DNA from: Alphaproteobacteria bacterium
GTDB lineage: Bacteria > Pseudomonadota > Alphaproteobacteria > SP197
Assembly: GCA_965242595.1 (NCBI GenBank)
Contig: OZ251464.1
Location: forward strand, 1,278,235-1,342,234
DNA length: 64,000 bases
Direction of reading: 5' to 3'
Both the position numbers and the translations under genes were made by a program. Below, piece by piece: positions 1 to 64,000 of the stretch; positions within the stretch are counted from its first letter, which is position 1, and each line of letters opens with the position of its first letter. Below the pieces are notes generated by a model that searched no databases, was not told the origin of the DNA, and saw only the letters and a program-made list of their open reading frames with translations.

Positions 1-72
1 GGCCGCCACCAGCGCACGGGCGCTGCCATCGCCCGGCAGCAGATCGTCGCCCGTGACCTTGCCTTCGCTCAT
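1..72 (-). CDS. 5-prime end of an unidentified gene (MSEGKVTGDDLLPGDGSARALVAA...), truncated by the window edge
   Basis: ATG at 72-70 on the minus strand overlaps the TGA of the upstream dsbB-like gene (ATGA overlap), suggesting translational coupling. Only 24 codons are visible. Confidence 0.3.
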   Translation of the reverse strand, partial: MSEGKVTGDDLLPGDGSARALVAA

Positions 73-569
73 CGCCCTTTCCCCGCCTCGCGCGCGCCGG
101 CCAGCGCGGCCAGCCCCAGCCCCAGCGACAGCACGACATTCCAGCCCGCCATGGAAAGCCCGGCCAGCGACCACGGCACCAGGTCGCAACGCGCCGGCTC
201 CGTCGCCATCAGCAGCGCCTCCAGCTCCTGGATGCTGTCGGCGGCGATGGCGGCACCGTCGCAGAAGGCGCTTTCGATCCAGTGTTGTTCGACGGCGACA
301 TGATAGAAGGCGATGGCGGCTCCGGCGAGAAAGGCGACGGCCGTCGCCGCCAGCAGCCACGGCCCGGCCCGGTGCCCGCCCGCCAGCAAGGCGGCCAGGC
401 CGGCGGTCAGCGACGCGCCATGGGCCCAGCGTTGGGCGATGCACAGCGGGCACGGCGCCAGCCCCTCGACATATTGGAAATAGAAGGCGGCGGCCAGCAG
501 GGCGCCGCTGGCGGCGGCCAGCAGCCCGCCCAGCAGAGGCGGGGAGGGCAGGCGCGCGCCGGCCTTCAT
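69..569 (-). CDS. dsbB: DsbB-like disulfide bond formation protein (membrane thiol-disulfide oxidoreductase)
   Basis: ORF translation MKAGARLPSPPLLGGLLAAASGALLAAAFYFQYVEGLAPCPLCIAQRW... has four hydrophobic segments. It has a CPLC motif in the first periplasmic loop and a second Cys pair (C..ARC) in the second loop. Start taken at the internal Met, 17 bp after the yqaA-like stop. Confidence 0.55.
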   Translation of the reverse strand: MKAGARLPSPPLLGGLLAAASGALLAAAFYFQYVEGLAPCPLCIAQRWAHGASLTAGLAALLAGGHRAGPWLLAATAVAFLAGAAIAFYHVAVEQHWIESAFCDGAAIAADSIQELEALLMATEPARCDLVPWSLAGLSMAGWNVVLSLGLGLAALAGAREAGKGR

Positions 570-585
570 GCCGCCCCGCCGCCCG

Positions 586-1167
586 CTAAAAAAGCCACGA
601 TAGCGCCGCGAAACCGGCGACCAGGGCCGCGAAGGCGACCGTGACCGCCAGCCCCAGGCGTTTCTCGATGAAGGCGCGCACCGGCGGCCCGAAACAGGCC
701 AGCAGCACCGCCTGGATGCCAAAGCGCAGGCCGCGCGAGACGGCCGAGGCCAGCACGAAGACCATCATGTCCAGGCCGGCCGCGCCCGAGGCGATGGTGA
801 CAACCTTGTAGGGGATGGGCGTGAAGCCGCCAGCGAAGACGATCCAGGCCCCCCAGGCATCGTAAAGCCGGGCAAACTCGCCATAGGCCTCCTGATAGCC
901 GTAGAAGGCCAGGATCGGCCGCCCGATGAACTCGTAAAGCAGGGCACCGATGGCATAGCCGGCCACCCCGCCCGCCACCGTGCCCGCCGTCGCCACGACG
1001 GCCGCCAGCCAGGCCCGGCGCGGATTGGCGAACATCACCGGCAGCAGCAGCGCCTCGACGGGGATGGGAAAGAACGAGGCCTCGACGAAGGCAAGCGCGG
1101 CCAGCCACCACAGCGCATGGCGGTGCGCCGCAAGGCGCATGGTGGCATGGTAAAGGCGTTGCAGCAT
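586..1167 (-). CDS. DedA/YqaA family inner membrane protein
   Basis: ALWWLAALAFVEASFFPIPVEALLLP... matches the YqaA/DedA N-terminal pattern (LFxxSFLSATLLPGxSE). It is hydrophobic throughout. An alternative start lies at 1140. Confidence 0.65.
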   Translation of the reverse strand: MLQRLYHATMRLAAHRHALWWLAALAFVEASFFPIPVEALLLPVMFANPRRAWLAAVVATAGTVAGGVAGYAIGALLYEFIGRPILAFYGYQEAYGEFARLYDAWGAWIVFAGGFTPIPYKVVTIASGAAGLDMMVFVLASAVSRGLRFGIQAVLLACFGPPVRAFIEKRLGLAVTVAFAALVAGFAALSWLF

Positions 1168-1375
1168 GGCCGGGGGCTGCTTCCAGCATGGCGAGGGGCG
1201 GGCCGTGATAGCGCGCCCGGCCTGCCCTGTCATCCGCCCGCCCCCGGAGCCTGTGAGAGGGCGTCGTCATAGGCGCGCGAACCGACCGCCCGGCCCGTTT
1301 GACCCCTGGCGGGCGCGCCCTATCTTTGCGAGCCGGCTTCGCGGGGGGGGAGCCGTCCGCAGGTGGGAGCGCAGC

Positions 1376-1746
1376 ATGGGTGTCGTGCATGTCGTCGTGA
1401 CCGTCCGCAACCCGGCCGAGCCGGCCAGAAGCTGGCAAGGACCGTTCCTGGTCGATAGCGGCGCTATCGACTCCCTGGCGCCGAGGCAGCATCTGGAGGC
1501 CTTCGGCCCAAGGGACGGCGCGTCTATGAGACAGCCGACGGGCGCAAGGTGGAGCTGGACGTCACCACCGCGGACATCGAGGTCATGGGCGAGGTGACGG
1601 CGGGGCTTGTCGTCGTCGGCGACGACGAGGCCGAGCCGCTGTTGGGCGTGACGGTGCTGGAATCGGTGGGAATCGAAATCGATCCGCGCAACCAGCGGCT
1701 GAAGAAACTACCCGCCGTCCGGCTCAAGGCCCGGCAACCGTTGTGA
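1376..1746 (+). pseudogene. Retropepsin-like (clan AA, gag-asp_proteas / TIGR02281-type) aspartyl protease, apparently frameshifted
   Basis: Frame A (1376-1597) encodes MGVVHVVVTVRNPAEPARSWQGPFLVDSGAIDSLAPRQHLEAFGP, with a D(S/T)GA active-site motif. A second frame (about 1515-1746) encodes RRVYETADGRKVELDVTTADIEVMGEVTAGLVVVGDDEAEPLLGVTVLESVGIEIDPRNQRL, which matches the C-terminal half of this roughly 125-aa family. The two halves join if one base is gained or lost near 1505-1530 (cccaaggg). Confidence 0.5.
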
Positions 1747-1773
1747 CAAGACGGCCCCGCCGCCCGGAACGCT

Positions 1774-2232
1774 TCAGGCCGCTTCGCCGACGCTCAGCGT
1801 GACGCGTTTGCCAAAGCGGCGCAGGGCGTCGTCCAGCGTGGCGGTCCTGGTGGCGTGGTCCGGATTCAACATGCGCCGCGCTTCGCTTTCGGCGATGCCC
1901 AGTTCGCATGCCAGGCGGCGCTGCGACATGCCGGTCTGGCGCCACGCCTGGTAGAACGCCGCCTTCAAGGCGATCTGCACTGGCGGCGCCACCAGCGCCC
2001 GCCGCTGCGCTGCTCCCGGGCTGCGGCAGGGCGAGGGCCGAGGCAAGGCCCGGCCCTCGCGCATGGTGGTGGCGATCAACTCCCGCAGCAGGTCCCGCGC
2101 CTCGGCCAGAGCTTCGGCGCGGTTGGCGCCGTCGCTGGCGCCCCAGCCGAAATCGGGAAAGGTCACAACATGGCGGCCGTCCTCGTCGCGCTCGATTTCG
2201 GCCGGATAGTTGAATGTAGCAGGCATTCTCAT
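1774..2232 (-). CDS. hicB: HicB family antitoxin (type II TA) with C-terminal HTH domain
   Basis: MRMPATFNYPAEIERDEDGRHVVTFPDFGWGASDGANRAEALAEARDLL... is an RNase H-like HicB N-domain. The C-terminus carries an XRE-type HTH (GMSQRRLACELGIAESEARRML). The gene lies immediately downstream of hicA on the same strand. Confidence 0.7.
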   Translation of the reverse strand: MRMPATFNYPAEIERDEDGRHVVTFPDFGWGASDGANRAEALAEARDLLRELIATTMREGRALPRPSPCRSPGAAQRRALVAPPVQIALKAAFYQAWRQTGMSQRRLACELGIAESEARRMLNPDHATRTATLDDALRRFGKRVTLSVGEAA

Positions 2233-2284
2233 CTTCCCCACATATCCAGAATCGATATCTTCAATTGGTATCTTCAGCCGCTCT

Positions 2285-2515
2285 TCAAAAATCCTCCCGG
2301 TCGATTCCAAGATCGGAAAGCATCTTGGCGAGCAATCCCTTGCCGATCTCTTTCCTGCGATCCTTGACGGTGGTCTTATGGTCACCGACATGAAGTGTCC
2401 CATGGGAGCCCGACCCGCTGGATGCCAGAAATCTCACGTCCATATCACGGAGCCTGGCCCATTTGCGCACCCTCTTTATGAAGACACGGCCATTCACTGT
2501 CCTGTCTCTGCGCAC
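2285..2515 (-). CDS. hicA: HicA family mRNA interferase toxin (type II TA)
   Basis: 76-aa ORF with the GSGSHGTLHVGDHKTTVKDRRKEIGKGLLAKMLSDLGI pattern (GSH...TVP.H...EI.G.L..IL...GL of the YcfA/HicA fold). Confidence 0.7.
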   Translation of the reverse strand: MRRDRTVNGRVFIKRVRKWARLRDMDVRFLASSGSGSHGTLHVGDHKTTVKDRRKEIGKGLLAKMLSDLGIDREDF

Positions 2516-2605
2516 AAAAATGCGCGCATGTCAACCCTCCGCCGATGGCCCGGGCGACGATCCAGCGATGGGGAGGGAAGGGCAGCTCCGAAATCTCCGC
2601 CATGC

Positions 2606-3052
2606 TCAGGCGGCGGCGGGCATCTCGCGCGGGGGCGGCAGCATCACCAGGGCTTCGCCTTCGATCACCACCGCCTTATCGACGGTGCACACGGTCTCCA
2701 GGGTCAGGCGGCGCCGGGCCGGGTCGATCCGCTTGACCGTGACCGTGGCCGTCACCGTATCGCCCACCCGGACCGGCGCGTTGAAGCGCAGCGACTGGCC
2801 CATATAGATCGCGCCCGGCCCCGGCAGGCGGGTGCCGATCACCGTGGAGATATAGCTGGCGGAGAGCAGGCCATGGGCGATGCGCCCCTTGAACATCGTG
2901 GCGGCGGCATAGGCATCGTCGATATGAACCGGATTGTCGTCGCCCGACACGCCGACAAAGCGCTGAATGTCGTCGTCGGTGACGGTGCGGCTGTAGCTGT
3001 CCTGCTGGCCGACCCGGAGGTCGGCGAAACGGTCGGCGGCGGCTGACTCCAT
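2606..3052 (-). CDS. MaoC-like (R)-specific enoyl-CoA hydratase / dehydratase (hot-dog fold)
   Basis: MESAAADRFADLRVGQQDSYSRTVTDDDIQRFVGVSGDDNPVHIDDAYAAATMFKGRIAHGLLS... shows the classic MaoC dehydratase motif (DxNPxHxD...G.IAHG). Confidence 0.7.
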   Translation of the reverse strand: MESAAADRFADLRVGQQDSYSRTVTDDDIQRFVGVSGDDNPVHIDDAYAAATMFKGRIAHGLLSASYISTVIGTRLPGPGAIYMGQSLRFNAPVRVGDTVTATVTVKRIDPARRRLTLETVCTVDKAVVIEGEALVMLPPPREMPAAA

Positions 3053-3211
3053 GATCGATCTCCGCAATGTCTCCCGGAATGCGCACGCCGCCGCCCCTGG
3101 CACGGTCCCCCCGCAGGCGGCGATGTGTGCGGCGCACAATAACCGCGCGGGCGGGCAGGCGCAACCGGGGCAGGGCGCCTGTTGCGGCGCAACAGGAATG
3201 GCGGCGCAGTG

Positions 3212-4375
3212 TCACCGGCGGGGGGGATGCCGGCGCCGCCGGCGCCGTTCTTCGCCCCGGGCAGGGGCGGCGGCCCGGGTCAGGCCCAGCGCCGTCCGGA
3301 TCGCCTCCAGACTGGGCCGCCCGGCGGGGCGATAGCCCTCCAGCGCCTGGGCCAGCGCCGCGATATGGCCGGGCGTGGCGCCGCAGCAGCCGCCCACGAT
3401 GCGCGCCCCGGCGTCGCGGGCCAGGCGGCCATAGCGCGCCATCGCCTGCGGCGTGCCGGAATAGCGCATCTCGCCATCGACATAGCGGGGCACGCCGCAA
3501 TTGGCCTTGGCGACCAGCACCGGTCCGGAGTCGCTTCCGGCATCTTCGGCGGCTTCGGCGATGCCGGCCACCGCCGCCACCAGCTCGCCGAAGCCGTTGC
3601 CGCAATTGGCGCCGCAGGCGGCCAGGGCGGGCTGGCAGGTGGCGAAGAACGCCGCCGCCTGCGCCGGCGTTATCCCCATCATGGTGCGCCCGTTGGTGTC
3701 GAAGGTCATGGTGCAGATCAGGGGCAGGGCGCGCCCCGTCGCCGATACCGCCATCGTTCCCCGGGCCGCCCCCTGGATGGCGGCCTCCACCTCTTCCCTG
3801 GACGACATGGTCTCGATCCAGATGACATCGGCCCCGCCCGCCGCCAGGGCCGCCGCCTGTTCGGCGAACACCTCGAACGCCTCGCGCTGTGTCAGCGGCC
3901 CCAGCGGCGCCATCAGGGCGCCGGTCGGCCCCATGGCGCCTGCCACCAGCAGCGGGCGCGCGGCCTCGTCGGCGGCCCGGCGCGCCAGTCTGGCAGCGGC
4001 GCGGTCGATCTCGTCCGTCCGCTCGCCGGCCCCGTGCAGCGCCAGCCGCAGCCGGTTGCCGCCGAAGCTGTTGGTAAGGAGGATATCGGCGCCGGCAGCG
4101 ACCATCGCCCGGTGGTGGTCCAGCACGCTTTCGGGCCGCTCCAGGTTCCACAGCTCGGGCGCGTCACCGGTCTCCAGGCCGCGCGCGAACAGGTTGGTGC
4201 CGGTGGCGCCGTCGGCGATCGGCGCCTCGCGGCGGGCGAGCAGCCAGGCCAGGCGCTCGCCATGGGGCAATTCCCGGAAGCTCACCTCGTGGAAGGTCAC
4301 GGCGAGGCCCTGCCCGGCTGGTGCCGGTGGCGGTTTTGCCACGCCCGCCCCGCCCCGGCAAGCGCTGCGCCCCAA
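3212..4375 (-). CDS. Homocysteine S-methyltransferase family protein (betaine/S-methylmethionine-homocysteine methyltransferase-like)
   Basis: PIADGATGTNLF... and a C-terminal ...NCGVPRY...GGCCGATPGHIAALAQ zinc/Hcy-binding region are typical of Pfam S-methyl_trans. The exact start is uncertain (ATG 4375, or a downstream GTG). Confidence 0.7.
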   Translation of the reverse strand: MGRSACRGGAGVAKPPPAPAGQGLAVTFHEVSFRELPHGERLAWLLARREAPIADGATGTNLFARGLETGDAPELWNLERPESVLDHHRAMVAAGADILLTNSFGGNRLRLALHGAGERTDEIDRAAARLARRAADEAARPLLVAGAMGPTGALMAPLGPLTQREAFEVFAEQAAALAAGGADVIWIETMSSREEVEAAIQGAARGTMAVSATGRALPLICTMTFDTNGRTMMGITPAQAAAFFATCQPALAACGANCGNGFGELVAAVAGIAEAAEDAGSDSGPVLVAKANCGVPRYVDGEMRYSGTPQAMARYGRLARDAGARIVGGCCGATPGHIAALAQALEGYRPAGRPSLEAIRTALGLTRAAAPARGEERRRRRRHPPRR

Positions 4376-4407
4376 AGCAAAGCGGGGCTCCCTTCCCAGG
4401 GAGCCCC
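4370..4407 (-). terminator. Rho-independent terminator-like hairpin on the minus strand (perfect 10-bp stem GGGGCTCCCT/AGGGAGCCCC, loop GGGA, then GCTTTGCTTTGG)
   Basis: Seen directly in the sequence at 4384-4407 plus a U-rich tail (minus-strand sense). It lies between the small ORF 4452-4583 and the homocysteine methyltransferase gene. Confidence 0.45.
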
Positions 4408-4451
4408 GCCGGGGGGATGGTCGGCGCCGCTCGCCGATCGGCGCTGCGGGG

Positions 4452-4583
4452 TCAGGAGATCAGCGGCCGCAGCGCGTTGAAGGCCGCCCCGAAGGGCGAA
4501 AGCGGCCGCTGCCGCTGTTCCATCCTGCGGCGATGCTCGTAGCTGTCGCCATCATGGGTGCGTGCGATCGAAAACCTGGTCAT
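4452..4583 (-). CDS. Small ORF (43 aa, MTRFSIARTHDGDSYEHRRRMEQRQRPLSPFGAAFNALRPLIS) with a strong RBS
   Basis: GGAGACTTCCC precedes the ATG, and a terminator hairpin follows. No family recognised. Confidence 0.35.
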   Translation of the reverse strand: MTRFSIARTHDGDSYEHRRRMEQRQRPLSPFGAAFNALRPLIS

Positions 4584-4696
4584 GGGAAGTCTCCTCGTCC
4601 GATCCTGCGGCGGGCAGGCCATCCCGCCATCTCGCCGCAAGTCCGTCACAACCTCATATAGTGTGCCGGGGCGCCCGGGAGCACTGCAAAGACGGC

Positions 4697-5662
4697 ATGG
4701 CCGCCATGCGTCCCGCCGCCCCCTTGCCTCCGGCCCCGCCCCGGCCCGACACTGGCGCCATGGAAGGCTTTGTCGCCAGGCGTGATCTGTGCTCCTTCGC
4801 CCGGCTGCGGGCGCTGTCGAAGCGCTCCGACGCCAGGGGCCTGGCGCAGCTGGCGAGCCACGGCGCGGCCATCGCCGCCGCGGCGGCGGCGTTGCAGGCA
4901 TGGGGCGAGACCTGGTGGCTGGCCCTGCCCTTGCAGGCGGTGCTGGGGGTTCTGATAGCCTTCCTGTTCTGCCCGCTGCACGAGACCATCCACCGCACCG
5001 CCTTCGCCAGCCGCTGGCTGAACGACGGCCTCGCCTGGCTGCTGGGCTTCGCCGTGCTGCTGCCGTCGCTGTGGTTCCGCTGCTACCATTTCGAACATCA
5101 CCGCCTGACCGGCCGGGAGGGCGACCCGGAACTGGCCGAGGCCAAACCCGCCACCAGGGCCGGCCTGCTGTTCTATCTTACCGGCCTCAGGTCGTTCTGG
5201 TGGGCCGCCGCCGCCGCCCTGGCCCGCCATGCGACCGGGCGCGTCGGCGACCGTTTCGTGCCCCGGGCCCTGCGGGCGCGAATCGCCTGGCAGGCGCGCT
5301 GCTATCTCGCCGGCTACGGCCTGATCGCCGGCGGCGCCCTGGCCGCCGGCAGCTGGGCGCCCATCGCCTTCTGGCTGGCGCCGCTGGCGCTGGGCACGCC
5401 CGCCCTGCGACTTTATCTGCTGGCCGAACACACCCTGCTGCCCCGGGGCGCCGACATGCTGGCCAACACCCGCACCATGGCCACCTCCGCCCCGCTGCGC
5501 TGGTTGGCCTGGCAGATGCCCTACCACACCGAACACCACCTGTTCCCCGCGCTGCCGTTCCACGCCCTGGCCAGGGCGTATCGCCTGGTCGCCCCCCGTC
5601 ACGGCCCTGCCGTTGCCGGCTATGGCGCCTTTGCCCGCAGCTGCTGGGCCAGCCTGGATTAG
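4697..5662 (+). CDS. Fatty acid desaturase family protein (membrane di-iron, three His boxes)
   Basis: His boxes HETIH, HFEHH and HTEHH, with multiple TM segments. Start chosen at MAAMRPAAP; MEGFVARR at 4760 is an alternative. Confidence 0.7.
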   Translation: MAAMRPAAPLPPAPPRPDTGAMEGFVARRDLCSFARLRALSKRSDARGLAQLASHGAAIAAAAAALQAWGETWWLALPLQAVLGVLIAFLFCPLHETIHRTAFASRWLNDGLAWLLGFAVLLPSLWFRCYHFEHHRLTGREGDPELAEAKPATRAGLLFYLTGLRSFWWAAAAALARHATGRVGDRFVPRALRARIAWQARCYLAGYGLIAGGALAAGSWAPIAFWLAPLALGTPALRLYLLAEHTLLPRGADMLANTRTMATSAPLRWLAWQMPYHTEHHLFPALPFHALARAYRLVAPRHGPAVAGYGAFARSCWASLD

Positions 5663-5670
5663 CGGCGCCG

Positions 5671-6381
5671 GTGGGGGAGCGTTTCGTCCTTTCGCGCCAG
5701 AGCCTGGCCAGCGGCGCGCTTTCGCCCCATCTGGAGGCGGCCGCGGCGGCCGGCCTGATCGAGTTGCTGCCGGAGGAGGAGCGCGAGGCCAGTCGCCGCC
5801 ACATGCTGGCCGCCCATCCGCCGGGGCGCGACCTTTATGTCTTCGCCTGCGGCTCGCTGATGTGGAATCCCGCCTGCGATGTGGCGGCGGCGCTGCCGGC
5901 CCTGGTTCGAGGCTGGCACCGCCGCTTCAATCTGTGGACCCATCTGGGGCGTGGAACGGCGGCCTTTCCCGGCCTGGCGCTGGGGCTGGAGCCGGGCGGG
6001 GCCTGCCGCGGCCTGGCCCTGCGCATCGCCGCCGCCAGGGTGGAATCGGAAACCCGCCTGATCTGGCGGCGCGAGATGCTGGCCGGCGCCTACCGTCCGG
6101 TATGGCTCCAGGTCCGGCTGGCCACCGGCCCCGCCGCCGCCATCGGCTTTGCCATCGACCGTAGCTATCGTCGCTATGGCCACCGCATCCCCTTCGCCGT
6201 GCAGGCCCGCCATCTCGCCCTGGCCGAAGGGCCGCTGGGGCCGGCCATCGAATATCTGGAAAACACCGTGGCGGCGCTGGACGCCATGGGCCAGAGGCGC
6301 GGGCCGATGCACGATCTGCTGCGCGCGGCCCGCGCCTGGCGCCGCCACCATCGCCATCGCCTCCTGGGCCGGGGCCCGTGA
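5671..6381 (+). CDS. chaC: ChaC-like gamma-glutamylcyclotransferase
   Basis: DLYVFACGSLMWNP...GWHRRFNLWTHLGRGT matches the ChaC core (VWIFGYGSLMWNP). The N-terminal LSRQSLASG resembles E. coli ChaC MITRDFL. GTG start; the stop overlaps the downstream DMT gene start (GTGA). Confidence 0.7.
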   Translation: MGERFVLSRQSLASGALSPHLEAAAAAGLIELLPEEEREASRRHMLAAHPPGRDLYVFACGSLMWNPACDVAAALPALVRGWHRRFNLWTHLGRGTAAFPGLALGLEPGGACRGLALRIAAARVESETRLIWRREMLAGAYRPVWLQVRLATGPAAAIGFAIDRSYRRYGHRIPFAVQARHLALAEGPLGPAIEYLENTVAALDAMGQRRGPMHDLLRAARAWRRHHRHRLLGRGP

Positions 6382-7346
6382 GCGACCCGCCGCAGCGTGG
6401 TGCCGCCCCCGGGACCGAACCCGTGGGCAGGCCCCAGGACAAACCCCTGCAGGGCATCGTTCTGATCGTGGTTGCGGTCGGCATCTGGGCGCTGCACGAC
6501 GCCGCCGCCAAATGGTATGCCGCCTTCTACCCGGTGTTCGTCATCCTGTTCTGGCGCAGCCTGTTCGGCGCCCTGCCGGTGTTCCTGCTGGCCAGCCGCC
6601 AGGGCGGTTTGCAGCGCATGACGGCCCGTCTGCATGTGCTGTGCCTGCTGCGCGGCACCGCCGGCTTCGGCGCCTTCGCCTGCTTCGTCTTCGCCCTGCC
6701 GTTGATGCCGCTGGCCGATGCCTTGGCCGTGGCCATGGCGGCGCCGATCTTCATCACCGCCGCCGCCGCCTTCGTGCTGAAGGAGCCGGTGGGTCCCCAT
6801 CGCTGGGGCGCGGTGCTGGCTGGCTTCGCGGCGGTGCTGTTCATGCTGCGCCCCGGCGGCGACATCCCGCTGGACGGCGCCGCCCTGCTGCTGGCCAGCA
6901 TCCTGTTTTTCACCACCGCCATGATGATGACCCGCCATCTGGGCCGGGTCGTCACCACCGCCTCGCTCACCATCTACACGGCCATCGCCTTTGCCGTGCT
7001 CAGCGCCATCGGCGCCGCCTTTTCCTGGACCTGGCCGCAATGGCAGGACGGCCTGGTGCTGGCGGCGGTGGGGCTGATGGCGGGGCTGGCCCAATACGCC
7101 ATGACGGCCGCCTTCCGCATCGCCCCGCCGGCCGTGCTGGCGCCGTTCGAATATACCGGCCTGGTGTGGGGCATCCTGCTGGGCCTGCTGCTGTGGAACG
7201 AATGGCCCAGCCCCGACATGGCGGTCGGCGCCGGCGTCATCGTCGCCTCGGGCCTCTATATCGTCTATCGCGAGCGCCTGGCCGCCCGACGCCGCCGCGC
7301 CGGAAAGGGGCGTGGCACAGCAGCACGCCCCCGTGCTGCGTCATAA
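6378..7346 (+). CDS. DMT superfamily (EamA-like) transporter, 10 TM
   Basis: Two EamA-like halves with characteristic hydrophobic periodicity. The C-terminal codons and stop codon are supplied by the first copy of the palindromic repeat cluster at 7321. Confidence 0.75.
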   Translation: MSDPPQRGAAPGTEPVGRPQDKPLQGIVLIVVAVGIWALHDAAAKWYAAFYPVFVILFWRSLFGALPVFLLASRQGGLQRMTARLHVLCLLRGTAGFGAFACFVFALPLMPLADALAVAMAAPIFITAAAAFVLKEPVGPHRWGAVLAGFAAVLFMLRPGGDIPLDGAALLLASILFFTTAMMMTRHLGRVVTTASLTIYTAIAFAVLSAIGAAFSWTWPQWQDGLVLAAVGLMAGLAQYAMTAAFRIAPPAVLAPFEYTGLVWGILLGLLLWNEWPSPDMAVGAGVIVASGLYIVYRERLAARRRRAGKGRGTAARPRAAS

Positions 7347-7437
7347 AGCAGAGTCCGGCACGCCCTCGTGCTGCGTCATAAAACAGAGTCCAGCACGCCC
7401 TCGTGCTGCGCCGCGCCCGGCACCGTGCTATGCTGCG
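7321..7437. repeat. Tandem array (3 copies plus a degenerate 4th) of a 35-bp unit containing a palindrome: CAGCACGCCC(C/T)CGTGCTGCGTCATAAA(A/G)CAGAGTCC
   Basis: Seen directly. 7-bp stem CAGCACG/CGTGCTG with a 4-nt loop. The same core, inverted, recurs at 8904-9000. Confidence 0.7.
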
Positions 7438-7457
7438 CCCGTCGAGGGAGGAGAGGG

Positions 7458-7874
7458 ATGAGCGAGACCATCGTCGGCGGCTGCCAGTGTGGCGCCGTGC
7501 GCTACCGGCTTTCGGCCCCCGTGCAGCGGGTGGAACACTGCCACTGCTCCATGTGCCGGCGGCTGCACGGGGCGCTGTTCACCAGCTTCGGCGTCGCGCG
7601 GCGTGCCGATTTCCAGCTGGAAGGCGAAGACGCCCTGGGCGACTACCCCAGCTCGCCCGGCGTCCACCGCCGTTTCTGCACCGCCTGCGGCGGCCAGATC
7701 GCGGTCGAGGTCGATACCAAGCCGGAGCAGATCGTCGTCTGCCTGGGCAGCCTGGATGCCGGCATGGCCCCTGGCCACGACCCGGCGGCGGAACGCCACG
7801 CCTGGTGGGGATCGAAGGTGGCCTGGTACGACCCCGGCGACAGCCTGCCCCGCCACCACGGTTCCGGAGGCTGA
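7458..7874 (+). CDS. GFA (glutathione-dependent formaldehyde-activating enzyme) / CENP-V family protein
   Basis: GGCQCGAVRY...CHCSMCRR...CTACG zinc-binding Cys pattern. Strong SD GGAGAGGG. Confidence 0.8.
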   Translation: MSETIVGGCQCGAVRYRLSAPVQRVEHCHCSMCRRLHGALFTSFGVARRADFQLEGEDALGDYPSSPGVHRRFCTACGGQIAVEVDTKPEQIVVCLGSLDAGMAPGHDPAAERHAWWGSKVAWYDPGDSLPRHHGSGG

Positions 7875-7875
7875 G

Positions 7876-8307
7876 ATGAACCCCACCGCCGCTTCCCCGC
7901 TGACCGGCGGCTGCCTGTGCGGCAGCGTCCGCTTCCAGCTCACCGCCCGCCCTTCCGATGTCTATCACTGCCACTGTTCCGTCTGCCGCAAATGCCAGGG
8001 CGCGCTTTACCCCACCTATGCCATGGTCCCCCGCGCCGACTTCCGCCTGGTGCAGGGCGCCGATGCCCTTTCCCGCTATGACAGCTCACCCAGCCTGCAC
8101 CGCCGTTTCTGCCCCACCTGCGGCGCCCATGTCTTCGCGGAGATGGACGATTCGCCCGACATCGTTTCGATCTGCGTCGCCAGCCTGGACGACGGCGCCG
8201 ACCCCGGCGGCAGGGAGGGGAGGGAGCGTCATATCTTCTGGGAATCGCGCTGCGGCTGGTACGAGCCGAACGACGCCCTGCCGCGCATGGTCGAGTTTGG
8301 CGACTAG
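7876..8307 (+). CDS. GFA/CENP-V family protein (tandem paralog)
   Basis: [10 protein letters not shown]...CHCSVCRK...CPTCG. SD GGAGG. Begins 1 nt after the upstream paralog stop. Confidence 0.8.
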
Positions 8308-8338
8308 CGGCGGCTGAGCGGGCCGCAGCGACGGCAGC

Positions 8339-10144
8339 GTGGCCGCGTTCCTTGCCCCATCCGTGTTCGATGGCGCCGCGCCCATGGCGGCGCCGGTGGG
8401 CAATGCCGCCTTCGCGCCGTCGCCCCGGGCCGGCCCCGCCCATGGCAGCTTCGAGGGCCGGCTGGAGATCGCCGGCGGGCGCCTCGCCAGCGCCTGCGCC
8501 GCCCTCGATCAGGAATTCGCGCTGGGTGGCGCGCCGCGCCGTTTTCCCTCGCTCGCCCTCGCCTTCACCAGCCATCGGGGCGAGCTGCTGCCGCTGTGGC
8601 GCGGCCTTCACCGCCGCCCCGACCGGGCGAGCTATTGGGATGTCATGGTCGGACCCGGGCGCATCTGGTCCGAACCCGGCGACGGCGCCCGGAGCCGCGC
8701 CGCCTTTCCCTTCCAGCTCTCCAACCAGGGCGAGAACGACAGCCACCACGGCGTCGCCTGCCTGCTGTTCGACGGCGAAGGTGTCAGCGGCCTGGTGCTG
8801 CAGGTGACGGTGGAAACCCGGCCCTATGACCTCCCCGCCGGCTTCGACCTCTGGGGCCGCCTCGCCGTCTCCTTCACCCCCGGCCCGGGCCCGGGCGCTT
8901 CCCATGACGCAGCACGGGGGCGTGCTGTCGCTTTCCATGGTGCAGCACGGGGGCGTGCTGTCGCTTTCTATGATGCAGCACGGGGGCGTGCTGCCGAGCG
9001 CCGCGGCGCCCCCCCCATTCGCCCGCTTGACGAGCTGCGCCCTGCCGTTGGCGACCGGCTGCTGGATGCCCTCGCCACGGGCACCGGCAGCGACAGCGAG
9101 ATCGTCGCCGGGCTGGCCTGCGACGGTGCCATCTATGCCAGCGCCGTCGCCACCCGGCACGGCCCCTTTCCCTATCCCCGGGCCATGCGCTTCGGCCTGT
9201 GGTCGGCCACCAAGGCGGCCTTCGCCACCACCGCCCTGCTGCGCCTCGCCCATCGTCTGGGGCCGGAGGTGGCCACCACCCGCATCGCCGATGTCATCCC
9301 CGCAGCCGCCGCGCATCCCCACTGGCAGCGGGTGACGATCCGCCACTGCCTCGACATGGCCTCGGGCATCGGCACCGCTGCGGGCCGCGCCGGGGCGCCC
9401 GACATCCATGCCGACAACCTGACCACACCCGAAGACGCTGCCGCCTCGCCGGAGGCGGCGCGCAGCTACCGCGCCTATCGCGACTGGTTCCAGGCGCCCT
9501 CTCTGGCCGGCAAGCTGGCGGCGGCCTTCGCCTGCCCTTCCTATCCCTGGGGGGCGGGCGAGGTGGCGCGCTATCGCGATCAGGATCTGTTCATGGCCGG
9601 CATCGCCATGGACGCCCTCTGGAAGCGTCGGCAGGGGCCGGATGCGGACCTTTTCGCCATGGTTGCCGAGGAGGTCTTCGCCCCCATCGGCATCGTCGGC
9701 GCCGATATCGGCCGCACCGTCGAAGCGGATGGGCGCCAGGGCGCGCCGCTGGGCGCCTTCGGCCTCTATCTGGGCATCGACGATGTGGCCAGGCTCGGCC
9801 GTCTGCTGGCCGGCGGCGGCGTGCATCGCGGGCAGCGTCTGCTGGAGCCGACGCTGCTCGCTGCCTGCTTCGACGGCCGCTTCGACAAGGGGCGCGCCAC
9901 CGGCACCTTCACGGCCGAAGGCCGCGAGATCGCCTACAGCCTCGCCTGTTGGCAGCTGCCCATGACCACCCGCGCCGGACGGCAGGTGCGCATCGCCACC
10001 ATGCGGGGCTATGGCGGCCAGATCGTGCAGCCGCTGTGGAACGGCATCGTCTGCTTCCGCTTTGCCTGCGATCCGCCCCATCCCGACCGGAGCTACGACG
10101 CCCTGAAGCTGCCCCGCATCGCCGACGCCCTGAAGCCGCTCTAG
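8339..10144 (+). CDS. Serine hydrolase (beta-lactamase/transpeptidase-like fold) with an N-terminal domain of unknown function and an in-frame 99-bp repeat insertion
   Basis: S-x-x-K motif in [18 protein letters not shown]-terminal ...MRGYGGQIV resembles the KTG/GxG region of class C-like serine hydrolases. 601-aa ORF with GTG start. Codons 190-222 ([11 protein letters not shown] x3) are encoded by the palindromic repeat cluster. It could alternatively be a disrupted gene. Confidence 0.5.
8904..9000. repeat. Tandem array (3 copies) of a 33-bp palindrome-containing unit ATG(A/G)(C/T)GCAGCACGGGGGCGTGCTGTCGCTTTCC. It is the reverse complement of the 7321 cluster core.
   Basis: Seen directly. 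The shared 24-bp core is CAGCACGCCCCCGTGCTGCGTCAT. It lies inside the CDS 8339-10144 in frame (11 codons per unit). Confidence 0.7.
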
Positions 10145-10152
10145 ACGCCGCC

Positions 10153-10971
10153 TCACCTGGCATCGGGGAAGAACAGCTGCTGGCCGTCCACCCAGTAGGA
10201 GGCGATGGCCGCCTGGCCCTGCGGCGACAGCAGCCAATCGATGAAGGCCTGGCCTTCGGCCGCCTTGACATGGGGGAAGACCTCCGGGTTCACCAGGATC
10301 GCGCCATATTGGTTCAGCAGCGCGTCGTCGCCTTCCACATGCAGCACCAGATCGCCCTTGTTGCGAAAGGCGACCCAGGTCGCCCGGTCGGTCAGGGCAT
10401 AGGCGCCCAGCCCCGCCGCCGTGTTCAGCGTTGCCCCCATGCCGGAGCCGGTCTCCAGATACCAGCTGCCGCTGGCCGCCTGCGGGTCGATGCCGGCCGC
10501 CTGCCACAGGGCCATTTCCTTGTGGTGGGTGCCGGAATCGTCGCCTCGCGAGGCAAAGGGCGCGGTGGCGGCGGCGATGGCGGCCAGCGCGGCCGGGGCG
10601 TCCGCCATGCCGGCGATGGCGGCCGGGTCCGCCGCCCGGCCCACGATCACGAAGTCGTTGTGCATCAGGTCGAAGCGCTTTACGCCCAGGCCGGCGGCGA
10701 CGAAGGCATCCTCCGCCTCTCTGGCGTGAACGATCAGCACATCGCCGTCGCCGCGCGAGGCATTGCCGATCGCCTGGCCGGTGCCCACCGCCACCACCCG
10801 CACCTGGATGCCCGTGGCCCGTTCGAACTGGGGCAGGATGTGGTCGTATAGGCCGGAATTGCGGGTGGAGGTGGTCGATTGCACCACGATGAAGGGTGTC
10901 TCGCCGTTGTCTGGCAGGGCGGGTCCGGTCCAGGCCAGGGCGGCGATCAGGCAGGCGGCGCGAAACGGCAT
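10153..10971 (-). CDS. Periplasmic substrate-binding protein, PBP_like_2 / TupA-like (tungstate or related oxyanion), with no adjacent permease or ATPase genes
   Basis: [51 protein letters not shown] matches the TupA/PBP2 pattern TTSTxxSGLxxxLxPxFExxxGIxVxVVAVGTGxAL. Signal peptide [18 protein letters not shown]. Confidence 0.55.
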
Positions 10972-11037
10972 GACGGCTTTCGGGATCGGGGCGAGACGTG
11001 AAGCGGCGCGCGCTGCCGCCGTGCCGGTGGCGCCTCG

Positions 11038-11594
11038 TCAGTCGCTCTCCAGCTCGCTGTCCCAATAGAGGTAGTCGCGCCAGTCCCGGTGCAGGAAATT
11101 GGGCGGAAAGGCGCGCCCGTTCTCGCGCAGCTGCCAGGTGGAGGGCACCGCCGGTGCTCGCTGGGGGATCATGTTTGCTTCTTGGGGGGTGCGGTTGGAC
11201 TTGCGGATGTTGCAGCGGCTGCAGGCGGTGACGACGTTGGCCCAGGTGGTTCGGCCGCCGCGGGAGCGGGGGGTGACGTGGTCGAAGGTCAGCTCGCGCG
11301 TTTCGAAGCGGCCGTTGCAGTACTGGCAGGAGAAGCGGTCGCGCAGGAAGACGTTGAAGCGGGTGAAGGCCGGGCGCCGGCTTAGCGGGATGAACTGGCG
11401 CAGGGCGATGACGCTGGGAAGGCGCATGGCGAGGCTGGGCGAATGCACCACCCGCTCATATTCGGACAGCGTTTGCACCCGGCCCATGAACACCGCCTTC
11501 ACCGCGTCCTGCCAGGACCACAGCGAGAGCGGGAAGTAGCTGAGCGGGCGAAAATCCGCATTCAGCACCAGCGCGGGACAGGCTTGGGGGAGCA
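11038..11594 (-). CDS. HNH endonuclease (McrA-like 5-methylcytosine restriction-type, single domain)
   Basis: CQYCNGRF...[13 protein letters not shown]...[12 protein letters not shown] is the HNH motif. The N-terminal [24 protein letters not shown] is typical of this roughly 185-aa family. GTG start with SD GAGGAG. Confidence 0.65.
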
Positions 11595-11770
11595 CCGGAC
11601 ATCTCCTCGGGGTCTGTCGCCTTCCGCCCTGCGCCTTGGGCCGGGCGGCAGCGGCGCGCCATCTTAGCCGCAATGGCGCGCCGTGGCACCGCATTTTGCC
11701 TCTCCTCGCCCACGTGCTGCGTTATGGGATATGCTGTGTTACGATAAGGGGCGCGGGAGGCTCCGAGACC

Positions 11771-13489
11771 ATGACCCGATGGGACAAATCCAGACTGCCC
11801 AGCCGCCATGTCTCGCTGGGGGCGAAGAGCGCGCCGCACCGCGCCTTCTATTACGCCATGGGCATGAGCGACCAGGAGGTGGCCCAGCCCTTCGTCGGCG
11901 TCGCCACCACCTGGAACGAGGCGGCGCCCTGCAACATCACGCTGATGCGCCAGGCCCAGGCCGTGAAAAAGGGGGTGAAGGCCGGCGGCGGCACGCCGCG
12001 CGAGTTCACCACCATCACCGTCACCGACGGCATCGCCATGGGCCATGCCGGCATGAAATCGTCGCTGGTCAGCCGCGAGGTGATCGCCGATTCGGTGGAG
12101 CTCACCATGCGCGGCCATTGCTACGACGCCCTGGTGGGGCTGGCCGGCTGCGACAAATCGCTGCCCGGCATGATGATGGCGATGCTGCGCCTCAACGTGC
12201 CTTCCGTGTTCCTCTATGGCGGCTCGATCATGCCCGGGCGCTATCGCAACCGGGATGTCACCATCGTCGATGTGTTCGAAGGCGTCGGCGCCCATGCGGC
12301 CGGGGCCATGTCCGACGCCGAACTCGACCTTCTGGAGCATGTCGCCTGCCCTTCCGGCGGTTCCTGCGGCGGCCAGTTCACGGCCAACACCATGGCCACG
12401 GTGTCGGAGGCCATCGGGCTGGCGCTTCCCAATTCGGCCATGACGCCGGCGCCGTTCGAAAGCCGCGACGCCTTTGCCGAGGCTTCGGGCCAGGCGGCGA
12501 TGCGGCTTGTTGCCGACAATCTCCGCCCGCGCGATATCGTGACCCGCAAGGCGCTGGAAAATGCCGCCACCGTGGTCGCCGCCACCGGCGGTTCCACCAA
12601 TGCCGGCCTGCATCTGCCGGCCATCGCCCATGAGGCGGGCATCGCCTTCACGCTGGACGATGTCTGCGCCATCTTCCGCCGCACCCCCTATATCGCCGAT
12701 CTCAAGCCCGGCGGGCGCTATGTCGCCAAGGATCTTTACGGAGTGGGCGGCGTGCCGGTGCTGATCCGGACGCTGCTGGACGGTGGCTGGCTTCATGGCG
12801 ACACGCTCACCGTCACCGGGCGCACCCTGGAGGAGAACCACGCCGACATCGTTTTCCCGGACGACCAGGACGTGATCCGCCCGGCCAGCGCGCCGCTTTC
12901 GCCCAGCGGCGGGGTCGTCGGGCTGAAGGGCAATCTGGCGCCGGAAGGGGCGATCGTGAAGGTGGCCGGCATGAAGACCCAGAGCTTCCGCGGCCCTGCC
13001 CGCTGCTTCGACAGCGAAGAGGCCTGCCTGGAGGCGGTGCTGGCCCAGCGCTTTGCCGAAGGCGATGTGCTGGCGATCCGCTATGAAGGCCCCAGGGGCG
13101 GCCCCGGCATGAGGGAGATGCTGGCGACCACCGGCGCCCTTTACGGCCAGGGCATGGGCGAAAAGGTGGCGCTGATCACCGATGGGCGCTTTTCCGGCGC
13201 CACCCGCGGCTTCTGCATCGGCCATGTCGGCCCCGAAGCCGCTGTCGGCGGCCCCATCGGCCTGCTGCAAGACGGCGACACCATCGCCATCGACGCCGAA
13301 CGCGGGCGCCTGGACGTGGAGCTGAGCGCGGACGAGCTGGAGCGTCGCCGCCAAGCCTGGCGCCCGCGCCAGACCGACTATACCTCCGGCACCATCTGGA
13401 AATACGCCCAGACCGTAGGCGCCGCCCATCTGGGCGCCGTCACCCACCCCGGCGGCCACGGCGAAAGCCACGTCTTCGCGGATCTTTAG
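11771..13489 (+). CDS. ilvD: Dihydroxy-acid dehydratase (IlvD/EDD family)
   Basis: 572 aa. [16 protein letters not shown] Fe-S ligands, ...[15 protein letters not shown]..., and N-terminal [14 protein letters not shown] are typical of IlvD. Confidence 0.8.
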
Positions 13490-13506
13490 AGCGGATGGGG
13501 GGCAAG

Positions 13507-14181
13507 ATGATCGTTGTCATTCAATGTGCTAAAAGCAAAAGGGATCATGCTGGCCATCTCGTGAATAACGCCGGCCGAAAAGTGTTGTTTGTCGCTCGTC
13601 CCGAAGAAGCCTCCGCTTGTGAAGGTTACATCTTTGCACGACCGGACGACGACGATGGCACGGGTGTCTCATGGCGGAACCAACTGTTGGAGTACAATAA
13701 AAATTCCAATAGCAATCCGCTAGGTTTGTTGCCGGCGGTGGAACTCTACAAACATCCGATCTACGAACACCTGGCGCGACATTATGGACGCGAGAATCTC
13801 TACATACTTTCGGCAGGTTGGGGTCTGATTGCAGCAGATTTTCTGACACCAGCCTACGACATCACATTCAGCAGTGACGCTGAGTCCTGTCATCGACGGC
13901 GTCAAAGCGATATTTATTGCGACTTCCACATGCTGCCGGACGATACGACAGAGCCTGTCATATTCCTCGGTGGCAAGAGTTACGTTAAACTTTTTTGCTC
14001 ATTAACCAGGAACGTGAAAGGTAAGCGATATGTTTTTCATAAAGGCAAGCAATATGTTTTTCATGTATCCCGGGGTGAACCCCATGCTCCGAAGTGTTTT
14101 TTCAAGAGATTCGAGACAACAGCCCGAAGTTGGCACTATGAATGCGCTCACGCCCTTATCGAAGGCAGGATCGGTATCTGA
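13507..14181 (+). CDS. Hypothetical protein (224 aa) in a low-GC islet. No family recognised; Cys/His-rich C-terminus.
   Basis: GC content drops sharply over 13495-14200 (AT-rich codons, e.g. aaaagcaaaagggatcatgct). G-rich SD before ATG 13507. Protein MIVVIQCAKSKRDHAGHLVNNAGRKVLFVARPEE...YILSAGWGLIAADFLTPAYDITFSSDAESCHRRRQSDIYCDFHMLPDD.... Confidence 0.55.
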   Translation: MIVVIQCAKSKRDHAGHLVNNAGRKVLFVARPEEASACEGYIFARPDDDDGTGVSWRNQLLEYNKNSNSNPLGLLPAVELYKHPIYEHLARHYGRENLYILSAGWGLIAADFLTPAYDITFSSDAESCHRRRQSDIYCDFHMLPDDTTEPVIFLGGKSYVKLFCSLTRNVKGKRYVFHKGKQYVFHVSRGEPHAPKCFFKRFETTARSWHYECAHALIEGRIGI

Positions 14182-14219
14182 GCGACCCGCATGGCGAATG
14201 TGCCAAAGCCCCGCTCCGC

Positions 14220-14630
14220 TCACCCCGCCTTGGCGCTGCTGAAGCCCTCCTTTCTGGGCAGGTCGTCGCCGGTCTTGAACCAGGGGATGCTGTCTGCCGT
14301 CATGGTGTGCATGGCGGGTGGGAAGGCGGCGGGGGTGTCCAGGGTGGCGGTGTAGATGTGCACCTCGCCCGGCCAGGCATCGCCCTCATAGGTGAGCGAA
14401 CTGCCGCAGGCGGCGCAGAAGCCGCGCCGCACCCCGGGCGAAGAGCGGTAGATGGCCCGCTTGCCAGCGATGTCCTGATAGCACCCGGCCACCACGCCGA
14501 CAAAGGCGGCCACCGGCGCCCCGGTTGCCCGCTGGCAGCTGCGGCAATGGCACAGGCTGGTGAACCTGGCGGGCGTGGCGATGCGATAGCGCACCCTGCC
14601 GCACATGCAGCCGCCTTCGTAGCTCGCCAT
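14220..14630 (-). CDS. GFA/CENP-V family protein (third paralog in window)
   Basis: MASYEGGCMCGRVRY...CHCRSCQR...CAACG. SD GGGGAGGGATGGG. Confidence 0.75.
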   Translation of the reverse strand: MASYEGGCMCGRVRYRIATPARFTSLCHCRSCQRATGAPVAAFVGVVAGCYQDIAGKRAIYRSSPGVRRGFCAACGSSLTYEGDAWPGEVHIYTATLDTPAAFPPAMHTMTADSIPWFKTGDDLPRKEGFSSAKAG

Positions 14631-14653
14631 CCCATCCCTCCCCGAAGGTCGTC

Positions 14654-15406
14654 TCACAGCTCCCGCAGCAGGCGCCCGCAGCCTGCGATCCGGTCCTCGA
14701 CGCCGATAAGTCGCAGCATGCGCCACACCAGCGCCTGATTGCTGGCGACCGCCGGCTTGCCCGCCCGTCGCTCGATCTCGTCGAGCGCCTCCACGCTGCG
14801 CAGGGCGCTGCACGAAACGAAGATGCCGTCGGCCTGGGGCCGGTCCGCGGCCAGGGCCAGCTCCACGATGGCGTCCGGCTCCACCAGGCACATCTCGCGC
14901 CCGCTGGCGATGCCCAGGCCCCGGATGCTCTGCACGGCGAAGCCCTCTGCCGCCAGGGCTTCGGCCTCGGCGCGGTTGACCTCGTCCAGATAGGGCGTGG
15001 CCAGCGCCGGGCGGTGGATGGCCAGCGCGCGCATGGCCGCCAGCGCGCAGGCGAACAGCGACAGCGCGCGCGTGCCGGGCTGGCCCCGCCGCAGCGCCCG
15101 CGCCACCGCCTCCTCGCCCAGCACCGCGCTGCCGGAGGTGCAGACATAGGCCACGGCGTCCAGCGCCTCCGGCAGCAGGGCGGCGGCCCGGGCCAGGTCG
15201 TGGCCCACCGCCGCCAGATTCTCCACCGTGACCGGGTCGGCGAGACGGGTGCGGGTGCAGAACACGCCGACATCGTCCGGCACCAGGGCGCGCACATCGT
15301 CGCCGGCGGTCTCCTCGCTGTTCAGCAGCACGAAGCCCAGGCGGCCCCGGCCATGGCGCCCGCCAACTGGCCGGGGCGAGGGGGCGGGGCGGGCGGCGTG
15401 CCTCAC
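14654..15406 (-). CDS. Asp/Glu/hydantoin racemase superfamily protein (maleate isomerase/arylmalonate decarboxylase-like)
   Basis: GFVLLNSEETAGDDVRAL...YVCTSGS...IFVSCSALRSVEALDEIERRAGKPAVASNQALVWRML is typical of this family. The GTG start overlaps the xth stop (GTGA). Confidence 0.6.
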   Translation of the reverse strand: MRHAARPAPSPRPVGGRHGRGRLGFVLLNSEETAGDDVRALVPDDVGVFCTRTRLADPVTVENLAAVGHDLARAAALLPEALDAVAYVCTSGSAVLGEEAVARALRRGQPGTRALSLFACALAAMRALAIHRPALATPYLDEVNRAEAEALAAEGFAVQSIRGLGIASGREMCLVEPDAIVELALAADRPQADGIFVSCSALRSVEALDEIERRAGKPAVASNQALVWRMLRLIGVEDRIAGCGRLLREL

Positions 15407-16182
15407 CCTTCGTCCTCCAGCTGGCACCACAGCGGCGCGTGGTCGGAGGCCTTCTTGCGCCCGCGCGCTTCCCGGTCGATCTCGCAGGCCAGCAGCCGGT
15501 CGGCGGCATGGGGCGACAGCAGCAGGTGGTCGATGCGCACGCCGTGGTCGCGCTGCCAGGCGCCGCCCTGATAATCCCAGAAGGTCCAGGGGCGCCGGGC
15601 CTGCTCGTGCAGGGCGCGGAAGGCCTCGGTCCAGCCCAGCCACAGCAGCTCGCGGAAACGGGCGCGGGCCTCGGGGCGGCACAGCGCATCGTCGGCCCAG
15701 CCTTCCGGGTCGTGAACGTCGGCGTCGCCGGGGCAGACATTGTAGTCGCCGCCCAGCACCACCGCCTCCTCGTAGCCGAGCAGGCGGCGGGCATGGGCGG
15801 TCAGCCGTTCCATCCAGGCCAGCTTGTAGTCGAAGCGCGGCCCGGGCGCCGGGTTGCCGTTGGGCAGATAGATCGACGCCACCCGCACGCCGCCGGTAAA
15901 GGCCTCCAGATAGCGGGCCTGATCGTCGCCGTCGCCGCCCGGCAGCCCCCGACATTCCACCTCCAGCGGGAATTTGGAGAGCACGGCGACGCCGTTGTAG
16001 CTTTTCTGGCCGGCGACGGCGCAGTTGTAGCCCAGGGCTTCCAGCTCCATGAAGGGGAAGCCCTCTTCCAGCGTCTTGAGCTCCTGCAGCAGCGCCACCT
16101 CCGGGGCCGCCTCGCCCAGCCATTCCAGCACATTGGGCAGGCGCGCCCGGATGGAATTGACGTTCCAGCTGGCGATCTTCAT
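15403..16182 (-). CDS. xth: Exodeoxyribonuclease III
   Basis: MKIASWNVNSIRARLPNVLEWL...YLPNGNP...SDHAPLWCQL is the canonical ExoIII/AP endonuclease fold. Confidence 0.8.
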   Translation of the reverse strand: MKIASWNVNSIRARLPNVLEWLGEAAPEVALLQELKTLEEGFPFMELEALGYNCAVAGQKSYNGVAVLSKFPLEVECRGLPGGDGDDQARYLEAFTGGVRVASIYLPNGNPAPGPRFDYKLAWMERLTAHARRLLGYEEAVVLGGDYNVCPGDADVHDPEGWADDALCRPEARARFRELLWLGWTEAFRALHEQARRPWTFWDYQGGAWQRDHGVRIDHLLLSPHAADRLLACEIDREARGRKKASDHAPLWCQLEDEG

Positions 16183-16214
16183 GGCCCCGACTTCACAGCC
16201 CGGGGGCGGCGCCG

Positions 16215-16568
16215 CTAGACCGCAAAGGAGGTGCCGCAACCGCAGGAGGAGGAGGCGTTGGGGTTCTCCAGCGTGAAATAGCTGCCTTCCAGATTCTCCA
16301 CGAAGCGCAGCGTGGCGCCCTTCAGAAACTGCAACGAAAGGTCGTCCACCACCACCCTGGCGTCCTCGGCGCCATATTCGATGTCGCCTTCCTCCGGCCC
16401 TTCGTCGAGCTTGAAATGGTATTGAAAGCCGGAACAGCCGCCGCCGGTCACCACGATCCGCAGCCGCCCCGCCTTGGGATCGCCATGTTCGGCGGCCATG
16501 ATGCGGGCGATTCGCCTGGCCGCATCGGGGGCGACATGAATGCCTTGCGCATGGGAATCTTCGTTCAT
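16215..16568 (-). CDS. erpA: Iron-sulfur cluster insertion protein ErpA (HesB/IscA family)
   Basis: LRIVVTGGGCSGFQY...NPNASSSCGCGTSFAV has the C-terminal CGCG Fe-S carrier motif. Confidence 0.8.
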   Translation of the reverse strand: MNEDSHAQGIHVAPDAARRIARIMAAEHGDPKAGRLRIVVTGGGCSGFQYHFKLDEGPEEGDIEYGAEDARVVVDDLSLQFLKGATLRFVENLEGSYFTLENPNASSSCGCGTSFAV

Positions 16569-16683
16569 GGTCCAGCCTCGCTTGTGTCCCCCGCACGGCC
16601 GCTACAGTCCGCCCGGCGCCGGTCCCTGTCAAGAGTCCGCGCCCGCGTTGCCCCCGCCGCTCCCTGCCACTAGGTTTCCCGCC

Positions 16684-17850
16684 ATGACGAACGGCCCCCT
16701 CGCGCCCTATGCCTGCCAGGCCGCGCAGAGCCGCGGGCGCCGCTTTCCCGAACCCGAAAGCCGCAGCCGTTCCGTCTTCCAGCGCGACCGCGACCGCATC
16801 GTCCATTGCCGCGCCTTCCGCCGCCTGATGCACAAGACCCAGGTGTTCGTGGCCGGCGAGGACGACCATTACCGCACCCGCCTCACCCACAGCCTGGAGG
16901 TGGCGCAGATCGCCCGCTCGGTAGCCAGATCGCTGCGCCTGGACGAAGACCTGGCCGAGGCGGTGGCGCTGGCCCACGATCTGGGCCACACCCCCTTCGG
17001 CCATGCCGGGGAACAGGTGCTGGACCAAGCCATGGCGGCCTGGGGCGGCTTCGACCACAATGTGCAGACCCTGCGCATCCTGACCGAACTGGAAACCCGC
17101 TATGCCGATTTCGACGGCCTGAACCTCACCTGGGAAACCCTGGAAGGCGTGGTGAAGCACAACGGGCCGCTGGCCGGCGCGCCGCCCCGCGCCATCGCCG
17201 ATTATTGCGCCGTCCACGACCTGGAGATCGACACCTTCGCCGGCGCCGAGGCCCAGGTGGCGGCCGCGGCCGACGACATCGCCTATCACAGCCACGACAT
17301 CGACGACGGCCTGCGCGCCGGCCTGTTCGCGCTGGACGACCTGTTGCAGGCGCCGCTGGCCGGGGAGGCGGCCCGCCAGGCCATCGCCCGCCACCCCGCC
17401 GCCCCCCGCGACCGCCTGGTGCAGGAGACGGTGCGCCGCCTGATCGACCGCCTGGTGACGGATTTGACCGCCCATTCCCGCGCGCTGGTCGCCGCCAGCG
17501 GCGCCGCCGCGCCCGACGATCTGCGCTGGCATGGCGCGGCGGCGATCGCCTTCAGCCCCCCGGTGGCCGAGGCCAATGCGGCCTTGAAGGCGTGGCTGCA
17601 CGCCAACATGTATGGGCATGAGCGCGTGCGGGCGGAACGGCAGCAGGCCATCGCCATCCTGCGCGACCTGTTCGCCGCCTATCGCCGCCGCCCGCAGCTG
17701 TTGCCGCCGGAATGGCAGCAGCGCCTGGACGGGCGCGGCGAATCCGGGCGCATGCGCGTGGTGGCGGACTATATCGCCGGCATGACCGACCGCTTCGCCC
17801 GCGAAGAACACCAGCGCCTGCCGACAGGACGAGATGAACCCCTATCGTGA
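16684..17850 (+). CDS. dgt: dGTP triphosphohydrolase-like HD-domain protein
   Basis: RSVFQRDRDRIVHCRAFRRLMHKTQVF...HYRTRLTHSLEVAQIARSVA...HDLGHTPFGHAGE is the HD phosphohydrolase dGTPase signature. Confidence 0.8.
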   Translation: MTNGPLAPYACQAAQSRGRRFPEPESRSRSVFQRDRDRIVHCRAFRRLMHKTQVFVAGEDDHYRTRLTHSLEVAQIARSVARSLRLDEDLAEAVALAHDLGHTPFGHAGEQVLDQAMAAWGGFDHNVQTLRILTELETRYADFDGLNLTWETLEGVVKHNGPLAGAPPRAIADYCAVHDLEIDTFAGAEAQVAAAADDIAYHSHDIDDGLRAGLFALDDLLQAPLAGEAARQAIARHPAAPRDRLVQETVRRLIDRLVTDLTAHSRALVAASGAAAPDDLRWHGAAAIAFSPPVAEANAALKAWLHANMYGHERVRAERQQAIAILRDLFAAYRRRPQLLPPEWQQRLDGRGESGRMRVVADYIAGMTDRFAREEHQRLPTGRDEPLS

Positions 17851-19591
17851 GTTCACGGCCCGTATCCAGGCGCTGATGGCGGAGCTGCTGCCCGCCGCCG
17901 GCGCCGCCACGCTGGAGCGCATCCAGGTGGAGCCGCCCCGCGATCCGGCCCATGGCGATCTGGCCACCAACGCCGCCCTGGTGGCCGCCCGCCCGGCCGC
18001 CATGGCGCCGCCCGAACTGGCCCGCCAACTGGCCTCCCGGCTGGCGGGCGACCCGGATGTCGCCAGCGCCCAGGCGGCGGGGCCGGGTTTCGTCAACATC
18101 CGGCTGCGCAACGCCTTCTGGCACCGGCTGCTGGGCCAGCGTCTGCGCCATGGCGCCATGGCCGGGATCGCCGATCTCGGGCGCGGCAGGAAGGCCAATG
18201 TGGAATATGTCTCGGCCAATCCCACCGGCCCGCTCCATATCGGCCATGCCCGCGGCGCCGTCTATGGCGATGCGCTGGCGGCGCTGCTGGCGGCCGTCGG
18301 CTTCCGGGTGACGCGCGAATACTATGCCAACGACGCCGGTGCCCAGGTCGATAAGCTGGCCCGCTCGGCCTATCTGCGCTATCTCCAGGCCCTGGGCGAG
18401 GACGTGCCCGCCTGCCGTTTCCAGGGCCTCTATCCGGGCGATTATCTCGCCGCCACCGGCAGGGCGCTGGCCCGCCGGCATGGCGACGCGCTCAAGCGGG
18501 CGGTGGGCGATGGCGGCGGCCCCGACGATCCCCTGCCGCCGCCGCTGGCGCCGGTGCGCCATTTTGCCGTGGAGGCCATGATGGCGCTGATCCGCGCCGA
18601 TCTGGCGCTGCTCGGCATCCGGCAGGATGTGTTCGTGTCGGAGCGGGCGCTGGTGGAATCGGGCGCCATCGAGGCCTGCCTGGCCAAGCTGGAGGGCAAG
18701 GATCTGGTCTATACCGGCACCCTGGAGGCGCCCCGGGGCCGGGTGGGGGAGGATTGGGAACCGTTGCCCCAGACCTTGTTCCGCGCCACCGCCTTCGGCG
18801 ACGACCTCGACCGTCCGCTGAAGAAATCCGACGGCAGCTGGGCCTATTTCGCGCCCGATATCGCCTATCATAACCACAAGGTGGAACGCGGCTTCGACGT
18901 CATGATCGACGTCTTCGGCCGCGACCATGCCGGCTATGTCAAACGGCTGAAGGCGGCGGTCAAGGCGCTTTCCGACGGCCAGGCCGAGTTCGACATTTTG
19001 CTGACCCAGCTGGTGAACCTGTGCGAGAACGGCGTCCCGCTGCGCATGTCGAAGCGGGCCGGGCGCTTCGCCACCCTGCGCGAGGTGGTCGATGCCGTCG
19101 GCAAGGATGTGGTCCGCTTCATCATGGTGACGCGCCGCCCCGACGCGCCGCTGGATTTCGACCTGGTCCGCGTGCGCGAACAGTCCAGGGACAATCCGGT
19201 CTTCTACGTCCACTATGCCCATGCCCGCATCCGTTCGGTCATGCGCCACGCCGGGGAGGCGGGGGCGCCGGGCCTTGCCGACGCTCCCCTGGAGCTGCTG
19301 ACCCATGAGGCGGAGATCGCCCTGATCGCGCTGCTGGCGCGCTGGCCGCGTGTGGTGGAAGGGGCCGCCCTGGCCCGCGAGCCGCACCGCATCGCCGCCT
19401 ATCTCTACGAGCTGGCCGGCGCCTTCCACGCCCTGTGGAACAAGGGCCGCGACGATCCTTCCCTGCGTTTCCTGGGCGGCGATAATGCCGCCATGACACG
19501 CGCGCGGCTGGCGCTGCTGGAGGATGTGCGGCAGACCATCGCCGCCGGCCTGCGCCTGTTCGGCGTCGAGCCCAGAGAGGAGATGCGCTGA
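17834..19591 (+). CDS. argS: Arginine--tRNA ligase
   Basis: ANPTGPLHIGHARGAVYGDALA is the HIGH motif. 585 aa with a class I synthetase architecture and a DALR-type C-terminus. Confidence 0.9.
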   Translation: MNPYREFTARIQALMAELLPAAGAATLERIQVEPPRDPAHGDLATNAALVAARPAAMAPPELARQLASRLAGDPDVASAQAAGPGFVNIRLRNAFWHRLLGQRLRHGAMAGIADLGRGRKANVEYVSANPTGPLHIGHARGAVYGDALAALLAAVGFRVTREYYANDAGAQVDKLARSAYLRYLQALGEDVPACRFQGLYPGDYLAATGRALARRHGDALKRAVGDGGGPDDPLPPPLAPVRHFAVEAMMALIRADLALLGIRQDVFVSERALVESGAIEACLAKLEGKDLVYTGTLEAPRGRVGEDWEPLPQTLFRATAFGDDLDRPLKKSDGSWAYFAPDIAYHNHKVERGFDVMIDVFGRDHAGYVKRLKAAVKALSDGQAEFDILLTQLVNLCENGVPLRMSKRAGRFATLREVVDAVGKDVVRFIMVTRRPDAPLDFDLVRVREQSRDNPVFYVHYAHARIRSVMRHAGEAGAPGLADAPLELLTHEAEIALIALLARWPRVVEGAALAREPHRIAAYLYELAGAFHALWNKGRDDPSLRFLGGDNAAMTRARLALLEDVRQTIAAGLRLFGVEPREEMR

Positions 19592-19593
19592 CC

Positions 19594-20688
19594 ATGCGGC
19601 GCGAACCGAAGCTTTTCGGCGGCGAACGGCCGCCGCCCGAACAAGGCGCCCCACCGGCCCAGGAGCCCACCCCGGAACCCGCCCCGGCCCCCGAGACCCC
19701 GGCGCAGGAGGCGACGGCGGGCGTTGCCCCGGCGACCGGCGGCGCCCCGCCATGGCGCCGGATCGCGGTCTGGGCGGCGGCGGTCGTCGCCGTCGTCGCC
19801 GCCATCTGGGGTGGCTACAGCCTGCTCGGGGGCGAGAGCGCGCCGCAGGACATCCCCTTCTTCACGGCCGAGGAAGGCCCCTTCAAGGTCCGCCCCGAAG
19901 AGCCGGGCGGAACCCAGATCCCCAATCAGGACATGCTGGTGCTCGAAGGCTCCATCTCCGGCCAGCGCGAGGAGGGGCTGGAGGTGCTGCTGCCGCGCCC
20001 GGAAGAACCGCTGCCCCTCGACAGCGCGGACGCAGTGGATGTTGCGGATACGGCGGACACCGCCGCTGCCGGTGGGCAGGAGGCACCCGGCCTTGCCGGG
20101 GAGGGAGAGGCCGGGGAAGGAGGGGAAGACGAGGTCGTCGATGTCGCCGCCCCGGCCGTGAACGAAGTGGACGAGGCGGCCGAAGGCCAGGCCCTGTTCA
20201 CCCCCGAACAGGTGGATGCCCTGGTGGAGGCGGCTGTGCCGGGCGAGGGCGAGATTCCGCTCCTCGCCGTGCCGGTGCCGGGCTTCAAGCCCGCCCAGGC
20301 GTTCGCCAGCGGCGCGACCGCCGCCGCCGCCGCCACCGTGACCACGGATGGCGGGGAAAGCGGCAGCCTTTCCCTGGACGACATCGCCTCGGCGATCGGT
20401 ATCGACGATGGGACGGGGGGCGCGGGGGCGCCAGCGTCGGATGGCGTCGTCCGGGTCCAGATCGCGTCCTATTCGTCGGGCGGCGATGCGGAGACCGCCT
20501 GGCAGAGGCTCCAGCGCCGCCATCCCGACCTGCTGGCCGAAATGGAAGCGCGCATCGCCGAGACCGCGATCGGAAACGCCACCTATTGGCGCCTCCAGGT
20601 CGGCGCCTTCCCCCGCCGTTCCGACGCCGACCGCTTCTGTGACGAACTGAAAAAGCGCGACGTGGATTGCCTGGTGGTGGCGCCCTGA
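19594..20688 (+). CDS. SPOR domain-containing protein (N-terminal TM, low-complexity Pro/Glu/Ala linker, C-terminal SPOR)
   Basis: C-terminal VVRVQIASYSSGGDAETAWQRLQRRHPDLL...YWRLQVGAFPRRSDADRFCDELKKRDVDCLVV is the SPOR fold. Its position after argS is conserved in alphaproteobacteria (established knowledge). Confidence 0.7.
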   Translation: MRREPKLFGGERPPPEQGAPPAQEPTPEPAPAPETPAQEATAGVAPATGGAPPWRRIAVWAAAVVAVVAAIWGGYSLLGGESAPQDIPFFTAEEGPFKVRPEEPGGTQIPNQDMLVLEGSISGQREEGLEVLLPRPEEPLPLDSADAVDVADTADTAAAGGQEAPGLAGEGEAGEGGEDEVVDVAAPAVNEVDEAAEGQALFTPEQVDALVEAAVPGEGEIPLLAVPVPGFKPAQAFASGATAAAAATVTTDGGESGSLSLDDIASAIGIDDGTGGAGAPASDGVVRVQIASYSSGGDAETAWQRLQRRHPDLLAEMEARIAETAIGNATYWRLQVGAFPRRSDADRFCDELKKRDVDCLVVAP

Positions 20689-20689
20689 G

Positions 20690-21682
20690 ATGGCGCGCGC
20701 CCTGATCGCCGACCTCTCCGGCCCTCGCCTGACGGAGGCCGAGCGGCGCTTCCTGGGCGAATGTCAGCCGCTGGGCATCGTCCTGTTCGCGCGCAATGCC
20801 GAAAGCCCCGGCCAGTTGGCCGACCTGGTCGGCGACATTCGCGCCGCCCTGGGCCGGGCCGACGCGCCGGTCACGATCGACCAGGAGGGTGGGCGCGTGG
20901 CCCGGCTGCGGGAGCCGCACTGGTGGTCCGGGGTGGCGGCGGCCCGGCTGGGGCAGGCCGGGGCGGAGGCATGCCGTCTGGCGGCCAGGCTGATGGCCTG
21001 CGATCTGGCGGCGGCCGCCATCGATGTGGTCTGCGCACCGTGCCTCGATCTGCGTCTGGCGGGCGGGCACCGGGTGATCGGCGATCGCGCCTTTTCCGAC
21101 TGTCCCGCCACGGTCGCCGCCTGCGGCAGGGCCTTCTGCCAGGGCCTGATCGAAGGCGGCGTGCAGCCGATGGTGAAGCATCTGCCCGGCCATGGGCGGG
21201 CGGGCGCGGATCCCCACCACGCCCTGCCGGTGGTCGATGCCGATCTGGCGACGCTGCGCGGGCAGGATTTCGCGCCCTTCCGGGCGCTGGCCGACATGGC
21301 ATGGGGCATGACCGCCCATGTGGTCTTCATGGCCGTGGATGCGGAACGCCCGGCCACCTGGTCGCCGGCGGTCATCGGCGACGCGATCCGGGGCCAGATC
21401 GGTTTCGACGGCGTGCTGGTCAGCGACGCCATCGACATGGCCGCCCTTTCCGGCAGCCACGAGCGGCGGGCGCGGCTGGCCCTGGCGGCGGGCTGCGATG
21501 TCGTCATGCACTGCAACCAGCCGCTGGAACAACGCCTTGCCGTCGCCCGCGCCGTGCCCGAACTGGCGGGCGAATCGCTGTGCCGGGTGAAGGCGGCCGC
21601 GGCGGCCAGGCGCCCGCCCGCGCCCGGCTTCGACCCGGCGGGCGCCCATGCCAGGCTGGACGAGCTGCTGGCCCGGCGATGA
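20690..21682 (+). CDS. nagZ: Beta-N-acetylhexosaminidase NagZ (GH3)
   Basis: GIVLFARN...TIDQEGGRVARL...KHLPGHGRAGADPH are GH3 NagZ motifs. Confidence 0.85.
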   Translation: MARALIADLSGPRLTEAERRFLGECQPLGIVLFARNAESPGQLADLVGDIRAALGRADAPVTIDQEGGRVARLREPHWWSGVAAARLGQAGAEACRLAARLMACDLAAAAIDVVCAPCLDLRLAGGHRVIGDRAFSDCPATVAACGRAFCQGLIEGGVQPMVKHLPGHGRAGADPHHALPVVDADLATLRGQDFAPFRALADMAWGMTAHVVFMAVDAERPATWSPAVIGDAIRGQIGFDGVLVSDAIDMAALSGSHERRARLALAAGCDVVMHCNQPLEQRLAVARAVPELAGESLCRVKAAAAARRPPAPGFDPAGAHARLDELLARR

Positions 21683-22374
21683 CGGCGGCCATGTCCGACA
21701 TCCTCTACCAGGTTTCGGTCTGGCTGCTGCCGGCGCTGACCGCGATCACCCTGCACGAAGCGGCCCACGGCTTCGTGGCCTGGAAGCTGGGCGACGACAC
21801 GGCCCGGCGGCAGGGCCGCGTCACCTTCAACCCGCTGCGCCATATCGACCTGTTCGGCACCGTCATCCTGCCGGGCCTGCTGTTGCTGGCGCGTGCGCCC
21901 TTCCTGTTCGGCTATGCCCGTCCGGTGCCGGTGGATCCCAGCCGCCTGCGCCATCCCCGGCGCGACATGGTGTGGGTGGCGGCGGCGGGGCCGGGCGCCA
22001 ATCTGATCATGGCCTTCGTGGCGGCGCTGGCGATGCATGCCCTCGACCTGCTGCCCGAGGCCGCTCGCATGTGGACCCTGGAAAATCTGCGCAACGCCCT
22101 GGTGCTGAACGCCGTGCTGGCGGTTTTCAACATGCTGCCGCTGCCGCCGCTGGATGGCGGACGGGTGGTGACCGGCCTGCTGCCGCCCGCCCTGGCCCGC
22201 CCCTTCGCCCGCCTGGAACGCTTCGGCCTGGCCATCGTCGTGGCGCTGGTGGTGCTGCCGCCGCTGGTGGGCCAGCAGCTGGGCGTGGATGTGGGCATCA
22301 TGCGCTGGCTGCTGCTGCCGCCGGTGGAATACACCATCGGCGCCGTTCTGGTGCTGGCGGGGCAGGGGGGCTGA
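21679..22374 (+). CDS. Site-2 protease family (M50) zinc metalloprotease, membrane
   Basis: HEAAHG zinc motif (HExxH) in the first TM, with a downstream LDGG region. ATGA overlap with the nagZ stop. Confidence 0.7.
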   Translation: MTAAMSDILYQVSVWLLPALTAITLHEAAHGFVAWKLGDDTARRQGRVTFNPLRHIDLFGTVILPGLLLLARAPFLFGYARPVPVDPSRLRHPRRDMVWVAAAGPGANLIMAFVAALAMHALDLLPEAARMWTLENLRNALVLNAVLAVFNMLPLPPLDGGRVVTGLLPPALARPFARLERFGLAIVVALVVLPPLVGQQLGVDVGIMRWLLLPPVEYTIGAVLVLAGQGG

Positions 22375-22380
22375 CCGGCC

Positions 22381-23166
22381 ATGGGCGCCGCCGTGGACGC
22401 CTTCGAGGATCGCTGGCCGCGCGCGGGCGGCGCCGAGGCGGCCTTCGTGGTCGATCTGGACGGTTTCGAAGGGCCGCTGGATACCCTGCTGGCGCTGGCC
22501 AGGCGCCAGAAGGTCGATCTCGCCCGCATCTCCATCCTGGAGCTGGCCGACCAGTATCTGGCCTTCGTGGCCAGCGGGCGCAACATCCGCCTGGATCTCG
22601 CCGCCGACTATCTGGTGATGGCGGCCTGGCTCGCCTATCTGAAATCGCGCCTGCTGCTTCCCGGTGGCGAAGAGGAAGAGGAACCGGCGCCCGGGCTGCT
22701 GGCCGAGGCGCTGCAATTCCACCTGCAACGGCTGGAGGCGATGCGCGAGGGCGCCCGGCGGCTGATGGCGCGCCCGCAGCTGGGGCGCGAGTTCTTCCGC
22801 TGCGGCAGCGCCCAGGAGCTGCCGGTGGAGGACGACATCGTCTGGGAGGCTTCGCTGTTCGAGCTGCTGCGCGCCTATGGCGACCACAGAAAGCGCCGCG
22901 AGGGCCGCAGCTGGCGCCCGGCGCCGGTGACGCTTTTCACCATGGAACAGGCGCTGGAGCGGCTGCGCCCGCTGACCGGCGAACTGCCGCAATGGCGCGA
23001 GCTGGTGGCCCTGCTGCCCGCGGGCGTGAAGGCTGGCCTCGTCTTCCGCTCGGCCGTCGGCGCCACCCTGGCGGCGAGCCTGGAGCTGGCGCGCCAGGGC
23101 GAGATCGAGCTGCGCCAGACGGGCGCCTTCGCGCCGCTGACGCTGCGCTCGCGCCAGGGGCGATGA
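22381..23166 (+). CDS. scpA: Segregation and condensation protein A
   Basis: FEGPLDTLLALARRQKVDLARISILELADQYLAF matches the ScpA N-terminal winged-helix pattern. Confidence 0.8.
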   Translation: MGAAVDAFEDRWPRAGGAEAAFVVDLDGFEGPLDTLLALARRQKVDLARISILELADQYLAFVASGRNIRLDLAADYLVMAAWLAYLKSRLLLPGGEEEEEPAPGLLAEALQFHLQRLEAMREGARRLMARPQLGREFFRCGSAQELPVEDDIVWEASLFELLRAYGDHRKRREGRSWRPAPVTLFTMEQALERLRPLTGELPQWRELVALLPAGVKAGLVFRSAVGATLAASLELARQGEIELRQTGAFAPLTLRSRQGR

Positions 23167-23780
23167 GCGCGCCCCCGGACGATATGGGCCACGATGTGCG
23201 CCTGGTCGAGGCGCTGCTGTTCGCCTCGCCCCAGCCCGTGGCGGAAGAGGAGATCGCCGCCCGCCTGCCGGAAGGGCGGGATGTGGCGGCCTTGCTGGCG
23301 GCGCTTTGCAGCGATTACCGGGGGCGCGGGGTGGAGCCGGTAAAGCTGGCCGGCAGATGGTCGTTCCGCACCGCCGAAGACCTGGCCCCGCGCCTGAAGC
23401 TGCGCCAGCGCCGCCAGCGCCGTATGTCGCGCGCGGCGCTGGAAGTGCTGGCCATCGTCGCCTATCACCAGCCCGTCACCCGCGCCGAGATCGAGGAGAT
23501 GCGCGGCGTTTCGCTGTCGCGCGGCACCCTCGATCTGCTGCTGGAGCTGGGCTGGATCCGCCCTTCCGGGCGCCGCCGCGTTCCGGGCCGCCCGCTGCTG
23601 TGGCGCACCAGCCAGGCGTTTCTGGAGCATTTCGGGCTGGATTCCCTGGACGACCTGCCCGGGCGCGACGAACTCAAGGCCGCCGGCCTGCTGGATCCCC
23701 GGCCCGATCTTCCGCCGCTGGGCCGCCCGCGCGACGCCCCCGCCCCCGGCGATGACGACCGGGAGGCCGGAGTGGGCTGA
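23163..23780 (+). CDS. scpB: Segregation and condensation protein B
   Basis: VRLVEALLFASPQPVAEEEIA...LEVLAIVAYHQPVTRAEIEEMRGVS...GTLDLLLELGWI is the ScpB tandem winged helix. ATGA overlap with scpA. Confidence 0.8.
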   Translation: MSAPPDDMGHDVRLVEALLFASPQPVAEEEIAARLPEGRDVAALLAALCSDYRGRGVEPVKLAGRWSFRTAEDLAPRLKLRQRRQRRMSRAALEVLAIVAYHQPVTRAEIEEMRGVSLSRGTLDLLLELGWIRPSGRRRVPGRPLLWRTSQAFLEHFGLDSLDDLPGRDELKAAGLLDPRPDLPPLGRPRDAPAPGDDDREAGVG

Positions 23781-23801
23781 CCGGCGCCGCGCTGGGGAGG
23801 G

Positions 23802-24113
23802 TCAGCCGTTCGGGCGCGCCCAGCCGTAATAGGTGCTGTGGTCTTGCCAGTTGTAGGGATCGGCCCCCAGGCTGCCGGCGCCGCCGGCGATCCCGTCCAG
23901 ATCGCTGTCGGAAAGGGCGCCGTCCGGGTCGGGTGGAAACACCAGGTGGACCGTTTCGGCTGTGTCCTCGACCACGCGCACCTCGTCGATGGCGGCGGGG
24001 ATGGGCAGGCCCCATGCGTCCAGGGCCGCCTGCGGGTTCGCCTGGATGCGGGCGCGAAAGCCGGCATCCTCGCGCCAGGCCCGCGCGAAATCTTCAACCG
24101 GTGGTGCCTTCAT
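23802..24113 (-). CDS. NHLP (nitrile hydratase leader peptide) family RiPP precursor peptide; predicted core AGSLGADPYNWQDHSTYYGWARPNG after the ...LSDSDLDGIAGG double-Gly site
   Basis: The leader ANPQAALDAWGLPIPAAIDEVRVVEDTAETVHLVFPPDPDGALSDSDLDGIAGG matches the NHLP consensus (...DPKAVLAEAGIELPEGVEIRVVENTDKVFYLVLP...LSDEELEAVAGG). Strong SD GGAGGAAA. Confidence 0.7.
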   Translation of the reverse strand: MKAPPVEDFARAWREDAGFRARIQANPQAALDAWGLPIPAAIDEVRVVEDTAETVHLVFPPDPDGALSDSDLDGIAGGAGSLGADPYNWQDHSTYYGWARPNG

Positions 24114-24435
24114 CTCTGCTTTCCTCCGGGGTTATGCCAGCGCCTGCGCCGTGACATCGTTCGGGGCCGTCCAGGCACCGGCCATCGTTTCTTCGTGTGT
24201 CTGACATCTATCTGGCACGGCGACGGCAAGCTGTCAAGCACCGCTCGTGCATTTTTCGCAGGGCATGAAGAATATATTGCACCTGCCGCGCCACGGGCAG
24301 GGCAGCGCCTGCCGCGACATCGGCGGCGGTCGCGAGCACGGCGCGGGGCTGGCATGGCCCCGGGCACCGGCGTTCCGCCGGCATCGGGCCGGAGCTCCCG
24401 AACCCTTCGCCTCCTGTGCCCCGAGGCGGGGCAGG

Positions 24436-24510
24436 CCCCGTCATTGCGCCCCCTGTCATTGCGCTCTTGTCGTTGCGCCCCCCTGTCATTGTGCCCCTTG
24501 TCATTGCGAA
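24436..24510. repeat. Five perfect-period direct repeats of a 15-bp unit CC(C/T)TGTCATTGCGC(C) in the intergenic region
   Basis: Seen directly: ccccgtcattgcgcc / ccctgtcattgcgct / cttgtcgttgcgccc / ccctgtcattgtgcc / ccttgtcattgcgaa. The array ends 43 bp upstream of the ABC ATPase gene, and is also upstream of the divergent NHLP precursor gene. Confidence 0.6.
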
Positions 24511-24552
24511 TGAGTTGCAGTTAGTCTTCCCGCCTCCATCGGGCCGGGACGG

Positions 24553-25623
24553 ATGACGGCACTTTCCTTTCACGGCGTCGGCCATGCCTATGACGGGCGC
24601 CCGGCGCTCCAGGCGATCGATCTGGAGCTGGCCGGCGGCGAGATCCAGTGCCTGGTCGGCCCGTCGGGCTGTGGCAAGACCACGGCCCTTCGCCTCGCCG
24701 CCGGCCTGGAGGTGCTGGCCGAGGGCGCCATTCGCATCGGCGGGCGCCTGGTTGCCGGCCGCGGCGTCCATCTTCCGCCCGAGGCGCGCGGCGTCGGCAT
24801 GATGTTCCAGGACTTCGCGCTCTTTCCCCATATGACGGCCGCCGCCAATGTCGGCTTCGGCCTGCGGCGGCTGGATCGGCGCGCGCGGCGACGGCGGGCG
24901 GAGGAGCTGCTGGAGCGGGTGGGGCTGGCCGGCTGTGGCGACCGCTATCCCCACGGGCTTTCGGGCGGCGAGCGGCAGCGGGTGGCCCTGGCCCGCGCCC
25001 TGGCGCCGGAACCCCGCGTGATGTTGCTGGACGAACCCTTTTCCGGCCTGGATGTCCGTCTGCGCGAAGAGGTGCGCGAGCGGACGCTGGCCGTGCTGCG
25101 CGAGGCCGCCATCGCCGCCCTGGTGGTCACCCACGATGCCGAAGAGGCGATGTATATGGGCTGCCGCATCGCGGTGCTGCAAGGCGGGCGCCTGGTGCAG
25201 AGCGGGCGCCCGGCGGAGGTCTATCGCCGCCCCGCCTCGGCCTTCGTCGCCCGCTTTCTGGGCGAGACCAACCGGCTGGAGGGGGTGGTGCGCCAGGGGC
25301 TGGCGCGCTCGCCTCTGGGCTGTGCCGCGGCCGACGGACTGGGCGAGGGCGAGGCGGTGGACCTGCTGATCCGCCCGGAGGGCCTGCGCCTTATCGCCAG
25401 CTGCGGCGGCTGTGCCAGCGGCGAGGGGCACTGGGCCCGGGTTCTGGCCTGCCATCCCCTGGGCCACAGCCATCTGGTGACGCTGGGCCTGGACGATGGC
25501 CAGCGGCTGCGGGCGCGCATCTCCGGGCAGGAGCCGCCGCCGCCCGGCGCCGAAGTGGCGGTGACCATCGCCGAGGGCGCCGCGCTGGTGTTCCCCCGCC
25601 AGGGCCGCCCGCCGCCAGCCTGA
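24553..25623 (+). CDS. ABC transporter ATP-binding protein with C-terminal TOBE-like domain (PotA/FbpC/CysA type)
   Basis: Walker [10 protein letters not shown], signature [15 protein letters not shown], Walker B MLLDEP. No permease or SBP gene adjacent. Confidence 0.8.
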
Positions 25624-25744
25624 ACCGCCCGCGGCGATTTGCGCTGGCGGGAGGGCGCCAGGACCGCTATATGTGGCGCTTGGGGACGAAGGCGCCACGG
25701 GCGCGGCCGGCCCTTCGGGAACGGAACAGCCACGAGGTTCGCAG

Positions 25745-25984
25745 ATGGGTACCTTCAGCATATGGCACTGGCTGATCGTGTTGGTGATCGTCCTGCTGTT
25801 GTTCGGCCGCGACCGGATTCCCAAGCTGGCCGGCGATCTCGCCAGGGGCATCAAGGAGTTCAAGTCGGGCATGAAGGACGATGACAAGGCGGCGGCCAGA
25901 ACCGTCGAGGAGGCGCCGCCTACCATCGAGGGCGGCCAGGTTGCGGCCGGCAAGGACGGCGCCAAGGACAAGACCGTCGCCTGA
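25745..25984 (+). CDS. tatA: Twin-arginine translocase subunit TatA
   Basis: [40 protein letters not shown] is canonical TatA/E. Confidence 0.8.
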
Positions 25985-26006
25985 ACGGGCGTGAAGGCGC
26001 GGCGCC

Positions 26007-26396
26007 ATGTTCGATCTCGGCTGGTTCGAGTTGGCGATCGTCGGCGCCTTGCTGCTGGTGGTCGTCGGCCCTAAAGATCTGCCCCTGGTGCTGCGCACCG
26101 TCGGCGTGTGGACCGGCAAGGCCAGGAGAATGGCGCGCGATTTCCAGCGCGCCCTGGACGATTACGCCAAGGAGGCCGAGCTCGACGGCGTCAAGAAGGC
26201 GGTGGAAGCCCCGGGCAAGGCGAGAAAGGCCGTGGCCGGGGCCCTGGATCCGGGCGGCGGGCTGAAGAAACAGCTGACCGAGACCGGGGGTGAGTTGCGC
26301 GACCGCCTCAAGGATGCGGGCGAAGCGGTGGCCGACAAGCCGGCGGCGCCCAAGGTGGCCACCGGCGATGGCGCCAAGGCCGGCCCGGCGTCGTGA
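26007..26396 (+). CDS. tatB: Twin-arginine translocase subunit TatB
   Basis: MFDLGWFELAIVGALLLVVVGPKDLPLVLRTVGVWTGKARRMARDFQ. Confidence 0.8.
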   Translation: MFDLGWFELAIVGALLLVVVGPKDLPLVLRTVGVWTGKARRMARDFQRALDDYAKEAELDGVKKAVEAPGKARKAVAGALDPGGGLKKQLTETGGELRDRLKDAGEAVADKPAAPKVATGDGAKAGPAS

Positions 26397-27400
26397 TCCG
26401 CGATATCGACAACACCAAGCTGCCGCTGCTGGAGCATCTGATCGAGCTGCGGCGGCGCCTGGTGCGCAGCGCCATCGTGGTGATTCTGGCCTTCCTGCCC
26501 TGTTTCTATTTCGCGCCCGCGGTCTTCAACTTCCTGGCCCTGCCGCTTTACGAAGCCTATGGGCTGGCCCCGGCCGAGACCGGCGCCCCCGGCGAAGACG
26601 GCTGGCTGGAGCGGATGCTGCACGACGCCTGGCTGCTGTTTTCCGACGAGGCGCCCGAGGCCGCGCCACCGGAGGAAGGCACCGTGACCGAGGGGGCGAC
26701 CATCGACCGCAGCCTGGAGAGCGAGTTCCCGCCGCGCTTCATCTTCACCAGCCCGCAGGAGGCGTTCCTGACCTATGTCAAGGTCGGCTTCTTCGTTTCG
26801 CTGTGCCTGTCGCTGCCCTTTCTCGCCTATCAGATCTGGGCCTTCACGGCGCCGGGCCTCTATCGGCGGGAAAAGAAGGTGGTTCTGCCCTTCATGCTGG
26901 TGTTCCCGCTGCTGTTCGCGCTGGGGGCGGCGATGGTCTATTACGCCTTCTTTCCCGTCGCCCTGAAATTCTTCCTCGGTTTCCAGCAGACCGGCGATTT
27001 CGGCCGCCTGCCCATCGTCATGGAGGTCCGGGTCAGCGAGTATTTCTCGCTGTTGCTGAAACTGTTGTTCGCTTTCGGGATCAGCTTCCAGCTGCCGCTG
27101 GCGATGACGCTTCTGGCCCGTACCGGGGCGGTCACCGCCGAAGGGATGAGGCGCAAGCGCAAATACGCCATCGTCGCCGTGTTCGTGCTGGCGGCCGTGA
27201 TCACGCCGCCCGACCCCTTCAGCCAGCTGGGTCTGGCCCTGCCGCTGGTCGCCCTTTACGAGATCTCGATTTGGTGCGCCGGCATCGCCGAACGCCGCCG
27301 CGCGCAAGGTGGCGAGGAGGCCGGCCAGGAAGCGCGGGAGGAAGCCGTGCCCGAGGATGAGGACGGCTTCGAAGAGACCGATTTCAACCCCACGCGCTGA
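26393..27400 (+). CDS. tatC: Twin-arginine translocase subunit TatC (with about 55-aa insertion in the first periplasmic loop)
   Basis: [15 protein letters not shown]...[14 protein letters not shown]...six TM segments. 335 aa versus about 250-270 typical; the extra acidic segment is [13 protein letters not shown]...[16 protein letters not shown]. Confidence 0.85.
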
Positions 27401-27408
27401 GGCGGCCC

Positions 27409-28686
27409 ATGCACGATATCGCCTGGATACGCGAGAACCCCGACGCCTTCGATGCCGCCTGCGCCCGGCGTGGCCTGGCCGGCGAGGCCGGGCGGCTGCT
27501 GGCCATCGACCGGGCGCAAAGGCAGGCCCGGACCGCCATGCAGGAGTTGCAGCGGCGCCGCAACGCCCTCTCGCGCGCCATCGGCGCCGCCCGGTCCAGG
27601 GGCGAGGATGCGGGCGACGCCATGGCCGAAGTGGCCGCCATCAGGGAACGGGCCGCCGCCCTGGAGAAGGAGGAGGGCGCCCAGGCGGCGGCGTTGCGGG
27701 AAAGGCTGGCCGCCATTCCCAATCTGGTGGACGACACCGTGCCCGAAGGCGGCGACGAGGGCGCCAATGTCGAGCTGCGCCGCTGGGGCAGCCCGCCCGA
27801 CTTCGCCTTCGCGCCCCGCGACCATGCCGAAATCGGCGCCGGCCTGGGGCAGATGGATTTCCAGCGCGCCGCCGCCATGTCCGGCGCCCGCTTCGTGCTG
27901 CTGAAGGGCGCCCTGGCCCGGCTGGAAAGGGCGCTGGCGCTGTTCATGCTGGATCTGCACACGCGCGAGTTCGGCTATGAAGAGGTGTCGGCGCCGCTGC
28001 TGGTGCGCCCGGAAGCCGCCTTCGGCACCGGCAATCTGCCCAAATTCGCCCACGACCTGTTCGTCACCAGCGACGGCCGCTATCTCATCCCCACCGCCGA
28101 GATGACGCTGACCAACATGGCGCGCGAGCGCATCGTGGCCGAAGAGGAGCTGCCCATGCGGCTGACCTCCTTCACGCCCTGTTTTCGCTCCGAAGCGGGC
28201 GCCGCCGGGCGCGACACCAGGGGCATGATCCGCCAGCACCAGTTCTGGAAGGTGGAGCTGGTCTCGATCGCGACCCCGGAGCGATCTGCCAGCGAGCACG
28301 AGCGCATGACGCAATGCGCCGAGGCCGTGCTGCAACGCCTGGGGCTGCCCTATCGGGTGGTGGCGCTGGCCGCCGGCGATATCGGCTTCGCGGCCAGGCG
28401 GACCTACGATCTGGAGGTCTGGCTGCCGGGCCAGGGGCGCTATCGCGAGATTTCCAGCTGTTCCAACTGCGGCGATTTCCAGGCCCGGCGCATGGGCGCC
28501 CGCTGCCGGCCCGGGGCTGGCAAGCGGACTCGCTTCGTGCATACGCTGAACGGTTCGGGGGTGGCGGTCGGGCGCGCCCTGATTGCGGTGCTGGAGAACT
28601 TCCAGACCGAAGATGGCCAGGTGATCGTGCCGGAGGCGCTGCGGCCCTATATGCACGGCGTGGAACGGCTGCGTCCGGCGGCCTGA
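27409..28686 (+). CDS. serS: Serine--tRNA ligase
   Basis: N-terminal coiled-coil region, then class II motifs (...[25 protein letters not shown]..., ...[16 protein letters not shown]). Confidence 0.9.
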
Positions 28687-28690
28687 AGCG

Positions 28691-29467
28691 GTGCGCATCC
28701 TCCTTACCAACGACGACGGCATCGGCGCCGAGGGCCTGGACTGCCTGGAAGCCATCGCCGCCCAGCTTTCCAGCGAGGTCTATGTCGTGGCCCCGCAAAC
28801 CGAACAAAGCGGCAAAAGCCATGCCGTTTCCCTGCGCGCGCCCCTGAGGCTGCACCGCCATGGCGCGCGCCGCTTCAGCACCGACGGCACGCCGGCCGAT
28901 TGCGTCGTCATGGGTGTGCGCCATGTCATGGCCGAAGGCGGGGTGGATCTGCTGCTTTCCGGCGTCAATCGCGGGGCCAATCTGGCCGACGACGTCACCT
29001 ATTCCGGCACGGTGGCGGCCGCCATGGAAGGGGCGCTGCTGGGGGTGCCGTCCATCGCGCTGAGCCAGGAATATCCGCCCGACGGCCCCTTCGGCTGGGA
29101 GGCGGCGCGGCATTTCGGCGCCGGCATCGTCGCCCGTCTGCTGGAGGTCGGCTGGCCGGAAGACGCCCTGATCAACGTCAACTTCCCGCCGCTGGCCCCC
29201 GGCGAGGTGGCGGGCGCGGTCTGTTGCCGCCAGGGCCGCCACGATTTCTCCGCCCTGCGCCCCGAACGGCGCACCGATCCCTTCGGGCGCGCCTATTTCT
29301 GGCCCGGCGGCTGGGGCCTGGATATGCGCGTGCGCCGCTCCCGCGCGGGCACCGACATCCACGCCCTGGGCCACAACCGCATCGCCATCACGCCCCTGGC
29401 GCTGGACCTGACCCATGGCGCCGCCCTGAAGCGGCTTTCCCGCGCCTTTCCCGGCGCTTTTCCATGA
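28691..29467 (+). CDS. surE: 5-prime/3-prime-nucleotidase SurE
   Basis: MRILLTNDDGIGAEGL...VVAPQTEQSG...SGVNRGANLADDVTYSGTVAAAMEG. Confidence 0.85.
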   Translation: MRILLTNDDGIGAEGLDCLEAIAAQLSSEVYVVAPQTEQSGKSHAVSLRAPLRLHRHGARRFSTDGTPADCVVMGVRHVMAEGGVDLLLSGVNRGANLADDVTYSGTVAAAMEGALLGVPSIALSQEYPPDGPFGWEAARHFGAGIVARLLEVGWPEDALINVNFPPLAPGEVAGAVCCRQGRHDFSALRPERRTDPFGRAYFWPGGWGLDMRVRRSRAGTDIHALGHNRIAITPLALDLTHGAALKRLSRAFPGAFP

Positions 29468-30105
29468 GCGGTGGCGAGGCCCCTTTCCTGCGGCTGCTGA
29501 TGGAGCTGCGCAGCCAGGGCATCCACGACATGGCCGTGCTGCGGGCGCTGGAGGCGACGCCGCGCGATCTGTTCGTGCCGGGCGAGCTGGCCAGCCAGGC
29601 CTGGGAGAACACGGCGCTGCCGATCGGCTGCGGCCAGACCGTCAGCCAGCCCATCGTGGTGGCGCTGATGACCCAGAAGCTGGCCCTGGAAAAGCATATG
29701 CGGGTGCTGGAGGTGGGCACCGGCTCGGGCTATCAGGCGGCGATTCTGGCCCGCCTGGCGGCGCGGGTCTATACGGTGGAACGCCATGGCGAGCTGCTGC
29801 GCCAGGCGCAGCGCCGTTTCGACGCCCTGGCGCTCCACAATGTCACCACCATGCGCGGCGACGGCGCCAGGGGCTGGCCGCGCCAGGCGCCGTTCGACAG
29901 AATCGTGGTGACGGCCGCCGCCCGGCGCATGCCGGAGGCGCTGATCCGGCAGCTGACGCCGGGCGGTACCATGGTCGTGCCGGTGGGCGAAGACATGTGG
30001 AGCCAGAAGCTCAACCATGTCGAGCGGCTGGACGATGGCTATCGATGCGAGGCCTTTCTCGATGTGCGTTTCGTGCCGCTGGTGGAAGGCGCCGACAGGC
30101 CTTGA
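29464..30105 (+). CDS. pcm: Protein-L-isoaspartate O-methyltransferase
   Basis: VLEVGTGSGYQAAILARLA SAM motif. ATGA overlap with surE. surE-pcm-nlpD order as in many proteobacteria. Confidence 0.85.
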   Translation: MSGGEAPFLRLLMELRSQGIHDMAVLRALEATPRDLFVPGELASQAWENTALPIGCGQTVSQPIVVALMTQKLALEKHMRVLEVGTGSGYQAAILARLAARVYTVERHGELLRQAQRRFDALALHNVTTMRGDGARGWPRQAPFDRIVVTAAARRMPEALIRQLTPGGTMVVPVGEDMWSQKLNHVERLDDGYRCEAFLDVRFVPLVEGADRP

Positions 30106-30121
30106 ACGGGCGCGGCGGGCC

Positions 30122-31117
30122 GTGGCGCGCTTTGCCCGCCGCCGGCTGCCCCCCCCGGCCACCGTCACGGCCGGCATCCTGGCCGCGGCGCTGCTGGCGG
30201 CGTGCAGCCAGCCGCCGGCCCCGGTCACCTTCGGCGCCTCGTCGGGCGGGGCCAGCCCGCCGCTGCCGCCCGAACTGCCGCCCCAATTGCCGATAACGGA
30301 CCATGCCGGCGCCGTTCCGCCTCTGCCCGGGTTCAAACCGCAACCGCCCGCCGCCGCGCCGGCCCAGGGCGGCGACGAGGCCCCCCTGGCCGACGATCTC
30401 ATCGCCCATATCGAGGCGATCCTGCTGGCCGAGGAGGCCCAGGGCGAACCGCAGCCGGTGGCGACCCAGACCCTGGAGACGGAGGCCGGAACGGTGGTGG
30501 TTCTCACCGTGGCGTCCGGCGATACCCTCTACGGGCTGGCGCGGCGGCTGGGCGTCACCGCCCGCCAGCTGATCGAGGCCAACGGCCTGGCGGCGCCCTA
30601 CGACCTGCTGATCGGGCAGAAGCTGAAGGTGCCGGCCGCCGGCGCTGCCGCCGCGCCGCCGGCCCCAGATGCCAGCCCGCCGCCGGTGACCGGGCCGGTC
30701 GAGGCGCCGCCGCTCCCCGCCTCCCGGGCCGATGGCGAACTACGCTTCGCCTGGCCGGTGGCGGGCCGCGTCATCTCCTCCTTCGGGCCGAAAAGCGGCG
30801 GGCGCCACAACGACGGCATCAACATCGCCGCCCCGGCCGGCACGCCGGTGCGGGCGGCGGAGGACGGCGTGGTCGCCTATGCCGGCGACGAGCTGCGAGG
30901 CTATGGCAATCTGGTGCTGCTGCGCCACGCCGATGGCTGGGTCAGCGCCTATGCCCACAACGCCGAAAACCTGGTCTCGCGCGGCCAGACCGTGTTGCGG
31001 GGCGACGTCATCGCCAGCGTCGGGGCCAGCGGCGGCGTCACCCACCCCCAATCCCATTTCGAACTGCGCCGCGGCACCGAAGCCGTGGACCCGCTGCCCC
31101 ATCTGGGCAGCCCTTAG
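30122..31117 (+). CDS. nlpD: LysM + M23 peptidase lipoprotein (NlpD-like)
   Basis: Lipobox LLAAC. LysM segment VASGDTLYGLARRLGVTARQLIEANGL. M23 motifs HNDGINIAAPAGTPVRAAEDGVV...GNLVLLRHADGWVSAYAH...HFELRRG. Confidence 0.75.
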   Translation: MARFARRRLPPPATVTAGILAAALLAACSQPPAPVTFGASSGGASPPLPPELPPQLPITDHAGAVPPLPGFKPQPPAAAPAQGGDEAPLADDLIAHIEAILLAEEAQGEPQPVATQTLETEAGTVVVLTVASGDTLYGLARRLGVTARQLIEANGLAAPYDLLIGQKLKVPAAGAAAAPPAPDASPPPVTGPVEAPPLPASRADGELRFAWPVAGRVISSFGPKSGGRHNDGINIAAPAGTPVRAAEDGVVAYAGDELRGYGNLVLLRHADGWVSAYAHNAENLVSRGQTVLRGDVIASVGASGGVTHPQSHFELRRGTEAVDPLPHLGSP

Positions 31118-31245
31118 GCGGGAAGCGGCCGGCGCCGGAATAGCAGTTGTGAGCAGGCAGGAAAATCTATTGTGCCGACGCGATCTCAAACTACCGCTTT
31201 GTAGCATTTCTCTTCAGCATTGGGCGGACAACGCTCTGTGAAACA

Positions 31246-32055
31246 TCATACCTCCACACACTCAAAGCGCAGTTGATTTTCCGTGACCTGCTTGTCATGG
31301 GGCACCGTGCATACCCGTAGGCAAGGAACGAAAGCCTGCCCGCAAACAGCCCATTTCTTATTCCAAACACCGTCTGGGAACAGACGTCGGCTATGACTCG
31401 TTACATGCCTTCCCCAACACGTGCTATCGGTGAACGGTCTCCCGAGATCCTCTACGTCTGTTGCTTTGAGAAATCCCAAATAAACAAGAACCACTGGATA
31501 ACCCAGTTCGGTGAGTTTCCAGGACCAGGAGAAACGGTTGGATATCTGATAGCAGAGGTCGCGCGATAGTGACCAATCATGTCCTGTCGCTTTCGTTAAG
31601 GCCATACTGGCCTCACAAATACATTTTTCAATTCGTTTGTGATTGCGTCGGGAGTCTTCACTCGCATCAGATTTTAATGGTTTACCATTGAGACTCAATT
31701 CTTTTGTGTGAGCTTTTGCTTCGACGAGAAGTAATCCCCTTGCGCCATCAATTTTGCAAGTACTGGCGATATCGAAGTTCGGAGTATTAGGGTTATTAGA
31801 ACTCACTGCAATCCACCAATGGCATAAAGTATCTTGATCCTTCTCCGGCAACAGGGGTGATCGATCCAAACGTGCTTCCTCGGTCCGACAAAATCCTTGT
31901 GGTAGCCAGCTGTCATTCGCCGACACTTCGATCCATGGTGCAGCCAGCTTCGTCAAGCGCGCGGCGACTTCCTCAGGCTTCCCATGAGTAAGCCAGTGGC
32001 AACGTGGCTTACTTCCTCTACGCCCTTTCGCGGGCAGCTTATTGAGCAGGCTCAT
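31246..32055 (-). CDS. PD-(D/E)xK nuclease-like protein (candidate restriction/defence endonuclease) in a low-GC islet
   Basis: About 48-50% GC versus about 70% in the flanks. Motif ...NTPNFDIASTCKIDGARGLLLVEAKAH... fits D-x(n)-E-x-K of the restriction endonuclease-like fold. The 270-aa ORF starts MSLLNKLPAKGRR. An alternative start lies 19 codons upstream. A 13-codon upstream mini-ORF with a good SD overlaps the start. Confidence 0.6.
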   Translation of the reverse strand: MSLLNKLPAKGRRGSKPRCHWLTHGKPEEVAARLTKLAAPWIEVSANDSWLPQGFCRTEEARLDRSPLLPEKDQDTLCHWWIAVSSNNPNTPNFDIASTCKIDGARGLLLVEAKAHTKELSLNGKPLKSDASEDSRRNHKRIEKCICEASMALTKATGHDWSLSRDLCYQISNRFSWSWKLTELGYPVVLVYLGFLKATDVEDLGRPFTDSTCWGRHVTSHSRRLFPDGVWNKKWAVCGQAFVPCLRVCTVPHDKQVTENQLRFECVEV

Positions 32056-32150
32056 GGTATGTCCATTTGGTCGCGCGCATGGTTGCCTCTCTACCTGTAT
32101 GTCGCTTGACATGCAAGCTGAACTGGCTTCCTCGTTCCAGGCCGCCCCGT

Positions 32151-33035
32151 TCAATCCAGCCTGCGGCCCAGGCGGCCTGCCAGGTCCTGGATGAACTGCC
32201 AGGCGACGCGGCCGGAGCGGGCGCCGCGGCCGGCTTGCCAGGCGATCGCCTGGGCGTGGAGGGCGGGGGTTGCGACCGCGAGGCCGAAATGGGTGGCATA
32301 GCCCTCGACGATGGCGAGATAGGTCGGCTGGTCGCAGCCATGGATGCCCAGCCACAGGCCGAAGCGGTCGGAAAGCGAGACCTTTTCCTCCACCGCTTCC
32401 CCCGGCGCGATGGCCGTGGAGCGTTCGTTCTCCATCATGTCGCGCGGCATCAGATGGCGCCGGTTGGAGGTGGCGTAGAACAGCACGTTGTCCGGGCGGC
32501 CCTCGATGCCGCCTTCCAGCACCGCCTTGAGCGATTTGAAGGCGGCGTCGCCGGCCTCGAAGGAGAGGTCGTCGCACAGCAGGATGGCGCGGCGGTCGGT
32601 TCCGCGCAGGCGGGCCAGGAGGCGGGGCAGGGTGGCGAGGTCGTCGCGGTGGATCTCGATCAGCGCCAGGGGGGCATCGGTGTCGGCCTGGGCGGCGATA
32701 TGGGCGTTGACGTGGGCGTGCACCGCCTTCACCAGGCTGGATTTGCCCATGCCGCGCGCGCCCCACAGCAGGGCGTTGTTGGCCGGCAGGGCGCGGGCGA
32801 AACGCCCGGTGTTGGCGAGCAGCGCCCGTTTGGCCGCCTCGATCCCCCGCAGCAGGGCCAGTGGCACATGCCTCACCCGGGCCACGGCGCGCAGGGTGCC
32901 GGACTGGGGCTGCCAGACGAAGGCGTCGCCCGCATCCAGGGCATCGTCGCGGGCCGGTGGCGGCGCCATGCGTTCCAGCGCCGCGGCGATGCGCGCCAGA
33001 AGCTCGCCGCCCGGAAGCTCATCATGAGTGCTCAT
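32151..33035 (-). CDS. AAA-type ATPase of the DUF815 family
   Basis: Walker A LLWGARGMGKSSLVKAV, Walker B-like ILLCDDLSFE, about 295 aa. Host-like GC. Divergent from yajC. Confidence 0.65.
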   Translation of the reverse strand: MSTHDELPGGELLARIAAALERMAPPPARDDALDAGDAFVWQPQSGTLRAVARVRHVPLALLRGIEAAKRALLANTGRFARALPANNALLWGARGMGKSSLVKAVHAHVNAHIAAQADTDAPLALIEIHRDDLATLPRLLARLRGTDRRAILLCDDLSFEAGDAAFKSLKAVLEGGIEGRPDNVLFYATSNRRHLMPRDMMENERSTAIAPGEAVEEKVSLSDRFGLWLGIHGCDQPTYLAIVEGYATHFGLAVATPALHAQAIAWQAGRGARSGRVAWQFIQDLAGRLGRRLD

Positions 33036-33138
33036 GGCGGCGGACCCTAGTCCGGATCGCGGCGGCGGGGTAGCGCGGCGCTTGCATCCGCCGGGCGGGT
33101 GGCTATAGTCCGCCACCTCCAAGACATCGGAGACCACC

Positions 33139-33507
33139 ATGCTGATTGCCGAGGCTTATGCGCAGGAGGTCGGCGGCGCCGGCGGCGGGTTCGACCCCAT
33201 CTTCCTGATCATGATGGTCGCCATGTTCGGCGTCTTCTGGTTCCTGGTGATTCGCCCCCAGTCGAAGCGCACCAAGGAGCATCGGGCCATGCTGAGCGCC
33301 ATCAGGCGCGGCGACCATGTGGTCACCAATGGCGGCATCATGGGCCGCGTCGCCCGCCTGGAAGGCGACGGCGTGCTGATCCTGGAGATCGCCCCCAATG
33401 TGCGGGTGAAGTGTCAGCAGTCCATGATCGCCAGCATGGCGGCCCGGCCCGAGCCGCGAGCGGCCGAGAAGGACGACGAGGACGGCGGCGACCGCAAGGA
33501 CGGCTGA
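33139..33507 (+). CDS. yajC: Preprotein translocase subunit YajC
   Basis: FLIMMVAMFGVFWFLVIRPQSKRTKEHRAMLSAIRRGDHVVTNGGIMGRV; SD GGAGA. Confidence 0.85.
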   Translation: MLIAEAYAQEVGGAGGGFDPIFLIMMVAMFGVFWFLVIRPQSKRTKEHRAMLSAIRRGDHVVTNGGIMGRVARLEGDGVLILEIAPNVRVKCQQSMIASMAARPEPRAAEKDDEDGGDRKDG

Positions 33508-33519
33508 TCCCGCCGGCCG

Positions 33520-35076
33520 ATGCTGAAATTCCCCGTCTGGAAGATCTGGACCGTCGCCATCGTCTGCGGGCTGGGCGCGCTGTTCGCCGCGCCCAATCTG
33601 CTGGGGCCGGGCAGCCTGCCCGCCTGGCCGCCGTTGAAGCGCATCAGCCTGGGCCTCGATCTTTCCGGTGGCGCCCATCTGCTGCTCCAGATCGACGAAG
33701 CGGTCTATGTCACCGACCGGCTGGGCTCGGTGGAACAGGACATCCGCCGCCGCCTGCGGAGCGAGCGCATCGGCGTGCGGGTGGCGCCCGGCGGCGAAAG
33801 GCAGCTTTCCTTCGTGCTGCGCGATGCCGCCGACGCTGCCGCCGCCCGCGACGAGCTGGCGGAGATCGCCGACGATGTCATCGTCACAGTCGCCGACGAC
33901 GGCAGCATCGCCGCCACCATGACGGAAGAGGGCCTGACGGCGGGCCTGGGCGATGCCGTCGAGCGCACTCTGGAAGTGCTGCGCGACCGCATCGACCCGG
34001 AAGGCGTGCTGGAGCCGGCGATCGCCCGCCAGGGGCGCGACCGCATCCTGGTGCAGGTGCCGGGCATCGAGGATACCCAGACGCTGCGCGATCGCCTGGG
34101 GCAGACCGCCAAGCTCACCTTCCACATGGTCGATTCCCAGGCCGATTACCGGGCGGCGCTGGAAGGCGTGCTGCCCATAGGCTCGGTGCTGCTGCCCTCC
34201 GGCGATCCGGGCGGGCCGGAATCCTATGTGGTGCGCAGTGAATCCCTGGTCAGCGGCGAGAATCTGGAAAACGCGGTCGGCAGCTTCGATCAGGGCCGCC
34301 CGGTGGTGGCCTTTTCCTTCGACAGCGTGGGCGCCGGCCATTTCTGCGATGTCACCACCGACAATGTCGGGCGCCTTCTGGCCATCGTGCTGGACGGCAG
34401 GGTGATCAGCGCGCCGCGCATCAACGGCCCCATCTGCCAGGGCAACGGCATCATCACCGGCTCCTTCAGCGTGCGCGAAACCGAGGAGCTCGCCATTCTG
34501 CTGCGCGCCGGCGCCCTGCCGGTGCCGCTGACGGTGGTGGAGGAGCGCACGGTAGGGCCGACACTGGGCGCCGATTCCATCCGCGCCGGGCGCATCGCCG
34601 CCGCCATCGGCTTCGTCGCGGTGGTGGTGTTCATGGCCGCCTGCTACGGGCGCTTCGGGCTGTTCGCCAATGCGGCGCTGATCGCCAATCTGGTGCTGAT
34701 CGTGGGCGCGCTGTCGCTGTTGCAGGCGACGCTGACGCTGCCCGGCATCGCCGGCATCGTGCTCACCGTCGGCATGGCGGTGGATGCCAATGTGCTGATC
34801 TTCGAGCGCATCCGCGAAGAGGCGGGCCACGGGCGCACGCCCTTCAACGCCGTGGAAACCGGCTTTCGCCGCGCCATGACCACCATTCTGGACGCCAATA
34901 TCACCACGGCGGTGGCGGCCTTTCTGCTGTTCTTCCTGGGTTCCGGCCCGGTGCGCGGCTTCGGCGCCACGCTGGCGATCGGCATCGTCACCTCCATGTT
35001 CACGGCCATCATGCTGACGCGCATGCTGGTCTATCTGTGGCTGCGGCGCGCCCGCCCGCAGGCTCTCCCGCTGTGA
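33520..35076 (+). CDS. secD: Protein translocase subunit SecD
   Basis: 518 aa. N-terminal TM, large periplasmic domain, C-terminal six TM with ...LTLPGIAGIVLTVGMAVDANVLIFERIREE... Confidence 0.9.
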   Translation: MLKFPVWKIWTVAIVCGLGALFAAPNLLGPGSLPAWPPLKRISLGLDLSGGAHLLLQIDEAVYVTDRLGSVEQDIRRRLRSERIGVRVAPGGERQLSFVLRDAADAAAARDELAEIADDVIVTVADDGSIAATMTEEGLTAGLGDAVERTLEVLRDRIDPEGVLEPAIARQGRDRILVQVPGIEDTQTLRDRLGQTAKLTFHMVDSQADYRAALEGVLPIGSVLLPSGDPGGPESYVVRSESLVSGENLENAVGSFDQGRPVVAFSFDSVGAGHFCDVTTDNVGRLLAIVLDGRVISAPRINGPICQGNGIITGSFSVRETEELAILLRAGALPVPLTVVEERTVGPTLGADSIRAGRIAAAIGFVAVVVFMAACYGRFGLFANAALIANLVLIVGALSLLQATLTLPGIAGIVLTVGMAVDANVLIFERIREEAGHGRTPFNAVETGFRRAMTTILDANITTAVAAFLLFFLGSGPVRGFGATLAIGIVTSMFTAIMLTRMLVYLWLRRARPQALPL

Positions 35077-36014
35077 TGGCGCGCTTCAGAACCATGAAGC
35101 GAATCGTCCTGGTTCCCGCCGGCCTGCGCCTGCCCTTCATGCGCCTGCATCGGGTGGCGGCGGCGCTTTCCGCCACGCTGCTGGCGGCCTCGCTGGCGCT
35201 GCTGGTCGCGGTCGGCCTCAATTTCGGCATCGATTTCCGCGGCGGCACGCTGATCGAAATCGCCACCCCCGCGGCCCCCGATCTCGCGGCCATGCGCTCC
35301 GGCCTCAATGCCCTGGGCATGGGGGATATCGCCTTGCAGGAATTCGGGGCGCCCAACGACATCCTGATCCGCCTGCCGCTGCTGGCCGGGGACGAGGCGG
35401 CGCAGCAGCAGGCGGTGGACAGGGTGCAGGATGCGCTGGGCGCCATGTTCCCGGAGATCGACTATCGCCGCATCGAGTTCGTCGGCCCCCAGGTCTCCGG
35501 CGAGCTGATCGAGAAGGGCGCCCAGGCGGTGCTGGTCGCGCTGCTGCTGATGGCGATCTACATCTGGTTCCGGTTCGAATGGCAGTTCGGCGTCGGCGCG
35601 CTGCTGGCCCTGGCCCACGATGTCGGGCTGACGCTGGGCCTGCTGGCCCTGCTCCAGGTCGATTTCGACCTGCCGGTGGTGGCCGCCCTGCTCACCATCG
35701 TCGGCTATTCCATGAACGACACCGTGGTGGTCTATGACCGCATCCGCGAAAATCTGCGCAAATACAAGCAGGAGGCCATGCCGGCGCTGATCGACCGCTC
35801 GCTGTCCGAAACCCTGGCGCGGACGGTGATGACCAGCGCCACCACGCTGCTGGCCCTGCTGGCGCTTTATCTCTTCGGCGGCGAGGTCATCGCGCCCTTC
35901 GTCCTGGCCATGATCTGGGGCGTGGCGGTCGGCACCTATTCCTCGCTGTTCATCGCCGCGCCGCTGCTGCTCTATGTCAAGCCGGTGCGCGAGGCCGCCG
36001 GCGAGGAGGGGTGA
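35076..36014 (+). CDS. secF: Protein translocase subunit SecF
   Basis: GIDFRGGTLIEI...AHDVGLTLGLLALLQVDFDLPVVAALLTIVGYSMNDTVVVYDRIREN. TGATG overlap with secD. Confidence 0.85.
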   Translation: MARFRTMKRIVLVPAGLRLPFMRLHRVAAALSATLLAASLALLVAVGLNFGIDFRGGTLIEIATPAAPDLAAMRSGLNALGMGDIALQEFGAPNDILIRLPLLAGDEAAQQQAVDRVQDALGAMFPEIDYRRIEFVGPQVSGELIEKGAQAVLVALLLMAIYIWFRFEWQFGVGALLALAHDVGLTLGLLALLQVDFDLPVVAALLTIVGYSMNDTVVVYDRIRENLRKYKQEAMPALIDRSLSETLARTVMTSATTLLALLALYLFGGEVIAPFVLAMIWGVAVGTYSSLFIAAPLLLYVKPVREAAGEEG

Positions 36015-36364
36015 CGCCCGCGCGCAAGACCGTCACCGCCTATGGCGACGGAGGCTTCCGCATCGCCGGGGAACGCATCGCGGGCTCAGCGATCGTCTTC
36101 CCCGACCGCGCTATCCCCTGGCCGGTCGCCGCCATCGCCGAAGTCGGCCTGGAAAGCCTCGCTCCGGTGGTGGAGGCGGGCAGGATCGAGATTCTGCTGC
36201 TGGGCTGCGGCCAGGCGGCGCCGCCCGTCGGGCGCGAGCTCGTCGCCGCCCTGCGCCGCCACGGCATCGCCATCGACGCCATGACCACCGGCGCCGCCTG
36301 CCGCAGCTTCAATCTGCTGGTGGCCGAAGGCCGCCCGGTGGCGGCGGCGCTGATCGCCGTTTAG
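36011..36364 (+). CDS. Mth938-like (DUF498/NDUFAF3-like) domain protein
   Basis: 117 aa with the G..I.G..H..ILLLGCG pattern (IEILLLGCGQA). Its position after secF is conserved in alphaproteobacteria (established knowledge). Confidence 0.55.
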   Translation: MTPARKTVTAYGDGGFRIAGERIAGSAIVFPDRAIPWPVAAIAEVGLESLAPVVEAGRIEILLLGCGQAAPPVGRELVAALRRHGIAIDAMTTGAACRSFNLLVAEGRPVAAALIAV

Positions 36365-36415
36365 GCCCGGAGAAGGGGCGCAGGGAAGGGGGCGCGTGGC
36401 CCCCTCCGCCGCGTC

Positions 36416-36913
36416 TCAGAAATACCAGAGGTTCTGGGCCGATACCATGCAGAACAGCATGGGCAGCGACAGCATGGTGTTGGTTCTGGAAAACAGCATG
36501 GCGGTGCGCGCCGCCGCCTTCTTGGCGTCGGCGTCGGCCTCCACGATGCCCAGCGCCTTCTTCTGGTTGGGCCAGATCACGAACCAGACGTTGAACCACA
36601 TGATCGCGCCCAGCCACATGCCGATGCCGATGGCCGTGCCGACGCCGTCATTGCCGATGCCGACGACGATGGCCTCGAGCAGATAGCCCTCGAAGGCGGC
36701 CAGGAACACGCCGGTGACGATGGTCGCCATGGCGGCCCAGCGGAACCAGAACAGGGCGGTCGGGGCGATCACCTTGCCGATGGCCGGTTTCTGGTCGTCG
36801 GGGATTTTGGGCATGCTGGGGATCTGCACGAAGTTGAAATACCACAGCAGGCCGATCCACATGACGCCCGAGATCACATGCAGCCAGCGGAACAGGAACG
36901 AAAGTTCTTCCAT
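36416..36913 (-). CDS. Small integral membrane protein (4 TM) with PuuD/HemJ-like N-terminal motif WLHVISGVMWIGLLWYFNFV
   Basis: MEELSFLFRWLHVISGVMWIGLLWYFNFVQIP...; excellent SD GAGGAGGAAACACCC. Family not pinned down. Confidence 0.55.
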   Translation of the reverse strand: MEELSFLFRWLHVISGVMWIGLLWYFNFVQIPSMPKIPDDQKPAIGKVIAPTALFWFRWAAMATIVTGVFLAAFEGYLLEAIVVGIGNDGVGTAIGIGMWLGAIMWFNVWFVIWPNQKKALGIVEADADAKKAAARTAMLFSRTNTMLSLPMLFCMVSAQNLWYF

Positions 36914-36936
36914 GGGTGTTTCCTCCTCGGGCCGCG

Positions 36937-37026
36937 TCAGATGGACAGAAGAACGATGGCGACCGCCACCGTCAGGACGCATCCCGCGACAACCGTGGCC
37001 GGCAGCGATTCCAGAATCTTGGTCAT
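36937..37026 (-). CDS. Candidate 29-aa hydrophobic micro-protein (MTKILESLPATVVAGCVLTVAVAIVLLSI)
   Basis: SD GAGGGGGAGC 4 nt before ATG. Single predicted TM. Stop lies 23 bp upstream of the membrane-protein gene start. Confidence 0.35.
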   Translation of the reverse strand: MTKILESLPATVVAGCVLTVAVAIVLLSI

Positions 37027-37254
37027 AAGCTCCCCCTCGGGTGATGTCCGCCGCCCCCGCAGGCCCGCCCGGCATCTGCCGCGGGGCCATGCCGACGAGG
37101 GCACCCGGCCATTGTGCCGTCCCGCCCCCGCCTTGGCAAGCGCCTCCGCCGCCATGGCACAGGGGGAGCCAGCCTGCCTCGCGCCCGCCCTGGGCCGGCC
37201 GGCGGGGCAGGCGCGGCGCTAGAGGATCCCCGCCCGCTTCAGCTTCGCCCTCAA

Positions 37255-38661
37255 TTAGGCCTGGGTTCCGGTTCCCTTGGTCGAGTTGCAGGCCTGGCAG
37301 AGCAGTTGCAGATTGTCGCTGTGGTCGCTGCCGCCCTTGATCTTCGGCGTGATGTGATCGACGGTCAGGTTGCGGAAGGGAAAATGGGTCATGCAGCCGT
37401 TGCAGCGGCCTTCCTGCTGGCCATAAAGGGTGTGCTTGTGGGTGCGATAATCCGGCAGCTTGCCCAGATCGGTGCGCGCCGGAATATCGCTTCTGTGATC
37501 GACGTCATAGAAGATGCCCATCTCCTGCTGCAGGCGGGAGACCACCAGCTTCGCGGCCAGGGGCGAGAGGTCGATCCCTATCCAGTGGCGCTGCAACTGT
37601 TCGGCGGCGACGAGAGCCGTCGCGCAGCCGCAGAAGGGGTCGAGCACGATGTCGCCCGGCCTGGACGACGCGCGGATCACACGTTCGAGCAAGGCGAGCG
37701 GCTTCTGTGTGGGATAGCCTGTGCGTTCCTTGCTGTGCGCGGAAACAGGGTTGATATCCAGCCATATTGCGGTCGGAATCTGGCTCTTCTCCCGATTTAA
37801 ATAACGCTTCAATGCGGGAGTTTTCCCTTGCAGCGGCCATGCAATGAGCCCGGTTTTGTCCAGCATGTCGAGGCGCGCATGAATGCCCTTTATCGAACGA
37901 TAACCGGGGATAAAATTATCTTCCACCCATCTGGCATATTCGCCGGTCAGCGGCACCGCCCAGTGTCTGCCGACCTTTCCTGGGTCGATGCCGCGCCAGG
38001 GCTGGCCGCTTTCGCCCGTTCTCACCTCGGAGGCGGTCAGATCGCCCAGTCTGTAGATGCCATGCTTGTCCTCGTGGCGATAGAATTTGCGCACGTAATC
38101 TGGATCCAAAGGCACCCGCACCGCATCTTTGTCGATAGGCGCGCCATAGAAAAGAAGATTGTCCACCACCTTGCCAAAGCCCTTGCTGTCGCTATGCGCC
38201 GATTGCCGCTTCCAGACGATCTCGTTGCGAAACATGGAGGCACCGAACAAGCCGTCCATAAGCGCCTTGAGATAATGGCCCGCCGTCGGATCGCAATGCA
38301 GATAGATCGAACCCGTCGGCTTCAACACGCGGCGCAACTCCAGCAGCCTGACCGCCATCATGCACAGATAGGCCTTCATGCCCCTGGAGTGGGTCAGGGC
38401 CGCCGCCTCGATGGCGGCATATACGGCGGGTTCCCGGTCGGCGATCTCGCCATGCCAGGCCAGATCCACGTCGTCGAGGGTCCAGGCGTCCTTGAAGGCG
38501 GCCCCGGCGGCCTCGCTCCCTATCGGCGCCGAATAGGTCTTGTTGCTGTTGAAGGGCGGATCCAGATAGATCAGATCCACGCTTTCGCTGTTCAGGCCGC
38601 GCAGGATGTCGAGATTGTCGCCGGTCCACAGGGTGCGGTTGTTCCAGTTGGGCGCTGCCAT
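37255..38661 (-). CDS. DNA methyltransferase (N6-adenine/N4-cytosine, Pfam N6_N4_Mtase, beta class) fused to a C-terminal HNH endonuclease domain
   Basis: DPPF catalytic motif (IYLDPPFNS) near the N-terminus and the SAM motif LDPFCGCATALVAAEQL later give beta-class order. C-terminal CNGCMTHFPFRNLTVDHITPKIKGGSDHSDNLQLLCQACNSTK is a canonical HNH. Confidence 0.75.
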   Translation of the reverse strand: MAAPNWNNRTLWTGDNLDILRGLNSESVDLIYLDPPFNSNKTYSAPIGSEAAGAAFKDAWTLDDVDLAWHGEIADREPAVYAAIEAAALTHSRGMKAYLCMMAVRLLELRRVLKPTGSIYLHCDPTAGHYLKALMDGLFGASMFRNEIVWKRQSAHSDSKGFGKVVDNLLFYGAPIDKDAVRVPLDPDYVRKFYRHEDKHGIYRLGDLTASEVRTGESGQPWRGIDPGKVGRHWAVPLTGEYARWVEDNFIPGYRSIKGIHARLDMLDKTGLIAWPLQGKTPALKRYLNREKSQIPTAIWLDINPVSAHSKERTGYPTQKPLALLERVIRASSRPGDIVLDPFCGCATALVAAEQLQRHWIGIDLSPLAAKLVVSRLQQEMGIFYDVDHRSDIPARTDLGKLPDYRTHKHTLYGQQEGRCNGCMTHFPFRNLTVDHITPKIKGGSDHSDNLQLLCQACNSTKGTGTQA

Positions 38662-38675
38662 CGCTGTCTCTCGCC

Positions 38676-40841
38676 TTATGCGCGCATATCGCCATCGCCC
38701 GAAGCCAGATCGAAAACCACGCCGCCGGAGACGGGGTTGGCTTCGGTCAGCACCACCGTGATGGCGTCGCCCAGGCGCCAGATGCCGTCCCGGCCGCGCA
38801 GGGTGCGGCGGCGCTCGTCGAAACGGAAGGGGCCGCCCGGCAGGCGCCGGGCCGGCAGCAGGCCGTCGGCCTCGATGCCGTCGATGCGCACGATCAGGCC
38901 GAAACGCCCCAGCCCGGCGACGCGCCCGGCCATGGTGGCGCCGGTTCGCTCGGCCATGTAGCTGGCCAGATAGCGGTCCATGGCCTCGCGCTCGGCCCAG
39001 ACGGCGCGCCGTTCGGTGGCGCTCAGATGGGCGCCCAGTTGGGCGAAATCGGCGCCGTCCGCCTGGCCGCCCGCGCCCAGCCCCAGGGCGGCGATCAGCG
39101 CCCGGTGCACCGCCAGATCGGCATAGCGGCGGATGGGCGAGGTAAAATGGCTGTAGGCGGCCAGGGCCAGGCCGAAATGGCCGCGCCGTTCCGGCCCGTA
39201 TTCGGCCTGCGCCTGGCTGCGCAGCACCGCCTCGTGGATGGCGTGGCGGTGGCGGCTGGCGGCGGCCTGTTTCAGCACCTGCGCGAAGTCGCGCGGACGC
39301 AGGGCCTGGCTGCGGCGCAGGCGCAGGCCCAGGCTTTCCAGAAAATCGCGCAGCTCGTCGGCCTTTTCCGGCGCCGGGCGGTCGTGCAGGCGATAGATCG
39401 CCTGCGCCCGCCTGGCCTCCAGCGCGGCGGCGGCGGCGATGTTGGCGGCGATCATCAGCTCCTCGATCAGCCGGTGGCTGGCCAGGCGGCGCCGGGGCGC
39501 GACCTCCACGCCGCCCGCCGGCAACAGCGTCACGCGCCGTTCCGCCCGCTCGATGTCCAGCGCGCCGCGCCGCTCCCGCGCCTGGGCCAGCGCGCCATAG
39601 GCGCCATAGAGCGAATCGAAAAGCGAAGCGAAGAGCGAATCGGGCAGGGCGGGCGCCGCCCCGGCGCTGGCCGCGCCATCGCGCCGGGCCTGGACCTGGT
39701 CATAGGTCAGCCTGGCGGCGGAACGCATCACGGCGCGGGCAAAGCGCCAGCGCAACAGCTCGCCATCGCCGGCGATCCAGAGGTGGACGGCCAGGCAGGG
39801 GCGGTCGTGCCCGGGCAGCAACGAGCACAGCCGGTTGGACAGGCGCTCCGGCAGCATCGCCACCACGCGGTCGGGGAAATACACCGAATTGCCGCGCTGG
39901 CGGGCGGCGCGGTCCAGCGCGCTGCCGGGGCGCACATAATGGGCGACATCGGCGATGGCGACCACGGCGTGCCAGGCGGCGCCATCTTCGCCAGCGGTGG
40001 CAGGCTCGGCGAACACGGCATCGTCGTGGTCGCGGGCGTCGGCGTCGTCGATGGTCACCAGCGGCAGGGGGCGCAGATCCTCGCGCCCGTCCTCACGCCT
40101 GGCCAGCGGCTGCGCCGCCTCGGCTTCGGCCAGGGCGTCGGCGGCGAAGTCGGTGGGGATGCCGTGGGCGGCGATGGCCAGAAGGCTGGCCGCCCCCGCG
40201 TCCTGCCAGCGGCCCAGGCGGCGCAGGATGCGGGCCGGCACCGGCCCGAAACGGCGGCGCGAAAGCGGCTGGACCAGCACCAGGTCGCCATCGGCCAGCG
40301 CCAGGCCGGGCGGCACCACGGCGCGCCAGTCATGGGCCTGGCGGCGGTCGGCGGGCTGGATGCGATCGCCCCTGGCGGTCGTGCGGAACACGCCCACCGC
40401 CTGGCGCTCCTCCGCCTCCAGCACCCGGCGCACCCGGCCCTTCCAGCCGCCGCCGGGCAGGGGATCGATGCTGGCGACGGCGCGCTGGCCGATGCCGGGG
40501 GCGGGGCGGGCGCCAGAGGTCAGGGCGATGCGTGGCGGTGGGCCTTCGCCCTGCCAGGAGGCGGGTTCGGCCACGGCGTTGCCTTCGTCGTCCAGGGCCA
40601 CCACCTCCACCACGGTTTCTGAAGGCAGGGCGCCTTGCGGTTGCAGTCGGCGGCGGCCGCCGGCAAGCGCCCCTTCGCGCTTCAACTCGCCCAGCAGGCG
40701 GCCCAGCGCCGCGCGCCGTTCGCTGCCGGCGATGGCGAAGGCGCGGGCGATCTCGCGCTTGCCGGCGCGCCCGCGATGACGGGCCACGAAGGCCAGCAAT
40801 TGCTCGCGCGAAGGCAGCCCCTCGTCGTCGCCCGCCGCCAT
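38676..40841 (-). CDS. rnr: Ribonuclease R
   Basis: 721 aa. RNB catalytic motif PLPLVTIDDADARDHDDAVFAE. N-terminal HTH/cold-shock region and C-terminal S1-like region. Confidence 0.85.
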   Translation of the reverse strand: MAAGDDEGLPSREQLLAFVARHRGRAGKREIARAFAIAGSERRAALGRLLGELKREGALAGGRRRLQPQGALPSETVVEVVALDDEGNAVAEPASWQGEGPPPRIALTSGARPAPGIGQRAVASIDPLPGGGWKGRVRRVLEAEERQAVGVFRTTARGDRIQPADRRQAHDWRAVVPPGLALADGDLVLVQPLSRRRFGPVPARILRRLGRWQDAGAASLLAIAAHGIPTDFAADALAEAEAAQPLARREDGREDLRPLPLVTIDDADARDHDDAVFAEPATAGEDGAAWHAVVAIADVAHYVRPGSALDRAARQRGNSVYFPDRVVAMLPERLSNRLCSLLPGHDRPCLAVHLWIAGDGELLRWRFARAVMRSAARLTYDQVQARRDGAASAGAAPALPDSLFASLFDSLYGAYGALAQARERRGALDIERAERRVTLLPAGGVEVAPRRRLASHRLIEELMIAANIAAAAALEARRAQAIYRLHDRPAPEKADELRDFLESLGLRLRRSQALRPRDFAQVLKQAAASRHRHAIHEAVLRSQAQAEYGPERRGHFGLALAAYSHFTSPIRRYADLAVHRALIAALGLGAGGQADGADFAQLGAHLSATERRAVWAEREAMDRYLASYMAERTGATMAGRVAGLGRFGLIVRIDGIEADGLLPARRLPGGPFRFDERRRTLRGRDGIWRLGDAITVVLTEANPVSGGVVFDLASGDGDMRA

Positions 40842-40850
40842 GGGGGCCGT

Positions 40851-43421
40851 TCAGCCCCCGGCCCGGCGCGGCGTCTTCGCGCCCTTCCTTCCCCTGGCGG
40901 CGCCCCGCCCGGCCGCCTTTTTTCTGGCCAGCAGGTCCAGCGCCATGGCCAGGGTCGCTTCCTCCGGCTCCACCCCCTTGGGCAGGGAGGCGAAGACGCG
41001 GCCATGGGCGGCATAGGGACCGTAGCGGCCCTTTCTGATCTCCACCGGCGCGCCGTCGTCGGGATGGGCGCCCAGGGCCTTCACCACCGCCTGGCGCGGC
41101 GCGCGCTTGCCCTTCTCGGCGATCAGCGTCACGGCGCGGTTGAGGCCGACGGTGAGCACATCGTCGCCCGCGGGAAGGGCGGTATAGGCCCTGCCATGCT
41201 TCAGATAGGGGCCATAGCGCCCGATCCCGGCCTGGATCGGCGCGCCGTCGTCCGGGTGGGCGCCCAGCTCGCGCGGCAGGGCCAGCAGGGCCAGCGCCGC
41301 GGCCAGGTCGATCTCGCCGGGCGCCTTGTCCTTCGGCAGCGACACCCGCTGCGGCTTGCCCGCGCCCTTCGCCTCGCCTTCGCCCTTCTGGACATAGGGG
41401 CCATAGGGGCCGCGCCGCAGGGTGATGGCGAGGCCGCTTTCCGGGTCGGCGCCCAGCTGGCGGGGGCCGTCCTCGCCGTCGCCGCTCTCGCCCAGGCGGC
41501 GGCGATGGCGGCATTCGGGATAGCCGGAACAGCCCAGAAAGGCGCCATAGCGGCCCAGCTTCAGCTCCAGCCGGCCCTGCTTGCAGGCGGGGCACAGGCG
41601 CCTGTCATCGCCGTCGCCGTCGTCATCGCCGGCGCCAGCGCGGGGGAACAGGCGCTCGGCCAGGGCCTGTTCCAGGGCCGCGGTCACGCGCTCGCGCTCC
41701 AGACCGTCGGCCGCCTGCACCGCCATGTGGAACGCCTCCCAGAAATCGCGCAGCACCTGTTTCCAGTCGATGGCGCCTTTGGCGATGCGGTCGAGCTCGT
41801 TCTCCAGGCCGGCGGTGAAGCCGTATTCGACATAGGCGGGAAAGAAGGCTTCCAGAAAGGCGGTCACCAGCCGCCCGCGCTCGCTGGGGTGAAAGCGCTT
41901 TTTCTCCAGCAGGACATATTCGCGCTCCTGCAGCACGGCCAGGATGCTGGCATAGGTGGAAGGGCGGCCGATGCCCAGCTCCTCCAGCCGCTTCACCAGG
42001 CTGGCCTCGCTGTAGCGCGGCGCCGGTTCGGTGACATGGCGTTGCGGCCGCACCTCGCCCAGGTCCAGCGCCTCGCCTGCGCGCAAGGGTGGCAGGCGCC
42101 GTTCCCTGTCGTCGTCGCGGCTGGCGTCGTCGCGGCCCTCGAGATAGAGGCGCATGAAGCCGTCGAAGGCGAGCGTCGATCCGGTGGCCCGCAGCGCCAC
42201 ATCGCCGGCGGGTGTGGCGATGTCCACCGCCACCTTGTCCAGGGCGGCCGGGGCCATCTGGCTCGCCAGCGCCCGTTTCCAGATCAGCTCGTAGAGCGCC
42301 GCCTCGTCACGCCCCAGCCTGGCGGCGACGCTGGCGGGCGCCCGTTCGAAGGCGGTGGGGCGGATGGCCTCATGGGCTTCCTGGGCGTTGCGGGTCGAGG
42401 AACGGAACACCCGCGCCCTGGCGGGCAGATAGGGTTGCCCGTAGCGCTCCGCGATCAGGCGCCTGGCGCTTTCCAGCGCGGCGCGCGACAGCGCCACGCT
42501 GTCGGTCCGCATATAGGTGATCAGCCCCACCGTCTCGCCGCCCAGATCGACGCCCTCGTAGAGGCGCTGCGCCACCTGCATGGTGCGGGCGGCGGCAAAG
42601 CCCAGCTTGCGCGAGGCCTCCTGTTGCAGGGTGGAGGTGATGAAGGGCGGGGCCGGGTTGCGCTTGACCTGCTTGCGCTCCACCGCCGTCACCGCAAAGC
42701 TGCCCGCCCGCACCCGCTGCGCCGCCGCCTGGGCGCTGTCGCTGTCGGCGAGCGCGAATTTGTCCAGCTTGACGCCGTCCAGCGCTACCAGGCGGGCGCT
42801 GAAGCCGGCGCCGCCGGGGCGGGCCAGGTCGGCCTCCACGCTCCAGTATTCGCGCGGGACGAAGGCCTCGATCTCGGCCTCGCGGGCGCACACCAGGCGC
42901 AGGGCCACGGATTGCACGCGCCCGGCCGAACGGCTGCCGGGCAGCTTGCGCCACAGCACCGGCGAGAGGTTGAAGCCCACCAGGTAATCCAGCGCCCGGC
43001 GCGCCTGCTGCGCGTTCACCAGCGCCATGTCGATATCGCGGGGGTGGGCCATGGCGTGGCGGACCGCATCGCGGGTGATCTCGTGGAAGATCACCCGCCG
43101 CGCCTTGCGCCGCCCCAGCGCGCCCTTGTCCCGCAGCCAGTTGCGCACATGCCAGGAAATGGCCTCGCCTTCCCGGTCCGGATCGGTGGCCAGCAGCAGG
43201 TCGTCGGCCCCGCGCAGGGCGGCGGCGATGGCGGAAAGCGGCTTCCTGGCCCGCTCGCCGACCGCATAGACCATCTCGAAGTCCTTGTCCGGCAGCACCG
43301 AGCCGTCGCGCGGCGCCAGGTCGCTGACATGGCCGTAGCTGGCGACCACCGTGAAGTCGCTGCCCAGATATTTCTCGATCGTCCTGGCCTTGGCGGGCGA
43401 TTCGACGACGACGACGTGCAT
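40851..43421 (-). CDS. topA: DNA topoisomerase I
   Basis: MHVVVVESPAKARTIEKYLGSDFTVVASYGHVSDL Toprim. Active-site region ...LITYMRTDSVALS.... C-terminal zinc-ribbon/basic repeats. Confidence 0.9.
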   Translation of the reverse strand: MHVVVVESPAKARTIEKYLGSDFTVVASYGHVSDLAPRDGSVLPDKDFEMVYAVGERARKPLSAIAAALRGADDLLLATDPDREGEAISWHVRNWLRDKGALGRRKARRVIFHEITRDAVRHAMAHPRDIDMALVNAQQARRALDYLVGFNLSPVLWRKLPGSRSAGRVQSVALRLVCAREAEIEAFVPREYWSVEADLARPGGAGFSARLVALDGVKLDKFALADSDSAQAAAQRVRAGSFAVTAVERKQVKRNPAPPFITSTLQQEASRKLGFAAARTMQVAQRLYEGVDLGGETVGLITYMRTDSVALSRAALESARRLIAERYGQPYLPARARVFRSSTRNAQEAHEAIRPTAFERAPASVAARLGRDEAALYELIWKRALASQMAPAALDKVAVDIATPAGDVALRATGSTLAFDGFMRLYLEGRDDASRDDDRERRLPPLRAGEALDLGEVRPQRHVTEPAPRYSEASLVKRLEELGIGRPSTYASILAVLQEREYVLLEKKRFHPSERGRLVTAFLEAFFPAYVEYGFTAGLENELDRIAKGAIDWKQVLRDFWEAFHMAVQAADGLERERVTAALEQALAERLFPRAGAGDDDGDGDDRRLCPACKQGRLELKLGRYGAFLGCSGYPECRHRRRLGESGDGEDGPRQLGADPESGLAITLRRGPYGPYVQKGEGEAKGAGKPQRVSLPKDKAPGEIDLAAALALLALPRELGAHPDDGAPIQAGIGRYGPYLKHGRAYTALPAGDDVLTVGLNRAVTLIAEKGKRAPRQAVVKALGAHPDDGAPVEIRKGRYGPYAAHGRVFASLPKGVEPEEATLAMALDLLARKKAAGRGAARGRKGAKTPRRAGG

Positions 43422-43554
43422 GTCAACTCTCCGGGGCGCCCTTGGCGCTGCGGCGGCGGCAGGTTTGGGCGGGCGCTATCTGGCACCGCCGCCGCGGCGC
43501 GTCAACCTCGCGCCCTGGCAGCCCCCGCCGGTGGCGCAGCGCCATCCCTGCAAG

Positions 43555-43640
43555 CCCCGACACCCCCCCGACACCCCTGCGACACCCTGTCGGCAGCCTG
43601 TCCACACCCTGTCGGGCGCCTGTCGGCAGCCTGTTGCGCC
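43555..43640. promoter_or_regulatory. Helically phased short repeats (CGACACCC x3, then CCTGTC(G/C) x5 at 11-12 bp spacing) in the topA / enolase-superfamily divergent intergenic region
   Basis: Seen directly: ccccgacacccccccgacacccctgcgacaccctgtcggcagcctgtccacaccctgtcgggcgcctgtcggcagcctgttgcgcc. Confidence 0.4.
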
Positions 43641-43748
43641 CCCTCCATCCAGCCCTTCGCGCGCTCGCCCGCCGCGGCCGAGGCGCTTTCCCCTGCCGGT
43701 TGCGGCCGTCATAGTCGCCGCCGCGGGCTGGAGTGGGGGAGGGAGGCC

Positions 43749-44855
43749 ATGAAGATCGTCAGGCTGGAGACGTTCGCCGATCCCTGGCTGTGTTTCGTGC
43801 GCGTCACCGGCGACAGCGGCGCCCAGGGCTGGGGCCAGACCGCGCCCTATCATGCCGACATCGCGGCCGAGATCCTGCATCGCCAGGTCGCCCCCCATGC
43901 CCTGGGCGGCGATGCGCTGGAGTTCGCCGGTCTGACGGATCTGATCGGCGAGCGCGAGCACAAATTTCCGGGCTCCTATCTCTGCCGCGCTCTGGCCGGC
44001 CTCGATACCGCCCTGTGGGATCTGCGCGGCAAGCTGGAAGACAAGCCGGTGGCGCGGCTGCTGGGCAGCGAGGGCGGGACGCTGCGGGCCTATGCCAGCT
44101 CCATGAAGCGCGACATCGCGCCCGCCGACGAGGCCCGGCGGCTGGCGCGGCTGGGCGACGAACAGGGCTTCGATGCCTTCAAGTTCCGCATCGGCGCCGA
44201 ATGCGGGCGCGACCGGGACCACTGGCCGGGGCGCACCGAGGAGATCGTGCCTGCCGTCTGCCGGGCGCTGGACAGCGGGGCCGCCCGGCTGGTGGACGCC
44301 AATTCCGGCTTTTCCCCGGGGCGGGCCATCGAGGTGGGGCGCATGCTGGAAGACGAGGGCGTGAGCCATTTCGAGGAACCCTGCCCCTATTGGGAGCTGG
44401 AACAGACCAGGGAGGTGACCGAGGCGCTCGCCATCGACGTCACCGGCGGCGAGCAGGACTGTTCGCTTGCCACCTGGCGGCGCATGCTCGCCATGGGCGC
44501 GGTGAACATCGTCCAGCCCGACATCATGTATGTGGGCGGGCTGACCCGCGCCTTGCGGGTGGCGGAGATGGCGGCGGCGGCCGGGCTGCCCGTCACCCCC
44601 CATTGCGCCAATCTGTCGCTGGTGACGGTCTGCACCATGCATCTGCTGGCGGCGCTGCCCAATGCCGGCAAATATCTGGAGCTCTCCATCGAGGGCGGCG
44701 ATTACTACCCCTGGCAGCAGGGCCTGTTCCTGGGCGATCCGTTCGCCGTGGAGGCGGGGCGGGTGCGGGTGCCGGACGGCCCCGGCTGGGGGGTGGAGAT
44801 CGCGCCCGCCTGGCTGGAACGGGCGCGCTATCGGGTCAGCGCCCTGGAGCCGTGA
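43749..44855 (+). CDS. Mandelate racemase/muconate lactonizing enzyme family (enolase superfamily) protein
   Basis: 368 aa. KxK catalytic pair region (FKFRIG), metal ligands (D...E...D: LVDANSGF...FEEP...QPDIMY). SD GGAGGGAGG. Confidence 0.75.
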   Translation: MKIVRLETFADPWLCFVRVTGDSGAQGWGQTAPYHADIAAEILHRQVAPHALGGDALEFAGLTDLIGEREHKFPGSYLCRALAGLDTALWDLRGKLEDKPVARLLGSEGGTLRAYASSMKRDIAPADEARRLARLGDEQGFDAFKFRIGAECGRDRDHWPGRTEEIVPAVCRALDSGAARLVDANSGFSPGRAIEVGRMLEDEGVSHFEEPCPYWELEQTREVTEALAIDVTGGEQDCSLATWRRMLAMGAVNIVQPDIMYVGGLTRALRVAEMAAAAGLPVTPHCANLSLVTVCTMHLLAALPNAGKYLELSIEGGDYYPWQQGLFLGDPFAVEAGRVRVPDGPGWGVEIAPAWLERARYRVSALEP

Positions 44856-45885
44856 CTGCGGCCTGCCCCTGCTCCGGCATGTCCGGCGGGGCGCGGGGCC
44901 GAGTGGGAACCTGGGCGTCGAAATTGGCCACGAAGGCGGCCAGATCGCGCCCGGCATGGCGCGGGGCCATGTCGTCCGGCGCGCCGGTGACCGGCAGGCC
45001 GGGCAGGGGGGCGACCACGGTGGCGTAAGACGGCACGGCGAAGAAGGCGATGGAGAAGCGTTCCCGCCGCCGGGGCGGGTGGACCCGGTGCATGGTGGAG
45101 CGGAAGCGCCCGCCCGACCAGGATTCCATCATGTTGCCGATATTGACGATCAGCGTGCCCGGGCGGTGGTCCACCTCGCTCCAGCCGCCCTGCGGGTTCT
45201 GGACCTGAAGGCCGCCGACCTCGCCCGGCAGCAGCACGGTGACGGCGTTGGTGTCGCGATGGGGAAAGACGTCGTCGCCGGGCGCGCCTTCCGCCTGCGG
45301 GCGGGCGGGGTAGTGGAGCAGGGAAAGATTGCTGAGCGGGCGGACGAACAGCCGGGTGAGCGCATCCTCCTCCCGTTCCATGGCGAGGGCGAAGGCCCGC
45401 AGCAGGGCCGTCGCCAGCGTCGAGAAGGCGCCATAGCAGGCGCCGATGGCGGCGCGGAAGCCCGGCGGCGCCGGCGGCCAGCGATTGGGCGCCGCCAGCC
45501 CCCGGTCGGCCTGGGGGATGGCCCGGGAAATGGCGGGTTCCGTCATGTCGGCCTCTTCGCCCACCAGGAAGGCTTCGTAGATCGTGCGCGGCGCGCCCCG
45601 ATGGCGCTGACGGGCGAAGGGCATGATGGGCACATAGCCGCGCAGGGTGCCGGGCGGGCGTGTCAGGCGGCGCTTGGCGGCCTCGTCCTGGGCGAAGAAG
45701 GCCCGCGCCTGTGCCAGTGCGTCCTGCGGCACGGCGGGCGGGACGCCGTGGCCGGTGACGCGGACGAAGCCGGAGCGCTCGCAAGCGGCGGCGATGCGCC
45801 GGGCGCAGGCCAGCCGACGGTCGCGGTCGGCGGCGAACAGCGGCGCGATGTCGATATCGGCGATCGTGGCAGTCGTGACGATCAT
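44836..45885 (-). CDS. 2OG-Fe(II) oxygenase (isopenicillin N synthase-like family)
   Basis: HRDTNAVTVLL (HxD) ... MHRVHPP (distal His), N-terminal DIDIAPLF...VRVTGHGV. Confidence 0.7.
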   Translation of the reverse strand: MIVTTATIADIDIAPLFAADRDRRLACARRIAAACERSGFVRVTGHGVPPAVPQDALAQARAFFAQDEAAKRRLTRPPGTLRGYVPIMPFARQRHRGAPRTIYEAFLVGEEADMTEPAISRAIPQADRGLAAPNRWPPAPPGFRAAIGACYGAFSTLATALLRAFALAMEREEDALTRLFVRPLSNLSLLHYPARPQAEGAPGDDVFPHRDTNAVTVLLPGEVGGLQVQNPQGGWSEVDHRPGTLIVNIGNMMESWSGGRFRSTMHRVHPPRRRERFSIAFFAVPSYATVVAPLPGLPVTGAPDDMAPRHAGRDLAAFVANFDAQVPTRPRAPPDMPEQGQAAVTAPGR

Positions 45886-46134
45886 GGGGGGGCCTCACCG
45901 GTCGGGGGCGCCTTGCGGGCAAGGCGGACGCTGTAGCCCCGATGGAAGGTCAGGCCAGGTGCCAGTCGGCCGGGGGCGATGCTGGGTCCGCCCGGCCGCC
46001 GGTGTCAAGCGGCCGTTCCGGGTTGTCGACCGCTTGTGGACAAATCGGCGCCGGCGGCGGCCCGGACGTGGCAAGCTATCGCTGTCCTGGCGCCGCCCTG
46101 GCGGCATCGGGGCGGCAAGGGGGAGGAGACTGCC

Positions 46135-47430
46135 ATGCTGGACCGACTGTTCAAACTGGAGGAGAACGGCACCACCGCGCGCCGCGAGCTGATCGCCGGC
46201 GCCACCACCTTTCTCACCATGGCTTATATCGTCTTCGTCAACCCGCTGATCCTGAGCGATGCGGGCATGGATTTCGGCGGCGTGTTCGTGGCCACCTGCA
46301 TCGCCGCCGCCTTCGGCACCGCGGTCATGGGGCTGTGGGCCAACTATCCGTTCGCCGTCGCTCCGGGCATGGGGCTGAACGCCTTCTTCACCTATGGCGT
46401 CGTGCTGGGCATGGGCTATCCCTGGGAGGTGGCGCTGGGGGCGGTGTTCTGTTCCGGCGTGCTGTTCGTGGCCATCTCGGTGCTGCGGGTGCGCGAATGG
46501 GTGGTGAACGCCATCCCCCGCTCGCTGAAGATGGCCACCACCACCGGCATCGGCCTGTTCCTGGGCATCATCGCCCTGAAGAACGCCGGCCTGGTGGTCG
46601 ATCACCCGGCGACGCTGGTGACCATCGGCGATACCGCGCAGTGGAGCGCGCTGCTGGCGGTGCTGGGCTTTATCGCCATCGTCGCGCTGGATGCCTGGCG
46701 GGTGCCCGGTTCCATCGTCATCGGCATCCTGGCGGTGACGGCGGCCGGCATCGCCCTGGGGGTGGGCGAGTTCCACGGCATCGCCGCCCTGCCGCCGGAT
46801 CCATCGACCACCATGTTCCAGCTGGATATCGGCGCCGCCCTGGATGTGGCGCTGATCGCCGTCATCTTCACCTTCCTGTTCACCGACCTGTTCGATACCT
46901 CGGCCACCCTGGTGGGCGTGGCCCATCGCGCCGGGCTGCTGGACGAAAACGGGCGCCTGCCCCGCCTGGAGCGGGCGCTGCTGGCCGACTCCACGGCGAC
47001 GGTGGTGGGTTCCCTGGCCGGCACCTCGTCGGTGACCAGCTATATCGAGAGCGCCTCCGGCGTTCATGCCGGCGGGCGCACCGGGCTGACCGCCGTGGTG
47101 GTGGCGCTGCTGTTCGTGGCGGCGCTGGTGCTGCTGCCCCTGGCGCAGACCGTGCCGGGCTATGCCACCGCGCCGGCGCTGCTGTTCGTGGCCTGCCTGA
47201 TGGCCCAGGGCATCGCCGAGATCGACTGGAAGGACGCCACCGAATATGTGCCGGCCGCGGTGCTGGCCATGACCATGCCCTTCACCTTTTCCATCGCCGA
47301 CGGGCTGGCCTTCGGCTTTATCTCCTATGCGGCCATCAAGCTGCTGTCCGGGCGCCATCGCGAGGCCGGGCCGGCGGTGCTGGTGCTGGCGGCAATCTTC
47401 CTGGCCAAATTCGCCTGGCTGGGCGGTTGA
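46135..47430 (+). CDS. NCS2 family nucleobase permease (AzgA-like adenine/guanine/hypoxanthine permease)
   Basis: EIIAGATTFLTMAYIVFVNPLILSDAGMDFGGVFVATCIAAAFGTAVMGLWANYPFA is typical of AzgA-like permeases. SD GGGAGGAG. Confidence 0.8.
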   Translation: MLDRLFKLEENGTTARRELIAGATTFLTMAYIVFVNPLILSDAGMDFGGVFVATCIAAAFGTAVMGLWANYPFAVAPGMGLNAFFTYGVVLGMGYPWEVALGAVFCSGVLFVAISVLRVREWVVNAIPRSLKMATTTGIGLFLGIIALKNAGLVVDHPATLVTIGDTAQWSALLAVLGFIAIVALDAWRVPGSIVIGILAVTAAGIALGVGEFHGIAALPPDPSTTMFQLDIGAALDVALIAVIFTFLFTDLFDTSATLVGVAHRAGLLDENGRLPRLERALLADSTATVVGSLAGTSSVTSYIESASGVHAGGRTGLTAVVVALLFVAALVLLPLAQTVPGYATAPALLFVACLMAQGIAEIDWKDATEYVPAAVLAMTMPFTFSIADGLAFGFISYAAIKLLSGRHREAGPAVLVLAAIFLAKFAWLGG

Positions 47431-47444
47431 ACGGTCTTCACCCC

Positions 47445-47474
47445 GGAGTTCCCGGGGCGCCCCCAGGGAACTCC
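47445..47474 (+). terminator. Inverted repeat (GGAGTTCCCGGGG-CGCC-CCCAGGGAACTCC) just after the permease stop; possible terminator, weak U-tract
   Basis: Seen directly; followed by ATTTGCCCC. Confidence 0.3.
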
Positions 47475-47601
47475 ATTTGCCCCTGTTGCATGTTCGGGGC
47501 GGAATGTCGTTTAATGCCCTCCGGCGGCAGGCTCTGCCGCCCAAGCGAAACGCAGCTTTCGCGGGGGGAGGGGTGGTGACATTCATCGCGACTTTGCCGG
47601 C

Positions 47602-48567
47602 GTGCGCGGGGCGGGTGCCGTGCTGACGCTGATCGCCCGCCGCCTGGCCCTGGGCGTCGTCACCCTGCTGGCGGTGTCGGTGATCATCTTCGCCGGCACC
47701 GAGATCCTGCCGGGCGATGTGGCCAGCGCCATCCTGGGCCAGTCGGCGACCGAGGAGAACACGGCGGCGATCCGGGCGCAGCTGGGTCTGAACCGCCCGC
47801 CCCACGAACGCTATGCCGATTGGCTGATCGGCTTCGCCCAGGGCGATCTGGGCACCTCGCTGGGCAACCGCCGCCCCATCGCGCCGCAGATCGGCTTCCG
47901 GTTCGAAAACACCATGCTGCTGGCGGCCGTGGCGGCGCTGATCGCGGTGCCGCTGTCGGTGGCCCTGGGGCTGGTCTCCGCCATCAAGCAGGGCCGGGCC
48001 ATCGACCGCTCGATCTCGGTGGGCAGCCTGATGACCATCTCGGTGCCCGAATTCTTCCTGGGCTATGTCCTGATCCTGATCGTCGCCGTAAAGCTGGGCT
48101 GGCTGCCCAGCCTTTCCCTGGTGAACGACCGCATGGGTTTCGGCGAGCGGCTGGAGGTGATGATCCTGCCGGCCACGGTGCTGACCCTGGTGACGCTGGC
48201 CCATATGATGCGCATGACGCGGGCGGCGGTGATCGGCGTCATGAACAGCTCCTATATCGAGATGGCCCATCTCAAGGGCGTCAAATACTGGCGCGTGGTG
48301 GTCCAGCACGCCTTTCCCAACGTGCTTTCGCCGGTGATCACCGTGGTGTCGCTCAATCTGGCCTATCTGATCGTCGGCGTGGTGGTGGTGGAGGTGGTCT
48401 TCACCTATCCGGGCATGGGCCAGTATCTGGTCGATTCCGTCTCCAAGCGCGACGTGCCGGTGGTGCAGGCGGGCGGGCTGATCTTCGCCGGCGTCTATGT
48501 CCTGCTCAATCTGGCCGCCGATCTCGCCTCGATCCTGGCGAATCCGCGTCTCCGGCACCCGAAATAG
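47602..48567 (+). CDS. ABC transporter permease (DppB/OppB-like)
   Basis: N-terminal TM then the conserved EAA-like region; ...YIEMAHLKGVKYWRVVVQHAFPNVLSPVITVVSLNLAYLIVGVVVVEVVF. Confidence 0.75.
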   Translation: MRGAGAVLTLIARRLALGVVTLLAVSVIIFAGTEILPGDVASAILGQSATEENTAAIRAQLGLNRPPHERYADWLIGFAQGDLGTSLGNRRPIAPQIGFRFENTMLLAAVAALIAVPLSVALGLVSAIKQGRAIDRSISVGSLMTISVPEFFLGYVLILIVAVKLGWLPSLSLVNDRMGFGERLEVMILPATVLTLVTLAHMMRMTRAAVIGVMNSSYIEMAHLKGVKYWRVVVQHAFPNVLSPVITVVSLNLAYLIVGVVVVEVVFTYPGMGQYLVDSVSKRDVPVVQAGGLIFAGVYVLLNLAADLASILANPRLRHPK

Positions 48568-48576
48568 GCCCGGCTC

Positions 48577-49473
48577 ATGGCGACAAGCCCCGCAAGCTCG
48601 GAAAGCGCCCAGTATGTCCGCCCCACCCGCGGCCAGGCGGTGCGGCAGTTCTTCGCCGAAATGCCGCTGACCGCCCGGGTGGGCATGGGGATCGTGGCCG
48701 TCAACCTGTTCCTGGTGGTCTTCGCGCCCTGGCTGGCGCCCTATGGCGAAACCGAGCTGGTGACCGGCCAGTGGATGCCGCCCAGCGCCGAACACTGGCT
48801 GGGCAGCGATCATCTGGGCCGCGACATGCTGACCCGCATCCTCTACGGGGCGCGCACCACCATCGTCATCGCCTTCGTCGCCACGGCGCTGGCCTTCGTG
48901 ATGGGCATCGTCGCCGGCTTCACGGCGGCGGTGATAGGCGGCGTGACCGATATGCTGCTGTCGCGCCTGGTGGACGCCCTGATGGCGATCCCGACCCTGA
49001 TCCTGGCCCTGGTGGTGATCTCGGTGCTGGGCACCGAACTCGCCATCCTGGTCGCCGTGATCGCCGTGCTGGATTCCACCCGCGTGTTCCGCCTTTCGCG
49101 CGCCATCGCCATGGACGTGGTGGTGATGGAATATGTCGAGGCGGCCCGGCTGCGGGGCGAGGGCCTGTGGTGGATCATGGGGCGCGAGGTGCTGCCCAAC
49201 GCGGTCATGCCGCTGGTGGCGGAATTCGGCCTGCGCTTCGTGTTCGCCTTCCTGTTCATCGCCGCGCTCAGCTTCCTGGGCCTGGGCATCCAGCCGCCGC
49301 TGGCCGATTGGGGCGGCATGGTGAAAGAGAACGCCACCGTCATCTCCTATGGCATGGCCGCCCCGCTCTATCCGGCCGGGGCCATCGCCCTGCTGGCGAT
49401 CGGCGTCAACCTGCTGGTCGATTACGTGCTGGCGCGCTCCAACCGTTCGGCCGCCTCCGAGTTCGAGGGCTAG
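48577..49473 (+). CDS. ABC transporter permease (DppC/OppC-like)
   Basis: HWLGSDHLGRDMLTRILYGARTT...EYVEAARLRGEGLWWIMGREVLPNA. Confidence 0.75.
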   Translation: MATSPASSESAQYVRPTRGQAVRQFFAEMPLTARVGMGIVAVNLFLVVFAPWLAPYGETELVTGQWMPPSAEHWLGSDHLGRDMLTRILYGARTTIVIAFVATALAFVMGIVAGFTAAVIGGVTDMLLSRLVDALMAIPTLILALVVISVLGTELAILVAVIAVLDSTRVFRLSRAIAMDVVVMEYVEAARLRGEGLWWIMGREVLPNAVMPLVAEFGLRFVFAFLFIAALSFLGLGIQPPLADWGGMVKENATVISYGMAAPLYPAGAIALLAIGVNLLVDYVLARSNRSAASEFEG

Positions 49474-49475
49474 CA

Positions 49476-51172
49476 TGACCCGGAACGACACGCCCCAGAA
49501 CAAAACGGCCCAGGGCAAGACCGCGGGCCGCCTTCTCGACATGCAGGCCCTGCGCATCGAGGCGCGCCGGGCCGATGGCGAACCGTTCCGGATCGTCAAC
49601 GACCTGGACGTCAAGCTGGACCGCGGCGAGGTGCTGGGGCTGATCGGCGAATCCGGGGCGGGCAAATCCACCCTGGGGCTGGCGTCGATGTGCTTCGCCC
49701 GTCCGGGCTGCAAGATCACCGGCGGCAAGGTGGTCTTCGACGGCACCGACCTGCGCGCCCTGCCGGAAGAGGAGCTGCGGCAGATGCGCGGCGTCCGCGC
49801 CGCCTATATCGCCCAGAGCGCGGCCGCCGCCTTCAACCCCTCCAAGCGGCTGAACGACCAGGTGACGGAAGCGGCCGTGCGCCACAATGTGATGCCCCTG
49901 GCCGACGCCACCCGGCGCGCGGTGGAGCTTTACGACCGCCTCGATCTGCCGGATCCCGCCCATATCGGGCGCCGCTATCCGCATCAGGTCTCCGGCGGCC
50001 AGTTGCAGCGCGTCATGTCGGCCATGGCCATGGCCTGCGGCCCCGACCTGCTGGTGCTGGACGAACCCACCACGGCCCTGGACGTCACCACCCAGATCGA
50101 GGTGCTGGCGACGGTGCGCGACCTGATCCGCAACAACGACACCGCCGCCCTCTACATCACCCACGACCTGGCCGTGGTGGCCCAGATCGCCGACCGCATC
50201 ATGGTGCTGCGCTATGGCGACCTGATCGAGGAAGGCACCACCGAGCAGATCCTCCACGACCCGCAACAGGCCTACACCAAGGAGCTGATCTCAGCCCGCA
50301 CCGAGGAGATCAACACCAAGGTTTTCACCGGCATGCCGGAGAACCCGGTGCTCCAGATCGAGGGCGTAACCGCCAGCTACGACGGGCGCGACGACGTGCT
50401 GAAGGACATTTCGGTCGCCATCGGGCGCGGCGAAACCGTGGCGGTGGTGGGCGAGTCGGGCAGCGGCAAATCCACCCTGGCCCGGGTGGTCACCGGCCTG
50501 CTGCCCCCCTATCGCGGCCATGTCGCCTTCGACGGCAAGCGCTTCTCCCTGGCCCTGAAGGAGCGTTCCAAGCAGGAGCTGCGCAAGGTGCAGATGATCT
50601 ACCAGATGCCGGATGTGGCCATGAACCCGCGCCAGCGCGTCTCGGAGATCGTCGGGCGCCCGCTGTCGTTCTATTTCGGCATGACCGGGGCCGAGCGGGA
50701 AGAGCGCATGTTCGAGCTGCTGCGCGAGATCGATCTGGGGCCGGAATTCGCCGATCGCTTCCCCGGCCAGCTCTCCGGCGGCCAGAAGCAGCGGGTGTGC
50801 ATCGCCCGCGCCCTGGCGGCCGATCCCGAGCTCATCATCTGCGACGAGGTCACCTCGGCCCTGGACCAGGTGGTGGCGGCCGGCATCCTGAAGCTGCTGG
50901 ACCGCCTCCAGAAGGAAAAGAACCTCGCCTATATGTTCATCACCCACGACCTCGGCATCGTCCGCAACATCGCCGACCGCACGGTGGTGATGTACCAGGG
51001 CAGCGTGGTGGAACAGGGCACCACCGAGCAGATCTTCACCCCGCCCCAGAAGGAAGCCTATACCCGCAAGCTGATCGCCTCGACGCCGGAGATGCGCACC
51101 GACTGGCTGGACGGCGTGCTGCGCGAGCGCGGCGACCTGTTCGAGATCGACGCTGGCGCCCATACTCACTAG
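49476..51172 (+). CDS. ABC transporter ATP-binding protein with duplicated ATPase domains (DppD/DppF fusion type)
   Basis: Two Walker A sites (GESGAGKST, GESGSGKST) and two signature motifs (VSGGQLQRV, LSGGQKQRV). Confidence 0.8.
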
Positions 51173-51208
51173 GCGCCCACACCCATTAGCCCGGCCGGCG
51201 GGGCAACC

Positions 51209-51814
51209 ATGGCGATAGTCGATTTCTATTACGGCCTGGGCAGCCGCTATTCCTATCTGGCGGCGTGCCGGATCGCGGCCATCGAGGGGCGCACCGGCGC
51301 CCGGTTCCGCTGGCGTCCGCTGCAAAGTTCCCTGCTGATCGCCCGGGACGGCGATCCCTTCGCCGGGCGCCCGCTCTCGGGCCAGTACGACTGGGGGTGG
51401 CGGCGCCGGGATGCGGAGGCCTGGGCGGCCTGGATCGGCGTTCCCTTCCGCGATCCGGTGGGGCGGCTGGCCTTCGACGATGAACTGTTGGCTCTGGCCG
51501 CCCTGGCGGCCGGGCGCCAGGACGCCGTGATCGCCATGAGCCGGCGCCTGTTCCGCCTGATCTTCGTCGATGACCGAACCCGCCTCGAGCGCGGCGACGT
51601 GCTCGCCGAGGCCGATGCCTGCGGCCTCGACCCGGCCCGCTTCCAGGCCGACCTCGCCAGCGCCGATCTGGCCGAAGAGCACCGCCGCCAGGTGGCGGAA
51701 GCGGCCGCGCGGGGCGCCTTCGGCGTGCCCAGCTTCGTCCTGGACGACGGACGCATGTTCTGGGGCAACGACCGCCTGGTGCTGCTGGAAGCGGCGCTGA
51801 CGGGCCGCATCTGA
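51209..51814 (+). CDS. 2-hydroxychromene-2-carboxylate isomerase family protein (DsbA-like thioredoxin fold)
   Basis: MAIVDFYYGLGSRYSYLA...GAFGVPSFVLDDGRMFWGNDRLVLLEA. Confidence 0.6.
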   Translation: MAIVDFYYGLGSRYSYLAACRIAAIEGRTGARFRWRPLQSSLLIARDGDPFAGRPLSGQYDWGWRRRDAEAWAAWIGVPFRDPVGRLAFDDELLALAALAAGRQDAVIAMSRRLFRLIFVDDRTRLERGDVLAEADACGLDPARFQADLASADLAEEHRRQVAEAAARGAFGVPSFVLDDGRMFWGNDRLVLLEAALTGRI

Positions 51815-51822
51815 GGCCGGCT

Positions 51823-52299
51823 TCAGGCCAGCGAGGCCTTCAGCATCCAGGCGGCCTTGTCGTGGACCGTCATGCGCCCGGTCATCATGTCGGCGCTGAC
51901 ATCGTCGCCGGCCTCGCTGGCCGCCTCCAGCGCCCTGCGGGCGGAACGGGCCAGCACGCCGTGGTCGCCGGCCAGGGCGCGCACCATGTGGGTGGCGTCC
52001 TCGATGCCGTCGTCCTCGCGGATGGCGGCCAGCTCGCCATAGGCGGCATAGCTGGCGGGCGCCTTGTGGCCCAGGGCGCGGATGCGCTCGGCGATCTCGT
52101 CGGCGGCCTGGAACAGTTCGGCATATTGCTCGCCGAACATGGCGTGCAGGCTGTGGAAGCCGGGGCCGGTGACGTTCCAGTGATAGCCCTGGGTCTTCAG
52201 CATCAGCAGATAGGTGTCGGCCAGCACGGTGGCGAGCTTCGCCGCCACGGTCGCGCTGCCGTTGTCCCTGCTGCCGTTGTCGTCGCGATTGCCGTTCAT
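51823..52299 (-). CDS. dps: Dps (DNA starvation/stationary phase protection protein, ferritin-like)
   Basis: LLMLKTQGYHWNVTGPGFHSLHAMFGEQYAELFQAADEIAERIRALG has the Dps ferroxidase-site His/Asp/Glu pattern. Confidence 0.8.
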   Translation of the reverse strand: MNGNRDDNGSRDNGSATVAAKLATVLADTYLLMLKTQGYHWNVTGPGFHSLHAMFGEQYAELFQAADEIAERIRALGHKAPASYAAYGELAAIREDDGIEDATHMVRALAGDHGVLARSARRALEAASEAGDDVSADMMTGRMTVHDKAAWMLKASLA

Positions 52300-52375
52300 G
52301 GCCCTGTCCTCGCATCCGTAGTTTAGAACAATTCTTATATGGATGCCCCGGACGAGCTTTCAAGGCCCCGGGCTT

Positions 52376-53155
52376 TCAAGGATCTGGCGGAGGGTCTGGC
52401 GGGGGATCCGGCGGGCCGCCCAGCCAGCGTTCCACGAAGCGCGGCACCCAGGCATCCACCAGGCGGTCGTATTTCTTCGCCCCGGCCAGCTGTTCTTCCG
52501 GCTGCTGGGCGCCCGGCTCCTCCAGCCGGTGGGCGGCCTCCCGCATCCACAGCTTCACGATCTCCAGGGTACATTCCGGGTGGAACTGCACGCCATAGAC
52601 CTGGGGCTGGGCGCGATACATCTGGTTGGGGAAGTGGCCGCTGGCGCCGGTGGCCAGCAGTTCGCAGCCCGCCGGCAGGTCGAAGCCCTCGCCATGCCAC
52701 TGATAGAAGAAGCGGGCGCCGTCCAGCAGCTCGCGCCCCGCCGCCGTGGGCACCACCTCGGTGTAGCCGATCTCGTGCCAGCCCTGCTCATGGGGCTTCA
52801 CCTGCGCGCCCAGGCAGCGCGCCAGCATCTGGGCGCCCAGGCACACGCCCAGAAACGGGGTGCCGGACGCCAGCAGCTTGTCGATCCAGGCCAGCTCTGT
52901 GGCGATGAAGTCCAGCTTGTGGTCGTCGTTGGCGCTCATCGGCCCGCCGAACACCACCGCGCCGGCGATGTCGTCGAAGCGCTGCGGCAGGCTGTCGCCT
53001 TCCTTGACGCAGCAGCGCACCTCCTGGAAGCCGCTGGCGGCCAGCGCGCGGCCGATGCGCCCGGTGTTGGAATAGCTGCCGTGGACGACGCACACCACCT
53101 TGCCGCGTCCGCCGCCTGAAATGCCCGCCTCGCGCATGGGCGGCAGTTTCGCCAT
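52376..53155 (-). CDS. Class I (type 1) glutamine amidotransferase-like protein
   Basis: GTPFLGVCLGAQMLARCLG (nucleophile Cys) ... VQFHPEC (His-Glu). C-terminal PPDP repeats. Start choice between 53155 and 53137. Confidence 0.65.
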   Translation of the reverse strand: MAKLPPMREAGISGGGRGKVVCVVHGSYSNTGRIGRALAASGFQEVRCCVKEGDSLPQRFDDIAGAVVFGGPMSANDDHKLDFIATELAWIDKLLASGTPFLGVCLGAQMLARCLGAQVKPHEQGWHEIGYTEVVPTAAGRELLDGARFFYQWHGEGFDLPAGCELLATGASGHFPNQMYRAQPQVYGVQFHPECTLEIVKLWMREAAHRLEEPGAQQPEEQLAGAKKYDRLVDAWVPRFVERWLGGPPDPPPDPPPDP

Positions 53156-53200
53156 CGCCGCCCCGCCGTCAAGGCGCCGCGCCTTCATTGCCGGGGGGCA

Positions 53201-54424
53201 TCAGGCCAGGGCGGCGTCGTGGCCCAGTGCCCGCACCTTGAAGCCGGCCGCGGTCAGCTTGGCGGCGATGCGGGCGATATGGTCGCTGTCCAGGGTCTCC
53301 AGCACGACGTCGAGATCGGCCAGCTTCACGGGCAGGCGCGAAAAGGCGCGCTGGTGGTGGACCTCGATGATGTTGGCGCCGGTCTCGCCGCAGATGCCGG
53401 CGATTCTGGCCAGGGTGCCGGGCGTGTCGGGGATCTCGATCCGCAGCCGCACCATGCGCCCGTCGCGCACCAGGCCGTGTTCGATCACGCCGGCGAGGAT
53501 GCGGCTGTCGATGTTGCCGCCCGAGAGCACCAGCCCCACCTTCCGGCCCGCAAAACGCTCGCCATGGGCCAGCAACGCCGCCAGGGCCGCCGCGCCGCCG
53601 CCTTCGGCCACGGTCTTCTCGGCCTCGACGAACAGCTGCACCGCCCGTTCCAGCTGCTGTTCGCTCACCAGCAGAATGTCGCTCACCAGCTCGCGGATCA
53701 CCGGCACGGTCAGCCGGCCCGGGGTTTTCACGGCGATGCCGTCGGCGATGGTGCGCCCGCCCGCCCGCACCTCCAGCCCCTGCAACGTTTGGTACATGGA
53801 GGGAAACATGGCCGCCTCCACGCCCACCACCTCGATCTGGGGGCGCAGCGCCCTGGCGGCGATGGCGCTGCCGGCGATCAGGCCGCCGCCGCCGATGGGC
53901 GCCAGCATGACGTCGAGGTCGGCTATGTCCTCCAGCATCTCCAGCCCCACCGTGCCCTGGCCGGCCATCACCCGCTCGTCGTCATAGGGATGGACGAAGG
54001 CCAGCTTGCGCTCGGCGGCGATGGCGCGGGCGGTGACGGCGGCATCGTCGATGGTGCGCCCCGAAAGCACCACCTCGGCGCCGAAGCGCCTGGTGTTCTT
54101 CACCTTCACCGTGGGCGCGTCTTCCGGCATGACGATGGTGGCCGGAATGGCGAGGCGGCTGGCGCACCAGGCCACGGCCTGGGCGTGGTTGCCCGCCGAC
54201 ATGGCGATCACGCCCGCCGCCCGTTCTGCGTCGTCCAGCGACGACATGCGCATCAGCGCCCCGCGATCCTTGAACGAGGCGGTGAACTGGCGGTTTTCGA
54301 ACTTCACGAACACCTGCGCCCCACTCAGCTCGGAAAGGGCGGGGGCGGGCGCGAAGGGTGTGCGGACCGCCCGCCCGGCGATGACGGTGGCGGCCTTGCG
54401 GATGTCGGCGATGGTGACGGTCAT
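53201..54424 (-). CDS. Threonine ammonia-lyase (threonine dehydratase, PLP-dependent, with C-terminal ACT-like domain)
   Basis: FTASFKDRGAL PLP-lysine motif, ...AMSAGNHAQAVAW..., Gly-rich GGGGLIAG loop. 407 aa. SD GGAGCCCCGCC. Confidence 0.8.
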   Translation of the reverse strand: MTVTIADIRKAATVIAGRAVRTPFAPAPALSELSGAQVFVKFENRQFTASFKDRGALMRMSSLDDAERAAGVIAMSAGNHAQAVAWCASRLAIPATIVMPEDAPTVKVKNTRRFGAEVVLSGRTIDDAAVTARAIAAERKLAFVHPYDDERVMAGQGTVGLEMLEDIADLDVMLAPIGGGGLIAGSAIAARALRPQIEVVGVEAAMFPSMYQTLQGLEVRAGGRTIADGIAVKTPGRLTVPVIRELVSDILLVSEQQLERAVQLFVEAEKTVAEGGGAAALAALLAHGERFAGRKVGLVLSGGNIDSRILAGVIEHGLVRDGRMVRLRIEIPDTPGTLARIAGICGETGANIIEVHHQRAFSRLPVKLADLDVVLETLDSDHIARIAAKLTAAGFKVRALGHDAALA

Positions 54425-55110
54425 GGCGGGGCTCCGTCGGCGGTGGGGGCGGCGGCAGGGATAGCGGGGGCCATGGCGGCGCGGGCGCGGGCGAGGGCGG
54501 GCGCGGTGTCGATGTCCATCAGCACGCCGTCGTCGCCGGTCTCCACATAAGCGACCTCCACGCAAGCGGTCCCCACACAGGCGAGCCGGCCGCCCCCATC
54601 CGCGATCAGGCGCCACGCCCCCCGGTCGCCCGTCAGCCGCATCATGGCGGGGAACAGGCGCCGGGGCCACAGCACCGGGTTGCCGCGCCGCTGGTGGCAG
54701 GTGGGCACGACGACGGTCCCGGCGCCCCGCGCGGCCAGGATGCGGTCGATGGTGGCCGGCTGCACGACCGGCATATCGCCCAGGCACAGCAGCGCCGCCT
54801 CGGTGTCGCGCGCCAGGGCGGCCAGGCCGGTTCGCAGCGACGAGGCCAGGCCCTCGCGCCAGCCGGGATTGTGGACGATGGCGGCGCCGCTGCCGGCCAG
54901 CGCCCGGCCTGTGGCGGCCGCGTCGTGGCCGGTCACCGCCAGGATGCGCTCCACCCGGCTGGCGGCCAGGGCATCGACGACATGGCGCAGCACCGCCTTG
55001 CCGGCGATGGGCGCCAGCAGCTTGTTCGCCGGTCCGGCCCGGCGCGAGCGCCCGCCCGCCAGCACCACTGCGGCAACTCTGGACGCGGGGCTGGCGGGCG
55101 CGGCGGTCAT
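54421..55110 (-). CDS. MobA-like NTP-transferase (MocA-type molybdenum cofactor cytidylyltransferase-like)
   Basis: AAVVLAGGRSRRAGPANKLL... fits the L.GG.S.RMG..K.L pattern. ATGA overlaps with both neighbours. Confidence 0.65.
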   Translation of the reverse strand: MTAAPASPASRVAAVVLAGGRSRRAGPANKLLAPIAGKAVLRHVVDALAASRVERILAVTGHDAAATGRALAGSGAAIVHNPGWREGLASSLRTGLAALARDTEAALLCLGDMPVVQPATIDRILAARGAGTVVVPTCHQRRGNPVLWPRRLFPAMMRLTGDRGAWRLIADGGGRLACVGTACVEVAYVETGDDGVLMDIDTAPALARARAAMAPAIPAAAPTADGAPP

Positions 55111-55790
55111 GCCCGCCCGGCGCGCAGGGCCGCCACCGCTTCGGCCATGGTGGCCAGGGCGATCTCGCCCGGGGTGGCGGCGCCGATGTCCAGCCCCACC
55201 GGCCCCCTGATGCGGGCGATGGCGGCGGCGTCGAAGCCGGCCTGGCGCAGCCTGGCGACCCGTTTGGCGTGGCTGCGGCGGCTGCCCAGGGCGCCGATAT
55301 GAAAGGCGGGCGAGGCCAGGGCGGCGTGAAGGGCCGGATCGTCGATCCTGGGGTCGTGGGCCAGGGCGACCACCGCGCTGCGGGCGCAGAGCTGCAAGCC
55401 GGCCAGGGCGTCGTCGGGCCAGGCGCACACCAGCTTCGCCCCCGCAAAGCGGGCCGGATCGGCGAACGCCCGCCGTGGATCGACGACCGTGACCTCCCAG
55501 CCCAGCCTGCTGGCAAAGGCCGCCAGCGGCTGGGCGATATGCACCGCCCCCGCCACCACCAGGCGCGGCGGCGGGGCGAAAACATGCAGGAACAGCGCCC
55601 GCCCGCCATGGTCCAGCGTGGTCGAGCGGTCGCGGGCGAAGGCGCCGGCCACGGCCTCGGCCAGCCATGCCTCCAACTCCTCGCCGGGGAAGATCAGCCG
55701 CTCGCTGCCATCGTCCAGCCAGGTGGCCAGCAGCACCGGCTGGCGGGCGCGGCGGGCGGCGTTCAGGCGGGCCAGGGTGGCGGGCTTCAT
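55107..55790 (-). CDS. XdhC/CoxI family accessory protein, C-terminal Rossmann-like domain
   Basis: ...LVVAGAVHIAQPLAAFASRLGWEVTVVDPR...VVALAHDPRIDDPAL... matches XdhC_C. A separate gene from the N-domain; ATGA overlap. Confidence 0.65.
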   Translation of the reverse strand: MKPATLARLNAARRARQPVLLATWLDDGSERLIFPGEELEAWLAEAVAGAFARDRSTTLDHGGRALFLHVFAPPPRLVVAGAVHIAQPLAAFASRLGWEVTVVDPRRAFADPARFAGAKLVCAWPDDALAGLQLCARSAVVALAHDPRIDDPALHAALASPAFHIGALGSRRSHAKRVARLRQAGFDAAAIARIRGPVGLDIGAATPGEIALATMAEAVAALRAGRA

Positions 55791-56101
55791 GCCACCGGCG
55801 CGATGAAAACGGCGATCCGCCCGCCGCAGGGAAGCCCCAGCTCCCAGGCGCGCTCGTCGCTGACGTCGAAGCCCAGCCGCCGCACGGCCCCGTCGCTCAG
55901 CGCCGCCCGAGCCTCGGCGATCACGGCGCCCTCGACACAGCCGCCGGAGACCGAGCCGCGAAAGGCGCCATCGCCGCGCACCGCCAGCACCGCCCCGGGC
56001 GGGCGCGGGCTGGAACCCCAGCTGGCGGTCACGACCGCCAGCGCCACATCGTGGCCGTCCTCGCGCCAAGCCTGGGCGACCTCCAGCACATCCTCGCTCA
56101 T
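55787..56101 (-). CDS. XdhC/CoxI family accessory protein, N-terminal domain (split gene)
   Basis: MSEDVLEVAQAWREDGHDVALAVVTASWGSSPRPPGAVLAVRGDGAFRGSVSGGCVEGAVI matches the XdhC_CoxI N-domain. Confidence 0.6.
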   Translation of the reverse strand: MSEDVLEVAQAWREDGHDVALAVVTASWGSSPRPPGAVLAVRGDGAFRGSVSGGCVEGAVIAEARAALSDGAVRRLGFDVSDERAWELGLPCGGRIAVFIAPVA

Positions 56102-56300
56102 GGCGCCCCTCCCGACCGGCGCGCCACTATGCCACGCCCGGCGCCCGCGCAATCCTATTTTACCGAAAAATATAGCAATATCAAGTGGTTACGGTAAATT
56201 GTCCCGGTTTCATTACCATTTTCTTGCGGCAGAATCGATCTAACTGTATTCTGCCCCGATTCGTCCTCTATGGGCGAAAGCCGCAAAGGGGGCAACGATC

Positions 56301-64000: not shown

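What the first reader, a model, noticed from the sequence alone, without database searches (positions are those of the whole stretch)
37255..38661. Single-polypeptide DNA methyltransferase-HNH endonuclease fusion inserted into the rnr/topA housekeeping block
The 468-aa ORF has an N-terminal beta-class amino-methyltransferase (DPPF catalytic motif before the FxGxG-like SAM motif LDPFCGCATA) and a complete C-terminal HNH nuclease (CNGC...DHITP...HSDNLQLLCQACN). Modification and a potential cleavage activity sit in one chain with no separate specificity or restriction subunit. This is not a standard Type II RM layout (it resembles neither Type IIG nor classic two-gene systems). It could be a self-contained RM-like or anti-phage module, or a methylase that nicks DNA. 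It lies 15 bp after rnr and before an unrelated membrane-protein gene, consistent with insertion into a conserved neighbourhood.
Basis: partly seen in the sequence, partly recalled or inferred. Interest (0 to 1): 0.6.

Follow-up and report, generated by a model that had tools for sequence, protein, structure and literature searches.

The report
Mobile one-gene methylase–HNH nuclease fusion
A single gene that joins a DNA methylase to a DNA-cutting HNH domain has been inserted as a bare coding sequence right after the RNase R gene; it belongs to a large, horizontally spreading and uncharacterised family that probably works as a one-protein restriction-modification enzyme.

Summary
Window 37255-38661 (-) encodes a 468-aa protein with an N-terminal beta-class DNA methyltransferase (DPPF before LDPFCGCATA) and a C-terminal HNH nuclease; both pass Pfam's cut-offs. 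The HNH residues are invariant in relatives, and the linker+HNH has the lowest dN/dS of the protein (0.083). It is not a one-off. The fused proteins form a monophyletic clade spanning several phyla, with a hypervariable middle (target-recognition) region and a constant nuclease module. None of the 80 best viral-contig relatives is fused; these are MTase-only. No neighbouring gene is conserved across 20 loci. The insertion is demonstrated. Two close relatives (rnr 90% and 73% identical) have empty sites and one (92%) is filled. The insert is about 1.53 kb: a 14-nt leader, the ORF and a ~70-nt trailer, with no repeats, integrase or promoter of its own. The window copy carries a nonsense mutation (GAA to TAA) that removes the conserved last 12 residues. 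The most likely function is a self-contained, selfish or defensive restriction-modification enzyme, nominally Type IIC, built from parts not seen in characterised members. Cleavage and specificity are untested, and no paper describing the architecture was found. Verdict: new variant of a known kind, moderate interest.

The parts
37255..38661 (-). MTase-HNH ORF as it now stands (468 aa)
   Evidence: ORF list; Pfam N6_N4_Mtase + HNH; 100% match to P0001
37219..37254 (-). In-frame remnant of the ancestral C-terminus (LRAKLKRAGIL*), cut off by the TAA at 37255-37257. The ancestral ORF was 37219-38661 (480 aa).
   Evidence: Sequence and translation; relatives continue with ELxAxLxxxG(I/L)
37555..38580 (-). 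Beta-class DNA methyltransferase domain (residues 28-369)
   Evidence: Pfam; PDB sequence hits M.BceJIV, M.RsrI, CcrM, M.MboIIA; Foldseek hits EcoP15I Mod, M.BceJIV, CcrM; AF2 pLDDT 80-95
38551..38562 (-). Motif IV DPPF (catalytic), invariant in the family
37732..38151 (-). Hypervariable middle region (residues 171-310), the putative target-recognition domain
   Evidence: Mean pairwise identity is 21%, against 57-66% for the catalytic parts. Tandem paralogs differ here (18-39%) while their HNH is 71-96% identical.
37615..37644 (-). Motif I LDPFCGCATA (SAM binding, FxGxG-like)
37405..37506 (-). Conserved linker (RTDxGxLPxYRTHKHxLYGxQEG) that always accompanies this HNH subtype
37258..37404 (-). 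HNH (HNN-variant) nuclease core: C420, C423, D435, H436, N450, C455, C458, N459
   Evidence: Pfam HNH/HNH_5; NCBIfam partial hits to the IscB and Cas9d HNH; invariant residues; linker+HNH dN/dS 0.083
37146..38675 (-). The inserted unit (~1.53 kb): 14-nt leader, ORF and ~70-nt trailer. It is absent from the empty sites in L169 and L170. The boundaries are approximate: about +-20 nt on the rnr side and +-10 nt on the other.
   Evidence: blastn and alignments of filled and empty sites
38676..40841 (-). rnr (RNase R), the upstream flank. The fusion gene probably depends on read-through from here.
   Evidence: Pfam RNB; no promoter-like site between rnr and the ATG
37111..37139 (-). Sigma-70-like site (TTGCCA-17-CACAAT) of the downstream operon. 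It is conserved in the empty sites and marks where flank similarity resumes.
36937..37026 (-). Conserved 29-aa membrane ORF, part of the native downstream flank
   Evidence: Also present in L170 6746-6835

Best explanation
The gene encodes a self-contained, single-polypeptide restriction-modification enzyme that behaves as a mobile, selfish or defensive element.

Proposed mechanism, step by step:
1. The Type III-Mod-like beta-class methyltransferase reads a short DNA site through its variable middle domain. With SAM it methylates that site, probably at N6 of adenine given DPPF. This step is inferred from homology.
2. The C-terminal HNH has no recognition module of its own and is tethered by a conserved ~35-residue linker. 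The methylase brings it to the same site, where it nicks or cuts DNA that is not yet methylated. This step is inferred.
3. Beta-class MTases act as dimers. [quoted passage not shown] A dimer here could therefore place an HNH on each strand. This is a structural analogy only.
4. Host DNA is protected by its own methylation, while incoming unmethylated DNA is damaged.

The gene spreads horizontally as a bare ORF that lands downstream of expressed genes. New specificities arise by swapping the middle domain while the nuclease stays the same. This part is shown by comparative data.

The window copy is a recent arrival downstream of rnr, expressed by read-through. A nonsense mutation has clipped its C-terminal helix, so it may be attenuated.
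For: - Both domains are intact by every sequence criterion.
- The HNH catalytic His/Asn and both CxxC pairs are invariant in the 25-sequence alignment A1. They are kept in 20 of 22 copies from the fused loci.
- Linker+HNH dN/dS is 0.083 at dS ~1.06, as low as the MTase catalytic core at 0.094.
- The fused proteins form one clade: 20/20 have a fused nearest neighbour, and their MRCA contains no unfused member.
- The middle region is hypervariable (mean 21% identity) while the HNH is constant. Tandem paralogs show TRD 39/18/18% against HNH 96/92/71% identity. This is the modular layout of recognition module plus generic cleavage module known from Type IIS/IIG enzymes. Allelic TRD diversity is a documented RM trait (PMC2853133).
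- No conserved neighbour was found in 20 loci, so the protein is self-sufficient.
- Filled and empty alleles exist among close relatives.
- Gene GC stays at 55-62% in the seven closest full-length relatives and the window copy, in hosts of 49-72% GC.
- Copies 60-68% identical occur in Chloroflexota, Deltaproteobacteria and Alphaproteobacteria.
- HNH-less relatives of the same MTase, sharing the window's middle region at up to 38-41%, are common on viral contigs (80/80 unfused) and in actinophages. This fits phage self-methylation as a counter-measure.
- An engineered REase-MTase fusion is functional in vivo (PMC3039593).
- CcrM provides the dimer and C-terminal-domain geometry (PMC6787082).
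Against: - No cleavage, nicking or methylation has been measured for any family member, and no paper on the architecture was found.
- The loci are not in recognisable defence islands; the neighbours are housekeeping or metabolic genes.
- PADLOC matches only generic MTase models.
- The AF2 model gives no confident HNH fold or domain packing: pLDDT is below 50 for residues 403-468.
- Some copies have altered catalytic positions: VH instead of DH in both L005 paralogs, DN in L017b, and DLPF in L005b. Activity is therefore not universal.
- The window copy lacks the conserved C-terminal 12 residues.
- How one chain avoids cutting freshly replicated host sites is unexplained.
Confidence: 0.5

Rival explanations
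1. Homing-type selfish gene. The HNH is chiefly the gene's own mobility engine. It breaks naive, unmethylated genomes so that repair copies the bare ORF in, and the methylase serves as self-immunity. Defence would be incidental.
For: - The insert is ORF-only, lies between conserved genes and has no integrase, transposase, repeats or tRNA.
- Filled and empty alleles occur in close relatives from the same set of metagenomes.
- In 6 of 7 annotated loci the gene sits directly behind a co-directional gene with a gap of 110 nt or less, as free-standing homing endonuclease genes do.
- The gene's GC is independent of the host's.
Against: - Insertion sites differ in every genome examined, so there is no conserved homing site.
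- A nuclease guided by a short methylase site would cut a naive genome many times rather than once next to the insertion point.
- The hypervariable recognition region fits diversifying specificity better than fidelity to one target.
- Two loci have an IS1595 transposase upstream, which is an alternative vehicle.
Confidence: 0.15
2. A solitary (orphan) methyltransferase in which the HNH domain is an accessory DNA-binding or zinc module. [quoted passage not shown]
For: - The HNH sits exactly where CcrM has its non-specific DNA-binding domain: after the MTase, on a linker. In CcrM that domain is required for activity (PMC6787082).
- The gene is solitary and lies among housekeeping genes.
- Some copies have substitutions at the DH dyad yet keep the zinc cysteines.
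- The gene is expressed by read-through from rnr, not as a regulated RM unit.
Against: - The general-base His, both Asn residues and the Asp of DH are kept in 20 of 22 family copies. A pure binding module would not need them.
- dN/dS of the module is the lowest in the protein.
- The gene is accessory, patchily distributed and compositionally foreign. This is unlike regulatory orphan MTases such as CcrM, which are core genes.
- The phage relatives work without any C-terminal domain.
Confidence: 0.15
3. The family is active, but this particular window copy is a decaying remnant. The nonsense mutation that removes the conserved C-terminal helix has disabled or attenuated the nuclease, leaving at most a methylase.
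For: - The TAA lies at a conserved Glu codon, and the downstream frame is still readable as LRAKLKRAGIL*.
- The tail is present in 24 of 25 aligned relatives.
- Many family fragments exist in databases.
Against: - All catalytic residues and the whole beta-beta-alpha core lie upstream of the stop.
- Window vs L003 dN/dS shows no relaxation.
- The lost segment is short and its role is unknown.
- A single-base assembly error cannot be excluded.
Confidence: 0.2

Closest known systems
Type IIC / IIG single-polypeptide restriction-modification enzymes (e.g. MmeI, Eco57I, the Tth111II/TspDTI family, DrdV; engineered RM.Eco29kI)
   Same: Nuclease and DNA methyltransferase sit in one chain. The cleavage module carries no specificity of its own and is directed by the MTase/TRD. 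Alleles differ in the TRD. The genes are solitary and mobile (PMC2441816; PMC2853133; PMC3039593).
   Different: Characterised members have an N-terminal PD-(D/E)XK nuclease, a gamma-class m6A MTase and a C-terminal TRD, and are about 900-1300 aa. Here the order is beta-class MTase with an internal TRD followed by a C-terminal HNH, in only 480 aa. Cleavage is unproven.
Type III Mod subunits (EcoP15I Mod, Mbo45V Mod) and Type II beta-class MTases (M.BceJIV, M.RsrI, M.MboIIA, CcrM)
   Same: These are the best structural and sequence matches for residues 1-385. The topology is the same: motif IV, then central TRD, then motif I. CcrM also has a linker plus a C-terminal DNA-contacting domain.
   Different: No Res helicase-nuclease partner is nearby. 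The C-terminal domain is a catalytic-looking HNH rather than a SAND-like binding domain. The gene is accessory, not core.
HNH (His-Me finger) nucleases of the Cas9/IscB/McrA/Gmet_0936 type
   Same: They share the D-H...N...N catalytic pattern framed by two CxxC zinc pairs. There are Pfam HNH/HNH_5 hits, NCBIfam partial hits to IscB and Cas9d, and a PDB hit to the 112-aa Geobacter HNH 4h9d.
   Different: This subtype has its own conserved N-terminal linker. It is found almost only at the C-terminus of this MTase clade: 73 of 148 best module hits still score for N6_N4_Mtase, and many of the other, shorter hits begin with the MTase C-terminal remnant.
ParB-MTase fusion of Bacillus cereus prophage
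   Same: [quoted passage not shown] This shows that MTase-nickase single chains exist (PMC3592412).
   Different: The nuclease fold is different (ParB rather than HNH), and that fusion is prophage-borne. The present fusion was absent from all 80 best viral loci.

Membership tests
Beta-class N6A/N4C DNA methyltransferase (Pfam PF01555 N6_N4_Mtase) | Profile match above the curated threshold | tested here: met
   134.3 bits against a cut-off of 26.7, residues 28-369
Beta-class N6A/N4C DNA methyltransferase (Pfam PF01555 N6_N4_Mtase) | Circular permutation order: catalytic motif IV (D/S)PP(Y/F) N-terminal to SAM motif I FxGxG, with the TRD between them | tested here: met
   DPPF at residues 34-37, DPFCGC at 341-346, and a variable region at 171-310
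Beta-class N6A/N4C DNA methyltransferase (Pfam PF01555 N6_N4_Mtase) | Rossmann-like MTase fold similar to solved beta-class enzymes | tested here: met
   Foldseek E 5e-16 to 1e-13 against EcoP15I Mod, M.BceJIV, CcrM, M.MboIIA and M.RsrI; pLDDT 80-95
Beta-class N6A/N4C DNA methyltransferase (Pfam PF01555 N6_N4_Mtase) | SAM-dependent methyl transfer to a defined base and motif (m6A vs m4C) | not testable with these tools
   DPPF rather than SPPY/F suggests m6A, on established motif knowledge only
HNH / His-Me finger nuclease | Profile match above the curated threshold | tested here: met
   PF01844 scores 48.1 bits against 21.4; PF14279 scores 46.9 against 27.5
HNH / His-Me finger nuclease | General-base His, structural Asn, metal-ligand Asn/His and two CxxC zinc pairs conserved | tested here: met
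   C420 C423 D435 H436 N450 C455 C458 N459 are invariant in A1 and kept in 20 of 22 further copies
HNH / His-Me finger nuclease | Beta-beta-alpha-metal fold | tested here: inconclusive
   AF2 pLDDT is below 50 for residues 403-468 with a 25-sequence alignment
HNH / His-Me finger nuclease | Metal-dependent phosphodiester cleavage | not testable with these tools
   Needs biochemistry
Type IIC (combined R-M polypeptide) restriction enzymes | Nuclease domain and DNA m6A MTase domain in the same polypeptide (definition in PMC2441816) | tested here: met
Type IIC (combined R-M polypeptide) restriction enzymes | Architecture of characterised members: N-terminal PD-(D/E)XK, gamma-class MTase, C-terminal TRD or S subunit | tested here: not met
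   Beta-class MTase with an internal TRD and a C-terminal HNH
Type IIC (combined R-M polypeptide) restriction enzymes | Site-directed cleavage that is blocked by the enzyme's own methylation | not testable with these tools
Type III restriction-modification | Mod-like beta-class MTase with a central TRD | tested here: met
   Top Foldseek hits are 4zcf EcoP15I Mod; PADLOC MTase_III models match at E 1e-30 to 1e-33
Type III restriction-modification | Adjacent Res subunit (SF2 helicase + nuclease) | tested here: not met
   None in the window flanks or in the 19 other fused loci
Free-standing homing endonuclease gene | ORF-only presence/absence polymorphism between conserved genes | tested here: met
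   L168 filled, L169 and L170 empty; no repeats
Free-standing homing endonuclease gene | Recurrent insertion at one cognate site in different genomes | tested here: not met
   Flanks differ in every unrelated locus
Core regulatory orphan MTase (CcrM-like) | Conserved presence and synteny in relatives | tested here: not met
   Absent downstream of rnr in L169, L170 and L171

The most novel reading that the evidence does not exclude
The family is a minimal, one-ORF selfish element of a new kind, a 'homing restriction-modification gene'. The HNH, aimed by a swappable methylase recognition domain, would both restrict foreign DNA and create the breaks that let the naked ORF insert behind expressed genes without any transposase or integrase. 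As a by-product it would be a naturally modular, ~480-aa, TRD-programmable nicking or cutting enzyme family with many specificities.
Probability: 0.15. Interest if true: 0.8.

Novelty: new variant of a known kind. Interest (0 to 1): 0.55.

Why it matters
If the HNH is active, this would be a large and unexplored class of very compact single-chain restriction-modification enzymes. It would be built on a different chassis (beta-class MTase plus HNH) from all characterised Type IIC/IIG enzymes, with natural recognition-domain swapping that could be mined for new specificities or nickases.

It also gives a clean natural example of a restriction-modification gene moving as a bare ORF into a housekeeping operon, with filled and empty alleles in the same set of metagenomes. 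That bears on how defence or selfish genes spread outside defence islands.

The split between fused chromosomal forms and HNH-less phage forms of the same methylase suggests a host-phage arms race that can be tested directly.

Tried and rejected
- **Domain packing from AF2.** The full-length model was meant to show how the HNH packs against the MTase cleft. The HNH region came out at pLDDT below 50, so nothing can be said.
- **Genome scan.** The exact-sequence look-up of the window protein found no record.
- **Conserved partner gene.** All-vs-all clustering of ORFs in 20 loci found none. The small ORFs just upstream in four loci are heterogeneous: two retropepsin-like, one DUF2158, one unknown. 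They are rejected as a controller or partner.
- **Transposon- or integrase-type mobility.** There are no flanking direct or inverted repeats beyond chance GC-rich matches. There is no long target duplication, and no tRNA or Rfam RNA in the window. The trailer hairpin is no more stable than shuffles, z = -0.06.
- **Phage or plasmid origin of the fusion itself.** Phage and plasmid databases hold mainly HNH-less relatives at 45% identity or less; only 1 phage and 20 plasmid records cover 80% or more of the query. 0 of 80 viral contigs are fused.
- **The low-GC ORFan at 31246-32055 as the missing REase partner.** It has a PD-(D/E)XK-like motif, but it is not linked to the fusion in the other 19 fused loci within their fetched flanks (up to ~6-8 kb). 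It has no Pfam, PADLOC or PDB sequence hit, and only non-significant fold matches, the best being PaqCI at E 0.056. It is rejected as a required partner and kept as a side observation.
- **Literature.** Six full-text searches and ten papers read. None describes a beta-MTase-HNH single chain.
Full report
**1. The observation**

The ORF at 37255-38661 on the minus strand is real: 468 aa with an ATG start. Pfam assigns residues 28-369 to N6_N4_Mtase (E 8e-39, 134 bits, cut-off 26.7). It assigns residues 420-464 to HNH/HNH_5 (E 1e-12, 48 bits, cut-off 21.4).

NCBIfam gives only partial sub-threshold hits: YhdJ- and CcrM-type adenine methylases for the N-terminal part, and the HNH of IscB and Cas9d for the C-terminal part. 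No curated family therefore covers the fusion. PADLOC matches only generic Type II and Type III MTase models.

- DPPF at residues 34-37 (38551-38562)
- LDPFCGCATA at residues 340-349 (37615-37644)
- The HNH core CNGC...DH...N...CQACN at 37258-37404

Upstream on the same strand lie topA (40851-43421) and rnr (38676-40841). Downstream lie a 29-aa membrane ORF and a Urate_ox_N-like membrane protein. The gene's GC is 60.6%, against 74.9% for rnr and 70.2% for the whole window.

**2.

The stop codon TAA at 37255-37257 lies where all relatives have Glu. The same frame then reads LRAKLKRAGIL followed by TAG (37219-37254). This matches the relatives' conserved C-terminal helix, for example ELKAKLKQAGII in the 85% relative.

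The window copy has therefore suffered a recent GAA-to-TAA nonsense mutation that removes 12 residues after the HNH core. The ancestral ORF was 37219-38661 (480 aa).

**3.

(a) *Are the HNH residues degenerate?* No.
- In an alignment of 25 proteins 60-85% identical to the query, C420, C423, H436, N450, C455, C458 and N459 are invariant, and D435 is nearly so.
- In 22 copies taken from fetched loci, the full pattern is kept in all but two. One has N in place of the catalytic His, and a tandem pair has V in place of the Asp of DH.
- Codon analysis of window vs L003 gives dN/dS 0.083 for linker+HNH at dS ~1.06. This is the lowest value in the protein; the MTase catalytic core gives 0.094.

(b) *Is it a core gene?* No; see section 5.

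**4. What the family looks like**

- The 120 best database hits, all about 480 aa, carry both domains.
- The linker+HNH module alone finds 738 clusters (at the 50% identity level) at E<=1e-10. The module is always at the C-terminus. Of the 148 best hits, 73 still score for N6_N4_Mtase, and many of the shorter ones begin with the MTase C-terminal remnant, so they are gene fragments.
- On the catalytic core, the 20 fused sequences I could extract form one clade, cleanly separated from 146 unfused relatives. Every nearest neighbour is of the same kind, and the MRCA of the fused set contains no unfused member. This points to one fusion event.
- Within the clade, the middle region (residues 171-310) is hypervariable, with mean pairwise identity of 21% (range 5-88%). 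The flanking catalytic parts average 57-66% and the HNH 58%.
- Three loci carry two copies side by side or nearby. The pairs are 39%, 18% and 18% identical in the middle region but 96%, 92% and 71% identical in the HNH. In L005 the 3' module has dS 0.067, against 0.8-1.4 elsewhere in the gene, which is a mosaic or gene-conversion signature.
- This is the layout of a variable recognition module attached to a constant, non-specific cleavage module.

**5. Mobility**

Across 20 loci no neighbouring gene family is shared. Flanks are housekeeping or metabolic genes and differ every time:
- addAB/comEA-uvrC
- asd/recQ
- gyrB region
- luciferase-like genes
- sigma factor
- P450 genes

Two loci have an IS1595 transposase upstream.

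For the window itself, I retrieved close relatives of the host through RNase R. The host is a Rhodospirillales-like alphaproteobacterium.
- The 92% relative (L168) has the fusion gene right after rnr.
- The 90% (L169) and 73% (L170) relatives run from rnr into the downstream membrane-protein region with only 100-145 nt between them.
- A 61% relative (L171) has dprA-topA-rnr followed by unrelated genes.

Alignment of the junctions defines the insert as about 37146-38675. Similarity is lost within about 20 nt of the ATG on the rnr side. It resumes about 70 nt after the ancestral stop, exactly at a sigma-70-like site (TTGCCA-17-CACAAT, 37139-37111) that is conserved in the empty sites.

The unit is thus a 14-nt leader, the ORF and a short trailer. 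It has no promoter-like site of its own, no flanking repeats or target duplication, no significant terminator hairpin, and no tRNA or known RNA nearby.

In the closest clade, the gene's GC stays at 55-62% in hosts whose flanks range from 49% to 72%. Copies 60-68% identical occur in Chloroflexota, Deltaproteobacteria and Alphaproteobacteria.

**6. Relation to phages**

The MTase part has many HNH-less relatives.
- All 80 best viral-contig loci are MTase-only, as are 68 of the 80 best metagenome loci.
- Actinophages and rhizobial plasmids carry 40-43% identical stand-alone versions.
- These phage-type enzymes share the window's middle region at up to 38-41% identity. That is more than the 13.5% mean for other fused members that are closer in the catalytic core. 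Recognition modules have therefore been exchanged between fused and unfused forms.

One reading is that phages carry the unarmed methylase to protect themselves from the armed chromosomal enzyme. This is inference.

**7. Mechanism**

The MTase domain is most similar in fold to EcoP15I Mod, M.BceJIV, CcrM, M.MboIIA and M.RsrI. That makes it a Type III-Mod-like beta-class enzyme with an internal TRD.

In CcrM, a dimer binds one site. [quoted passage not shown] The HNH here occupies that same topological position. I therefore propose that the methylase/TRD docks on its site and presents the DNA to an HNH, probably in trans within a dimer, which nicks or cuts unmethylated sites, while methylation protects the host.

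Status of each part of the argument:
- Shown: domain integrity, selection on the HNH, modularity, self-sufficiency, mobility.
- Inferred: methylated base (m6A, from DPPF), dimer geometry, cleavage, protection by self-methylation.

The AF2 model does not help with geometry, because the HNH came out at pLDDT below 50.

**8. Comparison with what is known**

By definition, Type IIC enzymes have a nuclease and an m6A MTase in one polypeptide (PMC2441816), and an engineered REase-MTase fusion works in vivo (PMC3039593). However, all characterised natural members combine an N-terminal PD-(D/E)XK nuclease with a gamma-class MTase.

Reviews of Type II enzymes and of host-dependent restriction list HNH only in stand-alone REases (KpnI, Hpy99I, PacI, MnlI) and in Type IV reader-HNH fusions. 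A ParB-MTase fusion with nicking activity is the nearest published case of an MTase plus a nicking domain (PMC3592412).

Six full-text searches found no description of a beta-MTase-HNH single chain. REBASE could not be consulted and may list these proteins as putative methylases. I therefore rate this as a new variant of a known kind, not a new category.

**9. Rivals**

- *Homing-type role for the HNH.* This fits the ORF-only insertion polymorphism but not the different insertion site in every genome.
- *Non-catalytic, CcrM-like DNA-binding role.* This fits the position of the domain but not the conservation of the catalytic His/Asn, nor the accessory and foreign nature of the gene.
- *The window copy is attenuated.* Independently of the other two, its lost C-terminal helix may have reduced its activity.

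**10. Verdict**

The function is a well-supported but untested inference (confidence 0.5). Interest is moderate at 0.55.

Noticed in passing
window 31246-32055 (-): A second low-GC island (GC 49.9%, GC3 48%, in a 70% GC window) encodes a ~269-aa protein with no Pfam, PADLOC or PDB sequence hit. It belongs to a family of more than 1,700 homologs of about 263 aa, 51-58% identical across phyla and all annotated as hypothetical. It has an invariant PD-(D/E)XK-like pattern (D94 ... E111-x-K113, H115). The AF2 model is excellent (pLDDT 95), but the best PDB fold matches are non-significant (Type IIS REase PaqCI at E 0.056, then SfsA and MunI). It is solitary in L172 as well. It is possibly an unannotated solitary nuclease family.
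   Followed up: partly
L005 (ERZ21830300 ctg717517c) and L172 (ERZ21830300 ctg717515c): The tandem MTase-HNH pair and a homolog of the window's ORFan come from two circular contigs of nearly identical length (3,145,412 and 3,145,608 bp) in the same sample, probably sister strains. The two families therefore co-occur in both genomes examined, 5.3 kb apart in the window and ~220 kb apart there. The sample is too small to call this a link.
   Followed up: no
window 37255-37257 and 37219-37254 (-): A premature TAA lies at a conserved Glu codon of the MTase-HNH, and the old C-terminus is still readable in frame (LRAKLKRAGIL*). This is either a recent nonsense mutation or a single-base assembly error.
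   Followed up: yes
L005 8001-10950; L011 1-2313; L017 1705-3021 and 5959-7254: These loci hold two MTase-HNH paralogs in tandem or nearby. The nuclease modules are highly similar (71-96%) but the middle regions are very different. Some copies carry changes at catalytic positions: VH for DH in both L005 copies, DLPF for DPPF in L005b, and DN for DH in L017b.
   Followed up: partly
L003 7621-8001; L167 5642-5983 and 7447-7890; L172 18337-18702: Small (113-147 aa) retropepsin-like ORFs recur as solitary genes wedged between unrelated genes; the two examined (L003 7621-8001 and L167 7447-7890) keep the DTGA active-site motif and match Pfam gag-asp_proteas just above threshold. Twice they sit directly upstream of an MTase-HNH, and once between sufB and sufD paralogs. 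They may be another small mobile gene family.
   Followed up: partly
window 36937-37026 (-): A conserved 29-aa hydrophobic ORF (MTKILESLPATVVAGCVLTVAVAIVLLSI) lies just upstream of the Urate_ox_N-like membrane protein and downstream of a sigma-70-like site. It is also present in L170 6746-6835. It is probably a real small membrane protein that automated annotation would miss.
   Followed up: partly
proteins P0320, P0323, P0372, P0387: A few proteins carry the same HNH subtype behind an N-terminal transmembrane segment and a charged KEEKRR-rich stretch instead of a methylase. This looks like a membrane-anchored HNH architecture of unknown role.
   Followed up: no
window 38676-38700 (-), rnr 3' end: The last few codons of rnr differ between the window (…SGDGDMRA*), the filled relative L168 (…SGSQ*) and the empty relative L169 (…PGDPAPG*). 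The insertion, or later indels, remodelled the C-terminus of RNase R at the junction.
   Followed up: partly
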